DNA from: Dictyostelium discoideum
Taxonomy: Eukaryota
Direction: 5' to 3'
DNA: 64,000 bases
Assembly: GCA_000004695.1 (NCBI GenBank)
Contig: CM000154.2
Location: 1,664,001 to 1,728,000 of the forward strand
Shown here: piece by piece, positions 1 to 64,000 of the stretch
Position numbering within the stretch: position 1 is the first letter of the stretch
Layout: every line of letters begins with the position of its first letter
The notes under the pieces: model-generated
What the model was told of the DNA's origin: nothing
Databases searched by the model: none
Seen by the model: the letters and a program-made list of their open reading frames with translations, nothing else
Translations under genes and position numbers: made by a program

Positions 1-316
1 AATGCATTTGATGAAATATTTGCTGATGAATTTGCCAAAGATTGAGAATTTGGTGATTGTAATGGTGAATAACTTAATCCTGATGTTAAAGGATTACTTG
101 GGGGTGGTGGATTATTTAAATTTAATTTATTAATATTATGGTGAATTTGGCTTTGTTGGCCATTATTTATAGGATTACTATTGTTTCCATAGCTACTTAA
201 ACTATTGAAATGTAAACCTGATAAATTATTTTGATTATTTTGATTATGATGTGATAAAATTGGGCTACTCATTTGAGTAACCTTTGAACTATTATTTATT
301 ATATTATTACCGTTGC

Positions 317-400
<84 letters not shown>

Positions 401-642
401 TACTATATTACTATTACTATTACTATTATTATTGTTATTGTTGTTGTTATTATTGTTATTATTATTGCCATTTAAATTACAACCATTGCCGTTGTAAGAT
501 AAATCATCGCTATATGGATTTAAACTATAATTTATATTTTCAGAAAAAAAAGAATGTGTTTCATTTGATACATTATTTATATTTTGATTTATATGATTTA
601 TATGATTATTATTATTATTTTGGTTATTATTATTATTTTGAC

Positions 643-712
<70 letters not shown>

Positions 713-1349
713 TTGGTTATTATTTTGGTTATTATTATTTTGATTTTGGTTGTGAAATGTTGGTACAGGGCTAACAAGAGTGGAAATTTTAATTCCTCTC
801 ATTGTCAAAGGTTTGATAATAGGACTATCATTTGCAAATCTGTCCACTAATATGATATGTAATCCATTTGAAACTTCATGGTAATTATCAAAAATGAACT
901 CCCATATTTTGCTTACTAATTCTGATCTATCACTTTGGAAAACTTTGGAGGAAAAAAAAAAAAAAAAAAAAAAAAGAATTGAGGAAAAAAAAATATTAGA
1001 AAAATGTTTAAAAAATAGAATTGAGGAAAAAAAAGAATATTTAAAACCTACTCTCAAAATATTGGATTCCACCAAATTGTGAAATTTCTTGTTTTATTAT
1101 ATTATAAGTTGATGGGGTAACAGAATTTCCGGCATTCGAAATATCGGAAATAATAGTAAACTGTTTTATGTAACCCAAAGAGTTGGCATAAAACTTTAAC
1201 TGATTTAAAATGTGGGATATGGAATATTGTTGGATTGGTAATGGTGTTTCAAACAAGTTCCAAAAAATTCCAACTTTACCATTTATTAAATTATTGTTAT
1301 TGTTATTTCCATTTATTATATGATTGTTTGAAAATGGATGTTTCATCAT
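1..1349 (-). CDS. Hypothetical Asn/Gln/Ser-rich protein, 5'-partial view (gene runs off the left window edge). Exon 1 is about 1052..1349 (MMKHPFSNN...QYFE). The intron is about 943..1051 (GTAGGT...AG). Exon 2 runs from about 942 towards position 1 through coding (AAT)n tracts.
   Basis: Minus-strand ORFs 1041..1523 and 299..1075 join cleanly through a GTAGGT/AG intron in phase. Codon usage is Dictyostelium-like. An open poly-N/S frame continues from about 270 to position 1. The frame changes N to I inside the (AAT)n tract, which may be a repeat-length error or a true frameshift. No recognisable domain. Confidence 0.4.
300..760. repeat. (ATT)n/(AAT)n trinucleotide microsatellite blocks at 300-470 and 590-750, encoding poly-Asn on the minus strand
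   Basis: Direct reading shows perfect ATT repeats with a few ACT/ATA interruptions. They lie inside the minus-strand ORF. Confidence 0.9.
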
Positions 1350-1663
1350 TATTTTATAAAAAATGTTATTATTATTATTATTATTTTTAAAAGAAAATTT
1401 TTTTTTTTTTTTTATTAGATATAATAAATAAATAAGTGTATTTGTTATATATGGTGGAAGAAGTGTTTTATTTTTTTTTTTTTTTTTTTTGCAAATAATA
1501 TTACGATTTTTGCTGCTTTGCAACTATTTTTTTTTTTTTTACTTTTTTTTAAAAAATGGTTATTGTTTTTTTTTTGGTTGATATTTTGTTTAAAGATATT
1601 TTTTTTTTATTATTTTTATTATTTTTTTTTTTTTTTTTAAAAAAAAAAATTGGGGCTTTTTAT

Positions 1664-1701
<38 letters not shown>

Positions 1702-1984
1702 CCCAAAAGGATTTTTAAAAGGGTTCTTTTTTTTTTTTTTTTTTTTAAAAAAATTTTAAAAAAATTTTTATTATTTCCCTAATTTAAAAAGGGCCAAATC
1801 CTTTCCAATATTTAAAAAATATATGATCGGAAATTTTTAAAAAAATTTTTTTTTTTTTTTTTTTTTTCCTTTGGAAATTTTATGATTAAATTATTTTAAA
1901 TAGATTTTTTATTTTATTAAAAAAAAAAAATTATGGCTATTTTTTTTATTATTATTAATATTTTTTTTTTTTTATTTTTTTTTT

Positions 1985-2075
1985 TATTTTATTTTATTTT
2001 ATTTTATTTTATTTTATTTTATTTTATTTTATTTTATTTTATTTTATTTTATTTTATTTTATTTTATTATTATTA
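1985..2075. repeat. (TTTTA)n pentanucleotide microsatellite
   Basis: About 17 tandem copies of ttttattttatttta are seen directly. Confidence 0.9.
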
Positions 2076-2163
2076 TTATTATTATTATTTTTATTTTATT
2101 TTTTTTTTATATAAATACAGAATATATTAATAATTTATTATTGTTGCAAGGTTTAAAGAAGAC

Positions 2164-2197
<34 letters not shown>

Positions 2198-2222
2198 TGA
2201 TCAAAAAAAAAAAAAAAAAAAA

Positions 2223-2323
2223 ANNNNNNNNNNNNNNNNNNNNNNNNNNNNNNNNNNNNNNNNNNNNNNNNNNNNNNNNNNNNNNNNNNNNNNNNNNNNN
2301 NNNNNNNNNNNNNNNNNNNNNNN
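2223..2323. other. Assembly gap (run of N, about 100 nt) flanked by poly-A
   Basis: Literal n characters. Confidence 0.99.
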
Positions 2324-2474
2324 AAAAAAAAAAAAAAAAAAAAAAATGTGGATGGGAGCTTTAATAAAAAGGAATTGAAAAAAAAAGTTGCGAAAAATTT
2401 AAAAAAAAAAAAAGATCCAAAAAATTAAATAAAAAGTTAGCACCCCTTTTTTTTTGGGGGCTGGGTTAAAATTT

Positions 2475-2520
<46 letters not shown>

Positions 2521-4378
2521 AAAAAAAAACATTTTTGATTTTTATAAAAAAAAAAAAAAAAAAGAAAATAAAAAAAAAAAAATTGATTTTTTAAAAAAAG
2601 AAAATAAAAAAAAAAAAAAGTAGATATTTCAGAAAAAAAAAAAAAAAAAAATTATTTATGGTCTATTTTTAGGCCAATTGGAAATATCTATTGTAATAAT
2701 TACACATTTGCACAAATTAATCGAGATGATCTTTGCATTTTTAAACAAATCGTCCAAATCCTCACTCTTTTTCGATCACCTCTTTTTTAATCACTTTTTC
2801 AATTTATTTTTTTATTTTTTTATATTTTTTTTTTTATTAAATAATTATTTTTTCTCATTTTTTTATTATTCATTTTTTCTAAAAGAAAAAAAAAGAAAAA
2901 TGGATAGAAAAAAAAAAAAAAAAAAGAGAAAATGAATAATATTAAAAAAAATTATAATATATTAAAAAATGAATGGAAAATTTTTTTTACATGTTCTCTT
3001 AATCTGATTTTTTAAATTTGCAATTTTTCGCAAAAACTCACGCATCTTCGTGCAAAAAAAAAAAAAAAAAAAGTTTTGTATAAAGAGAGCGATAAACCCT
3101 GAATTTAAAAAAAATATCTCTAAATTAGTTTAAATAGTCAACTCGGAGAGAATAGGTTTTTTTCGCTCCAATTTTGAAGAAAAATATCTCTTCAAAGTTA
3201 GAATCTTAGATAGCCTGCAATTTTTCGTGCATTCCATCACCAAATCTTTGAAAAAAAAAAAAAAAAAAAGTTTTTAAAAATTTATCGATTTGAAAATCGC
3301 AAATATTTAATTAATTACCAAAAATCCGTTGATGTCATCGATGACCAAAGTTTTTTTTTACCGAGCAACCAATAATAATTGGTAAATAATATTTGCACTG
3401 GTTTTTTTTTTTTTTTTTTTTTTCTTTCTTTTTTTTTGTTTTTAGTTTTTTTTTTTTTTTTTTCTTTCTTTTTTTTTTTTTTTGTTTTTTTAATCTTTTC
3501 ATTTTTCCAAAAAAAAAAAAAAAAAAAAAAAGTGTGAGTAAAAGTGTAAATAAAAGTGAAAATAAAAAGAGAAGAGAAAAATAAAAAAAAAAAAAAAACA
3601 AAAATTAAAAAAAAAACGAAAAATTAAATAGATTTTTATTGTATATGTTTATGAAATTGTTCAGTTGCAAAAAATAAAAACCCTTGTATTTTTAGAAACA
3701 TAAAATATTTTGAGAATCTTAAAAAATCCAATAATGGGGTTTAGAAAAAAAAAAAAAAAAAAAAACAAAATTACCACAATGTAATTAGAGTATTTTTAGC
3801 TTTATTTTTAAGGAGTCCTCCAAAATATCTTTTTTTATCAAAAAAAAAAAAAATTTCCAATAGTCCATTTAAAAAAAAAATTTTAAACGAGTGATTAAAA
3901 ATATTTTTAAACATTGGGGCAACTCAACAATGAAGCCCCTCTCCACTTTTAGAGAAAAAAAAAAAAAATATCTTTTTTTTTTTTTTTTATTTTATTTTAT
4001 TTTATTTTTGTTTTTTTCAAAAAAAAAAAAAAAAAAAATTATTTTATTTTATCATCAACCAAATTATCATAATTCGATATTCTTACGAGGTTTAAACTTT
4101 TTATTTGCCCTATCACACGCTCTAAAACAAAAATGTTTACCAAAAATTGTTACAACCTGGTTACAACATTCTAAATAGAATTGACATTGTTCTTTTGGAA
4201 TTACTAAAGTAATAAAAAAAAAAAAAAAAAAATGAAAAAAAAGTGTTAATTAATTATTTCACCCCACATTTTTCCGCATGTAAAAGTCAATTCAATTACA
4301 CATTAGTTTTTTTTTTTTTTTAAAATGAAAACCAACTGCCAACTTTCGACACTTTTATATGTTTATATTTTTATTTTA

Positions 4379-5008
4379 TTACTTACTATTTAATTTATTT
4401 TCTTTTGTAATTATTTTAAAAGTATTTTCAGTTTCTTGGACGATTATTCCTTTTTGACCAACAAAAGTTGGACATTTTGATTTGGTGACAATGACTATAG
4501 CACCATGTAAATCAGCTTTTAAAATTTTATTTACAAGAGCGGGTCCTTTTTGTTGTTGCATTACATCTTGAATATATTGAGTCCATAATTGGTGTAATGG
4601 TAAATATTGATCGTATATACAATTTTCAGAGGAGATTGAAAAGAATGAGAGTTCTCTTTTCTTTTTTGAACCTAATTTTTTGGTTTTTAATTTCTCTAAA
4701 CGTAATCTCTCTTTTCTTTCTCTTTTAATTTCTTTACTTGTTCCACCATATGATAAAAGTACAAATGGTTTATCTATATTCTCATCAACTATATCTTTCC
4801 TAATACTAGGTTCAATGAATCCAAAACTTTTACCAATAACATCACACTTTTCTTTTGACGCTATAAGTTTATCATTTTTATTTCTATCTGATAATTCTGA
4901 ATTAATCTTTTGAATCTCTTCATAACTTAATTCACCTGTTTTTGTAGTTTGTGTTTTTTTAACTTTATTATTATCATAGTTATTATTCTTTTTTATTATT
5001 TTTTTCAT
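4379..5008 (-). CDS. RNase P/MRP protein subunit Rpp29/Pop4 homolog (single exon, 209 aa)
   Basis: The C-terminal segment KADLHGAIVIVTKSKCPTFVGQKGIIVQETENTFKIITKENKL matches the conserved Rpp29/Pop4 (UPF0086) core. Size is similar to human Rpp29 (220 aa). The N-terminal half is basic and K-rich. Confidence 0.7.
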   Translation of the reverse strand: MKKIIKKNNNYDNNKVKKTQTTKTGELSYEEIQKINSELSDRNKNDKLIASKEKCDVIGKSFGFIEPSIRKDIVDENIDKPFVLLSYGGTSKEIKRERKERLRLEKLKTKKLGSKKKRELSFFSISSENCIYDQYLPLHQLWTQYIQDVMQQQKGPALVNKILKADLHGAIVIVTKSKCPTFVGQKGIIVQETENTFKIITKENKLNSK

Positions 5009-5967
5009 TTTATTAATTATATGTACAAATTTAATTATTATTATTATTTTTTTTTTTTACGAAAATTAAAAATAAAAAAAATCAAGTTGGTTTGTGGGAA
5101 AAAAAAAAAATAAAAAAAAAAAAAAAAAAAAAGTAAAAACATTCAGATTTGGGACTAAAAAAAAAAATATTTTTTCATTTTTTTATCAAAAATTTTTTTT
5201 TTATAATTTAATTATTCCATTTAAATTTTTTTGTAATTGTTTTTTTATTTTTAGGAACAACTGAATATATTAAAAAATAGATTTTTTTATCAAAAAAGAA
5301 AAAAAAAAAAAAAGAAAAACAAAAAAATTGGTTTATTTTTTAAAAAAAACAACACCATGAAATAAATTTTTTTGTTTTTCTTTTTTTTTTTTTGTTTTTT
5401 TTGACAAATTATAAATACAAAATTTTTGATTAAAAAAAAAATTAAAGATAAACCAATTCAACCAAATCAATTTTTTATATAAAAATCAATTTACAAAATC
5501 AAATTCTAAAAATATATAAATTTTTTATTAAATTAAAAAAAAAACAAGAATGATTGAATTAAAATTGATATATTTTATCCCGATAAACTCAATTTCCTGA
5601 ATTAATAATTTACCAATTCCTTGTTTTTGTTATTTTGGGTAATATTCCAATTAGTAAAAATATTTTTATTTAAAGTTGTGATTCTATAATTATCAAATTC
5701 AAATAAAATTCTTTTTTATATATTTTTTTTTTTTTTATTTTTTTTTTTTTTTTATTTTTTTTTTTTTTTTTTTGAAAATTTTTTGTCAATTGAAGTCGCA
5801 AATTATTTTTTTTCGATTTTTTTTCATTTTTTTTTTAAATGATTTAATAATCAAATAATTTATTTGTTTATATTTTATATTTATAAATTTTATATTTATG
5901 TGTAAAACTTGTATATTATTATTATTAAAGAAATTAAAGATATAAAATAAATAAAAATAAAAAGAAA
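5009..5967. promoter_or_regulatory. Divergent AT-rich intergenic and promoter region between the Rpp29 gene (minus) and the nup210-like gene (plus)
   Basis: Two divergently oriented start codons at 5008 and 5968. Homopolymer A/T tracts are typical of Dictyostelium promoters. No specific motif was verified. Confidence 0.4.
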
Positions 5968-8900
5968 ATGATAATAATAAATAAAAATAATGATAAGAAA
6001 TCATTGTTTTTATTATTGGTATCATTGATTTTTGTATTATTTGTATCAAATGTCATAGCAGATACAGATTATGCAATATCACCTGTATCACTTTTATTAC
6101 CATATAGTACATCAAAATATAGAAAACCATATAAATTAGAAGCAAATAAAGGTTGTTTCGAATGGATCAATACAAATCCAGATTTGGTCGAAATCACACC
6201 ACTCTATGAATCAGCAGCATCATGTTCACCATCTTCAAATGATAAACAGCAAAATATTGGAGCACCAGATTTATCACTTTGGGACAATTCACTCAATCAA
6301 CCAAATAAAAAATGTTCAAAAGCTGTTTTAGTATCTGTTAGATCAGGTACTGTTTCCGAAAGAAATTCAGCTTTCATTTATGCAGAAGAACAAGGTATGT
6401 TTTTTTTTTTTTTTTAATTATTATTTCATTATTTTAACTATGCACAAAAATACTTACACTCCTCAATATTATTTCTTTTTTTATTTTTTATTTTTTATTT
6501 TTTTTATTTTAAAAAAGTTACTGGTAAAAAATTACAATGTGAAGTATTTGTTGATAGAATTTCATCAATTGTTATTGAAACAACAACTAAAACAATGTAT
6601 AAGGATGATTTAGAAGAATTACATGTTAGAGCATATGATTCAGTTGGTAATGTATTCTCATCAATCATTGGTTTAGAGTTTGAATGGTCAATTACCTCTG
6701 GTAATATCATTCAAATTGTACCATTTAGAGGATTCCCATTGGATGATGTCGCATTAAAAATGGAACAAGAATCATTGCAAACCTCATTTGTATTAGTTCA
6801 AGGTGTTGATACTGGTCGTACTGAAATCAATACAAAATTAACTGAACCAACCTATAAAGATATTCAACATTCAACAACAATTTCAATTCTTGAACCACTT
6901 CAATTAAATCCATCTTATCTTTTATACGTTATTCCAGGTACTCAAATTCAATATCAATTATTAACAAAGAAAAGAAATATTTTAGAAAGTAAGTTTAAAA
7001 AAAATATTATTAAATTTTATTAATATTTTTATTAATTATTATTATTATTATCATCATCATCATCATCATTATTATTAAAAGATATACCATTACCAAATCC
7101 AAATTATATTTGGTCATCAAGTAATTCAAAAGTTGGTAAAGTTGATAATTCAGGTAATTTTATGGCATTGGATTTAGGTAGAACAGATTTAAAGGTACAA
7201 CATAAGAATATGAGTGATAATAAGGTACAAGCATTTGTAAATGTTGTTCATCCATCTTATTTAGCAATAAAGATTGAGCCATTAAAATCTGGATTAGGTC
7301 CAGTTTCAAATTGGAATTTAATTGAAAATAGAGATTATATCCTCGTCGTTGAACTTTATGATGCATCTGGTCATAAAATTCATAGTTCAGAGATTACATT
7401 TGATTTAAATATTCCAACTGAATATTTTGAACGTTTACCATCTTCTCAAATTCCACCAAATACTCCAAAAAGATCTGATACTTTTTATTTAAAAGCTATT
7501 AAACAAGGTTTAGTTGCATTAAAAGCATCTTTGGTTAAAGTTTATGTAAGTTGTATATTTTATTTTATATTAAATATTATTATGTAAATTAATTTTTTTT
7601 TTTTTATTTTTTTTATTTAAGGATTTAAATTTAAAGAAATATACACAATTATTAAATCCAATTAGTGTTGAACAAGAAGTTACAATTCATTCTCAAATTC
7701 AATTAAGTCCACCAATTGTTTATTTACCATATTTACCAAATCATAGACAATATTCAATGATTAGACCAATAGGTGGATCAGGTGAATATAATTGGTATAC
7801 AAATAACTCTGCAATTGTTACAGTTGACCCAACCGGTGCAATTACAAGTCAAACCAGTAGTGGTCAAACAGAGGTAATCGTTGTAGATAAAAAGAATCCA
7901 CATAATAGAGATAAAGTATTGGTTATTGTTTTACAACCTGATGAAATCATTATCACTCCATCACAAGTTGAAGTTCAAGTTGGTCAAACCTTAAAATTAT
8001 CAACTCAATTATTATCAAAACAATTATCAAAAGGTGTTCATTTCGATAGTTGTAATTTAGATGATTTAGAATGGAGAGTTGATGATTCAAATGCCAACAA
8101 TGATAATAATGGTGGTGGTGGTAGCAATCAAGAGAGATCATTCTCATTATTACCATTACAAAAAACAAATACACCAAAGAAAGAACAACCAGATCTTTGT
8201 TCAACTCGTGAATTTTTAGCTATAAAAGAAGGTTCAAACGTTATTTCAGTATCATATATGGGTATGAGAGCAAAAATTTTAATCTTTGCTTATCCACCAT
8301 TAAAGAGTGATCAAAGTGAAATCTTGTTAACATTGGGTTCAACATTAAATGTTTTCTTTAGTGGTGGTCCAGAACCATGGCATTTGGAAAGAAAGAGTCA
8401 TTTCCAATCAATTGTTTCAAATTTAACCAATGAACAAAATGTACTTTCAATCGTACCAGGTAATGGTAATTCATTCCGTGTCACTTGTCTTACTCATACA
8501 AATCCTTCAAAACCAATTGGTATCGAATTAACCATTGGTAATAAAGTAACCACTACCAATCCATATCCAGCTAGTCCATCAATTACAATTCCATACTCTT
8601 GTCGTCCCCCAGCTTCAATTCAATTACAAGTTGCCAATTTACCAAAAGATCATCAAATTCAAGATTCTTCACATCATCAACAAATACAACAACAAGAACA
8701 ACAACAACAACAACAACAACAGCAATCAACTTGTCAAGATACAATTTTCTCAATTAAAAAACAAAAACAAGGTGAAATTGGTACTTATAAAATTCGTAAT
8801 GATCGTGATATTCCATTTATCGCACAAGTTTTCGATGATAATGGTAAACCATTCACAAACTATAGTTCATTGGTTTTCGATTGGAAATCATCAGATCAAA

Positions 8901-11900
8901 CTCAAGCTAAATGGTTAAGAGATTATAATCAAAATGATCATCTTTCAACTTTATCATTAAGTAAAGAACAAGGTAAAGTTATAATTACAGTTTCAATTCT
9001 TGGTTATGATCAAGAGTTATTAAGACAAAACAAAATTCGTTCTTCAGATTTGGATACAAGTAAATTGGTTTCATCATTAGAACTTCATTTATTATCAAGT
9101 GTTGTTTTATTCCCAGACTATTATACAATGTATTTAAATGATAAAAATCATTTAAAGATTGAAGCAATTGGTGGTAGTAAAAACTTTGCTTTTACCTCAA
9201 ATAATAGTAAGATTGCATCACTTTCTTATCAACCAAATTCTGATTTCGTTACTGTAATTCCAAATCAACAAGGTTATCTTAAAGTTGAAGTTAGAGATAT
9301 TTGTTTAGGTAGTGATAATAATAAAGATCAACAACAACAATATCAACAAAAACAACAAAAACATCAACAACAACAACAATCAAATACATCACCAAGTATT
9401 GTTCAAATTAGTGAAGTACATTCAATTGAATTGGATGTTCAAGATATGGTTCAAGTTGGTGATTCAATTAATTTAATTGTTAAAGGTTTTTCACAAAATG
9501 GTCAACAATTCGATAGTACTCAATATCAATATATGAATATCATTCCACATATTGATAATCCAAATGTTTTATCAATGACTCAATCATCTGATAGCCAAGT
9601 TTTCACATTAAAAGGTTTAGATCAAGGTTTAGTCACTTTATCAGTAACCATTCAAAATCCAAAGACTTCATTCAGTGCCACATCAAAAACCATTCAAATT
9701 CAAGTATTCCCACCATTCCGTGTTTCACCAAGTGTTTTACATTTAGTACCAGGTGGTCATTTCCAAATCCATTGGACTGGTGGAGCACCAATTCGTCAAG
9801 ATGTATCATTTGTCTCATCAGATCCTTCAATTGTAAACTTGAGTGGTCGTGAAGATTTAGTTGGTGAATTGGTTGCATTAAAAGTTGGTGAGGCTACAAT
9901 CAAAGCCATCGCTCAAATCGTCGATCCAATCACTGGTAAAAAAACTATAATTGGAGAAGATAAATTAATGGTTTACGTTAAGAATATGACTGGTATTAGA
10001 ATTCATAGTAGTATTAATAAGATCCTCGTTGGTAATGAAGCCAAATTACGTGTTGTTGGTGCAAATGGTGAAACTCCATTCACATATGGTACCGTTGATT
10101 TATTCTTCAAATGGGAATGTTTAGATAGTAACATTGCAACCTTATTACCAATTTATGAACGTGCCAATACAACCGTTGAAGCCGAAGGTTCATTCAGTGT
10201 TCGTGTAATGGGTAAGAATGCAGGTTCAACCTCTATTACAGTTTGGGCCTATAGTGGTGGTGATAAAACTAAACATTTATTCCAAGCTGCTTCACTTCAA
10301 ATTAATGTAATTCCTGATATTCCAATTCAAACTACATCACTTCTTTTACCATTGAATACACCATCATCATTTATTGTCAATAATCATTTAGACAAGACTG
10401 GTATCGAATTCTACCCATTAATGGATGGTCATGGTAGTTCATCATGTAAGGATGTAATTGACATTGGTGATAATAAGATTGTAAGTTTGGATAAGATTGG
10501 TACTTGTTATGTTAGTGCCGTTAGAGATGGTCGTATGGATACAAGTAAACTCTTTAAGATCAATTCAAAACCATTCTCACATTTAGAATTACTTCCAATC
10601 AATCCAACTTCAACAGTTATTCCAATTGGTGGATCAATGTCATTTGCAATCTATTTACGTGATGATATTGGTGAGGTATTCACAGAGTATGGTTCAAGTG
10701 CTATCTTTAGTAGTGAAGTTAGTAACACTGGTATCATCTCTTCCTCAATCGATGCAAATGTTGTAACCATTAAAGGTATTCGTGCAGGTTTAGTTACTCT
10801 TCATGTCTACCTTAAAGATATGCCACATTTGGATGATTATATCAAGATTTTCGTTGGCCGTTTAGTTGAACCACATCAACCAATTCTTCATGTCGGCTCA
10901 ATGATTACCTTTTCAATTGCCAAAGATCAATTGGAACAAAGAGGTTTCTCCTTACCAAGTTCCGATGAAAAGGTTTGGTCATCCGGTGACCCATCTATTT
11001 TACAAGTTGACCCAATCACTGGTAAAGCAACCGCTATCGCTGCTGGTACAACCACCATTAATTACATTAGAAATCCATCATCTCAAACTCAAGTTGTCAT
11101 ATCTAAAATTGGAAGAATTAAGGTTGACTTTTCCGATCAAATCATTAATAACTCAAAGAAGAGATATGAATACAATTTGAAATTCTTTACTGCTGGCTCT
11201 GACATTGAATTATCTCAAGATTCAACCATTGATCAAAATATTAAAGGTATTTGTACAATTAAAGAATCTACATTTGCAACTGCATTCTTTGAAAAGGTTA
11301 AGGGAAAAGAACAATATCGTTGTGTTGTTCAGCCATCTGGTGTCGCTACCTCTTCAATTGATAAAGTTACTTTGTATGTTGAAGTTTCAAACGCTCATAA
11401 AACTTATCAATATGATACAACCATTAATCTTCCATTCGAATCAACCTTTTCAATTATCAACGTTAGAGATAATAAGATTCAACTTTCACCACGTCAATCC
11501 ACTTTTATCTTGAATATTCAATCATCAAGTCCAATCTTTGTTGAATCATCAGATAATTCATTATTATCAGTACAACAAATTAGTTCAAGTGGTGGTGATG
11601 ATCAATTAAATAATTTATATAAATATGCAATTCAACCAATGAGTGTTTCAACTAGTTTCCAAAATGTTCCATTGTTAATTAGTAGTGCTGATGGTAAGAG
11701 TAAAACAACTGTCACTGTCTCCTATTCAAAGAGTGGTTCAACTACTAGTGATCAAAATACAAGCTATGTTGAATCTTCAACCATTAATTCTCATCCATTC
11801 TTATTCTCTTTCATCATTATCGTTGGCACTCTTTTAATTGGTTTATATGCTTCAAAGAAACATAATGATAAACCAAGAGTTTACATTAATCCAAATTCAA

Positions 11901-12010
11901 ATCTTCAAACAAGTTCAATCTCTTCTCCATATAGAACTCCACCACCACATTCATTCACTTCACCAAATAGATCCACTTATGGTTCTTCAAGTATATATTT
12001 AAATAATTAA
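5968..12010 (+). CDS. Nuclear pore membrane glycoprotein gp210 (Nup210)-like protein, about 1916 aa, 4 exons: 5968..6394, 6518..6988, 7082..7545 and 7622..12010
   Basis: It has an N-terminal signal peptide (MIIINKNNDKKSLFLLLVSLIFVLFVSNVIA). A very long beta-rich luminal region has Ig-like repeats. A single TM helix lies near the C terminus (PFLFSFIIIVGTLLIGLYA), followed by a short tail of about 60 aa. This is the gp210 topology and size. Three introns have GTATGT/GTAAGT donors and AG acceptors, and the phases were checked against ORFs 5968, 6595, 7162 and 7757. Exon lengths sum to 5751 nt (1917 codons including the stop). A poly-Q tract sits at about 8680-8720. Confidence 0.65.
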
Positions 12011-12110
12011 AAAAGAAATTAAATAATAATAATGAAATTAAATAATAATAATAATTAAATAATAATAATAATTAAATAATAATAATATAATAAAAATAAA
12101 TAATAAATAA

Positions 12111-12116
<6 letters not shown>

Positions 12117-12200
<84 letters not shown>
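12117..12200. repeat. (AAT)n microsatellite in the 3' region between convergent genes
   Basis: Perfect aat repeats, read directly. Confidence 0.9.
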
Positions 12201-12204
<4 letters not shown>

Positions 12205-12406
12205 TACAAATAACAATACAAATAACTAATATTTATATAAAGAAAAAAAAAAAGAAAAAAAAAAAAAGAAAAAAAGAAAACTTCAAAAAAAAAATAAAAA
12301 ATTAAATAATTAAAAAAAAAAATTATCTCTTTTATTTATTTGAATTACATGTATTTGTTTTTTTTTTTTTTTTTTTAAAAAAAAAATTTTATATCAAAAA
12401 ATGATA

Positions 12407-13550
12407 TTATTGATATGATTCATAGTTTTTATTATTATTATTAACTAATGAACCAAAGTATAAGGTAATTGTTTTTAATTTTTCGTTAATGTAATTCTCT
12501 TCAATTTCACATAATTCACTACCCCCATTTTCTTTGGAAATTAATGCAAGTTTTGCGATATCAACTTTACTTGTATTCTTTGGTAAAAAATAAACAACAT
12601 TCGGTGTAACCTTAATTGCATTTTTAAATATTTCAAAACTAATAATAAAAAAACAGAAATGAATATTAGTTAATTCCATGAATATTGTTTAGATTTAAAT
12701 GATAGAGATATGTGTGATAATAAAAGATAATTTACCCATTTGGAGTCATTGAATCTAAATGAAAAATTGAAGAGTCTGTATAATTTGGACCACCCCAAGG
12801 TGGTGATAAAAAGATAACATCAGCTTTAAGGTTTGATAAATTCATTGCATCAGAATTTACAAATTCTATATTGGTATTTTCACTACTATGTCCATACACC
12901 CAACTATTATGTTTTGCCATTAATAATTTCATTGGATCCAAATCCACCGATACCACAACATTACATGTGAAACTAAATTGTATTGTATTACCACCAGCAC
13001 CACAAAATAAATCAACCAATGTATTACAACTACATCTTTCCGCAATATGTTGGGCTATTAATTCTGGTGTCACTGAAAACCATGATTCTTGATCCAATAC
13101 AATACCTTCATCAAATTTTGAAAATAATCTATATCTTTGTGAATAATATTTACTCATAATGTCATTATTATTATTTTTAATTAATGTATCAAATTTATTT
13201 TCATTTTCATTTTCTTTTTGTTTTTCTTTTTCATTTTCTTTTTGTTTTCCATTTACATTTTCAACATCCTTAGTTTCACTTTCACTTTCATTTTCATTTT
13301 CTTCTTCTTCCTCATCTAGATTTTCACTTTCATTTTCACTTTCATTTTCACTTTCATTTTCACTTTCATTTTCATTATTTTCTCTACTCTTATTTGCTCT
13401 TTGTTTAATTTTTTCAAATCTTTTCTTTGTTATCTCTAATTTTTTTAATTGTCTCCTAATTCTTTTCTTCTTTACTTTATTAAAGCTTTGAAATTCTGGG
13501 CTATTAATCTTTGATTTTGTATTTTCTATTCTTTTATCCATGACTATCAA
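12407..13550 (-). CDS. Trimethylguanosine synthase (TGS1, RNA cap guanine-N2 methyltransferase) homolog. Two exons: 12736..13550 and 12407..12638. The intron is 12639..12735.
   Basis: The methyltransferase core SWFSVTPELIAQHIAERCSCNTLVDLFCGAGGNTIQFSF...VVSVDLDPMKLLMAKHNSWVYG...KADVIFLSPPWGGPNY has the TGS1/PF09445 signature. It continues after a GTAAAT...AG intron into ...FEIFKNAIKVTPNVVYFLPKN. The N terminus carries an acidic (ENES)n tract. Confidence 0.8.
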
Positions 13551-13925
13551 AAAAAGTTATATGAAAATGAAATTATAAAAAAAAAAATGAAAACAAAAAA
13601 AAAAAACAAAGGTGGTTATGCGGGTTTGTCGCCTCTTTTTTTTACTTTTATTTTTTTATTTTAAAAATGAAAATAAAAATAAAAAAATAAATGAATAAAT
13701 AAATAAAAAAACAAATAAATAAATAAATAAATAAATCTAATTACAATTAAAATTAAAATACAACAACCAAAAGTGAATTTACATTTTTTGTAAATCATAT
13801 TTTAGTGCTTTTTTTTTTTATCTTTATTTATCTTTATGATAAGGTTATTCATTTCCTATTTAGTTAATAGTATTATCGGTCACAGAGTGCTAAATAAATA
13901 AAATTCTACACCTATTTTTATTTCA

Positions 13926-14762
13926 TTATTTATTTGGAGTCTTTGTTGTATCATTATTGCTATTTGATTTAAAAATACTTGAAAATGCTTCAGATTTCAT
14001 TTTCTTTGAAATTTCTTCATTTGTTTGTGCCAAAGTATTAGAAGTAAAGCTAGATTCTGATGCTAAATTTGATTCTAATGATCTTTTTTTATTATCAGGT
14101 TTTTTATCAGATTTTTTACTTGATTTCTTTTTACTATTTGCTAATTTCTCTTGTAATGTAACTTTCATTTGTTCAAATTCTTCACCTGATGGATTTATTG
14201 TTATTAAATCATTTGTAATATATTCTTTTGAACATAAAAAACATGATAAATTATCTTTTGATGAATCTATTTCTTTTTTATTATTATTATTATTATTGTT
14301 ATTATTATTACTATCATCATTTTTTAATTCTTTAAAAGCCTTTTCAGAGAATACATGACCACATGTCTTTAAAAATTTGAATTTATAATTTGAACTTCCA
14401 ACTTCAATCTTTGTTATTGGACATAACCAAGGTGAGACAGTTGAATCTTTTTCATGAGCAGGATTTGGTGAAAAGTTGACAGTATAAATTGAACGTAATG
14501 ATCTAATATGTGAAAAGTTTTTTGATGTTTCTAATGAACCATTTAATAATGCCTCTATTATATTATCTTTATTGAATAAATTTCCCAAGTCATCTAATAC
14601 AATTGGTTCACTTAATGTATCTTGAGCTAATGCACATAAAAACCATTTTCCAAAATCAACTTGATCTTTATCAAATACTTTTACTTCTTTTTTCTTTGTT
14701 TTAACTAATTCACATCTTGTTGGAATTGTACCACCATCTAATCCCATTTTTCTAAAATACAA
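13926..14762 (-). CDS. Replication termination factor 2 (Rtf2/RTFDC1) homolog. The likely true start is the second Met (MGLDGGT) at about 14747.
   Basis: The N terminus MGLDGGTIPTRCELVKTKKKEVKVFDKD...NLFNKDNIIEALL closely matches the conserved Rtf2 N terminus (MGCDGGTIPxRxELVK...). The C terminus is lysine-rich. Confidence 0.75.
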   Translation of the reverse strand: MYFRKMGLDGGTIPTRCELVKTKKKEVKVFDKDQVDFGKWFLCALAQDTLSEPIVLDDLGNLFNKDNIIEALLNGSLETSKNFSHIRSLRSIYTVNFSPNPAHEKDSTVSPWLCPITKIEVGSSNYKFKFLKTCGHVFSEKAFKELKNDDSNNNNNNNNNNKKEIDSSKDNLSCFLCSKEYITNDLITINPSGEEFEQMKVTLQEKLANSKKKSSKKSDKKPDNKKRSLESNLASESSFTSNTLAQTNEEISKKMKSEAFSSIFKSNSNNDTTKTPNK

Positions 14763-15055
14763 TACTTTATGTCAAATAAAAAAAAATTAAAAAAAAAATT
14801 AAAAAAATAAAAAAAATAAAAAAAAATTTTAAAAAATAAAAAAAAAAAATAAAAATTAAAAAAAAAAAAAATTAAAATAAACTTAATTTTCCCATTTTTG
14901 TGAAACTAAAAGTACTCTTATTTTTAACATTTTTAATCTTGGCAAACTTTCTAGAAAGTTTTATTATAATAGAATTTAATTTTTATTTCTTTTTATCTTT
15001 TTATTTTTTTATTATTTTTTTTTTTTTAAACCAAAAAAAAAATTTTTTTTCTAAA

Positions 15056-15086
<31 letters not shown>

Positions 15087-15412
15087 GGTTGAAACAAATA
15101 ATTTTATATTAACAATGGCTATATAAAATAATATTGTCATTAACAATCATTTTTTTAAATTATTTGGTTCTTTTTTTTTGGAGGAGAAATAATAAAAAAA
15201 GTGAAAACTAAAAATAAAAATAAATAAAAATTAATCGTTTTTTTTTTTTTTTTTTGAATTTTTTTATTTTTTTTTTTATTTTTTTTATTTTTTTTTTTCT
15301 TCGTTCGTTAATTCGTAAATTTTTTTTTTTTTTTTTTTTTTCATTTTTTTCTTATTTATCATTTTTTTTTGTTAATATTATAATAAATTTTTGATCAATC
15401 TAAAAAAATAAA

Positions 15413-17553
15413 ATGGCACCAGCAAAAGCAGCAAAAGCAGCAACTAAATCAAAAAGCACACAAAATAAAGTTGTAAAGAAATCAATTGGAGATTCAAAGA
15501 AACCAGTTTCAACCAATAAAGGTGTTGGTAAAGATAATATAAAAGTTAAAGAATTTAAATCCGATAAAAAACCATTAAATAATAAATATAACGACAAAAA
15601 AAACACAACCACCACCACAACAACAGATAAAGAAAATGAATCAAATAAATCAAATGAACCAAAAAAGAAATTAACAAAAAAAGAGAAAAGAGAAGAGAAA
15701 TTTGAAAAGAAATCAAAATTTGATAAGAATCATTCATTAGTTAGAGATTTAAAGATATTATGGGTTAAAATTAAAGAGATTAAATTATCAAGTGAAGAAA
15801 GAGCAACTTTGATTGAACAATTAACTCAAAAACTTAAAGGAAACGTATTGAATGTCATTGTCAAACATGACGCATCACGTGTAGTCCAAACCCTATTAAA
15901 GTATGGCAATGAAGCACAAAGAGAGATTGTATTCAAAGAATTAAAAGATCAAGAACTTACAATTTCAAAGACACAATATGGTAGATTTTTAATTTTAAAA
16001 CTCTTAAAATACGGTACTGAAGAACAAAGAAACACAATCATTAAACAATTCTATGGTAAATTCGTCTCAATGATCTCTCATAAAGAATCATCCTCAGTTG
16101 TAGAATATATCTTTTCAGAGATTGCTTCAAAATTACAAAAAACTCATATCATTGAAGAATTCTATGGTCCAGAATATCGTTTATTCAAAACTGAACAACC
16201 AAGAACTTTAGATTCAATAGTTGAATCTTCACCACAAAAAAAAGAACCAATCATTACTTATCTTTCATCACAATTAACTAAAATTTTATCATCAAAAGGT
16301 GAACGTTTAGTTCAATTTACAATTATTCAAACTTTATTAATTGAATTTTTTAAGTAATTATTATTTATTATTTATTATTATTTTTTTTAGATAGACATGC
16401 AATAATTATTTACTAATTTTTTTATTTTTTATTTTTTTTATTTTTTTTAAATAGACATGCATCACCAGATAATTGTGTTGATATGTCAGAAACATTAGGT
16501 GAATTATTATTACCAATGATTCATAGTAAAGAAGGTAGTCAAGTTGCATATTATGTAATTTCATATGCAACACCAAAAACAAGAAAATCAATTGTAAAAT
16601 CATTAAAAGATTTCATTCCAAAGATTGCAAGTGAAGAGTATGGTTTCTTAGCATTGGTACGTTTATTGGATGTAACAGATGATACTCAAATGATTATTAA
16701 ATCAGTTTTCAATGAATTGATTCCAGTTTTACCAGAATGTTCAATCACTAAACAAGGTTCACTTTGGATACTTCATTTATTGGCACCTTATTCAGCTCAA
16801 AATTTCACTGAACAAACTTTATCACTCCTCACTAAATCAATGGTGAACAGTTGTGGTATTCAACATGAAATTAGTAAAAAAGATCGTGACCAAAGAAGAA
16901 AGGAATTGTTGAATTGGATCTCACCAAAATTAATCGAACTTTGTTCAAATCACACTCAAGACTTACTCTCAAGTCAATGGGGTACAAAGGTTTTAAATCA
17001 AACTTTAAAGAATGCCGATGGAAATAAAATCATCTTAATGAAGAGAATCTTGGATCTCCTTGAACAAGAAGAGTTCCTTGAAGAACAACATATTAACATT
17101 CAATCACTCTTACGTAATGATCATATTAAATCAACTGATCTTCCACAACAATTGATTGAAAAACATAATTGGATCGATCTTTGTACTAAAAATCAAAATA
17201 TCGTTTACATCTATCGTGATCTCTTAAAATCTTTACCAAATGATCTCAAAGATAAAGAAACTATTCAATTAAAAAAATCAAAATCAAAATTAGAAGCTAC
17301 CAAATTTAAAGGTATTGAAAATTTATTTAATTTAAAAGATGATTTAGAATTACAACAACAAAATGATGAAAAGAAACCAGTTGAAGATAAAAAGAAACCA
17401 GCTGCTGCTGCTACAACTGTCACCAAAAAAGTAACTGAAGAACCAACTACTACCACAACTACTATCACCACATCTAAAAAAGTTACAAAAACTACAACTA
17501 CTCCAGCAGCAGTTACTTCAACAACAATTAAAAAATCAACAATTAAAAAATAA
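15413..17553 (+). CDS. Pumilio-family Puf-A/PUM3 (yeast Puf6-like) nucleolar RNA-binding protein. Two exons: 15413..16353 and 16455..17553.
   Basis: The repeats KHDASRVVQTLLKYGNEAQREIVFKEL / YGRFLILKLLKYGTEEQRNTII are PUM3-type. Exon 1 ends AA|GTAATT and exon 2 begins after aaatag (…EFFK-HASPDNCVDMSETLGELL…), in frame with ORF 16483. The N and C termini are K-rich and T-rich. Confidence 0.75.
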
Positions 17554-17590
17554 ATAAATAAATATTAAAAAATAAATAAAACCATTTAAA

Positions 17591-17625
17591 AAAAAAACAA
17601 ACAAACAAACAAACAAACAAACAAA
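17591..17625. repeat. (CAAA)n tetranucleotide repeat
   Basis: caaacaaacaaacaaacaaacaaacaaa, read directly. Confidence 0.9.
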
Positions 17626-17660
17626 CAAATACATAATTAACTTTATATTTATTATTTTTA

Positions 17661-19962
17661 TTACATAATTAATGATTTACATTTTGATTTATAATTTTTT
17701 GAATCAAAATTTAAAGTATCCTTAAAATAAGTTATTAAAAATCTATGATTACAATCTAATGCTAAAGTTACTAAAATTTCAATTAATGGTTGAGCAAGAG
17801 ATGACAATAATGAATAAGTTGATTTTATATATTGAAATACTTTTAATTGAGAATATAGAGTTGATAAATATAATAATCTTTCAATGAATTGACTTTGATT
17901 GGAATTTATAATTAAATCTATACCTTTTGTATCACATTTACAAACGATATCATCCACAATTAATTCATGATCATTCACAGAGATACCGCCAATACTTGTA
18001 TTTGGGATCACTGAAATGTTTGGTGAATTGTAAAATAGTTTACCAGTTTCGTAATAGTTGAATAGTAGTAATGATCTTTGAATACCGTGTTTAAAAATTA
18101 CAAATAGTTTCTTTGGATTTCTAATTATTGATTGAACATATGATATTCTAGTTTCGACAGATTCATCTCTTTTCTTAAATACATGAGGTAGTAATTGCTT
18201 TTGGAATTTTTCTTTAAAATCATCAATATTCTCTACTAAAAAGTTTACTGCCTCAAGAGTAATACTTGAATAACCATTTTTTGTTTTTGTTTCCATTGAG
18301 TTTTGTGGTATTTTTAATTCAAATTTATCTAATCTTAATTTATATTCAATTGGATAATTTATTTTTAAATGGTTTAATAAATCAACTCTTTTAGTGAATA
18401 AAATTCTTAAAATATTATCATTAAGTAAACTATTATTAATATTTGATTTTAAATTTTCAATTAAAAAATTAAATAATTGTAATTCATTTTCTTTTTCGCC
18501 ACAACAATATTTATTATAATTATTATTATTATTATTATTATCATCTGTTTGTTGATTTGGATTGATTGAATAAAATAGGTAATCTTCTTCAATTGGTTGT
18601 AATTTCATTTCGTAATTCTTTAAAAACCATTGAACTAATTGAATATCTGAATTTAAATTTAAAAGAGTTTTAAAGTAATGTTTAATTGTGAATGAACGAC
18701 CACCACCACCAATACCACCACCAGAAATACTTCCATAATCTTTTAAATATTGAATTTGTCTATTTAATCTACCACTACAAAATCTAAATAAAATCGTTTC
18801 AACCTCTTTATGAATCATTTCATCTAAAATTCTTGAATAGAATCTATCTTCTTTAACTTTATTATAACCATTTTGTTCTAATGTTACACATTTATACATT
18901 AATAAATAAAATGAATAATTTTGAATATAATCTTCATCTCCAAAAAATGGTAATAACATTTTAATAATTCTTTCAACATTTTTTTCAAATATAAAATTAT
19001 TATTATTATTATTATTACTACTACTATTATTACAACCTAATTTAAATTTAAATAAAATTGTTGATAATTGATCTTGAGTAAATTTATTCTTTATTTCATT
19101 AATTTCTAATAATGATAAAGTTTCAAAAGTTTCATCTTGATAACTTTCTAAAAATTTATAAAATTTAATATCTTGAACTTCTTCATAATTAATTTTATAT
19201 TTTGATTCATTTTCTTGTTTTGATTTTGAATCTGAATTAATCTTTTTTAAAATTTTCAATTTTCTTAATTCCCAAATTTGATTTAAATTATTTTTATTTT
19301 TTAAATTTAAACCTAATGATGCGATTGTAATACATGAATCTATTAATGTTTCTAATGTTTCATTATAAATAAAATAATCTAATTTATAATAAAATATTGG
19401 TTGTGCTGATGGTGATGTTGATGATGGTAATAATAAATTTGGTGTTGATACTAAATTAATTGGAATTTCAAATTTTAATTGATTAACTAAAAATTTAAAA
19501 ATTTTATTATTATCTAAACCACTACTACTACTAGTACTATTAATATTATTATTATTATTATCTCCACTACCAATTTCAATATTATTAATATTACTATTAC
19601 TATTAATATTACAATCAATTGTTTGTTTCCAAATTTCTAATTGATTAATTTTATTTTTAATATTATTACTATTACTAAAAAAATGATTAAATAAATAATT
19701 TGAAATTTTAAATGCTTTTAATTTAATTGATTTAATTAAATATTTCTCTTTCACTTTAAATAAATTAAATGATTCAACTAAACTTGAAAATGCATAAATA
19801 TTATCATATTGTAAAAATAAATTTATAATTTCTTTTAATATTNNNNNNNNNNNNNNNNNNNNNNNNNNNNNNNNNNNNNNNNNNNNNNNNNNNNNNNNNN
19901 NNNNNNNNNNNNNNNNNNNNNNNNNNNNNNNNNNNNNNNNNNCATTATTAGTTATTGATAGT

Positions 19963-20024
<62 letters not shown>

Positions 20025-20237
20025 TTGATTATTTATATTTGAAAATGATAAATCTCTTCTTTTTTCAATTAAAATTTTTTCTTTTAAAATTGTATAAAAT
20101 TTATTTTTAATCATCCACTCTACATTATTAACTTGATCATATGAATAAACTTTATATCTAAAAGAAACCTTTAAGTGTGATAATATTTTTTTTTTTAAAA
20201 ATATATTTCTAAAAACTTTCCAAAATAATTCTTCCAT
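17661..20237 (-). CDS. Hypothetical protein (about 858 aa, single ORF) interrupted by an assembly gap. Poly-N tracts. No recognisable domain.
   Basis: Long minus-strand ORF with Dictyostelium-like codon usage. The X residues correspond to the N gap at 19843-19942, so the true length is uncertain. Confidence 0.5.
19843..19942. other. Assembly gap (100 N) inside a coding region
   Basis: Literal n characters. Confidence 0.99.
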
Positions 20238-21009
20238 ATTTAATATATTATAATAGTTTTATAAATATAAAGAAACTAAATAAAAAAAAAAAAAAAAAAA
20301 TATTGAAAATGAGGAAAAATTAATTGTGAAAAAAAAAAAAAGTGATGGTGGGAAAAAAAAAAAAATTAATCTAAAAACACTTTTCACAAAACAAAAATAA
20401 AAAATTTGGAAAAAATTTCTTTTAAAAGAATACTTTGAAAAAAAACAAAAAAATATATTTTTTTGATTGCCACCAATTATTTGATGCTATTTTTATAAAT
20501 TTGATTCCAGATGAAAATGGAATACTATTCAGATTTAAAACTTTATTGTAAACAAGAATTAAAAAAAATAATACAAAATAACAATTATAATTAAATTTAG
20601 GGTTAAAAAAAAAATAATAATATAAAAAAACTTTTTTCATAAACAAGTAATATTTTCAAAAAATAATTATTTTATTTTTATTATTACTATAATTATTATT
20701 ATTGTTTTTTTTTTTTTTTTTTTTTTTTTTAATTACCAAAACATTTTTTTATTTTTTTAATTTTTTTTTCATAAATTCACTTTAGTGCGATTTTTTTTTT
20801 TTTTTTTTTTTTATTTTTTTTTTTTAATTTCATTTTAAAATTTAAATTGCCACTGGTTATTGGGGCAATAAAATAAATAAACATAGTCAAATTGTAACCA
20901 TAATATAAAAACACATACATACGTTCACATACACATACACACAACTCAAATAATATAGAGTAATTAGAAGAAATAAATCAAAAAAAAAATATATATATAT
21001 ACTCAAATA
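20238..21009. promoter_or_regulatory. Divergent promoter region. It contains a CA-rich element (about 20880-20960: acacatacatacgttcacatacacatacacacaac).
   Basis: It sits between the minus-strand gene start (20237) and the plus-strand gene start (21010). C/A-rich elements are known promoter motifs in Dictyostelium. Function not verified. Confidence 0.35.
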
Positions 21010-22057
21010 ATGGATAAAAAAAGTTATAGCAGTATTCCATCATCGACAACACCAATGAGTGGGTCAGGAGGTGGTGGTGGAGGTGGTGGTGGATCATCAG
21101 AATTAAATTTTAAATTAACATTAGAAGGATTACAAAAAGAAGTTAAATCATTAAAAACCAAATTAGATAATTGTGAAAGAGAGAATAAAGATTTAAAGAA
21201 ATCAATATATGACCTAACTATTAGATATGATATGGTATCACATCAATTAGGTAAAGGTACACAAAAACCATTCAATATAGATGCAGTGTTTGGTGCACCA
21301 CAAACACCTGAAGTTAATTCAAATGGTACTGATGGTCATCCATCAATAGTTTCAATTCAATCACCACCTCCAACCCTAACTTCAAACGTCAGTGATGAAC
21401 GTTTATTATTAACTTCAACTCAACAAAGAAATAGTAATAAAAAAATGGATGAACGTCATTTCTTTTATAAATTTACTTTAAAGGTATATATATATATATA
21501 ATATATAATATATATAAACATTATATATATAAATAATAATAATAAATTTATACTTATATTATAATTTTATTTTATTTTTTTTTTAAAAAAAAGGGACATA
21601 ATGCAAGTGTTTATACAGTTGATTTTTCACCATGTGGTAAAATGTTAGCATCAGGTAGTTTTGATAAAACAGTTAAAGTATGGGATGTATTTAATCAAAG
21701 AGAAATGGCAACATTTAATGAACACACAGTTAATGTTAGTGTATTACAATGGAATAATAATTCTACAGAGATTTTATCAGGTTCATATGATAAAACAGTT
21801 AAACTTTGGGATTTAAATTCAAATAAATTAATCTCTTCCTATAATACAAGTGGTTTCATTTTAGATGTTAAATTCTCACCAATTGATAATAATATTTTCT
21901 TTGCTGGTAATACACAAAATCATGTAATTGGTTTTGATAAGAGAACTCCAAATTCAATTATAGTTTTAGAAAATGATGCATTAATTAATTCATTGTAAAT
22001 ATATAGATTGAAATACCACAACTGTGTAATTTAATTTTTTTAAAAAATTATTATTAA

Positions 22058-22089
<32 letters not shown>

Positions 22090-22866
22090 AGGTATGTATT
22101 TAAAGATGGTCAACATATTTTAACAGGTGATTCACTTGGTAAATTAAAAGTTTGGGATTCAAGAAAAGGTAATAAGATTAATTTTCCAGAATCATTTCAT
22201 TATGATGGATGTGTTGATGGATTGGCAGGTAGTTTTTCAAATTCAGCAAACAATGCATTGGTTGACGGTTCACCATTTGAAATCGGTCCAGAGAATAGAC
22301 CAATCAGTGGTATTACAATGTCATCAAGAAGTGGTGGTAGTGGTGAAGATGATGGAAGATTTTTAGCAGTCAATAGTTATGATAATGTAATTAGAGTTTA
22401 TGATCGTTCAAAAGTATCCATTGTATCACATCCATATTCTTTGGCACCAATGAGTTTAATTCATTCATTAACTGGTCATAAAAATAAGAATTGGCCAATT
22501 AAAAGTAGCATTTATGTTGGTAAAGATTATAATCAAGATAGTGTAGTCAAGAGAACTTTAGGTGTTGGTAAATCAATGAATGACGGTTCAAAATCAATCA
22601 TAGATGATGACGATGACGATGATGATGATGAACAACCTGATATTAATCAATCGGTTTTATTAGCTACTGGTTCTGCAGATTACAATGCTTACATCTACGA
22701 TATTGGTTTTGGTAAACAATCTGGTAAAGTCTTACAAAAGTTAGAAGGTCACACCGATAGAGTTTACTCTGTTAAATTTCATCCTTCAGAACCAATTTTA
22801 GCTTCCTGTTCTGCTGATAATACAATAAGATTTTGGACTCCAAAGAAAAAAATATTTAATAATTAA
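21010..22866 (+). CDS. WD40-repeat protein with an N-terminal coiled-coil (WDR37-like architecture), about 549 aa. Three exons: 21010..21483, 21594..21994 and 22092..22866.
   Basis: Exon 1 has a poly-Gly tract and a coiled-coil. WD repeats include GHNASVYTVDFSPCGKMLASGSFDKTVKVWDV, SGSYDKTVKLWDL, GHTDRVYSVKFHPSEPILASCSADNTIRFW. The introns (GTATAT...AAG and GTAAAT...TAG) preserve the frame and were verified against ORFs 21642 and 22222. Confidence 0.65.
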
Positions 22867-23074
22867 AAATAATAATAATAAAAAAAACAATAATAATAAT
22901 AATAAATATATTAATAAAAATATTACTTGTATAAGAAATAAGTTTTTTATTTATTCTTTTTTTATTCTTTTTTTTTTTTATTAAACCCTAAATTATAATT
23001 GCATTGATATACTATTGAGAGATGGAGTTTTTAAATCTATTGTTTTTAATCTTTTGGAGTTTTAAAACGGTGAA

Positions 23075-25320
23075 TTAAATTTCCAAAAAAAAAGAACCAT
23101 CAATATTATCTTTATGGTATATAAGAATTTCTTTGTAATTTGGGAATCCTTCATTCTTTATTTGGTAATTTGAAATGATTATTTGTATAATAATTGATTT
23201 GGTATATTTTTTACACATTTTTTGATATGTTTTATATATATTTGAAACAATATCTTTAGTTATATATTTACCACTATTGGTATAATATGTTTTGATAACT
23301 ACCATTAAATTAGTTTTTGAATTATCACTTGAGCTTTCAAGTTTAAAATTTAATCTAATTTCGAAAATGGTGCAATCATCGCACAATAAAGAAATATAAC
23401 CTGGCTCTTCGATTGCAATGGTTTTTCTAGCCTAATCTAAAATATAAATAAATAATAAATACCAAAAATTAAATCCAAACCAATTAAATTAAATTATATA
23501 CATACCCATAAAACAAATTTGAACTATCCTTAACTAAATATAATTGTTTAAATTTAATCATTATATCATTATCATCAATAATATCTCCAAAAATATCTTT
23601 AAGATTTACAATTATTGATTTGTATTTTTGTAATAAATCATTTTTTAAAATTATTATTATTGATGTTATATATTCGAATGAAAATCTTACAAATTTATTG
23701 TCAGGTGGATATCGTGTAATAGTGGATAAATAATCCATTGGTAACCTTGTTGCTATTAAATTCAAATCAACAGTAGGAATTATAATATTGAAAAAACCTG
23801 AATTTGAATTTTGGACAAGATAAATATGTCCCGATTTTGAAATCTCTTTAATTATATTACCAGAAATTACTATTTCCCAACTAACTTCAACACCGCAAAC
23901 GATATGGTATAGCAAGCATTCCAATGTATTCCAATTATATTCAAATTTCTTATTTCTAATTTTGGTTTTAAGCTTTGAACAAGCGACCTATATTAATTTA
24001 TTTGGAAATGTACCATTTTTTGTTTTATCATTATTATTATTTTTGTATAATTTAATATATTTAATTAATTTTTGTAAATATCTTGGTACAACACCAAGGT
24101 TCTTTAAAATAATGTCAAATAAATCATGTTGCAATTCTTCTATTTCACAATTAAGTTTTGAACATATGATCTACTTTGAAGATTGAAGAGACAATATGTT
24201 GATACTGATGTTTTCAAAATCCCATTTCAATAATTCAATATCAGTTGGTCCTGGATTGGTTCCTGTTAAAAATGGAATTATAAATATATTGGTTTCGTCT
24301 GCGAATGATTTATTTCGATTGCATCTGAAAAAACCCAAAAGTTCAACCATTTCTTTTATAAATTCTGGTTTTTTATAATTTTTTGTGCATTGTTCATGGG
24401 CTATTTGAAATTCATCCAAATGTAATAATATCGCAATAGAATTATAATAATTGGTTCTATGCTTTGATGCTATGAAATTAAATGTTTGTTTTAAAAGAAT
24501 TTAAATGATTTTCGTTTGATGATAATTTATCAATTAAATCTGATGTCTGCAAAGAACATCCTAAAATGGATCTTGAGAATAATCTTTTACATAAACCTAT
24601 CTCTGGTGAGTATTTAATATCTTCTTCTATCACTTTGTCACCACCATTGAAATCTATCTTTAAATATATACAGTTTTTCATTAAACAATTAAACGAGTGG
24701 CTTTCTTTTCCTAATGATTCAATATATTTCAAACATTCAATACCCAATCTGGTTTTACCTATTCCTTTACCAGTTAAACAAGTTAAAAATATATGATCAG
24801 ATCTTGATTTGGATTTATTTTTAAATCAAACATTTTTTCAATATTTCCTGAAATCATTCTGATTGATTTTTCTCTTTCCAAAAATGTAAAATCTTGGTCA
24901 TCATGATATTCTTTGTCCAAATTTTCTTTGATATCTTTTTTAATTATTATTTCTAATTGATCTAAACCTATATTTTTTAATTTAAAAAATTAATTTTTAA
25001 TAACTATTTTAATGTAAATTACCAAATACTTACTTTTAACTTCATTTCTTTCAATTTTTTTATTTTTTATCTCTTCCCACATCTCTTCTAATATTGCGAA
25101 ATATGTTGTATCGAGATATTGATTCTTTGGTAAAATACAATCTCCTCTTACATATTCCAAATTTTTTTTAAAATCTTGAACTTCGGAATTAATTGATTCT
25201 AGGTCACTTTTAAAAAAAACTAACTCACTTCTCTCTGAAAGATTAAACTCTTTATAAATTTGTTTATGTAGGTCACAAAGATAAGTTTCATCATTGGTAT
25301 ATTTAATTCTCTTTGTTTTT
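23075..25320 (-). pseudogene. P-loop NTPase-like gene remnant. It has a Walker A motif (LTGKGIGKTRLG) and is split into at least 5 ORFs by in-frame TAG stops and one frameshift.
   Basis: Minus-strand ORFs 24478..24747 (contains FLTCLTGKGIGKTRLGIECLKY), 24171..24419, 23484..23924 and 23075..23386. The N-terminal part (about 25320 down to 24800) has one canonical GTAAGT...AG intron. The frame 24419 down to 23484 stays open except for two TAG codons, with no intron signals around them. There is no GT/AG across the 24420-24477 break. Confidence 0.4.
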
Positions 25321-25436
25321 AAATAAATTTATAAAAAAAAAAATTAAAATAAAAATAAAAAACGGGAATATAATTCCAATTAATTATTGGTGTGGAAAAA
25401 TTATTAATGTGTAAATGAAATTTTATTTGAAACAAT

Positions 25437-26684
25437 TTAAACACGGGCTTCGGCAGCACTTGCATCACTAGAAATTGAACAAGTTTCCATTGAAATGAAA
25501 AAGAAACCTTGTTGACCCCAGTCTTTAAAGATAAACAATTATTTTAATGTTTGTTGGTAAATTATGAGAATAATAATAAAAAAATTAAAAAAAAAAAGAA
25601 ATTATTAGTAATCAAAATGCTTAAGATAATTAAATAACTATAAAATTAAAAACTTACCAGCACCCCATGAATTAGCAACAATCCAGTAGTTTAATTGAGA
25701 GGTTTGATCAAAGCCCCAACCAACAATTTTAATAGCATGACCACCTAATAAAGATGAACCTGGAGTCATAACGTAAACACCTATTTATTAAAGTTTAATT
25801 AATAAAATGGTCATCAAAAAAATAAAAATAATAATAATTATAATTATACATACCTGAGCTGTAGCTCATAAAATCTTCATAAACTTCCATAGTACCAACG
25901 ATTGGACCATAAGCTAAAATGTTTTCTTGGATACATTGAACTGAAGAGCAAGTCTTTAAGGTGAATGGCTTAGCTCTGTATAAACTGTAATCTTCACTAT
26001 CGGAACATGATCTTTGACAAGAGTAGACAGTACCGTTACCAGCAGTGTATGGGACGCATGAGTCAGTTGGTAAACCTTTAAGTTCCATATATTCCCTATT
26101 TTATTTTTTATAAATAATTTAAAAATAAAGTTAATAAATGAATAATATTAAATTAAAAAAAGAAATAGATAATAAGAATAAATAACATACCAAGCTAATT
26201 GTGGGATACCACCACTACAACCATCATTACCATATACATCACAAGCAACTAAAGTTTGTGGACTGAGAGCACCTGGGTTAGTTTTATTATTTGAGGCAAT
26301 ACATAATCTATCACTTAAAACTTCAGATGAAGAAAAGGCCCAACATGAACCACATTGTTCTTGGTTGAGGATTGGGTGGATACAGTCTGGCCATTGGACA
26401 CGAGAATCGAATGAAGTTGGGATTGAACCTTTGAGTTCTTCACCATTTTCAGTTAATTTGAATGGAGCAGCAGTTTTTTTAGTACCCATCATACCAATGA
26501 TATCACCAAAAGTCTTACCTTCGAAATTTTTATTTCTATGGGCAGTCCATGATGATTTTTTATTATTATTGATTGAATTGATGAGGTTATCATCTAAAAC
26601 TGGTTTATCAAGGAATGAACCTAAACAAACTGAAGCAAAGTAAAAAGATACAAAGATTAAACAAATGATGTATGAAAATCTCAT
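25437..26684 (-). CDS. Cathepsin B-like papain-family (C1) cysteine protease. Four exons, approximately 26191..26684, 25853..26095, 25658..25780 and 25437..25522.
   Basis: Signal peptide MRFSYIICLIFVSFYFASVCLG. The active-site Cys box QCGSCWAFSSSEVLSDRLCIASN is cathepsin B-like. Then ACDVYGNDGCSGG, HAIKIVGWGF...NYWIVANSWG and a C-terminal DWGQQGFFFI. Three GTATGT/GTAAGT introns. My base count in the exon 2 region disagreed with the ORF track by 1 nt, so coordinates are plus or minus 2. Confidence 0.75.
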
Positions 26685-27040
26685 TTTTTTATATATATAA
26701 ATTATTTAGTGAAAAAAAAAAAAAAGAAAAAAAAAAAAAAAAATTAAAAAATCATTTTTTCCAGCATAAAAAAAAAAAAAAAAAAAATTAAAAATAAAAA
26801 TAAAAATAAAAATTAAACCGTTCTACTGAAAATTCGAAATGATAAAAATATCTTAAACAATTGTGATGCAATTGCACCTTTCTTTTGAATTTTCTTTCTT
26901 TAATTTTTTTTTTTTCAAAACAAATTTAATTAATTTGATTTTATAAATAATATCCTAAAATTTTTCTTTATTTTTTTTTTTTTTTTCTTTTTTTTTTCCA
27001 AAACAAAATTAATTAATCTGGTTTTAAAAATAATATCCTA

Positions 27041-27075
<35 letters not shown>

Positions 27076-27216
27076 GTTTTTAAATTTATAATGATATTAA
27101 TTTTTTTAAGAATAGTTGGGGGTTATTAAATAAATATTTATTTTATATGTTTAAATTATAATTTTTTTTATTTTTATTTTTTTTTTATTTTTTTTTTTTT
27201 TTATTATTTGTTTTTT

Positions 27217-28747
27217 TTATTCCATCATACTTGAAGTATCATCAGTGAAATTTGAAGGAGCAACACCACCTCTTGAATTTGAAAAGAAAAGTTCACGACG
27301 AATTTCAGCGGTTATTATATGATGATTATGTTTTCTAAGGATGATTTTAAGTTTTTCTTTTTGATCTTTTGTAATATCAGTTTTATAACGTTGAACAAAG
27401 GATAAGAGAGCACGATGCCATAGTACAGGTAATTCACGAACTTCTTCATCAAACATAACGAAATGATCGACCAAACCATCGATTACACGATATGGAAGAG
27501 CGTATTTTTTATCACACAACATACGAATGAACATACTTGTGGCACCATTGTAACGAGTTAATTGAGATAACTTCATTAAGGCAACCGATGAATGTAATAC
27601 TGGAATTGAAACTTTACAAACAACACTACCAATGATTTTAGCTTCCAACAATGTACAATCACCACTCTCTGCCAATGGTAATAAAATTGCCTTATAAAAA
27701 GCGGCTGGTCTATACAATGATTTCTTTAATGCCATATAGAGATGATAATTTAATTTCTTATATTCTGCAATATTATCTCTAACTCTTGGTAAAACAACAA
27801 TTGATAAAAATCTTTGAGTAATCTTTGAATTTGTACTCATACAAAATAATTTAGTTGCAACTCTAATTGAATGTGGTGTCCATTTATCTGGACGTGTTAA
27901 ATATAATAAATCTTCCCAATTTGTAAAATTTGGTAAAATTCTAAATGCTCTTGGTATTTTACCTGATGTATAAGTTTCTAATAATTTACCAACTCTTTTT
28001 TTTTTTTAAAAAATTATTAGTTAGATTCATTCATAAATATTTTATTATTTTTATTATTTATATTTTTATATTATTATTATTATTATATAAAACTTACTTT
28101 GTATAAACATCAATAACTTTTGGATTAATAGCATTTTCAGAAGATACTTGTCTTGATTCATGTTCTTTTAATTTTGATTCAATGATATCACCAAGAGTGA
28201 AACGAGTTTGAAATTGTTGTTCTTGGCCATCACCACCACCACCACCCATAAACATTGAAAGTACTCTTTCATCTTCTTCATCGATTTCAACTTCACCACC
28301 AACACCAAATTGACTTTCAGTATCAGAGAATTGTTCAAAACCATCATTTTCATCGAAATCATTACCATTTGAACGTCTTTTATTATCATCTTGATCAGCA
28401 TCTTCATCGTCATCATCATCATCGATGAAATCGTTGAATGATAAAAGTTTAGATTGAATTCTCTCTTGTTCAAAAGTTAATAATTTCTCTTGTTTCTCTT
28501 TTTTTCTATCTTCAACTTCAACTTCAATTGCTTGTTCTCTAATTTGATCTAAAATCTTTTTAGATAAGGCTGATGGAATAACCGATTCAGTTTCATCAAT
28601 ACCAGTATCGTTCTCCATTTCGGCTTTCTTCTTTCTTAATTTACCAACTCTTTTATGTGGTTTTTGATATGCACTTTCTGATTCTTCAATTTGTTTACTT
28701 AATGGATCATGTCTTAATTTATGAACTTTTTTTACATCTTTACCCAT
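27217..28747 (-). CDS. Bystin (BYSL/Enp1) homolog, about 475 aa. Two exons: 28098..28747 and 27217..27994.
   Basis: Bystin-like stretches include ...GKIPRAFRILPNFTNWEDLLYLTRPDKWTPHSIRVATKLF..., ...RFLSIVVLPRVRDNIAEYKKLNYHLYMALKKSLYRPAAFYKAILLPLAESGDCTLLEAKIIGSV..., ...KKYALPYRVIDGLVDHFVMFDEEVRELPVLWHRALLSFVQRYK... They are near-colinear with human bystin. The intron is AA|GTAAGT...aaaag, with phase checked. Confidence 0.85.
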
Positions 28748-28805
28748 TTTTTTAAATCCTATATAAATATATATATATATAACTATTTTTTTATAAATAA
28801 ATTTA

Positions 28806-28842
<37 letters not shown>

Positions 28843-29028
28843 CAATCGTTTTGGTCGTTTTTTTTTTTTTCGAAATTATTTTTTTTTATTTTTATTTTTA
28901 ATTTTTTATTTTTATTTTTTTTTATTTTTTTTTTTTTTTTTACAATTTCCTTTTTTTTTTTTTTATGATTGGTTGATTTTATTTTATTTTTTTTAATTTT
29001 TTATTTTTTTATTTTTTTATTTTTAGAT

Positions 29029-29638
29029 ATGATAGAAATTGAAGATCAATCGGATTACCAACAAAAACAAATTAGTTTTTTAGAATCTCAAGTAATTGAA
29101 AAAGGAAAAAGATTAAATAAAATTTTATTATTAGTAAAAGAAGAAAAAGAATTGGAAAATAAAAAATTAAATAAATTAAATGATACACTAAAAGAACAAT
29201 CTGATAAAATTGAAAATTTAAAATTAACTTTAAATAATAATGTAATTATTATTTTTTATTTTTTTTATTCAAAAAAAAAAAAAAAAAAAAAAACAAATCA
29301 AATAATTAATTTTCCAAAAAAAAAAAAAAAAGATAAATAAATTTGAAAAAGAAAAAAGTCAATTAGAAAATGAATTAAATGAATATATTAGAAATAATCA
29401 AATGATAGATTTACAAATTACACAATATTTATCATCAACTTCAAAAAATAACAGTGATTATGATTTAAATAATAAATATATTTTTGAAAGAATTGAATAT
29501 TATAAAAACAAACAAATTGATTTACAAAATAAATTATCAAATTTAAAAACTGTTGACAAAGAAGAAGAAGAATTAAAATCAAAATTTTTAAAATTATCAA
29601 CAATTGAAAAGAAATTAAATGATAAAGTTTTAAGTTCT

Positions 29639-29641
<3 letters not shown>
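29029..29641 (+). CDS. Small coiled-coil protein (about 174 aa), 2 exons: 29029..29241 and 29333..29641
   Basis: ORF 28969 (true ATG at 29029, MIEIEDQSDYQQKQISFLESQ...) runs to AAT|GTAATT. After a poly-A-rich intron, exon 2 is in frame with ORF 29402 (…INKFEKEKSQLENELNEYIRNNQMIDLQ…). Heptad-like K/E/L-rich sequence. No domain recognised. Confidence 0.45.
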
Positions 29642-29672
<31 letters not shown>

Positions 29673-29745
29673 TAAAAAATAATAAAAATAAATTTGTATA
29701 CTATTAAAATTAATTACTATTTTTTTTTTAAATTTATTTATTTTA

Positions 29746-29776
<31 letters not shown>

Positions 29777-29801
29777 TTTATTTTTATTTTTATTTTTAAT
29801 T

Positions 29802-32800
29802 TTAATTATTATAATAATCAAAAATATAAGGTGGTACATAACCTTCAACGATTTTTCTAGAAGTATGAGAATATTTACAAAAATCTTCCAAGAATCTAAG
29901 TAAACCAATAACATCTTCAGGATAATCAGCATCATCTTTATTATTTTCTTTTGGATTAGCTAAAGCGATATTGATATGAGATTTAATGTATTGACCAACA
30001 AAAGCTAAAAACTTTTGAGTATGAAGTGAATGGAATTGTTGAAGTATTGTAATACAACCAATGATGAAAGGTGTCCAATCATAGCTATTCTTTTGTTTCT
30101 TTGAAGACATGACATTCAATTTTGAATTGAATTGGAATTTTGAAACTTGAGAGAGTACGAATAAAAACAATAGACATGGGAATTGTTCCAATGGAGAGGT
30201 GGTGATATAGATCTTTGTGAAAGGGTCATTAATACCTGCAGTATCTAAATACTGAGCCAAATCAAACAATAAAGTATTATCATCACTTGGATAAGGATTT
30301 GAATCTGGACGTTGGAAATGAGATTCTATATCATTCAATAATGATTTATTCATGATATCCAATGAAGAGAATAACATATTCGAATCGATTTTACAATGGA
30401 AATTTAATTGATTTGAAATTTGTCTTCTAATTAATTGAATTTGACCAATCTTTGTTAGGACATCAATGAAAATTGGGTAGAGTAACTTTGTTTTATCCAA
30501 TGCTTGTTGATAACGAATCATTGTGTCTGGTATATTGGTGGTTGGACGTAAGTAATCTTCAAATTCATTCAAGAAACCTTTAAGACTTTTCTCAACCAAA
30601 GAACGAGTTTGACTAACGAAAACTTGTAAATCCTTTACCATCATAAAACTAAACAACTTATCCAAACCTGTTAAACCAAAGATACCAACCGATTGATGAA
30701 GAATTGACCAAGTGTTTATACCAACCAATTCTTTACCACTAGATGGATCGAACCAACCAATTTGATTCAAATATAATGTAGTTTTACAATTGGTTTGATT
30801 TAGCAATTCCCTTGCTAAACGACCAATCATATTGACAGATTGTTGAGAATTTTGATCAGATTGTGATGGGAATTTTGGAATTGGAATTGCAACCGATTGA
30901 TATTGTGATTGCCAATCGTATACTTTTTTCTTTAAAAAACTATTACACTCTTGTTCAACGTAGAAATTGACAATACGTGAAAACTCCTCTTGCCAAATCT
31001 TTAGACCTTGAATGTTTACATAATCTTGAATGTATTGGAATGAACGTCTAAAACCATCCAATATATTTGACAACTCTTTTAGACGTTGTAATAATTCAAT
31101 CTCTTGTTGTTGTTGCTTATTGGATGGTGCTTGATATGGTTTACCACTGAAAATCAATGTTTTATCCATTGCCAATGCAATTTGTAATACCAACTCCTTA
31201 CGAATACCATCCTCGAGTAATTGTTTTGGATCGACTTCAATGATACCAACCAATGTTGTCTCCATTGCTAGAATACCCTCAGTGAAAACCGATACTGAAT
31301 GGGTTGCTCTTGCCAAATCGTATCTTTGATCCAATTGAGCGAAATCTCTTAATCTCTCTTTCTCAACTTTTGTTGGCATCTCTTGAATATTATTAGTTTG
31401 CATATTAATGATTTGTTTTAAGATTAAAAACATTTGTTTTGGTACGATTTCCAATACCTTTCTAACATAACCAACCAATTCACCAGAGTAATACTCTGAT
31501 ACCGATATAAGATCGGGTGATGAACATTGAGCGATTCTAACCAATGGTAAATCGAGAATTGATACTAATTTCAAAAAGGTGGCACGAAGTTTTAGTACAC
31601 ATTTTGGATCGGATTTAATACCCTTTTGCATTTGATCGACATAGTTATTAACGATTTCCCATGCATATGACATATCGGCACAAACTGAAAGATTGACCAA
31701 TACCTCCTCTTTGATATTAACGATTTTAATCATTTTAGTTAAAAATTGTCTAGTTTCAATTAAAAATTGTTTCACTTGAATACTTGAATCGATTTGTTGA
31801 AATTGCTCAACCTCTTCCAATGCCAATGAGAGTTGTTGAATTTTTCTACCGGTACTTGTTGAATCGGTAGAATCTAATTGACTAATCTTTTGAGAGATTT
31901 CACCAAACCATTTTTGAAGATTTTCATTCTTTTTCACACGAGTTAACGCTTTCTCACCAGAGAAATACTCTGAGAGTTCAACCATTGAATCTGATGCCAA
32001 CTTTTTATTCTCTTCCCATTTCTCTTCTTTGGTTGCTAATAATTGTTGGAAAATATTCTTAAAAACAAATTCCAATTGTGCTGTATTCAATAGTAGGTAT
32101 AGTACATCCTCTTGTGAACCACCCATCAATACTAAATCCTTAAATTTCTTTTGACTTGCATTACTATGTAACATAACCCAACGAATTGTAACATTACAAC
32201 GACGTAATGTAGTAATGATCTTATGAACATTATCAACAATATACTCTTCAACCAATAATCCATCAACTAATAAATCATCGACCAACTTATTCAATTCACT
32301 AACTTCTTTCCAAAATCTTTGTGTTTGATATTGTATATTCGATTGTATAATAGTATTACCCATTGCTGTCTTTGCTGCTTTATATGGTTCCCATGCAACT
32401 GATAAATCAATTGTAAATCCTAAAAAAAATGATATAACCCAATTATCTGGGAAAAATTTATCAACAATTTCTCTCATTATTGACTTTTTTTTTTATTAAA
32501 ACAAAAAATTAATTTTAATTATTAATTATCAATTATCAATCATTATTATTAAAATAAATGTATATATACTTACATTTTTATTATTTAAAATATCAGGAAT
32601 GAAATATAATATAACATAAATCATACATGCTTGAGTTGATAATGCAACAGATCTATGTTCAGGTTGTGGGAAAGATTCAGTACCATTATAGAGATCATCA
32701 GAACGTAAACGACCAACAATCATTGAAATTACATTCTCTGGTAATTCAACACGTCTAAAATATTCCTCTGGATAATTTGGTGGTTTCTTTGGTGAACCTG

Positions 32801-33039
32801 GTATATAACCTGTACTCTTACAAAGTTTACATACTTCATCAATTAATGGTAAATCAACAGGTCCTTTGTTTCTAAGGTATGAAATTAACATTCTCTCTCT
32901 AACTGGTCCTTCAATTAAATTATCCATTAAAATTAACATTACACCATATAAATAAACTGCTTCTGATAATAATTGTTTACCATCACCATTTATTAAAATT
33001 GCCTATAATAATAAAATATAGATATACATATTATTGTTA

Positions 33040-33102
<63 letters not shown>

Positions 33103-33605
33103 GTTGTTTAATTGGTTATTATCTATAATAAACTTACCTCAATTGTTAAATGAATATAAAAACCTTTTTCAACATCAACAATATAATGCTCTAAATCCAT
33201 AATATATTTATAAATACTTTCAAATAAATGATAAAATCTAATTAAAATATCAATATGATTATCTCTAAATTCTGTTTCCAAATCAACTAAATCCTAAATT
33301 ATAATTATAATAATGATAATATTATAAATATGATTAGAATTATTATTTTCTCTTTTTTTTTTTAAAAGAAAACTTACAGCATTTTCTTCAATTTTAGATT
33401 CATAAAAATCTGGATTTGAAAGATATTTAAAATCTAATAAAATGTCTTGATATTTTCTAGCTTCATTTCTATCTTCTAATTTGAAAACACTTGGAATATG
33501 TGCACTTAAACGAAGTAATTCAGCAATGATCGCATTACCACGAGATACTAATCTAAGTAGATTTTGACCTGCTTGACTACCTTCCCCTAAAAATTCTTTT
33601 ACCAT
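29802..33605 (-). CDS. Strumpellin (WASH complex subunit 5, WASHC5) homolog, about 1164 aa. Four exons: 33378..33605, 33138..33293, 32574..33002 and 29802..32483.
   Basis: Colinear with human strumpellin from the N terminus ([32 protein letters not shown]...) through [38 protein letters not shown]..., ...KLRATFLKL...[27 protein letters not shown]... to the C-terminal ...[17 protein letters not shown]... The three introns have GTAAGT donors. All exon lengths are phase-consistent, and human strumpellin is 1159 aa. Confidence 0.9.
33055..33110. repeat. (TTA)n microsatellite inside strumpellin intron 2
   Basis: tattattattattattattatt..., read directly. Confidence 0.85.
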
Positions 33606-34544
33606 TTTTTTAAGATCCTTATTTCTTTTTCTTTTTTTTTTTTTTTTTTTTTTTTTTTTGTCGATTAAAAATAAATAAAAATAGTAAAAATTAAAAAATA
33701 AAAAAAAATAAAAATAAAAAAAATAAAATAAAAATTAAAATATAAATAAAAAAAAAAAAAAAAGATTTTTTTAGTTAAACAGTGAAAATTTTTTATAAAA
33801 AAAAAAAAAAATAAAAAAAATAAAAAAAAAAAACAAAAAAATAAAAAAAAAAAAAAAATATTTTGTGGAAAAATAGGATGATGTTTCTCAATTTTAGCTT
33901 AATATTTAAACACTACCCTTTTTAAAATGATATTCTTTGATTTAATACATGGAAATTTTTATTTTTTTATTTTTTTTTTTTTTTGGTTACATGTTTATTT
34001 AGTCAAATTTTTTCATTTTATTATCAAAATCATTTTTTTTTTAAATTGTCAAAAACACACCACATCAAAATGACTTTTTTTTTTTTTCCAATCATGCCCA
34101 TTTTTTTTTTTTTTTTAGTCAATCGCGGCCATTTTATTCCGGACATGGTTTTAATTTTTTTTTTCCAATGTCTCCCGTTTAAATTGAAACATATGAGTTT
34201 TTTTTTTAATTTTTTTTTTTTTCTTAAAAAACTTGAAAACATTTCTTTATTTTTTCACGTTCCTTTTTTTTTTTCAACATTTCACCCACCAGATGTCAAT
34301 TTGGTGCCAAGATATTTTTTTTTTCTTGAAAAACAAAGTGTGTGAAAGCTACACCATCTGATTTCAATTAAAACACACACCAATTCTGTTTTTTTTATTT
34401 TAATTTTTTTTTTTTTTTGCAATATTTTTTATTTATATATTTTCTTTTAATTTTTTAATTTTTTTATTTTTTTATTTTTTTTTTTAATATTAAATCATTA
34501 TTATTTTAAACCAAACCACACAAAAGAAATTGAAAAATAAAAAA

Positions 34545-35904
34545 ATGAAATTTATATTTTCTATTATTACTTTATTTTCAATAATTTCATATGCTAATTT
34601 AGTTTTAGCATCAACCCAAGATTTTTCATCTTTTATTACCAATGTCAGTAAAACATTTAATTTTTTTTTTTCTTTTTTTTTTTCCAAATTTTGATATTAT
34701 TATTATTATTATTATTTTTATTATTTATTATTTAAAAAATATTATATAAACTTATTTAAAAAAAAAAAAAAATAAAATAATAGTTGGAAAATTTTATAAA
34801 TGATAAAACAAAGAGTGTAAATTTAAATGATATTGGTATTCATATGACACCAGAATATTTAAATTTTCAAATTAATCAAACTTATCAAACATCATCGGAT
34901 CTTTTACTTAGAGAGAAATTTTCAAAACTTGTAAATACAATTCCACCATGGTCATCAAAGGATAGTTTTATTATTAATGATGGTAGTGAGCCATTTATGT
35001 TTGAAGAATATTCAGATATAATTAATAATGCTGAATATAATAATGATAAAACTACATTCAAATTTTCATTAGTAAAAGGTCAATTATTAAATTATTTTAG
35101 ATATTCCAGTATTTCCGGTGAACCAGGTTACTACATTACAACATTGAACAAACCAACTGAAAATTATGATACTACAAACGATAATATTAATGATTTATTT
35201 ACAATTCATCAATCGTATGATTTCCAAAATTGGGATTTCAATATTGGTGCTGGTAAAACAGTGGTTCCAGTGACTGATCAATTTAAAATTGAATTTAATT
35301 TATTAAAAGTTGATATCAACAGACTTTCATGGTTTGCTCCATCTTTATTTACTGATAAAACTTGGCAATATGTTAATCCAGGTTATGTTAGCAATGGTAA
35401 TGGAAATGGTATCATACCAAAATTCATTACATCTTTAATTTTAATTAAAGATCTCACTATTACTCTCCAACAAAGTAATCAAAATACTGACATACTTAAA
35501 CAAATTAATGATGAATATTATTCAACTTCAGGTAATTCAATTAGTGTATGTATTTTTTTTTTTTTTTTTTTTAAAAGTTAATTTCATACTAATTTTTATT
35601 TTTATTTTTATTTTTTTATTTTAATAAAAAGTTTGGCCCATTATTAGTAAAAGAAAATGATAAAGTTAGCAATGATGTTGAATTTGTTGGTAATTCAATT
35701 ACAATTCCAGAAATTCAAATGATTGCAGTCGTTAGTGATAACGTTCCATTCTCACCAATAGATATTGTCACATCAACTCCACAACCAACAAATCAAAATC
35801 AAAATCAAAATCAAACACAATCACCTTCAAATTCAAATATTTTAAATCCATCATTATTAATTATTTCTTTGATTTTAATTTCTCTCTCTCTTTTTTTAAA
35901 ATAA
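34545..35904 (+). CDS. Predicted secreted, GPI-anchored protein (about 377 aa), 3 exons: 34545..34643, 34784..35545 and 35632..35904
   Basis: Exon 1 encodes a signal peptide (MKFIFSIITLFSIISYANLVLAS...). The donor is a non-canonical GTCAGT. Exon 2 corresponds to ORF 34784, which has a TTG pseudo-start. Exon 3 follows GTATGT...aaaag and ends in a Thr/Pro/Asn/Gln-rich linker plus a hydrophobic tail (PSLLIISLILISLSLFLK). No family assigned. Confidence 0.5.
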
Positions 35905-36401
35905 ACAATTAAAAAAAAAAAAAAAAAAAAAAAAATCTCACGACTTAAAATGATGTCAACACTGCTTGTTCAAGATTTTTGAGAAAAAATTATAAAAAAA
36001 TAATCCAAATTAAAAATAAAATAAAAAAATAAAAAAAAAATAAAATTTAATTTTTGAAAGTGTGTGTGCGCTAGTGGTGGAAATTTTTTTTTTTTTTTTT
36101 TATTTTTTTTTTTCATCTCTCTTTACATACACTCCACTATTATTATTATTACTGTTTATAGCAATATAAAACTTTTTGTTTTTTAATTTTGTTTTTGTGT
36201 TTTTATATTTTTGTTTTGTTTTTTTTTTTTTTTTTTTTGTTTTGTTTTTTTTAGTTTAAATTTCTCAAATCAAAAAATTAAATATTTAATAAATAAATAA
36301 ATAAATTAATAAATAAATAATAAGTAATTTTGTATAAAAAAAAAAAAATTTCAAAAGGAAAAACTGTTTGTATTTACAACAACAACAATAGCAATTTAAT
36401 C

Positions 36402-37204
36402 ATGCAAAATCCAAGAGCATTAGCAAATATTAGTAATCAAGCACCTTCTTTGCAAAAACAACAAAAGAAGGCTGTTTTATCTCAACCAACACCAACAAAT
36501 ATTAACATTGTTAATTCAGCACCAAGATCTTTTTCAGTTTATACTCAAGAAACTGAACTTGAAAATGCCTATAAAAAAATAAAAGAACTTGAAGAGCAAA
36601 ATAAATTAAAAGATCAAATTATTAAAGACCAAGAACTAACTTTACTATTGTTAACAAATTCAAATGATTATAGTGACAAGTTAACAATTAAACAAACCAA
36701 TAATCGTCTTAGAAAAATTCAACAACAAAATATTGAAATTGAAAGTCTAAAAGAAAAACGTGAAGAAGACCTTTATAACAATGAAAAATCTGATATTCTC
36801 GATAAAAAATTAACTCAACATAGAATTAGATCAATTCAAAAGTTAAAAGCTGAAAATGTAACTATTTTTTATTTTATTTATATATATAAATTAATATTAT
36901 TATTATTATCTCTTTTATTAATTATTTTATTTTATTTTATTTTATTTTATTTTATTTTATTTTTATTTATTTATAGCAAGAACTTCGTCAATTGAATAGC
37001 AATAATTCAAAAGTAGTTAATGTTAATATTGTTAATGAGGAGCAACTTAATCAATCATTACAAACAATCACTGTTTCATCACAACCACAACCACAACTAC
37101 AACTACAATCACCAACACAAGTTGAACAATCAAAAAGACCAATTTATCAATATGATTTGGATTTCGATTATGGTATGGATAATCAACACGTAGGTGAATG
37201 TTGA
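36402..37204 (+). CDS. Coiled-coil protein (about 227 aa), 2 exons: 36402..36857 and 36977..37204
   Basis: MQNPRALANISNQAPSLQKQQKK... with heptad-like K/E-rich sequence. Donor AAT|GTAACT, acceptor ttatag. Exon 2 is in frame with ORF 36992 (QELRQLNSNNSKVVNV...), and the C terminus is poly-Q/P-rich. No domain recognised. Confidence 0.45.
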
Positions 37205-38263
37205 AATTGGTAAAATAAATTTGAAAAATCAAATTTAATGTAAAACTGCATCTAATTTAAAAAATTAATAAAAGGAATAAAATAATAAAAATAAAAATAA
37301 AAATCCAACTTTTAGTTCAATCAATCAAATCAATTGTATTACTGGTTTGTTATTTTTTTATTATTATTATTATGGTTTAGTCACTCAAATTTCTCTTATT
37401 TTATTTTACTTTATTTTAATTTTATTTTTTTAATTAATTTTGAAAAAGAAAACTTCAATAATTCAACCGTCTGTTTGGTAATAATATTTGAAGAAATTGA
37501 GAAAAAAAAAAAAAAAAAAAAAAAAATTTGGCGCCATTTTTTTTTTTTTTTCTTAATTTTTTACAAATATTCATCCCCAAATTAAAATCTCAAATGGGAA
37601 ATGAAAATTTTATGAAATATATTTATTGGTTTTCCAAAGATATTTGAAATTGTAAATAAATAAAAAAAATAAAATAATCAATGATTAATAAAATAAAAAA
37701 TAAAAAATAAAATGAAAAGGTGGATTACCATATTAACTCTAAAATAAACTTTTTTCTTAAGGTTATCTTGAAATAAATAATAATTTTTTTAAAAAAAAAA
37801 AAAAGATTAATTTAATATCGAAATAGTTTTATATTTTTTTTTTATTTAAATTTGGAAAAAGTTTATCACTATAAAAAAAATTCCATTCACTTTTTTTTTT
37901 TTTTTTTTTTTTTTTTTTGCCCAATTTATTATTATTTTTATTATTATCAGATCTTAAAATGTAAAAAGAAAAAAAATTCAAAATAAAAATATTTCCTTTG
38001 TTGTATGGGGTAAATAGATCTGATAAATAAAATGAGCATAAAACTTATATATAATAATAATAATAATAATATTAATAATAATAATAATAATAATAAAAAT
38101 AATAATAAAAATAATAATTAATAAAGATATTAATCTCAAAAAATTTGTATGATGAAAAAAATCAAGAAATCAATTGCATACACACAAAAAAATTATTTTC
38201 ATTCAAAACAAAAGATTTTTTAAAAGAAAAACTTTACGATAAAATGTTGGGAAAAACCAAAAA

Positions 38264-38310
<47 letters not shown>

Positions 38311-39634
38311 CCAATGGTTTGTTTTTTTTTTTTAGATTTTTTAATTTTTTTTAATTTTGTCAAAAAAACCATTATATTTAAGTGGTAAGTTTATAAAAAT
38401 ATATTATCCCAATAAAATCCATAATATTGATTCATATATTATTTTTAAATAAATATAAAAAAAAAAAAAAAAAAGAATAATAATTTTATTATTTAATTTA
38501 TTTATTTTTTTATACTTTTTTTATTATTATTTAAATTAAAACCACCTTTTTTAAAGAAATGGCTAAACATTTGTAACTATACATTTATTGGCAACCTTTT
38601 GATTATTTTAAAAAAAAAATAAAATGAATATTCTAATATTCTGATGAGAATCCCAAAGTAGAAGTTCTTGTTATACTTTGAAAATAAAAATTGGTAAAAT
38701 TTGTTATGATTAATCAAATTAACTTCTTAGTTTAAAAAATAATTTTAATTGTGAGAGTATTTAATTATCTGTCAATGAAATATCTGGAAATTTTTATATT
38801 TAATTTTTTTTTAAAAAATTTTTTTTGAGGGATCATTAATAATAATAATAATAATAGTGATTTTTTAAAAAAAATAGTTAATCTTAGTAAACAAAGTCGT
38901 TCTTATAATATCAAATTTCTGCCAGATATTTTTTTTTTTTTTTTTAAGATATTTTTTATCTTTTTTATTTTCACTTTTTTTTTTTTAAATTTTTTTTTTT
39001 ATTTTTATTTTTTTATATAATCTGAAAAGGATTCTCGCAAGATTAAAATAATTATTATAATTACTTTGAAAAAAAAAAAAAAAGAAAAAAAAAAAAAAAA
39101 TACTCTAACCCATAGTAGTTAATAGATTTATTTAAATCTATGCAAATTTATTGATTGTTTTTTTTTGAAATAATAATTAAAAAAAGAGGAAACGGAAAAA
39201 AAAAAAAAGAATGTAAAAATGTTTTAAAAAAAATTGAAAAAAAGATTTATTGTTTAATTAAATAATTAAGAAAAAAAAATTTATTTATTCATAAATTATT
39301 TGAATTATTTGAGTTGCAAATTTGATTAAATTGAAATAAATTTATAAATTTATAAATATGATTAAATTGAAAGATCTGTTCTTGTGATTGGTTGAATGTG
39401 ATCCTTTTTAACGGAGTTGGCATATATTAATAAATTAAAAATCTTTTTATTTATGAATCTAATATTATTTTTTTTAATTTTTTTTTTTTTTTAATTTTTT
39501 TTTTTTTTTTTTAAATAATTTTCCTTTTCATTTGGTGTGTGAACGAAGATGTTTGTTATAGTGGCATACTTGTATGAGTGGGTGGGCATGATATTCATTC
39601 ACCTAAAATTGAGCGAACATTATTTTTTTTTTAA

Positions 39635-39686
<52 letters not shown>

Positions 39687-39701
39687 CACAAATTGCGAGA
39701 A

Positions 39702-39732
<31 letters not shown>

Positions 39733-40282
39733 TTTTTTGAATCATTTGTTTGTGTGTGTTGTTCAAAAATAAAAACAATAAATATAAAAAAAAGTAGGTA
39801 TGGTATTATTAAAATAACTTTTTTTTTTTTTTTTTTTTCTCTTTCTCCCAAACTATTTTTGTTCTGTTTATTTTTATTTTTTTTATTATATTTTATTTTT
39901 TTTTATGTATCATCATTACCACATTCGTTCACTCGTTTTTTTTTTGTAATGGTTTTAATTTTTTCGCGCTTCTTTTTTTTTTTCCTTTTTTGTTTTTTTT
40001 TTTGTTTTACTCTTTATATATTTTAATAAATGTGGTATTTTGGGATGAATAGAATATTTTATTCAATTAAACTTTAGAAAGTCTTTCGTTTTTTTTTTTC
40101 TAAAATTTTTTATTTTTTATTTTTTTGTTTTTCATAAAAATTATTCCCAAGCTATTTTAAAAAAAAAAAATAACCTATAATCACCCAATAAAAATAATAA
40201 TAATAATTAATAAAAAAAAACAAAATAATAATAATAATAAAATAACCAATTATTATTATTTATTTTTTATTTTTTTTTATAT

Positions 40283-40314
<32 letters not shown>

Positions 40315-41489
40315 CAATTCAATACGATTTGACTTTGCAATTTATTGGAATTGACTTTTTTTACATTAAAAAAATTATAATAATAAAATTAAAATATTAT
40401 GGTGGTTGTGTTGACTGGTGGATACTTCATTGTAGTAAAAAAAAAAAAAAAAAATTAATTCAAAGGATCACAAACAAAATTAATATTTTTTTTTTATCAT
40501 AATTAATTTCCATAAGCTTACCAGTAATATTGGTGTGTTTTTGTTCCATAAAATTAAAATAAAAAAAAAAAAAAAAACTTGTAGCATTATTTTTTAGTAT
40601 ATTGTGGGATGTGTGCTTTGATCAGTTCAATTTAATCAAAATCATATAATATTGTATAGTGTAGTGTAGTTTTTTTTTTTTTTTAAATTTAATTTAATTT
40701 TTCCCACTGCGTTGTTTCTTTTTTTTTTTTTTTTTATTTTTTTAATTATAATAATTAAAAAATTTTTTTTTTTTTTTTGGTGTGCTTTTTTTTTTCTTTT
40801 TTTTTTTTTTATAATAATAATAATAATAATAGTAATATTATATTTATATATATTTTTATAATTATAAACCAATACTAATAAATAATAAATCCAGTTTTAG
40901 ATAACTATAATAAATTATTTTTATTTTTTTAATTTTTTCCAGGTTTCAAAATATTTTTTTTCAGGAAAATAAAAAAACAAACTTAATTGGTTGGAATTTT
41001 TTTTTTTTCCAAAAATCTAATAACTCAAACAGTTTAATATTATTTTTATTTTTTTTTTTTTTCTAGAGAGGTAATTATATTATGGATCTATTTATTGCTA
41101 TTATTAACTTCACACTACACTATTCAAGATTTAAATAAAAAAAAAAAAAAAAAAATTTAAAAAAAAATTAAATTAAATTAATTAAAAGTGTGGTGTGATT
41201 GTTTTTGTTTTTGTATTATTTATTTTTTTATTTTTTTTTTTTATCCAAAAAATAATAAATTAAGTGTTACCATGTCATATAAACCCAATAACCACTCAAT
41301 TTTTCACTTTACAAATTTACAATAAATTAATTTACTTAGTTTCCTCTTTATCACTACTCCAAATTATTATTTTATATAAAATAATATTCACACCCCCCAC
41401 TCAAAAACACACATAAAATTATTTATATCACATAAATTTGTTATAAATACAATAACTCAACCATAATAATTTTAATACCCATTGCTTTT

Positions 41490-41492
41490 TAA

Positions 41493-41529
<37 letters not shown>

Positions 41530-41553
41530 TATTATTATTATTATTATTATTAC

Positions 41554-41617
<64 letters not shown>

Positions 41618-41625
41618 TTTCTTTT
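41490..41625. repeat. (TTA)n/(ATT)n microsatellite followed by a poly-T tract
   Basis: Direct reading. It lies in a gene-poor region. Confidence 0.9.
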
Positions 41626-42212
41626 TTTTTTTTTTTTTATTTTTATTTTTTCTTTTTTTATTTTCCAATATTTTTTCACCTTTTTTTTTTTTTTTTTTTT
41701 TTTTTTCCTCATTATTTTTTTTTTTTCCAAAAACCAACATGTTCCAATTTTGATCATTAATAAATATTCATAAAAAAAAAAAAAAAATATATTATTTCTA
41801 ACGACCAAATTTCATTTATTTATTTATTATAGATGCCCTTTTAATCAATTAAAAATAATATAAAAAAAATTAATTTTTGTTTGTGTCCTTTGTTCCTTTG
41901 TTCCTTTGTTCGTAAATTTGTGTTTAGTAATTGTGTTTTGCTTGTGTTTGTGTTTTTTTTTTGTTGTCTTTGTAATTTTTAATTGTCATATTAGTAGCCA
42001 AAAATAAAATAAAATAAAAAAAAAAAAAAAAAATAAAAAAAACAGAATAAGTCCAAAAAAAAAAAAAAAAAAAAAAAAAAGTATAAGTCCTAAAAAAAAA
42101 AAAAAAAAAAAAAAACAAAAACCTTGTGTAAAGCTTTTTGTCATTATTTGCGTGTGTAACTTTCTATTTTTGCAATAAATTTTAAAAAAACAAATACATA
42201 TCTTTTTATAAA

Positions 42213-42385
42213 ATGTCTGCTGCCGTTGTTAAGCCATTCAAAATTTTTAATGATTTTGAAAATAAAGAAAACATAGATCCTTTGACTGGAATATGTTCAA
42301 ATACAAAGCCAAACATTTTCACATCAAAAAAAAGAGTTCCACTCAGAGATATAACTCCTGTTACAACTGTAAGATATTAATAGAA

Positions 42386-42421
<36 letters not shown>

Positions 42422-42703
42422 TATTCAATTTTTTTTTTATACTAATTTTATTTTATTTTTTCTCCAAATATATTTTTTTTTTTAATATAGAAATATCCAA
42501 CGTCACCAAAAAAATCAAGACAAGTCGCTGTTGATTTAGCTTCTAATTATATCCCACCTGTTTTCAATTTGCAAATTTCATCCAACGTTCCAGCAACTAA
42601 AAAACCAATCAATAATGGTTTCAATTTTATTAATGGAAACTCAAATGGTAGTTTCAGTATCTATCATGATGTTCCAACTTCATCTGTTAAAACAATTAGA
42701 TAA
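42213..42703 (+). CDS. Candidate small protein (122 aa) with a KEN box and a D-box-like motif. Two exons: 42213..42368 and 42491..42703. This is a putative securin-like or APC/C-substrate-like protein.
   Basis: ATG at 42213: MSAAVVKPFKIFNDFENKENIDPLTGICSNTKPNIFTSKKRVPLRDITPVTT, then GTAAGA and a typical AT-rich intron ending tttaatatag. Exon 2 is KYPTSPKKSRQVAVDLASNYIPPVFNLQ...SIYHDVPTSSVKTIR*. Dictyostelium-type codon usage. Not in the ORF track because each exon is below the length threshold. Confidence 0.4.
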
Positions 42704-42895
42704 TTAAAAAAAAAAAAAAAAAACCAAAAAAAAAACCCCCGCAAAAAAAAAAAAAAAAAAAAGGAAAAAAAAAAAAAGGAAAAAAACAATTATTAATTGG
42801 GTTTTATAATAAAACCTTATAAAAAAAAAAATAACAACAATAATTAATAATAATATATCAATATTGACCTTTTTTTATGAAGAAAAAACAAAAAA

Positions 42896-42929
<34 letters not shown>

Positions 42930-44037
42930 AAAAAATATTTTAAAATAGAACTTAATTTTTAAAATAAATTTCTTCATTTTTTTTTCCCTTTTTTTTTCCT
43001 TAAATTGATTTCTACTATTTTTTTTTCTTTGACTTTTTATTAAATTAAAATAAAAAAACACTAAATATTTTCTAATTTTTTTTATTGATAACTAATTTTC
43101 CAATTTTTAATTTTCTGAAACTTTTTTTTCCAAGTAAAATTTTATAAATCTTATAGTTTTTTTTAAAAAAAAGATAAATAATTTAATTCTTTATTTTTTT
43201 ATTTTATTTTTTCATTTTTTTTATTAATTTTTTAATTGTTAGGATTATTTTATTTGTTTTATTTTTTTATTCTTATTTTTTTCAAAATTATTAAAAAAAA
43301 TTAAAAAAATATAACAATCAAATAATTTTTTTTGGTTTTTTTTTTCAAAATATTTAATATAAAATATTTTCCCTCTGGTGGTTCTTCAAAATATAAAAAA
43401 AAAGAATACAACCTTTTCTATTTTAGAATTTTTTTTTTTTTTTTTTTTTTTTCGTTCGATTTTATTTTTTTAGAATTTAATTATTTAAAATTCATTTTTT
43501 GTAATTGTTTTATTTTAAAGAAAAACGAATAGGGATAAATTTAATATAAAAAATAGATTTTTAAAAAAAAAAAAAATTGATTTGTTATTTTTTTATTTTT
43601 TAATTAAATAAGTTTTATAAATTTATTATTTTTATTTTATCGTTTTTTTTAAAAAAAGATAAATTAGAGGGCAGATTTAAAAATTTAATTTGTTATTACA
43701 TTTTTTACTTTAACTAACATTTTAATTTGAAAACATGAGACAAATCCACCAGCGCCGCATAAAATTACTTTTCACCACTTTGGTTCTGATTTTTAAATCC
43801 AACCTCCCTTAGTTTTGTTTTTTTTTTTGTTGGATTGCGGGTGTATTTTTTTTTTAATCTTATTTTTTTATTTTCTATGAGATTTTTGGGAGTTTATTTT
43901 TTTATTTTTTCTGTATTTAGAAATTATTTATTTAATATATTAGTGAATATAAAAAGAAAAAAAAATTAATAAAAAAAAAAGAAAAAAAAATAAAAAAAAA
44001 AAAAAGAAAAAAAAAAAATTAAAAAAATAATAATAAA

Positions 44038-44547
44038 ATGAAATTAATTTTATAGTTTGCTTATTATTAATATTCAATTATTTTATTGGCATTAGTTTTG
44101 GAAATATACAATTAAATTCAAACCAACAACAACAACAAAAACAACAAATTATAAACCCACAAGATCATATGGAATGTGAAATATGTTTTTACATGGTAAG
44201 ATTATTAAAAGATTTATTAGCAGAACAAAGAACAGGAGATGAAATCATCAAAAAATTAAAAATTTATTGTGGTTTCCTTCCAGAAGATGATGATCAAGTT
44301 GTATGTAAACCAATATCCTTTTTTCCACTGTTTTTTTTTTTTTCTCAACTATTTATTTTTTCTTACAATTTTTTATTTTTCATTTTTTATTTTTTTTAAA
44401 TAGTGCAAACAAATCATTACCAATAATGGTACTAAATTAATAGAAACTGAACGAAATTCATTAGGTTGACCTTCTGATCTTCGATCAAAAACTTGTAGTA
44501 TCGTGGATTTTTGTGTAACAACACCACCAATAACTTATAAATTCTAA
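44038..44547 (+). pseudogene. Saposin-like (SAPLIP/amoebapore-like) gene, apparently disrupted by a frameshift near the start and an in-frame TGA
   Basis: ATG at 44038 starts a potential signal peptide (MKLIL-IVCLLLIFNYFIGISFG) only if 1 nt is added in a T run. ORF 44169 (MECEICFYMVRLLKDLLAEQRTGDEIIKKLKIYCGFLPEDDDQV) then has a GTATGT...aaatag intron. After it comes CKQIITNNGTKLIETERNSLG, an in-frame TGA, and PSDLRSKTCSIVDFCVTTPP. The cysteine spacing C-x2-C-x27-C-x10-C ... C-x5-C fits a saposin B fold. Confidence 0.35.
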
Positions 44548-45021
44548 TTAAGGAGTTCTCATTCCTCATCTAAAAATGATATACTCTCTATCCCTGTAGA
44601 GTTTGTTTGGGGATACTCTTCAAAATTTATTTCAACAATATACTGCAATAGTTATTTAATTATATTTGTGAAATAAAAAAAATAATAACAACCACCCCAT
44701 TAAAATAATTAGAGTATCCCTAAGAGAACCTGATTTTTATTTGATTTTTTTTTTATTATTATTATTTTTTTGGTGAATCGGACAATAATACCATTTTATT
44801 TAGTTATAAAATAAAAAAAAAATAAAAAAATAAAAAAAAAAAGAACAATAGACTCATGAGTTAAAAAAAAAAATTATAAACTAAATATTTAGTTTCTTAT
44901 AATTATTTAATTTTTTTTTTATTTTTTTTATTTATTTTAAATAGTAAATTTATATGTATTAAATATATGTATATAGGTATTTATATGAATGTATATTATA
45001 GATAGAGATTATTTTTATTAT

Positions 45022-48000
45022 TTAAAATAAGAATAATTCTTTTTTAATACCTTCTCTCTTCCAAGCTGGAATCTTTAACCATTCAGTTCTAGTCATTTTG
45101 AAAACTTTTTCAAAATCTTCATCATTGAGATAAGTATCCAATTTAGTAGAGTCAACGCCAGCAGGTAATGGATCGGCCAATAACTCTTCATAGGTATAGA
45201 TTTCTTTGAGATAATCTTTAAGTACTTGTTCAACTGGGATACCATCTTTTTCAACCAAAGGTAATTTATTCTTTGGATATTTAGAGGTACACCAAGCACG
45301 GAAATAACTTTTGAAACCAATTGGTTCTTCGAATGGAGTTGCAATTAGTACTTTAGTGTGCTCTTTTGAATGACCCAATTTTGAAGTTTCAATAAAGTTT
45401 AATACAACTTCCATAGAGGCACGTTTAGTACGATGAGTTGCACGACTACCAATCCAAAGGTAAATATGACTTTGTACATCCAATATACAAACGGATCCAA
45501 TATCTAGATCATCTTGAGAGAATGGTGATTCCTCTGTAACTTCAACGATACCCGATGCATTACTACAAACAAAGAAACGTGGTTTATAAGTGAATGAGGT
45601 TGGAATTGAACTACTTTGAATCATAATATCATTAAAGTATTTTTGTCTACCACCTGTACTTTCAAAAGCTGACCAAAATTCATTGGATTCACTACCTTCT
45701 TTTAAGATTTCGATTGGAGCTGAAGTGGAATTGAAATTCTCTGCGATTGAGAGAGCAGAGTTTTGTTCAGCATCCAATGAGAATTTACCATGCCAAATGT
45801 AAATCTTTTCAGGAGTACGCAAGATTGAAACATGTAAAGTATTTAACATTGAGCTTGAGAATTCTACTTGAACGGCACGAATATCAATTTTATCTAAACC
45901 TTTAACTTGATAGAGTGATGGTTTCTTTGGATCATAGTTATTGTATTTACCTTTATGAATTACCATTTTGGTTTTGAAAAGATTTAAAAAGTTTTTACAT
46001 TCTTTATTTGCAACTACTCTAGTTTGAACACAAGCACCAACCAATGATTCATTGAGATCAACTGTTAAATAAGCGGAAGTACCTTTTTCATTGATTGAAG
46101 AATCTCTACCTAAATAATAATAGATAACATGAGCTTCCTTATTATTTTGCATATAGGTATAGAGAACGATATAACTATCTGATGAAAAGAATTGAGAATA
46201 TAAATGTTGTGGATGATCAATCTTTTCATAGTCTTCAATTTTCCAAACTTTAACACGACCACCTTCATCAATTGGTATTGTGAATAAGGCTTCATTATCA
46301 ATGAATGGAGTTGTCATACGTGATGCCAATGTTTCAATTTTATGCTCAACCTTTGAGGTTGCAACATGACTTTTAATCTCTTGACGAGTGGTTGAAATTG
46401 GCAACATACCTGGATAATTTGCAAATTTCTCTTTGAAGAGATTATTTTCACCAAATTCGGTTAATCTTGTTATCTTTGTCCAATCTACACGATCTTTTTG
46501 AGCTTGTAATACCAATGCAACTTTAGTTGCCATTTTTCTTTGAATTGATGATGATTCTTTACCAACCCAAACAAAGATTTCAGTGACACAATCAACAACA
46601 TATACAAATTTAGTATTGAGAATTTCTTTATTTGGTAATTTCCAATCAGTACCTTCCCAAGCTAAACGAGCACGTAATGAATTCTTTTTAACATCTAAAC
46701 CAACACGATAAATTGTAGTTTTAATTGATTCAGTATCTTGTTCCTCTGGAGTTGGAGTTGTTGCGATTGGATCGGAACTATTACCACCTAAAATTTCCCA
46801 AAAATCAAATGATTGTTCATCACGACCTTGATCCAATTGAATTAGTGTTGATTTACCACCTCTTTCTTTTGTACGAATTCTATTTGCAAAATCTAATGCC
46901 TTTGCTTTATTGACACGACTTGTTTTTGAACCTGCCCAGACGAAAATTCTTGGACCAGCATCTAAAATAAAAGAGTTATGACAATTCAATGATGATGTTG
47001 ATAATTTAACCATTCTAACTCTAATCTTTCTTTTACCTTTAACTTGAATTAAAATCTTTTGTTTACCATTTTTAATTGCTGTTAAATCCAAATAACGTGT
47101 TAAATCATCAGCTGATGGATCCAATAAATTACCATTACTACCAGATGATGGAATTGATGATGATGATGGTAATGGTGAGAGTACTTCTTTTTCATTGATA
47201 CCGAACATTTTAATGATATCAATTGAACGTTTTCTTGCAGCTTCCAAACCATCGATCCAACGAGTACAATCATCAAATTCTGCTGTTGGTGCGATTGTAC
47301 GGAAATTACAAACTACTTGATTCATTGAATCATATAGAGTGAATTCATTTGGTGAAATCTTTTTAATTAATGAAATTGAAGATAATTGGATTCTGAGCTC
47401 TGGTGTTGTTGATAGTTTATTACGTGATACAAATAAATCCTCTGCTAATAAGGCAACAAAACATTGACCCCACATTGAAAAGATACCAGGTAATTTTCTT
47501 GATAATTGACCTTCCAATGGTTGCTCTTCTTCCTCTTCTTCAACACCCCCTTCATTGGTATTTGATTCGTCATCACTCATTGGTGAACTAATTAATTCAT
47601 CCATTGTTGAAGCTCTTGTTAATACTGATTTTGGTTTAGTTTCACCTGAACTCTTTAGATTTTGACGTAATACTGATAACCATGATCCACGTTCTTCTTT
47701 GGTTTTTGCTAATAAATGAATGATACGATTTGGTGTTGACAATTGGAAACTAAAACCTTGAATTGTGAAAATTTCTTTGGTTTTATGTGCAGAGATTGCT
47801 TTCTCCAAATGAATAGTCTCTAATGGATCCAATTGTTTCAATGATTTATTCTTGTATGAATAAAGCATACCCTCTGAAACTACATACCATTTCTCTGTAT
47901 TTGAATTCCATAATAAACCTGGTATTAATTCTGTTAAATTACCTTCAATTACAATATCACTTTGTTTAATACCTGTACTTGAATTTAATGGAGTTGATGA

Positions 48001-50213
48001 TGTTGAATTGTTTGCTCTTAATGGTGGTGGTGTTGAAGAAGAAGATGTAGTGGTGGTGGTGGTAGTAGTGGTAGTGGTGGTTGATGAAGTTTGAGCAATT
48101 GATAATGGTGATGCAAATGTTGATGGTGGTGTCGATGTTGATGATGATGGTGATGGTTTTGAAAATCCACCTGAACTTTTCAATGATGTATATGATGGAT
48201 TTCTTGATAATACACTATGATGTCTAGTTTGAGTTGGTGTTGATGATTTTGGTGTTGTTGAATTTGGTGATTCGCTACCTTGTTGTTGTTGTTGTTGTTG
48301 TTCTTTTGGTGATGGTACAGAGAATTTTTGTAATGCATTTTTATTTTCAGATATAACCATTGGTGATGGTGCAACAGGTGTTGTATTAACTAAATGAAAT
48401 TCACCCATTGTTGGTGAAACAACAGATTGATCAACTTGTTGTTTCATTTCTCTATAAGCATTAATTGATTGACACCAAGCATCTCTTTGTTTAACAGTTG
48501 AACATTCCATTCTATGTTCTTTTCCATTTAAAAGTATAATATTGAAACGTAAAGACCATTCCTCACCAGAGGTATTTTCATCTTCATCATAAATGTCAAC
48601 ATATTTTATATTTAAGACTGGTGAATCCCAAATTGCTTGAGCAGAATCTTCATTTAAGAAACAATAAATTTTATCTTTTACAATCTTTAAATATCTATTC
48701 TCATAAGAATTAAATAACCAACCTTCAATTTCTTGTTTAACAATACCTTCAGTAATGAATGGTGAATCACCGCCATTACCATCACCATCGCCACCACCAC
48801 CACCACTACCACTATTACCAATTGAAAGTTTTGATAATTGTTCTAATTTATCTTTTTCTTTACTTTTACCACCTTCTTCTTCTGATACTTCATAAATTGA
48901 TTGAACTCCATCTGGTTTCATTGAGATTGTGTGTGGAATAACTTTTAATTGTTTATCAGCGAACCAAAGTGAGCAATCTGTAGTTGGATCACCAGATGGG
49001 CAAGGAGGGAAAATATCTTCTTGGAAAAGTTGTGATTTTCTTGGACACATAAATGAAACCATTTCAACAGAATTTGCAGCAGTTAAACGTAAGAATCTAT
49101 CGATTTCACAAATGTTAACATCGACAACACTCTTTGGTAATAGGGTGATAGCACTTTGAGTGACATTACCAAATGTTGCTTTACCAATATGATGAGCGTT
49201 ATTCTTTTCAATTTCATAATAATAGATACCATCACCTTTACCGCCTAAATAAACCATATTGGTACCGAAATCATAATAAGGTGATAGGATTGAAGAATCG
49301 GTTGTAACATCTTTTGAAACCAATGGTTGTGAAGATTGTAATTGACGTGGATCCCAAAGATATAATTGACGTTGTGCACTTTTATTTGCGCCAACAGTAC
49401 AAATCAATTCTAAACCATTTGAATCAGCCCAACATAATTTAAATCCTTGTGCACCTTCGTGAGTTGATATAGTTTGAATTGGTGTTGATTGACTTCTTGG
49501 ATCGTATAATCTCATTTTCTTATCCCTTGATGAGGTTGCCAACTTGTCACCACCACTCCAAGTATTCCAACCGACAGACATAATCAAATCTTCATGTCCT
49601 GTTAATTTTTGAATCACTGATGATTGTTCACCTGTGCTTGATAAATCCCAAATATCCAATGTATAATCCAATGTTGATGACATAAATAATGAATCCACTG
49701 ATGGATGAAAATAAACACCTGTAACTCTTTTTTGTTGTTTTGGTAATGTAATCAATGGTGTCACTAAATTATCCTTTATCAATCCTTCCTCTGGCACTTC
49801 CCATATCTTTATCGTACAATCTCTACTACCAGTTGCAATAACATAATCATTAAAATTACTAAATTCAAAACATGATATTGGATCTGTATGTCCTTTAATA
49901 CAAAATGGTGTATCTGGTACTTTACCATGATTACTTAATTTTGTAATTGATAAACATGATCCACCTAAATAAATAAAAATAAAATAAAATAAAAATATTA
50001 ATATATTTATTTAATTATTTAATTATTTATTAATACTTTACCACCAATTGAAGAAGGATAAGCAAATAAACTTTTTGAAGATTTTAAAAGTTCTTCAGAT
50101 GCTGAATTAACTTTTAAATTTGTATAAAATAATTCTTTTTTACAAACTTTGCTAAATACATTTCTTACTTTTGATTCCCTTACAATTGATTTTTCAATAC
50201 TTTTATATTCCAT
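45022..50213 (-). CDS. vilA: Villidin: coronin-like WD-repeat N terminus, central PH-like region, gelsolin repeats and a C-terminal villin headpiece. About 1704 aa. Two exons: 50042..50213 and 45022..49964.
   Basis: The N terminus aligns with coronin (…GSCLSITKLSNHGKVPDTPFCIKGHTDPISCFEF…GSRDCTIKIWEVPEEGL…RKSQLFQEDIFPPCPSGDP). A long Ser/Thr-rich linker follows. Gelsolin-type segments are present (e.g. FVYVVDCVTEIFVWVGKESS). The headpiece is …LNDEDFEKVFKMTRTEWLKIPAWKREGIKKELFLF. One intron, G|GTAAAG...atttatttag, with phase checked. The computed 1704 codons match the known Dictyostelium villidin architecture. Confidence 0.88.
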
Positions 50214-50625
50214 TTTTTATATCGTTTTTATTATTATTATTATTATTTTTTTTTTTTAAAAATACATTAAAATATACACACAAATTTCTTTTAAAAATTT
50301 GGATATTTATTAGTTTTATAAAAATACAATGAAAAAAATAAAATAAAATAAAAATAAAAAGTCTTAAAAAAAGTAAAATCTAAATTTTACAATTTTGGAA
50401 AAATGAAAAATAATATTGGTAGGTTAATAAATAATTTTAAAATTATGCAATTTGTAAAAATAATTTTGGTTTAAATATTAAAAAAAAAAAAACGAATAGA
50501 AATTTATTAATTTAAATTAATAAATAAAAACCTTTTAAATATGTAAATATATATTTATATATATTAACAAGAAAGAAAATCTCCCCAATTAATTATGGGA
50601 ATAAAAAATAGTAAAAAAAAAAAAT

Positions 50626-50663
<38 letters not shown>

Positions 50664-52259
50664 GGAATGAAAGATTATATTCTAAATAATATTGTTATTA
50701 AATTTGAAACAAAAAAAAAAACTAGAATAAAAGATTATAATTCTAAATAATTTACAAAAATATTTTAAAATAAAAAGAATTACAATAATGAAAAACAAAA
50801 ATAAAAAAAAAAAAATAAAAATAAAAATTTAAAAAAATAAAAATAAAAAATTTAAAATAAAAATGAAACTAATAAAACACATTATCGTACACTGTTTATG
50901 TGGATTTTTAGTTTTTAAAAAAAAATAAATATATATTTATGTGGGGATATTTATAAATATCTAAATAATTTTAAAAAAAAAAAAAATATACATACTAAAG
51001 GGGTATTAGAAAAAAAAAAAAAACACAAATTGTGTGCAGGAAAAAAATAATTTTATATAGTATTATTAATATTAATATTAAGTGAAGTGAGTTTATATAT
51101 TTTTGCAATAAACAAAAATAAAAATAATAAAAATAAGAATGATAAAAATAATAATAATAATAATAATAATAAAAAGAGATTGTTGATTTTTAGATGATAA
51201 TAAAAAAAAATAATAATAATAATAAAAATAAAATTAAAAAAAAAAAAAAAATTAAAAAAAAACAAATAAATTAATTATTTTACAGTTAAAAATTTCAATA
51301 AAATCATGATGGAGTGTTTTTGTGTGTCTTTTTTTTTTTTATTTTGTATGTAAAAACTCTAAAATTATCATAATAAATGTTTATTTATGCGAAAGTATTG
51401 TTTTTTTTTTTTTTTTATTTTTTTTTTTATTTTTTTTTTTGTCCACACACCCACACATTTCACCACCAAACACACACCCCCACAAAAGAATATTTTTAGG
51501 AAGTTTAAAAATAGATTATTACAGCAGGAAAACAATAATATGTTGTTTTTTTTATGTGAGAGTTTCTATTTGTGTGAATTTATATGATTACCTTTAATTC
51601 ATATATTGACTGTGTATGTTATTATTAATGTTGTTATTAATGTTATCTAAATGAAAACAATAAGCACCCCTCTAATAATATAACAGCTAAACATTACACT
51701 AACTAACAACAAGCAGCACGTACACACACAATAAACACACACACACACAAAACATCTTTAAGCTTGTTTTATTTTTTTTCTTTTTTTTTTTATCTGTTTA
51801 ATCTAGATTTTGTAAATTACAATTATTATCATTGATTTTTTTTGTAGTTTCATTTAATTTTACCTGAAAAGATTTTGTTAATATCTTTTTATTATAACCC
51901 CTAATCAAATTACTACATTTGTATAAACTCTTTTTTTTTTTTTTTTTTTCCTTTCTTTTTATTTTTATTTAATTATTTGTACTTCCAAAATACATCATAT
52001 TCATCGACATATAAAAAAAACAATATTAACTGTAAAAAGAATATATATAAAAAAAAACTAATGATAAAATAAATAAATAAATACGATCAAATTTTGATTT
52101 ATGAGTGAGATGATAATCCAAGTGTTGTGTGAAATTTACCTTTTATATTTTTTTATTTTTTATTTTTTATTTTTATTTATTTTTTTATTTTTATTTTTTT
52201 ATTTTTATTTTTATTTATTTTTTTATATATAAAAATACAAAATAGAACACACTAAAAAA

Positions 52260-52291
<32 letters not shown>

Positions 52292-52408
52292 AAAAAAGAA
52301 AACAAAAATAAAAAAAGTGGTTTTGATTGCTGATTAAGTGTTTTTTTTTTTTTTTTTTTGTTATTAAAATAAAAATTAAATAAAATTTTGCAAATATTTT
52401 CGTGAGGC

Positions 52409-52439
<31 letters not shown>

Positions 52440-53039
52440 AAAAAAATAAAAATAAAAAAAGGATTTTTTCAAAAACACAACTGACTCAAAAGATCTGAAT
52501 TTGCTTATTAAAATACAAATAGAAGCATATATACAACTACATTGTTTAAATACTCCGCATAAATCATTTCTATTTTTAATGAAATGACTAAAATAATGAT
52601 TAGCTATTTCATAGTCTTTTATTATTTTATAGTGTGAACGTATTTTATATTCTTTTATTATTTTATAGTCTGAATACATTGCTAAAAATACAATCTACAT
52701 GAATTTGGGTTAACCCCATTTAAAATAAAAATATTATTTTTTTTTTATTATTTTATTTTTTTTATTTTTTTTATACATAATATTTGTGTTAAAATGAAAT
52801 TTATTTTTTTTATGTTTTTTATAATTGCTTTAGGTCATACACTTATAAACAGTTTTGATCAAGAATGTAGCAATCTTTATTTATTGAAACGTGATTTAAC
52901 CTATTTAACATCAATATTTTAAATAAAAAAAATATTTATTTAAAAATTTTTTAGTTTTTTTTAGTTTTTTTTAATTTTTAATTTTGATTTTTTTTTTTTT
53001 TTTTCATTTTAAATATTCATTATAATTCAACATACAAAA

Positions 53040-53198
53040 ATGGTAAACAATGATGCAAAAATTGGTAGAAGAGAATTCTATGATAGAGTAGAATCGGTCA
53101 GACCAAAATCTCCACCACGTGAACGTCCAACATACACTTATTCAAACAGCCGTACAGTCGACGGTTATTCAAATCGTGGCCCAAGAGCTGATTTCTAA
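53040..53198 (+). CDS. Small ORF (52 aa, MVNNDAKIGRREFYDRVESVRPKSPPRERPTYTYSNSRTVDGYSNRGPRADF) in a locally GC-richer patch
   Basis: ATG to TAA, read by hand. The codons used (cgt, gtc, gac, ggc) are noticeably less AT-biased than the surrounding sequence. Not in the ORF track (under 60 aa). Confidence 0.25.
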   Translation: MVNNDAKIGRREFYDRVESVRPKSPPRERPTYTYSNSRTVDGYSNRGPRADF

Positions 53199-53736
53199 TC
53201 TTTTAAAAAAAAATTATTAGTTTTTTTTATATGTCTATATGGTGAATGTAAATATTTACAATTTATAGTAGCAATAATAAATACTTTATTTTCAGTATTG
53301 CCAACAATCAGCAATACTAATTATATAATTTATTTAATTTTAGCACAACATCATCGAAAGAAAATTCAAAATAATAAAAAGAAATAAAAAAATAAAATTT
53401 TTTTTTTTTGTTTTATTTATTTATTTATTTATTTATTTCACCACAACCATTGGTTCATATTTTGGCAAACCCGATCCTTATGAAATATTAATCCAAGATT
53501 GTAGATGGAAGAAAGATAGTTTAAAAGTTAGATTCAAAATTGAACAAGTACAATAAATTTATATATTTAAAATAAAATTCATGAAGCATGTAATTGTTAT
53601 GTAAATTTTTACATAGACGCGACGATGCAAAAATAAATTTTAATTTTTTTTGTTTTTTTTTTTTTTTTTTAAAAATGAGATATATTTTTATAAAAATCAT
53701 TGCAAAAAAAATTTTTACTATATTTCTTAATTCAAA

Positions 53737-54105
53737 ATGAACAACATTATTACTGTCGAATCGTGTAATAATACTAATAAATGGAACAACACATTTTATT
53801 TAAAATATTCTGATCACCAAATCAATTACACCCAAAGAGCTTGTTGGGCAATCGGAGTTAGTGGAGACGTTGTTGATCATGCATTAGTATCAATCGATTC
53901 AAATCATTACAGACTTACTGTTACTTTCGACGGAAATCCAAGTAAATTCAGAATTCTTAGAGGCGACCGTGAAAATATTATGAATGAAATTGTTACTTTA
54001 AATGGTACTCAAAACTTTACAATTCATGGACTTGCCAAGGAAGAATCAATTAAAAACACTGCCCTCCATTTTCAACATATTCAACCAGACTATACATTTG
54101 TATAG
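53737..54105 (+). CDS. Hypothetical protein (122 aa), intronless, compositionally atypical (higher GC than neighbouring genes)
   Basis: ORF-track entry. The sequence contains gggcaatcggagttagtggagacgttgttgatc, ttcgacggaaatcc and agaggcgaccgtg. No domain recognised. Confidence 0.4.
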   Translation: MNNIITVESCNNTNKWNNTFYLKYSDHQINYTQRACWAIGVSGDVVDHALVSIDSNHYRLTVTFDGNPSKFRILRGDRENIMNEIVTLNGTQNFTIHGLAKEESIKNTALHFQHIQPDYTFV

Positions 54106-54253
54106 GGTATTATTAAATTAAAAGACCAAAATAAATTTAAAAGGTTATTTTTGAACCGTTTGTTTACCAACAAAATAGATAACTCTTATATAAGGGACAA
54201 TACATATTATTTTATTTTAAAAAATTATTTCGTAAATAAAATCGTTTTGTAAA

Positions 54254-64000: not shown

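Follow-up and report, generated by a model that had tools for sequence, protein, structure and literature searches.

A probable unitary pseudogene of a STAND-like ATPase gene in the Dictyostelium discoideum AX4 lineage

A minus-strand locus on chromosome 5 of Dictyostelium discoideum AX4, whose coding potential extends from about position 25330 down to 23046 of the window (the whole stretch of 64,000 nucleotides analysed here), is very probably a unitary pseudogene, i.e., an unprocessed gene that was inactivated in situ in the AX4 lineage. It carries at least seven disabling lesions compared with an intact orthologue; both introns are retained and canonical, and the locus is therefore not a retrocopy. 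It is unable to make the ATPase that it once specified. With intact orthologues present in sister lineages, these observations bear out the proposal of a recently inactivated gene that had been made in a preliminary description of this DNA.

Anatomy of the locus and its lesions

The remnants of three exons can be traced on the minus strand, to which all feature coordinates below refer. The exon 1 remnant (25034..25330) covers ancestral codons ~12-110 and belongs to a lineage-specific N-terminal header that includes the segment ELVFFKS (25223-25206). Intron 1 follows (24968..25033, 66 nt, GTAAGT...ATAG), which is still canonical and conserved in position in all orthologues. The exon 2 remnant (23506..24967) encodes an AAA+/STAND-type NTPase with a helical and winged-helix region and holds four of the disabling lesions. 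The Walker A peptide FLTCLTGKGIGKTRLG was found in the window translation, with the P-loop TGKGIGKT at 24751..24774 bearing an AX4-specific M180I exchange. The coding locus, its canonical intron at 25033-24968 and the Walker A box had all been noticed before and are present in the sequence. Further downstream lie the Walker B remnant LLHLDEF (24408..24428; D invariant and E nearly invariant in a 50-sequence family alignment), the sensor-1-like strand IIPFLTGTN (24255..24281), whose GT is nearly invariant across the family, and the motif NLGVVPRY (24078..24101), which corresponds to the family motif DLGxxPR with its nearly invariant G. Intron 2 (23437..23505, 69 nt, GG/GTATGT...TTTTAG/A) is likewise canonical, at a position conserved in the orthologues. 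The exon 3 remnant (23046..23436) encodes a C-terminal nuclease-like module, in which FEIRLNF (23365-23345) has E in place of a family-invariant D and VVIKTYYT (23302-23279) reads K-T-Y at the Q-x-K position, and ends with the ancestral stop codon TAA (23048-23046). The window holds one copy of the locus, and a neighbouring ORF is DDB_G0288555 of AX4 (100% identity).

We placed the lesions by alignment to four orthologous loci, in register with an intact orthologue. At the 5′ end, a deletion of ~415 bp (junction 25330..25343 in a five-way upstream alignment) fused the 3′ flank of the upstream cathepsin-like Peptidase_C1 gene, whose stop codon is at ~25439-25437, to ancestral codon ~12. It removed the promoter and intergenic region, the ATG and the first ~12 codons (MFSIVVNLVFPN); in BLAST, positions 9619 and 10035 of the orthologous locus L001 fall on the adjacent window positions 25321/25332. 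The remaining coding frame lacks a Met before residue ~80. Reading window positions 25385-25331 as degenerate first codons was rejected, as the Peptidase_C1 3′ flank aligns better there (~82%), and with either 5′ alignment the ATG and ~400 bp upstream of it are absent. The loss of the promoter region, as judged from the alignment, argues against normal transcription, but some transcription may persist, e.g., as read-through of the gene upstream, or a shortened product may be made. A scan for bacterial promoters and terminators gave 24 sites vs 24.5 in shuffled sequences and is uninformative for a eukaryotic host.

In exon 2, a 4-bp deletion (24826..24827; ancestral ATGTTTTATTCATTT to ATGTTTGATTT) shifts the frame, and a 1-bp insertion of A (24500..24502) restores the original one. 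The Walker A segment is therefore out of frame with both flanking segments, which accounts for the frameshift relative to the preceding exon that had been described previously. The break formerly placed at 24420-24477, where GT...AG signals are missing, is indeed not an intron, but the alignment locates it at ~24502, as the 1-bp insertion. From 24500 to 23487 the frame is open, as the preliminary description had essentially seen, with the exception of two in-frame TAG codons. The first of these (24171..24173) is TCA in L001, L002, and L004 and TTC in L003, the second (23988..23990) is GAG in the orthologues and arose by a single G-to-T change.

Directly after the intron-2 acceptor, a 53-bp deletion (23427..23430, junction 23430/23429) removes the codons for KKLLKSNDVIEVFDDCSL. 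After normal splicing, the resulting frameshift leads to a TAG (23429-23427) three codons past the acceptor. A shifted intron 2 (TAT/GTATAT...TTAG/GCT) that would keep exon 3 open was rejected, as all orthologues use GG/GTATGT...TTTTAG/A and the apparent continuity of exon 3 with the shifted intron is due only to the 53-bp deletion. Near the end of exon 3, a T-run lengthened by two (23085..23093; nine T vs seven in all orthologues) causes a frameshift that exchanges the conserved tail GNLIHRVKxPKD for LEI and a stop, with the loss of the last 14 codons. None of the lesions is common to the AX4 locus and any other lineage in the orthologue alignments. The ~415-bp and 53-bp deletions, the +2 T-run and the second intron (23505-23437) were missing from the preliminary description.

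Two of the lesions, the +1 A and the +2 T, fall within homopolymer runs, which are prone to error, and the possibility that several sequence errors had broken a gene that is intact in AX4 had been raised. We consider this to have virtually no chance of being correct. The Logan contig L006, assembled independently from another sequencing run (SRR28564543), has 99.3% identity to the window over 25360-22691. It matches AX4 exactly at the junction of the 5′ deletion, at the 4-bp and 53-bp deletions, at the +1 insertion and at both TAGs; its T-run at 23085..23093 is one T shorter than in AX4. This refutes the error reading, and deletions of 415 and 53 bp or a two-base change from TCA to TAG are also atypical of sequencing errors. 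The lesions are genuine. The second strain represented by L006 lacks another 11 bp, within exon 3 of the reading frame annotated for this locus.

Orthologues, selective constraint and the annotated gene model

In four other Dictyostelium assemblies, the gene is likewise flanked by Peptidase_C1 and the WD40 gene. Two of them, ACTFIW (744 aa) and ACTFIZ (743 aa), gave clean models of three exons with canonical introns. The ACTFIY copy has a 17-bp deletion and represents an independent loss. The ACTFIR copy has two frameshifts, a +1 in an A-run inside the Walker A codons and a -1 in a T-run; as changes of homopolymer length in an assembly based on Nanopore reads, they may be errors, so that only AX4 and ACTFIY provide firm evidence for recurrent loss. 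The gene models ACTFIR_001632 and ACTFIY_002091 mask frameshifts with invented introns.

The non-synonymous rate of the gene is ~3.5-fold that of a neighbouring gene, comparisons between intact copies included. On the AX4 branch, 51 non-synonymous and 14 synonymous changes yield an omega of ~0.84, not different from neutral (p = 0.53), whereas 19 non-synonymous and 12 synonymous changes on the sister stem (omega ~0.36, p = 0.009) indicate purifying selection; the direct contrast between the two is only marginal (Fisher p = 0.09). Among the AX4 changes are M180I in the P-loop, at a residue invariant in the four close Dictyostelium copies aligned, and D641E in a nuclease-like strand. The AX4 lineage had split from the ACTFIW/ACTFIR lineage before promoter and start codon were lost. 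Frameshifts, stop codons and deletions accumulated in the AX4 copy after that split, and the rate at which the copy has changed since then cannot be told apart from the neutral one.

In several respects the locus resembles cases in which a rapidly evolving gene for conflict or immunity has become a unitary pseudogene, as with the NLR/STAND genes lost from particular plant or fungal lineages: close relatives still have an intact orthologous locus, several independent lesions are present, substitution is neutral after inactivation, and at least one other lineage (ACTFIY, by its 17-bp deletion) has lost the gene independently. It differs from them in that its protein is without the repeat-type sensor of true NLRs.

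The current annotation places a gene here, DDB_G0288561 (P0009; XP_636642.1/Q54IS2; 277 aa), with exons at 24350-24174, 23954-23502, 23431-23273, and 23037-22996 (22996..24350 in total). The "introns" it assumes, 219, 70, and 235 nt long, bypass both in-frame TAGs, avoid the TAG created by the 53-bp deletion and overrun the ancestral stop. One could take this entry in RefSeq and UniProt, whose splice junctions can be drawn with GT...AG, as a sign that the gene was remodelled rather than killed, i.e., that stops and frameshifts lie in real introns and that the 277-aa protein or another short product is functional. We regard this as very improbable. What the model treats as a 219-nt "intron" is conserved as coding sequence in every orthologue and includes the near-invariant DLGxxPR motif. 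The model begins downstream of both Walker A and Walker B, so a 277-aa product would be no ATPase, and its last exon lies past the ancestral stop, with conserved C-terminal strands skipped. The deleted promoter region, the neutral appearance of the AX4-branch substitutions and the additional 11-bp deletion of the second strain within the model's reading frame also stand against it. A literature search on the DDB_G identifiers and UniProt accessions returned nothing relevant, and neither the AX4 models P0007 and P0009 nor the neighbouring ORF had an exact-product entry in the gene-position index. The earlier call for scrutiny of any gene model at this locus was thus well placed: the 277-aa product is a gene-prediction artefact built around the lesions and almost certainly a non-existent protein, and DDB_G0288561/Q54IS2 should be re-annotated as a pseudogene in the reference of this model organism.

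Fold class and family of the ancestral ATPase

Judging from its intact orthologues, the ancestral gene probably had three exons and encoded a cytoplasmic protein of ~744 aa in three parts: a lineage-specific N-terminal header of ~135 residues, an ATPase of the ORC/Cdc6-STAND-type AAA+ class that has Walker A, Walker B and sensor-1 motifs and a lid of helical and winged-helix elements, and a C-terminal alpha/beta module whose D...QxK pattern resembles that of a PD-(D/E)xK nuclease. Word-indexed homologue searches found only five Dictyostelium proteins; the wider family became visible only by exhaustive HMM search, which yielded 168 relatives at E <= 1e-3. Conserved among them are the Walker A/B, LTGT, and DLGxxPR motifs, whereas the N-termini vary. 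Across 50 relatives, D295 is invariant, and G179, G181, K182, and E296 are nearly so.

The AlphaFold2 model used for the fold search was built from the 50-relative alignment; a run with the four-sequence alignment reached a pLDDT of 33.7 and was not taken further. In its predicted fold, the intact orthologue agrees with the ORC/Cdc6-STAND class, to which NB-ARC proteins, CED-4, and Apaf-1 belong, and its predicted alpha/beta ATPase core, helical lid and winged helix superpose on solved members. Sequence identity to PAB2304 (PDB 2qen), SSO1545 (2fna), ORC/Cdc6, and NB-ARC/CED-4/Apaf-1 is only 11-13%, and the N-terminal header and C-terminal module of these proteins are unlike those of the Dictyostelium protein. 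"STAND-like" refers to the predicted fold class only, not to membership in the NLR family. The suggestion that the locus had encoded a fast-evolving STAND/NB-ARC-like NTPase holds for both the elevated rate and the predicted fold class.

The Pfam models proposed for checking the locus did not reach threshold: NACHT, NB-ARC, AAA_16, AAA_22, and Arch_ATPase all stayed below the gathering score in the window translation, P0001, P0003, and P0005. Sub-threshold matches to AAA_22 (5 of 50) and AAA_16 (2 of 50) were restricted to distant relatives. No model of Pfam, NCBIfam, or PADLOC scored above threshold on the conceptual translation or on the intact relatives, and the whole-family profile produced only marginal P-loop matches against PDB sequences. 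A Pfam scan for a C-terminal repeat sensor (LRR, WD40, TPR, ankyrin) found none; the model shows a compact alpha/beta module instead. Intact wild-isolate orthologues define a family of ~744-aa STAND-like ATPases that was missed by all curated domain libraries, and the alignment together with the confident structural model offers a starting point for annotating about 170 relatives.

The transposon AAA+ proteins TnsC and MuB are also among the structural matches, and according to the work of Zhang et al. (2016), as summarised in PMC5289972, NTPase-plus-REase modules are linked to transposable elements in prokaryotes and derive from prokaryotic transposons. Both would suit a decayed mobile element carrying an NTPase and a nuclease, in place of a host gene. 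This is very improbable, given that the window holds a single copy, that five lineages share its syntenic position and its two spliceosomal introns, that the sister stem is under purifying selection, and that the alignments show neither terminal repeats nor additional flanks with respect to the neighbouring genes.

C-terminal module, header and possible role of the family

A family-wide hD[GAI]R ... QxK ... ITN pattern falls on predicted beta-beta-alpha-beta elements of the C-terminal module. The profile of this module had no match among PDB sequences and no significant match in Pfam; PDDEXK_13 (0.014) and DUF4365 (0.031) were each hit by one member, not significantly. The Q-x-K triplet has degenerated to KTY or STK in the focal orthogroup, with K-T-Y even in the intact ACTFIW protein, and C-terminal dN/dS is ~0.6-1.0. 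Both features suggest that the module may have been non-catalytic before the gene died.

Header residues 1-110 were modelled at low confidence. The Crinkler header model PF20147 had no match in P0001, P0003, and P0005 at E <= 1, and the distant relative P0043 matched it below threshold (18.2 bits vs a cut-off of 24.6). ELVFFKS bears a purely visual resemblance to an LxLFLAK-type strand.

As PMC5289972 summarises Zhang et al. (2016), the Crinkler C-terminal module consists of P-loop NTPase, HTH, and REase. To that extent the present family is alike in its order of variable header, P-loop NTPase, helical/HTH region, and nuclease-like module with D...QxK, in headers that vary among members, and in a distribution that includes Glomeromycota. 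The focal proteins differ in having no header-model match, a putative nuclease assignment and a degenerate triplet. Avs3 and Avs4 combine an N-terminal nuclease with a large C-terminal TPR-like sensor, whereas the nuclease-like module of the Dictyostelium protein is C-terminal and a repeat sensor is absent; PADLOC models gave no match.

By analogy with bacterial Avs STAND-nuclease fusions and Crinkler-type NTPase-HTH-REase modules, the intact protein would most likely be a nucleotide-dependent switch that oligomerises upon ligand binding and targets nucleic acid during conflict or defence. Its gene, which changes several times faster than the neighbouring ones, was lost in at least two closely related lineages, a pattern expected of genes in conflict with pathogens, mobile elements, or conspecifics, which are poorly charted in social amoebae. 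Fast evolution, header swapping, patchy distribution, and recurrent loss fit a defence role but are no proof of it, and support for a functional reading of the family is weak. That its living members constitute a previously unrecognised eukaryotic STAND-ATPase and nuclease system for defence or self/non-self recognition seems rather unlikely to us. If true, it would provide a mechanistic parallel to bacterial Avs proteins and Crinkler-type modules, one whose presence varies among closely related social-amoeba lineages and of which the standard laboratory species has lost one member. As AX4 lacks this member, experiments on it need wild isolates. Living members include ACTFIW_012467, ACTFIZ_003559, the paralogue ACTFIW_011811, DDB_G0278513 of AX4, and relatives in other Amoebozoa and in Glomeromycota.

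Lesions of the AX4 locus

A three-frame map places minus-strand coding potential from ~25330 to ~23046 and confirms what a preliminary description had read there, namely a coding locus with an intron, an out-of-frame Walker A box and two in-frame TAG codons. On this strand, two ancestral introns (25033-24968 and 23505-23437) have kept their canonical ends, which rules out a retrocopy. The Walker A peptide segment (24825-24481) lies in a frame different from that of both neighbouring segments, between 24500 and 23487 a long frame is broken only by TAG codons at 24173-24171 and 23990-23988, and the last coding segment (23431-23078) follows in the third frame. The base composition of the window (15-33% GC) and its short, AT-rich introns fit AX4 chromosome 5.

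Lesions were listed from a five-way DNA alignment with the orthologous loci of four other Dictyostelium assemblies (locus-tag prefixes ACTFIW, ACTFIR, ACTFIY and ACTFIZ), using the intact ACTFIW gene as register. AX4 carries seven, none of which is present in the other four lineages. A ~415-bp deletion has brought the 3′ flank of a cathepsin-like gene (stop ~25439-25437) up against codon ~12, with loss of the ATG, the ~12 initial codons and the intergenic/promoter region. It is followed by a 4-bp deletion (~24827/24826), a 1-bp insertion (~24502), the two nonsense changes TCA to TAG (24173-24171) and GAG to TAG (23990-23988), a 53-bp deletion directly past the intron-2 acceptor (23430/23429) that creates a TAG at 23429-23427, and two extra T in a T-run (23093-23085) that turn the conserved tail GNLIHRVKxPKD* into LEI*. 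AT-rich microsatellites ((TAA)n, A/T runs) lie on either side of the pseudogene (22846-22974 and 25331-25362); since the 5′ junction sits inside one of them, that deletion may have arisen via slippage or microhomology.

The alternative that the reading frame is broken by sequence errors did not hold. A Logan contig from an independent public run (SRR28564543), 99.3% identical across 25360-22691, agrees with the window at the 53-bp deletion and both TAGs as well as at the 4-bp deletion, the +1 insertion and the 5′ deletion junction. This shows the lesions to be real and shared by at least two D. discoideum genomes. The contig departs from the window by a T-run shortened by one base, an A-run lengthened by one, an extra 11-bp deletion at 23189-23179 and 5 SNPs; decay is continuing, and over these 2.7 kb the pseudogene varies within the species. 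The finding is real, and its first interpretation, as a recently inactivated gene or a fast-evolving lineage-specific NTPase, is essentially right.

Reference gene models

Exhaustive HMM search recovered a 277-aa AX4 ‘hypothetical protein’, DDB_G0288561 (XP_636642.1, EAL63140.1, UniProt Q54IS2), whose exons map around the lesions, so that the earlier warning about a gene model here was justified. Its first codon is an internal Met (24350) that lies 3′ of both Walker A and Walker B. A 219-nt ‘intron’ (~24173-23955) takes out both TAGs together with the near-invariant DLGxxPR motif, in a stretch that is coding in all orthologues; the borders of intron 2 are moved (23501-23432), dodging the deletion-created TAG; another 235 nt (23272-23038), corresponding to conserved C-terminal strands, are excised; and the final exon consists of 14 codons past the ancestral stop. 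DDB_G0288561 is an artefact of predicting a gene where there is a pseudogene.

The neighbouring intronless minus-strand ORF (20237-17661; 858 aa from the first ATG) is 100% identical to AX4 DDB_G0288555, recorded in RefSeq as ‘partial’ with 726 aa. This protein spans 85% of the ORF, and its reference model may be truncated. Three further long ORFs are found at 7757-12010 (plus strand, 1417 aa), 29802-32477 (minus, 891 aa) and 45022-49797 (minus, 1591 aa).

Orthologues and evolutionary rate

Five proteins matched the conceptual translation. Each comes from a Dictyostelium assembly deposited recently, and Pfam finds no domain in any of them. Four show 66-85% identity (693-744 aa), and their loci are flanked by Peptidase_C1 and WD40 genes as in the window, with Bystin and Strumpellin further out, which makes them positional orthologues. 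The ORF at 29802-32477 falls in the stretch aligning to the relatives' Strumpellin gene. The fifth (38% identity, 774 aa) is a paralogue at a different locus. This protein, ACTFIW_011811 (6001-8584 of its locus), has the same header and adjoins large ComC_SSD/DUF7035 genes; no AX4 protein among the matches corresponds to it, and ACTFIY_009173 (341 aa) resembles a fragment of it. Holland et al. 2025 (PMC12745789), who sequenced wild group-4 isolates picked for useful distance to AX4, ‘possible cryptic species’ among them, are evidently the source of the assemblies; this accounts for the 2-5% divergence of flanking genes.

The models of ACTFIW (744 aa) and ACTFIZ (743 aa) are clean, with three exons and two canonical introns each. 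The ACTFIR and ACTFIY models require additional ‘introns’ within sequence that codes in other orthologues. In ACTFIR_001632 (693 aa; 10001-12375 of its locus), +1 and -1 frameshifts are masked by invented introns, one of which removes Walker A; each frameshift is a change in homopolymer length, and as the assembly is Nanopore-based they may be sequencing errors. In ACTFIY_002091 (707 aa; 6001-8346), such introns mask a 17-bp deletion, private to ACTFIY in the five-way alignment.

DNA divergence between lineages is 5.7-16% for the focal gene vs 2-6% for flanking genes, and pairwise dN/dS is 0.44-0.61 vs 0.15-0.42 for DDB_G0288555, with dN ~3.5-fold higher. In deep comparisons dS is also about twice that of this neighbour (0.26-0.32 vs 0.10-0.13); noise, old allelic lineages or a mutation rate that differs locally could each account for this. 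Substitutions were polarised against two ‘cf. discoideum’ outgroup lineages. On the AX4 branch, 51 changes are non-synonymous and 14 synonymous, an omega of ~0.84 that does not differ from the neutral value (p = 0.53); among those specific to AX4 are M180I in the P-loop and D641E, which hits the residue best conserved in the C-terminal module. The ACTFIW+ACTFIR stem carries 19 and 12, respectively (omega ~0.36, p = 0.009), and a direct test of one branch against the other is marginal (Fisher p = 0.09). Together these ratios indicate that the gene was weakly constrained while alive and that, over most of the period after the split, its rate in AX4 cannot be told from neutral.

A STAND-like family with a C-terminal module

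Curated domain libraries gave no family assignment for the conceptual translation or the orthologues. An exhaustive profile search recovered 168 relatives at E <= 1e-3, including a second Dictyostelium paralogue group with the apparently intact AX4 gene DDB_G0278513 (741 aa, B-box-like N-terminus), and others from Synstelium, Cavenderia, Arcella, Luapelamoeba, the glomeromycote Ambispora and metagenomes. Across a 50-sequence alignment, Walker A (GxGxGK[TS]), Walker B (hhHxDEFQ; D invariant), PxLTGT and DxGxxPR are all kept and N-termini vary. AlphaFold2 run on the ACTFIW orthologue with this alignment gave a confident model (pLDDT 82.7, pTM 0.78; residues 1-110 poorly defined), which Foldseek matched to Apaf-1 (E 7.7e-9).

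The C-terminal pattern is family-wide: a strand hD[GAI]R whose Asp is invariant, then hhhhQxK[FH][ST], then hhhh[IL]TN, mapping to predicted beta-beta-alpha-beta elements. From this modelled layout, which resembles a PD-(D/E)xK nuclease, we infer a nuclease-like module; sequence searches with it found no significant match. Members of the focal orthogroup have K-T-Y (AX4, ACTFIW, ACTFIR, ACTFIY) or S-T-K (ACTFIZ) in place of the Q-x-K triplet, and C-terminal dN/dS is 0.6-1.0, which suggests that the module may already have been non-catalytic before the gene was lost.

The order of variable header, P-loop NTPase, helical/HTH region and nuclease-like module agrees with the C-terminal architecture that is commonest among Crinkler-type effectors according to the summary of Zhang et al. 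2016 in PMC5289972. One distant relative has a sub-threshold Crinkler header; the header model did not match the focal proteins, and we therefore describe the family, by analogy, as Crinkler-module-like and Avs-like in design and a member of neither. Judged from architecture and evolutionary pattern, the living protein would most likely switch or oligomerise in a nucleotide-dependent manner and, coupled to this, act on nucleic acid during conflict. As a pseudogene the locus is ordinary; the value of the finding lies in correcting the reference annotation and in bringing to notice a STAND-like family in social amoebae that evolves fast and is uncharacterised. In Cavenderia fasciculata, the neighbouring models DFA_01524 (473 aa, header and NTPase) and DFA_01525 (134 aa, C-terminal module) jointly match the family architecture and probably represent a single gene that is split or damaged.

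Follow-up and report, generated by a model that had tools for sequence, protein, structure and literature searches.

The Dictyostelium discoideum gene DDB_G0288575 probably encodes a small, disordered regulator of the APC/C. Judging from its motifs, the product would act as a competitive substrate or a pseudosubstrate, of the OSD1/UVI4 or Mes1 type rather than of the securin type. To our knowledge, neither an APC/C regulator of this kind nor a securin is known in Dictyostelium. If the proposal is correct, the protein is a concrete candidate regulator of the APC/C that can be put to the test in an amoeba amenable to genetics.

The gene lies on the forward strand of the window, i.e., the whole stretch of 64,000 nucleotides of D. 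discoideum DNA that was analyzed, whose numbering is used throughout. It is made up as follows:

42213-42368, + strand: exon 1, 156 nt, codons 1 to 52, with the ATG at 42213; encodes ABBA motif 1, the KEN box and the D-box.
42369-42490, + strand: intron, 122 nt, phase 0, GTAAGA...TATAG, 91% A+T and 9% G+C.
42491-42703, + strand: exon 2, 213 nt including the TAA (42701-42703), codons 53 to 122; the Ser/Pro/Asn-rich part, with ABBA motif 2 and the IR tail.

Joined by splicing, the two exons form an unbroken ORF of 122 aa, and translation that reads through into the intron runs immediately into stop codons. The G+C content is 31% in each exon, 9% in the intron and 13 to 18% in the 500-nt flanks. 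In the ORF track the gene is represented by pieces of 55 and 44 aa alone, and the ORF list contains no credible ORF between approximately 38.0 and 44.1 kb of the window. The original prediction, made from the letters of this DNA, had described exactly this situation, namely, two exons of less than 60 aa each in the ORF track, in an ORF-free environment of some 6 kb. Rfam and tRNA scans of the AT-rich surroundings found nothing.

The 122-aa product is identical to DDB_G0288575 (XP_636650.1; UniRef100_Q54IR4), a "hypothetical protein" of D. discoideum AX4. The annotated model coincides with the predicted succession of ATG, GTAAGA, 122-nt intron, TATAG and TAA. The gene had been called unannotated-looking, which was mistaken: DDB_G0288575 is a genuine, already annotated, uncharacterized gene. 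A text search of the literature for the gene identifier found no mention of it. Versions of 172 and 173 aa in the annotations of two other D. discoideum strains were discarded as over-extended models, the genome still giving ...SSVKTIR followed by a stop. The extra exons of these models fall outside the window.

DDB_G0288575 is under strong purifying selection. Relative to D. firmibasis and D. dimigraforme, the coding sequence shows 15 to 25 synonymous and 2 to 3 nonsynonymous differences, giving a pN/pS of 0.02 to 0.06. Identity to these species amounts to 91 to 93% in the coding sequence, approximately 40% in the intron and 44 to 64% in the flanks. In both of them villidin is the downstream neighbor, so that synteny is kept; the flanks of the orthologue differ in D. 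purpureum, where they contain TAF6 and RNB, and in Tieghemostelium lacteum. A phase-0 intron placed 1 to 9 codons past the Thr of the D-box is common to four amoebozoans, D. discoideum, D. purpureum, T. lacteum and Balamuthia. Conservation in other dictyostelids, which had been named beforehand as a test of the prediction, was thus found in D. firmibasis, D. dimigraforme, D. purpureum and T. lacteum.

Analyses of the protein sequence revealed a series of short motifs, from the N terminus to the last codon:

42237-42254, + strand: ABBA motif 1, FKIFND, residues 9 to 14, which fits Fx[ILV][FY]x[DE].
42261-42281, + strand: extended KEN box, NKENIDP, residues 17 to 23, with N at P-1 and P at P+3; KEN itself occupies residues 18 to 20.
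42333-42359, + strand: D-box, RVPLRDITP, residues 41 to 49, with 20 residues between KEN and R41.
42503-42514, + strand: full-consensus CDK site by motif match, SPKK, residues 57 to 60.
42653-42670, + strand: ABBA motif 2, FSIYHD, residues 107 to 112, kept only in close relatives of D. discoideum.
42695-42700, + strand: C-terminal Ile-Arg (IR) tail, the last two codons before the TAA; the protein ends in ...VKTIR.

The order is thus ABBA motif 1, located only 3 residues upstream of the KEN box, then NKENIDP, RVPLRDITP, the CDK sites, ABBA motif 2 and the IR tail. T48-P49 within the D-box constitutes a minimal CDK site. The pattern Fx[ILV][FY]x[DE] is the published ABBA consensus (PMC5717348), and N/D at P-1 and P at P+3 belong to the KEN consensus (PMC3690534). 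IR and MR tails dock on Apc3/Apc8 (PMC5717348; for the role of the tail, see also PMC3406007); with IR rather than MR, the tail of the D. discoideum protein is of the coactivator/Apc10 type. Of 300,000 composition-preserving shuffles, 2.3% contained a KEN, 2.5% contained RxxLxx[ILVM], 0.05% had two ABBA motifs and 0.4% had an [ILM]R end, and not a single shuffle combined these features.

Both degrons had been noted in the original prediction, and they are indeed present, FENKENIDP at residues 15 to 23 and KKRVPLRDITP at residues 39 to 49, about 20 residues after KEN. The prediction had overlooked both ABBA motifs, the IR tail and the 20-residue spacing between KEN and D-box, and it is these features taken together that point to the OSD1/UVI4/Mes1/Acm1 class of APC/C regulators. 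The protein contains 12 lysines, and its only Glu residues are E16 and E19. It is predicted to be intrinsically disordered: AlphaFold2 gave a pLDDT of 61 and a pTM of 0.18 with secondary structure absent, which agrees with the earlier description of a disordered, Ser/Pro/Asn-rich remainder, the latter composition being that of the exon 2 product. A Pfam-A hmmscan of the protein at E<=10 returned no family, and the family alignment, used as a sequence profile against the PDB at E<=10, gave no match. Inspection by eye for a Mad2-interaction motif, an RVxF PP1 motif and E2F-like promoter sites revealed none.

Relatives of the protein occur in other protists. A word-indexed homology search with the single protein as a query retrieved its own cluster only, and exhaustive phmmer was needed to identify the orthologues of D. 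purpureum (E 8e-9) and T. lacteum (E 2e-6). Profile searches added Willaertia magna (Heterolobosea), Balamuthia mandrillaris and 11 further metagenomic clusters. The third homology search, with an 11-sequence profile, accounted for only 5 of the metagenomic clusters; its word index was patchy, as it missed some of the input members, and with this index, plants were not reached at E<=10. When 11 sequences of the family are aligned, the columns that vary little or not at all are M1, K E N I D P. T G and R. P L. D. T. KEN is invariant, D22 and G26 are nearly so, and KENIDPLTG as a whole hardly varies among family members. Nine of the 11 aligned sequences terminate in [IL]R. Complete-looking family members measure 78 to 147 aa; several other relatives look truncated or read through into an intron.

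Outside the group 4 dictyostelids, conservation after the D-box is limited to the [IL]R end. D. discoideum and D. purpureum have an [IL]PP[VA]FNL segment in common. The N-terminal ABBA motif is kept in some relatives but not all, with counterparts in D. purpureum (FIIFDE), T. lacteum (FLIFNE), Willaertia (FVIYED) and the relative P0016 (FAIYQD). Most family members have [ST]P sites, at positions that are not conserved. No other part of the protein is as well conserved between Dictyostelia, Balamuthia and Willaertia as its KEN box and D-box. These two are not chance matches, and an APC/C-directed function is therefore the best reading of the sequences.

A mechanism can be proposed on this basis. 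With 20 residues between them, the KEN box and the D-box would occupy both receptors of one Cdc20/Cdh1 WD40 propeller simultaneously, an ABBA motif would provide a third contact, with the same or a second coactivator, and the IR tail would dock on the TPR subunits, in an IR/C-box pocket of Apc3 or Apc8. In D. discoideum, Cdc20 is DDB_G0285601. Bound in this way, the protein would compete with cyclin B and other substrates. It might do so as a competitive substrate, using its 12 lysines, as a pseudosubstrate inhibitor, or as both, as for Mes1, OSD1/UVI4 and Acm1. The CDK sites at and beside the D-box (T48-P and S57-PKK) probably tune the protein.

Other explanations must be weighed against this proposal. 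The dense array of degrons would fit a very efficient APC/C substrate equally well as an inhibitor. DDB_G0288575 might be an ordinary substrate of this sort, whose degrons time its destruction and whose activity resides in an unrecognized motif of the variable part, e.g., [IL]PP[VA]FNL. The KEN box, the D-box, the ABBA motifs and the 12 lysines are all compatible with degrons, and in the close Dictyostelium species the entire 122-aa protein, not the motifs alone, is 96 to 99% identical, with the low pN/pS given above, indicating that the C-terminal half matters, at least locally. Beyond the group 4 dictyostelids, however, only the [IL]R end is retained past the D-box, complete-looking members range in length from 78 to 147 aa, and no effector motif is visible that is conserved from Amoebozoa to Heterolobosea; moreover, the KEN-to-D-box spacing of 18 to 27 residues and the IR tail are features of known inhibitors. 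We consider a plain substrate rather unlikely. The motifs might also go unused by the APC/C, with the KENIDPLTG and RxPLxDIT blocks binding another partner, and the conservation of I-D-P-L-T-G after KEN does exceed the published KEN consensus (PMC3690534). We hold this to be very unlikely, given that four independent classes of APC/C motifs occur in canonical order and spacing, a coincidence hardly to be expected by chance, and that the published consensus is matched at the flanks too (N/D at P-1 and P at P+3 of KEN, DIT, strict ABBA). The possibility that the locus is no functional gene at all, and instead a chance pair of ORFs in AT-rich intergenic DNA, could draw on the small size of the gene and on the exact protein matching genome assemblies only, with no match on Logan transcript contigs. 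It is effectively refuted by the substitution counts and the pN/pS, by exons that are conserved where the intron and flanks are not, by the retained villidin synteny and by orthologues with the same intron in several genera.

The protein could also be the missing Dictyostelium securin, inhibiting separase until APC/C-Cdc20 destroys it via the KEN and D-boxes. D. discoideum possesses separase and a full APC/C with no recognized securin. Like PTTG1, Pds1, Cut2, Pim and PATRONUS, which are APC/C-Cdc20 substrates, DDB_G0288575 is presumably disordered and has an N-terminal KEN box followed by a D-box, although these degrons are not specific to securins. RxPL D-boxes, too, occur in yeast securins. 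Nevertheless, the suggested profile search against securin/PTTG gave no match to PF04856 at E<=10 (Pfam-A hmmscan), a regex search found neither LPE nor an ExxR-like motif, and with no LPE and no Glu beyond residue 19, an acidic separase-pseudosubstrate segment is lacking. Separase is highly conserved, yet the family has no conserved segment between the D-box and the C terminus, and some members comprise just 78 to 91 aa. The IR tail and the KEN-to-D-box spacing, which is much shorter than in securins, are non-securin features. In a motif-guided survey based on KEN, D-box, LPE and SIS, D. discoideum was scored as having no securin, with the protein present in its proteome, and securin candidates were reported in Physarum and Planoprotostelium (10.1101/2024.01.07.573240). 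A securin is thus very improbable. Of the initial label, "securin-like or APC/C substrate," the APC/C-directed part stands with the conserved KEN and D-boxes, and the securin part falls with the absence of PF04856, LPE and an acidic segment.

We compared the proposed APC/C regulator with characterized proteins. In fission yeast Mes1 (101 aa, meiotic), a KEN box is followed by a D-box and, at the C terminus, by an MR tail (PMC3406007); Mes1 binds Slp1/Cdc20 and Fzr1 through its KEN and D-boxes, as a competitive substrate of Slp1 and a pseudosubstrate of Fzr1. By its published description, on which the comparison is based, Mes1 is similarly small (about 100 aa) and has KEN box, D-box and tail in the same order as DDB_G0288575, but it is meiosis specific. 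Balamuthia and Willaertia are known mainly as vegetative amoebae, and therefore a mitotic role is more likely for the family than a Mes1-like meiotic one. Budding yeast Acm1 has an A motif at 61 to 70, KEN at 98 to 100 and the R of the D-box at 119 (PMC3690534). It resembles the D. discoideum protein in being a disordered chain on which the A/ABBA motif comes first, then KEN and then the D-box, and in having a KEN-to-D-box spacing, about 19 residues, that fits one WD40 propeller. There is no sequence relationship between the two, an IR/MR tail is not reported for Acm1, and Acm1 uses 14-3-3 binding. Furthermore, the A motif of Acm1 precedes KEN by approximately 30 residues with a helix between them, whereas ABBA motif 1 of D. 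discoideum lies 3 residues before KEN; ABBA motif 1 and KEN may consequently not bind one propeller together.

The KENI.PL..G sequence resembles the context of KEN1 in Mad3/BubR1. In BubR1/Mad3 as well, an ABBA motif adjoins KEN, and both proteins would act by pseudosubstrate inhibition of Cdc20 (PMC5717348). The resemblance is one of motifs only, as the D. discoideum protein is unrelated and has no TPR or GLEBS domains. PAF15 and sororin-like proteins had also been suggested for comparison. PAF15/PCLAF was rejected, as neither a PIP box (regex Qxx[ILMV]xx[FYWH][FYWH]) nor a Pfam domain was found in the protein, and so was sororin, as Pfam reported no Sororin domain and the GFNF at residues 95 to 98 is not conserved beyond close relatives.

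The most extensive similarity is to the plant proteins OSD1/GIG1 and UVI4/POLYCHOME, of which 12 sequences were taken from Fig. S1 of Cromer 2012. They follow the pattern [NDG][KR]EN..P, 21 to 32 residues, R[TSA]PL[RQ]DI[TS], and a [LM][MLK][STK][ML]R end. The plant and D. discoideum proteins are co-linear, with a KEN box (GxEN in eudicots, NKEN..P in monocots and Picea), a D-box, a variable region and a hydrophobic-Arg tail. The D-boxes are of the same flavor (R[TS]PLRDIT in plants, RVPLRDIT in D. discoideum), and At-OSD1 and the D. discoideum protein have the same distance, 21, from the N of KEN to the R of the D-box; in most protists this distance is 18 to 27. The 20-residue spacing between GxEN and the D-box of OSD1 has been read as pseudosubstrate geometry (PMC3690534). 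All 15 protist and all 12 plant sequences contain R-x-P-L-x-[DE]-[ILV], with T or S as the next residue in 26 of these 27, and an [ILM]R C terminus is seen in 11/15 protist relatives and 12/12 plant proteins. Multiple CDK sites are found on both sides, and in some of the plant proteins the N-terminal part includes an ABBA-like [LI]G[IV]YQD. The tails read LMSMR or LMSLR in plants, VKTIR in D. discoideum and LKSLR in Balamuthia, the plant ending being MR or LR (one LR among the 12), not IR. The plant proteins are twice as long (216 to 292 aa), and their LPSWYP lead-in to the D-box, basic AIERRR and C-terminal KKLLNSID.VEK are absent from the D. discoideum protein and from all protist relatives; these regions define the plant subfamily, not the functional class.

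Profile comparisons were made in both directions. When an HMM built from protists only was run against 60,012 sequences, plant proteins took ranks 1 to 6 (Os02, 25.3 bits, E 5.8e-5), and all 12 were within the top 138. Conversely, the plant HMM matched the D. discoideum protein weakly, at rank 1453 of 110,011 (p ~0.013). hhalign co-aligned the KEN and D-boxes with P = 7e-5 and a probability of 34%. Scored against a plant-only PSSM architecture, the D. discoideum protein obtained z = 7.8, a value reached by none of 20,000 shuffles. By these scores, the architecture fits plant OSD1/UVI4 far better than do composition-matched shuffles.

The Pro at D-box position 3 and the D-[IV]-T common to plants and protists are suggestive of a possible relationship. 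Convergence is a serious alternative to homology with OSD1/UVI4, because the likeness does not extend beyond short linear motifs, and these bind the same receptors. Descent of the D. discoideum protein, its relatives in Amoebozoa and Heterolobosea, plant OSD1/UVI4 and possibly Mes1 from one ancestral disordered APC/C regulator near the root of eukaryotes is conceivable, with the balance tilting against it; the same tentative proposal would give that ancestor the layout (ABBA), KEN, about 20 residues, RxPLxDIT and an [ILM]R tail. The APC/C inhibitors Emi1/Emi2, Mes1, Acm1, Mnd2 and OSD1/UVI4 have been described as unrelated, lineage-specific inventions (PMC3406007). If our reading of DDB_G0288575 is correct, it raises the possibility that an OSD1/UVI4-type module dates to early eukaryotes, and if common descent held, the pseudosubstrate inhibitors of the APC/C described as kingdom specific would include a pan-eukaryotic family. 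The restriction of conservation to short motifs and the tiny size of the genes would explain why such a family escaped attention. Intron-split genes of this kind, coding for motif-only proteins of 80 to 140 aa, are easily missed or mis-modeled. The signature KENIDPLTG, 18 to 27 residues, RxPLxD[IV]T and a C-terminal [IL]R already finds members in Balamuthia, Willaertia and uncultured eukaryotes.

DDB_G0288575 lies on the + strand of the Dictyostelium discoideum window and is split by a single intron:

42213-42368, + strand, exon 1, 156 nt, opening with the ATG start
42369-42490, + strand, intron, 122 nt, GTAAGA...TATAG, 91% A+T
42491-42703, + strand, exon 2, 213 nt, with TAA at its end (42703)

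Joining the exons yields a 122-aa protein; translation without splicing meets immediate stops within the intron. The G+C content is 31% in each exon, 9% in the intron and 13-18% in the flanks, against a window mean of 22%. In the mechanical ORF list, the locus is represented by just 55-aa and 44-aa pieces, and no credible ORF is listed between about 38.0 and 44.1 kb. Structure, G+C contrast and ORF fragments together confirmed the two-exon, 122-aa gene of the original prediction, whose description of the sequence was accurate. The prediction had also called the gene unannotated; the identical 122-aa product is already public for D. discoideum AX4 as DDB_G0288575 / XP_636650.1 / UniRef100_Q54IR4, titled 'hypothetical protein'. 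The gene is thus annotated and uncharacterised. A search for transcript evidence found none, the literature search returned no mention of the gene, and Rfam and tRNA scans detected no RNA genes in the 36-45 kb region. Very long homopolymer or low-complexity runs of A, T and (AAT/ATT)n surround the gene (41428-41808, 42000-42115, 42704-42790 and 42895-42930), which the ORF list renders as spurious reading frames of up to 126 aa encoding poly-Asn, poly-Ile, poly-Tyr, poly-Lys and poly-Phe.

Versions of the protein that are 96-99% identical occur in D. citrinum, D. firmibasis, D. dimigraforme and other D. discoideum isolates. Comparison with D. firmibasis and D. dimigraforme revealed 2-3 non-synonymous and 15-25 synonymous differences (pN/pS 0.02-0.06), with identities of 91-93% in the CDS, 44-64% in the flanks and about 40% in the intron. 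DDB_G0288575 is therefore a real, constrained gene.

Annotations of two other D. discoideum strains contain models with 172- and 173-aa products. We rejected both as over-extended, since the strain genome still reads ...SSVKTIR-stop and the added exons are missing from the window. In strain assembly GCA_054859385.1 (locus L006, 3556-3964, compared with window positions of about 43230-44640), the DNA downstream of the gene is unlike that of the window and can be aligned only at 42712-43229 and 44641-45100 (82-86% identity). Additional coding-like exons there (…NNYYEIENLGSTFRKYLTKKVEDYLQTDSTEKEIISYLDEE) were fused to DDB_G0288575 as the 173-aa model; their only counterpart in the window is a weak 61% stretch at 44568-44621, on the opposite strand. 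The difference may reflect a strain-specific indel or rearrangement.

The 122-aa protein carries the following motifs:

residues 9-14, ABBA motif 1, FKIFND
residues 17-23, extended KEN box, NKENIDP
residues 41-49, D-box, RVPLRDITP
residues 48-49, minimal CDK site, T48-P49
residues 57-60, full CDK site, SPKK
residues 107-112, ABBA motif 2, FSIYHD
residues 121-122, C-terminal IR tail, IR

Both FKIFND and FSIYHD match the published ABBA consensus Fx[ILV][FY]x[DE] (PMC5717348), and the KEN box has the preferred flanks, N at P-1 and P at P+3 (PMC3690534). Among 300,000 composition-preserving shuffles, KEN occurred in 2.3%, RxxLxx[ILVM] in 2.5%, two ABBA motifs in 0.05% and an [ILM]R end in 0.4%; none combined all of them. 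The protein contains 12 lysines, and glutamate only at positions 16 and 19. It is predicted to be disordered, as AlphaFold2 run on the family alignment gave no secondary structure (pLDDT 61, pTM 0.18). Pfam and PDB profile searches returned no matches.

A word-indexed homology search retrieved only the protein's own cluster. Exhaustive phmmer against 1.8 billion representatives found XP_003295006 of D. purpureum (91 aa, E 8e-9) and KYQ89799 of Tieghemostelium lacteum (104 aa, E 2e-6). Profile searches extended the family to Willaertia magna (Heterolobosea, 141 aa), to Balamuthia mandrillaris (78 aa) and to 11 more clusters from metagenomes and sequencing-run assemblies. In an 11-sequence alignment, the initiator Met, K-E-N-I-D-P-x-T-G and R-x-P-L-x-D-x-T are invariant or nearly so. 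The rest of the sequence varies freely, and complete-looking members range from 78 to 147 aa, which argues that selection has kept the APC/C docking motifs, their order and their spacing over very long times. This deep conservation lends support to the candidate APC/C connection put forward in the original prediction. An [IL]R C-terminus is present in 11 of the 15 tabulated relatives (ends VKTIR, IRSIR, IKSIR, LKSLR twice, ALYLR twice, ILTIR, SKIR, AIR and FIR). The other four, all metagenome or sequencing-run proteins (P0011, P0014, P0020 and P0021), show Phe-rich or odd sequence soon after the D-box or are cut there, and these ends look like read-through of an unrecognised intron just past the D-box or like truncated contigs. 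The D. purpureum, T. lacteum and Balamuthia orthologues each have one phase-0 intron, 1-9 codons past the D-box, and the Willaertia gene has none. As the four odd ends are what intron read-through would give, the post-D-box intron of the four amoebozoans may be more widespread, and such genes often mis-modelled. Members with an N-terminal ABBA motif are the three dictyostelids, in which it stands 3 residues from KEN and is probably too near for both to engage one propeller, and Willaertia and one metagenomic relative, in which about 55-65 residues separate it from the KEN box downstream.

Cromer et al. 2012 (PMC3406007) describe plant OSD1/GIG1 and UVI4 and fission-yeast Mes1 as having KEN, followed about 20 residues on by the D-box, and a hydrophobic-Arg C-terminal tail; DDB_G0288575 has this same layout. 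Arrest of mouse oocytes requires all three motifs (PMC3406007). The OSD1 GxEN-to-D-box spacing of 20 residues has been likened to that of Acm1 (KEN 98-100, D-box R119), and a pseudosubstrate mechanism was predicted for OSD1 because this spacing lets one chain fill the KEN and D-box receptors of the same WD40 propeller (He et al. 2013, PMC3690534). In Acm1 an A/ABBA motif precedes KEN (PMC3690534), an order that the D. discoideum protein shares. Mes1 is a pseudosubstrate for Fzr1 and a competitive substrate for Slp1/Cdc20 (PMC3084671). Coactivators and Apc10 use their IR tails to bind Apc3 or the related C-box site of Apc8, and the MR tail of Nek2A mimics these tails (PMC5717348).

For a direct comparison with the protist family, we rebuilt 12 plant OSD1/UVI4 sequences from Cromer et al. 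(PMC3406007, Figure S1). In monocots and Picea the protein runs NKEN[VL].P, 23-32 residues, YPR[TSA]PL[RQ]DIT and closes with [LM][MLK][SK]MR; that of the eudicot Ricinus closes with LMSLR. Pro at D-box position 3 and [DE]-[ILV] at 6-7 are common to all 27 protist and plant sequences, of which 26 have T/S at 8. At-OSD1 and the D. discoideum protein have the same distance, 21, from the N of KEN to the D-box R. Searched against 60,012 sequences (the 12 plant and 60,000 shuffled), a protist-only HMM placed plant proteins at ranks 1-6 and all 12 in the top 138 (best E 5.8e-5). The reverse search with a plant HMM was weaker, ranking the protist-family protein P0018 1st, T. lacteum 14th and D. discoideum 1453rd of 110,011. 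With a plant-only PSSM architecture (KEN block, 18-35 spacing, D-box block, tail), the D. discoideum protein scored z = 7.8, equalled by none of 20,000 shuffles, and hhalign of protists to plants paired KEN with KEN and D-box with D-box (P = 7e-5, probability 34%). The protist proteins lack the regions conserved specifically in plants, LPSWYP, AIERRR and KKLLNSID.VEK. We file DDB_G0288575 with the small APC/C regulators bearing KEN, D-box and hydrophobic-Arg tail; that these form one ancient pan-eukaryotic family is a tentative proposal, to which we lean against giving credence. None of the papers searched linked OSD1, UVI4 or Mes1 to Dictyostelium or Amoebozoa. ABBA-like motifs also stand in a conserved N-terminal column of the plant proteins, LGIYQD in Populus (residues 27-32) and IGVYQD in Ricinus (26-31), degenerate in Arabidopsis (GILLDE; PMC3406007 Fig. 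S1). [quoted passage not shown]

We modestly favour a model in which the product would be a disordered multivalent APC/C ligand whose binding, inhibition and regulation are inferred. KEN and D-box would occupy the same Cdc20 or Cdh1 propeller, with the D-box contacting Apc10 as well, and the IR tail would bind an Apc3 or Apc8 pocket, with ABBA as an added contact on the same or a second coactivator. The protein would thus compete with cyclin B and other substrates. The coactivator would decide whether its many lysines are ubiquitinated or it serves as a pseudosubstrate, and this would be tuned by the CDK sites in the D-box and beyond it. The main rival holds that the protein is simply a very efficient APC/C substrate whose effector motif is unrecognised; that its full sequence is nearly identical in close Dictyostelium species gives this rival some support. 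We consider it unlikely.

A D. discoideum securin was worth seeking, as neither of two surveys has one: a cohesin-regulator survey, with KEN, D-box, LPE motif and separase-interacting segment as securin criteria, scores the species Separase = 1, Securin = 0, with candidates in Physarum and Planoprotostelium (10.1101/2024.01.07.573240 supplement), and an earlier survey found no amoebozoan securin (PMC3195147). The 'securin-like' label of the original prediction was not supported. PF04856 does not match the protein, which lacks LPE and any glutamate past residue 19; the part between the D-box and the last five residues is unconserved across genera, although separase is well conserved; and neither the short distance from KEN to D-box nor the IR tail is a securin feature. 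That it is securin is thus highly improbable.

The ORF at 45022-49797 (- strand, running past 49797) is very long and has WD40/coronin-like, PH-like, gelsolin-repeat and headpiece-like parts. Apparently the villidin gene, it is the conserved downstream neighbour of DDB_G0288575: the same villidin-like gene adjoins the orthologue in D. firmibasis and D. dimigraforme, where it encodes 1695-1703 aa with Pfam DUF1899, WD40 and Gelsolin. Synteny is lost outside the closest relatives. The D. purpureum orthologue (locus L002) is followed downstream by a TAF6 gene and an RNB-domain gene. That of T. lacteum (locus L003) separates an alpha/beta-hydrolase gene from a CoA-transferase gene and has an Ariadne-type RBR E3 ligase close by. 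Between DDB_G0288575 and the villidin-like gene, a small intron-split ORF on the + strand (44169-44470) starts MECEICFYMVRLLKDLLAEQRTGDEIIKKLKIYCGFLPEDDDQVVCK and apparently resumes past a T-rich intron as ...CKQIITNNGTKLIETERNSLG; its cysteine pattern is reminiscent of a saposin-B/amoebapore-like domain.
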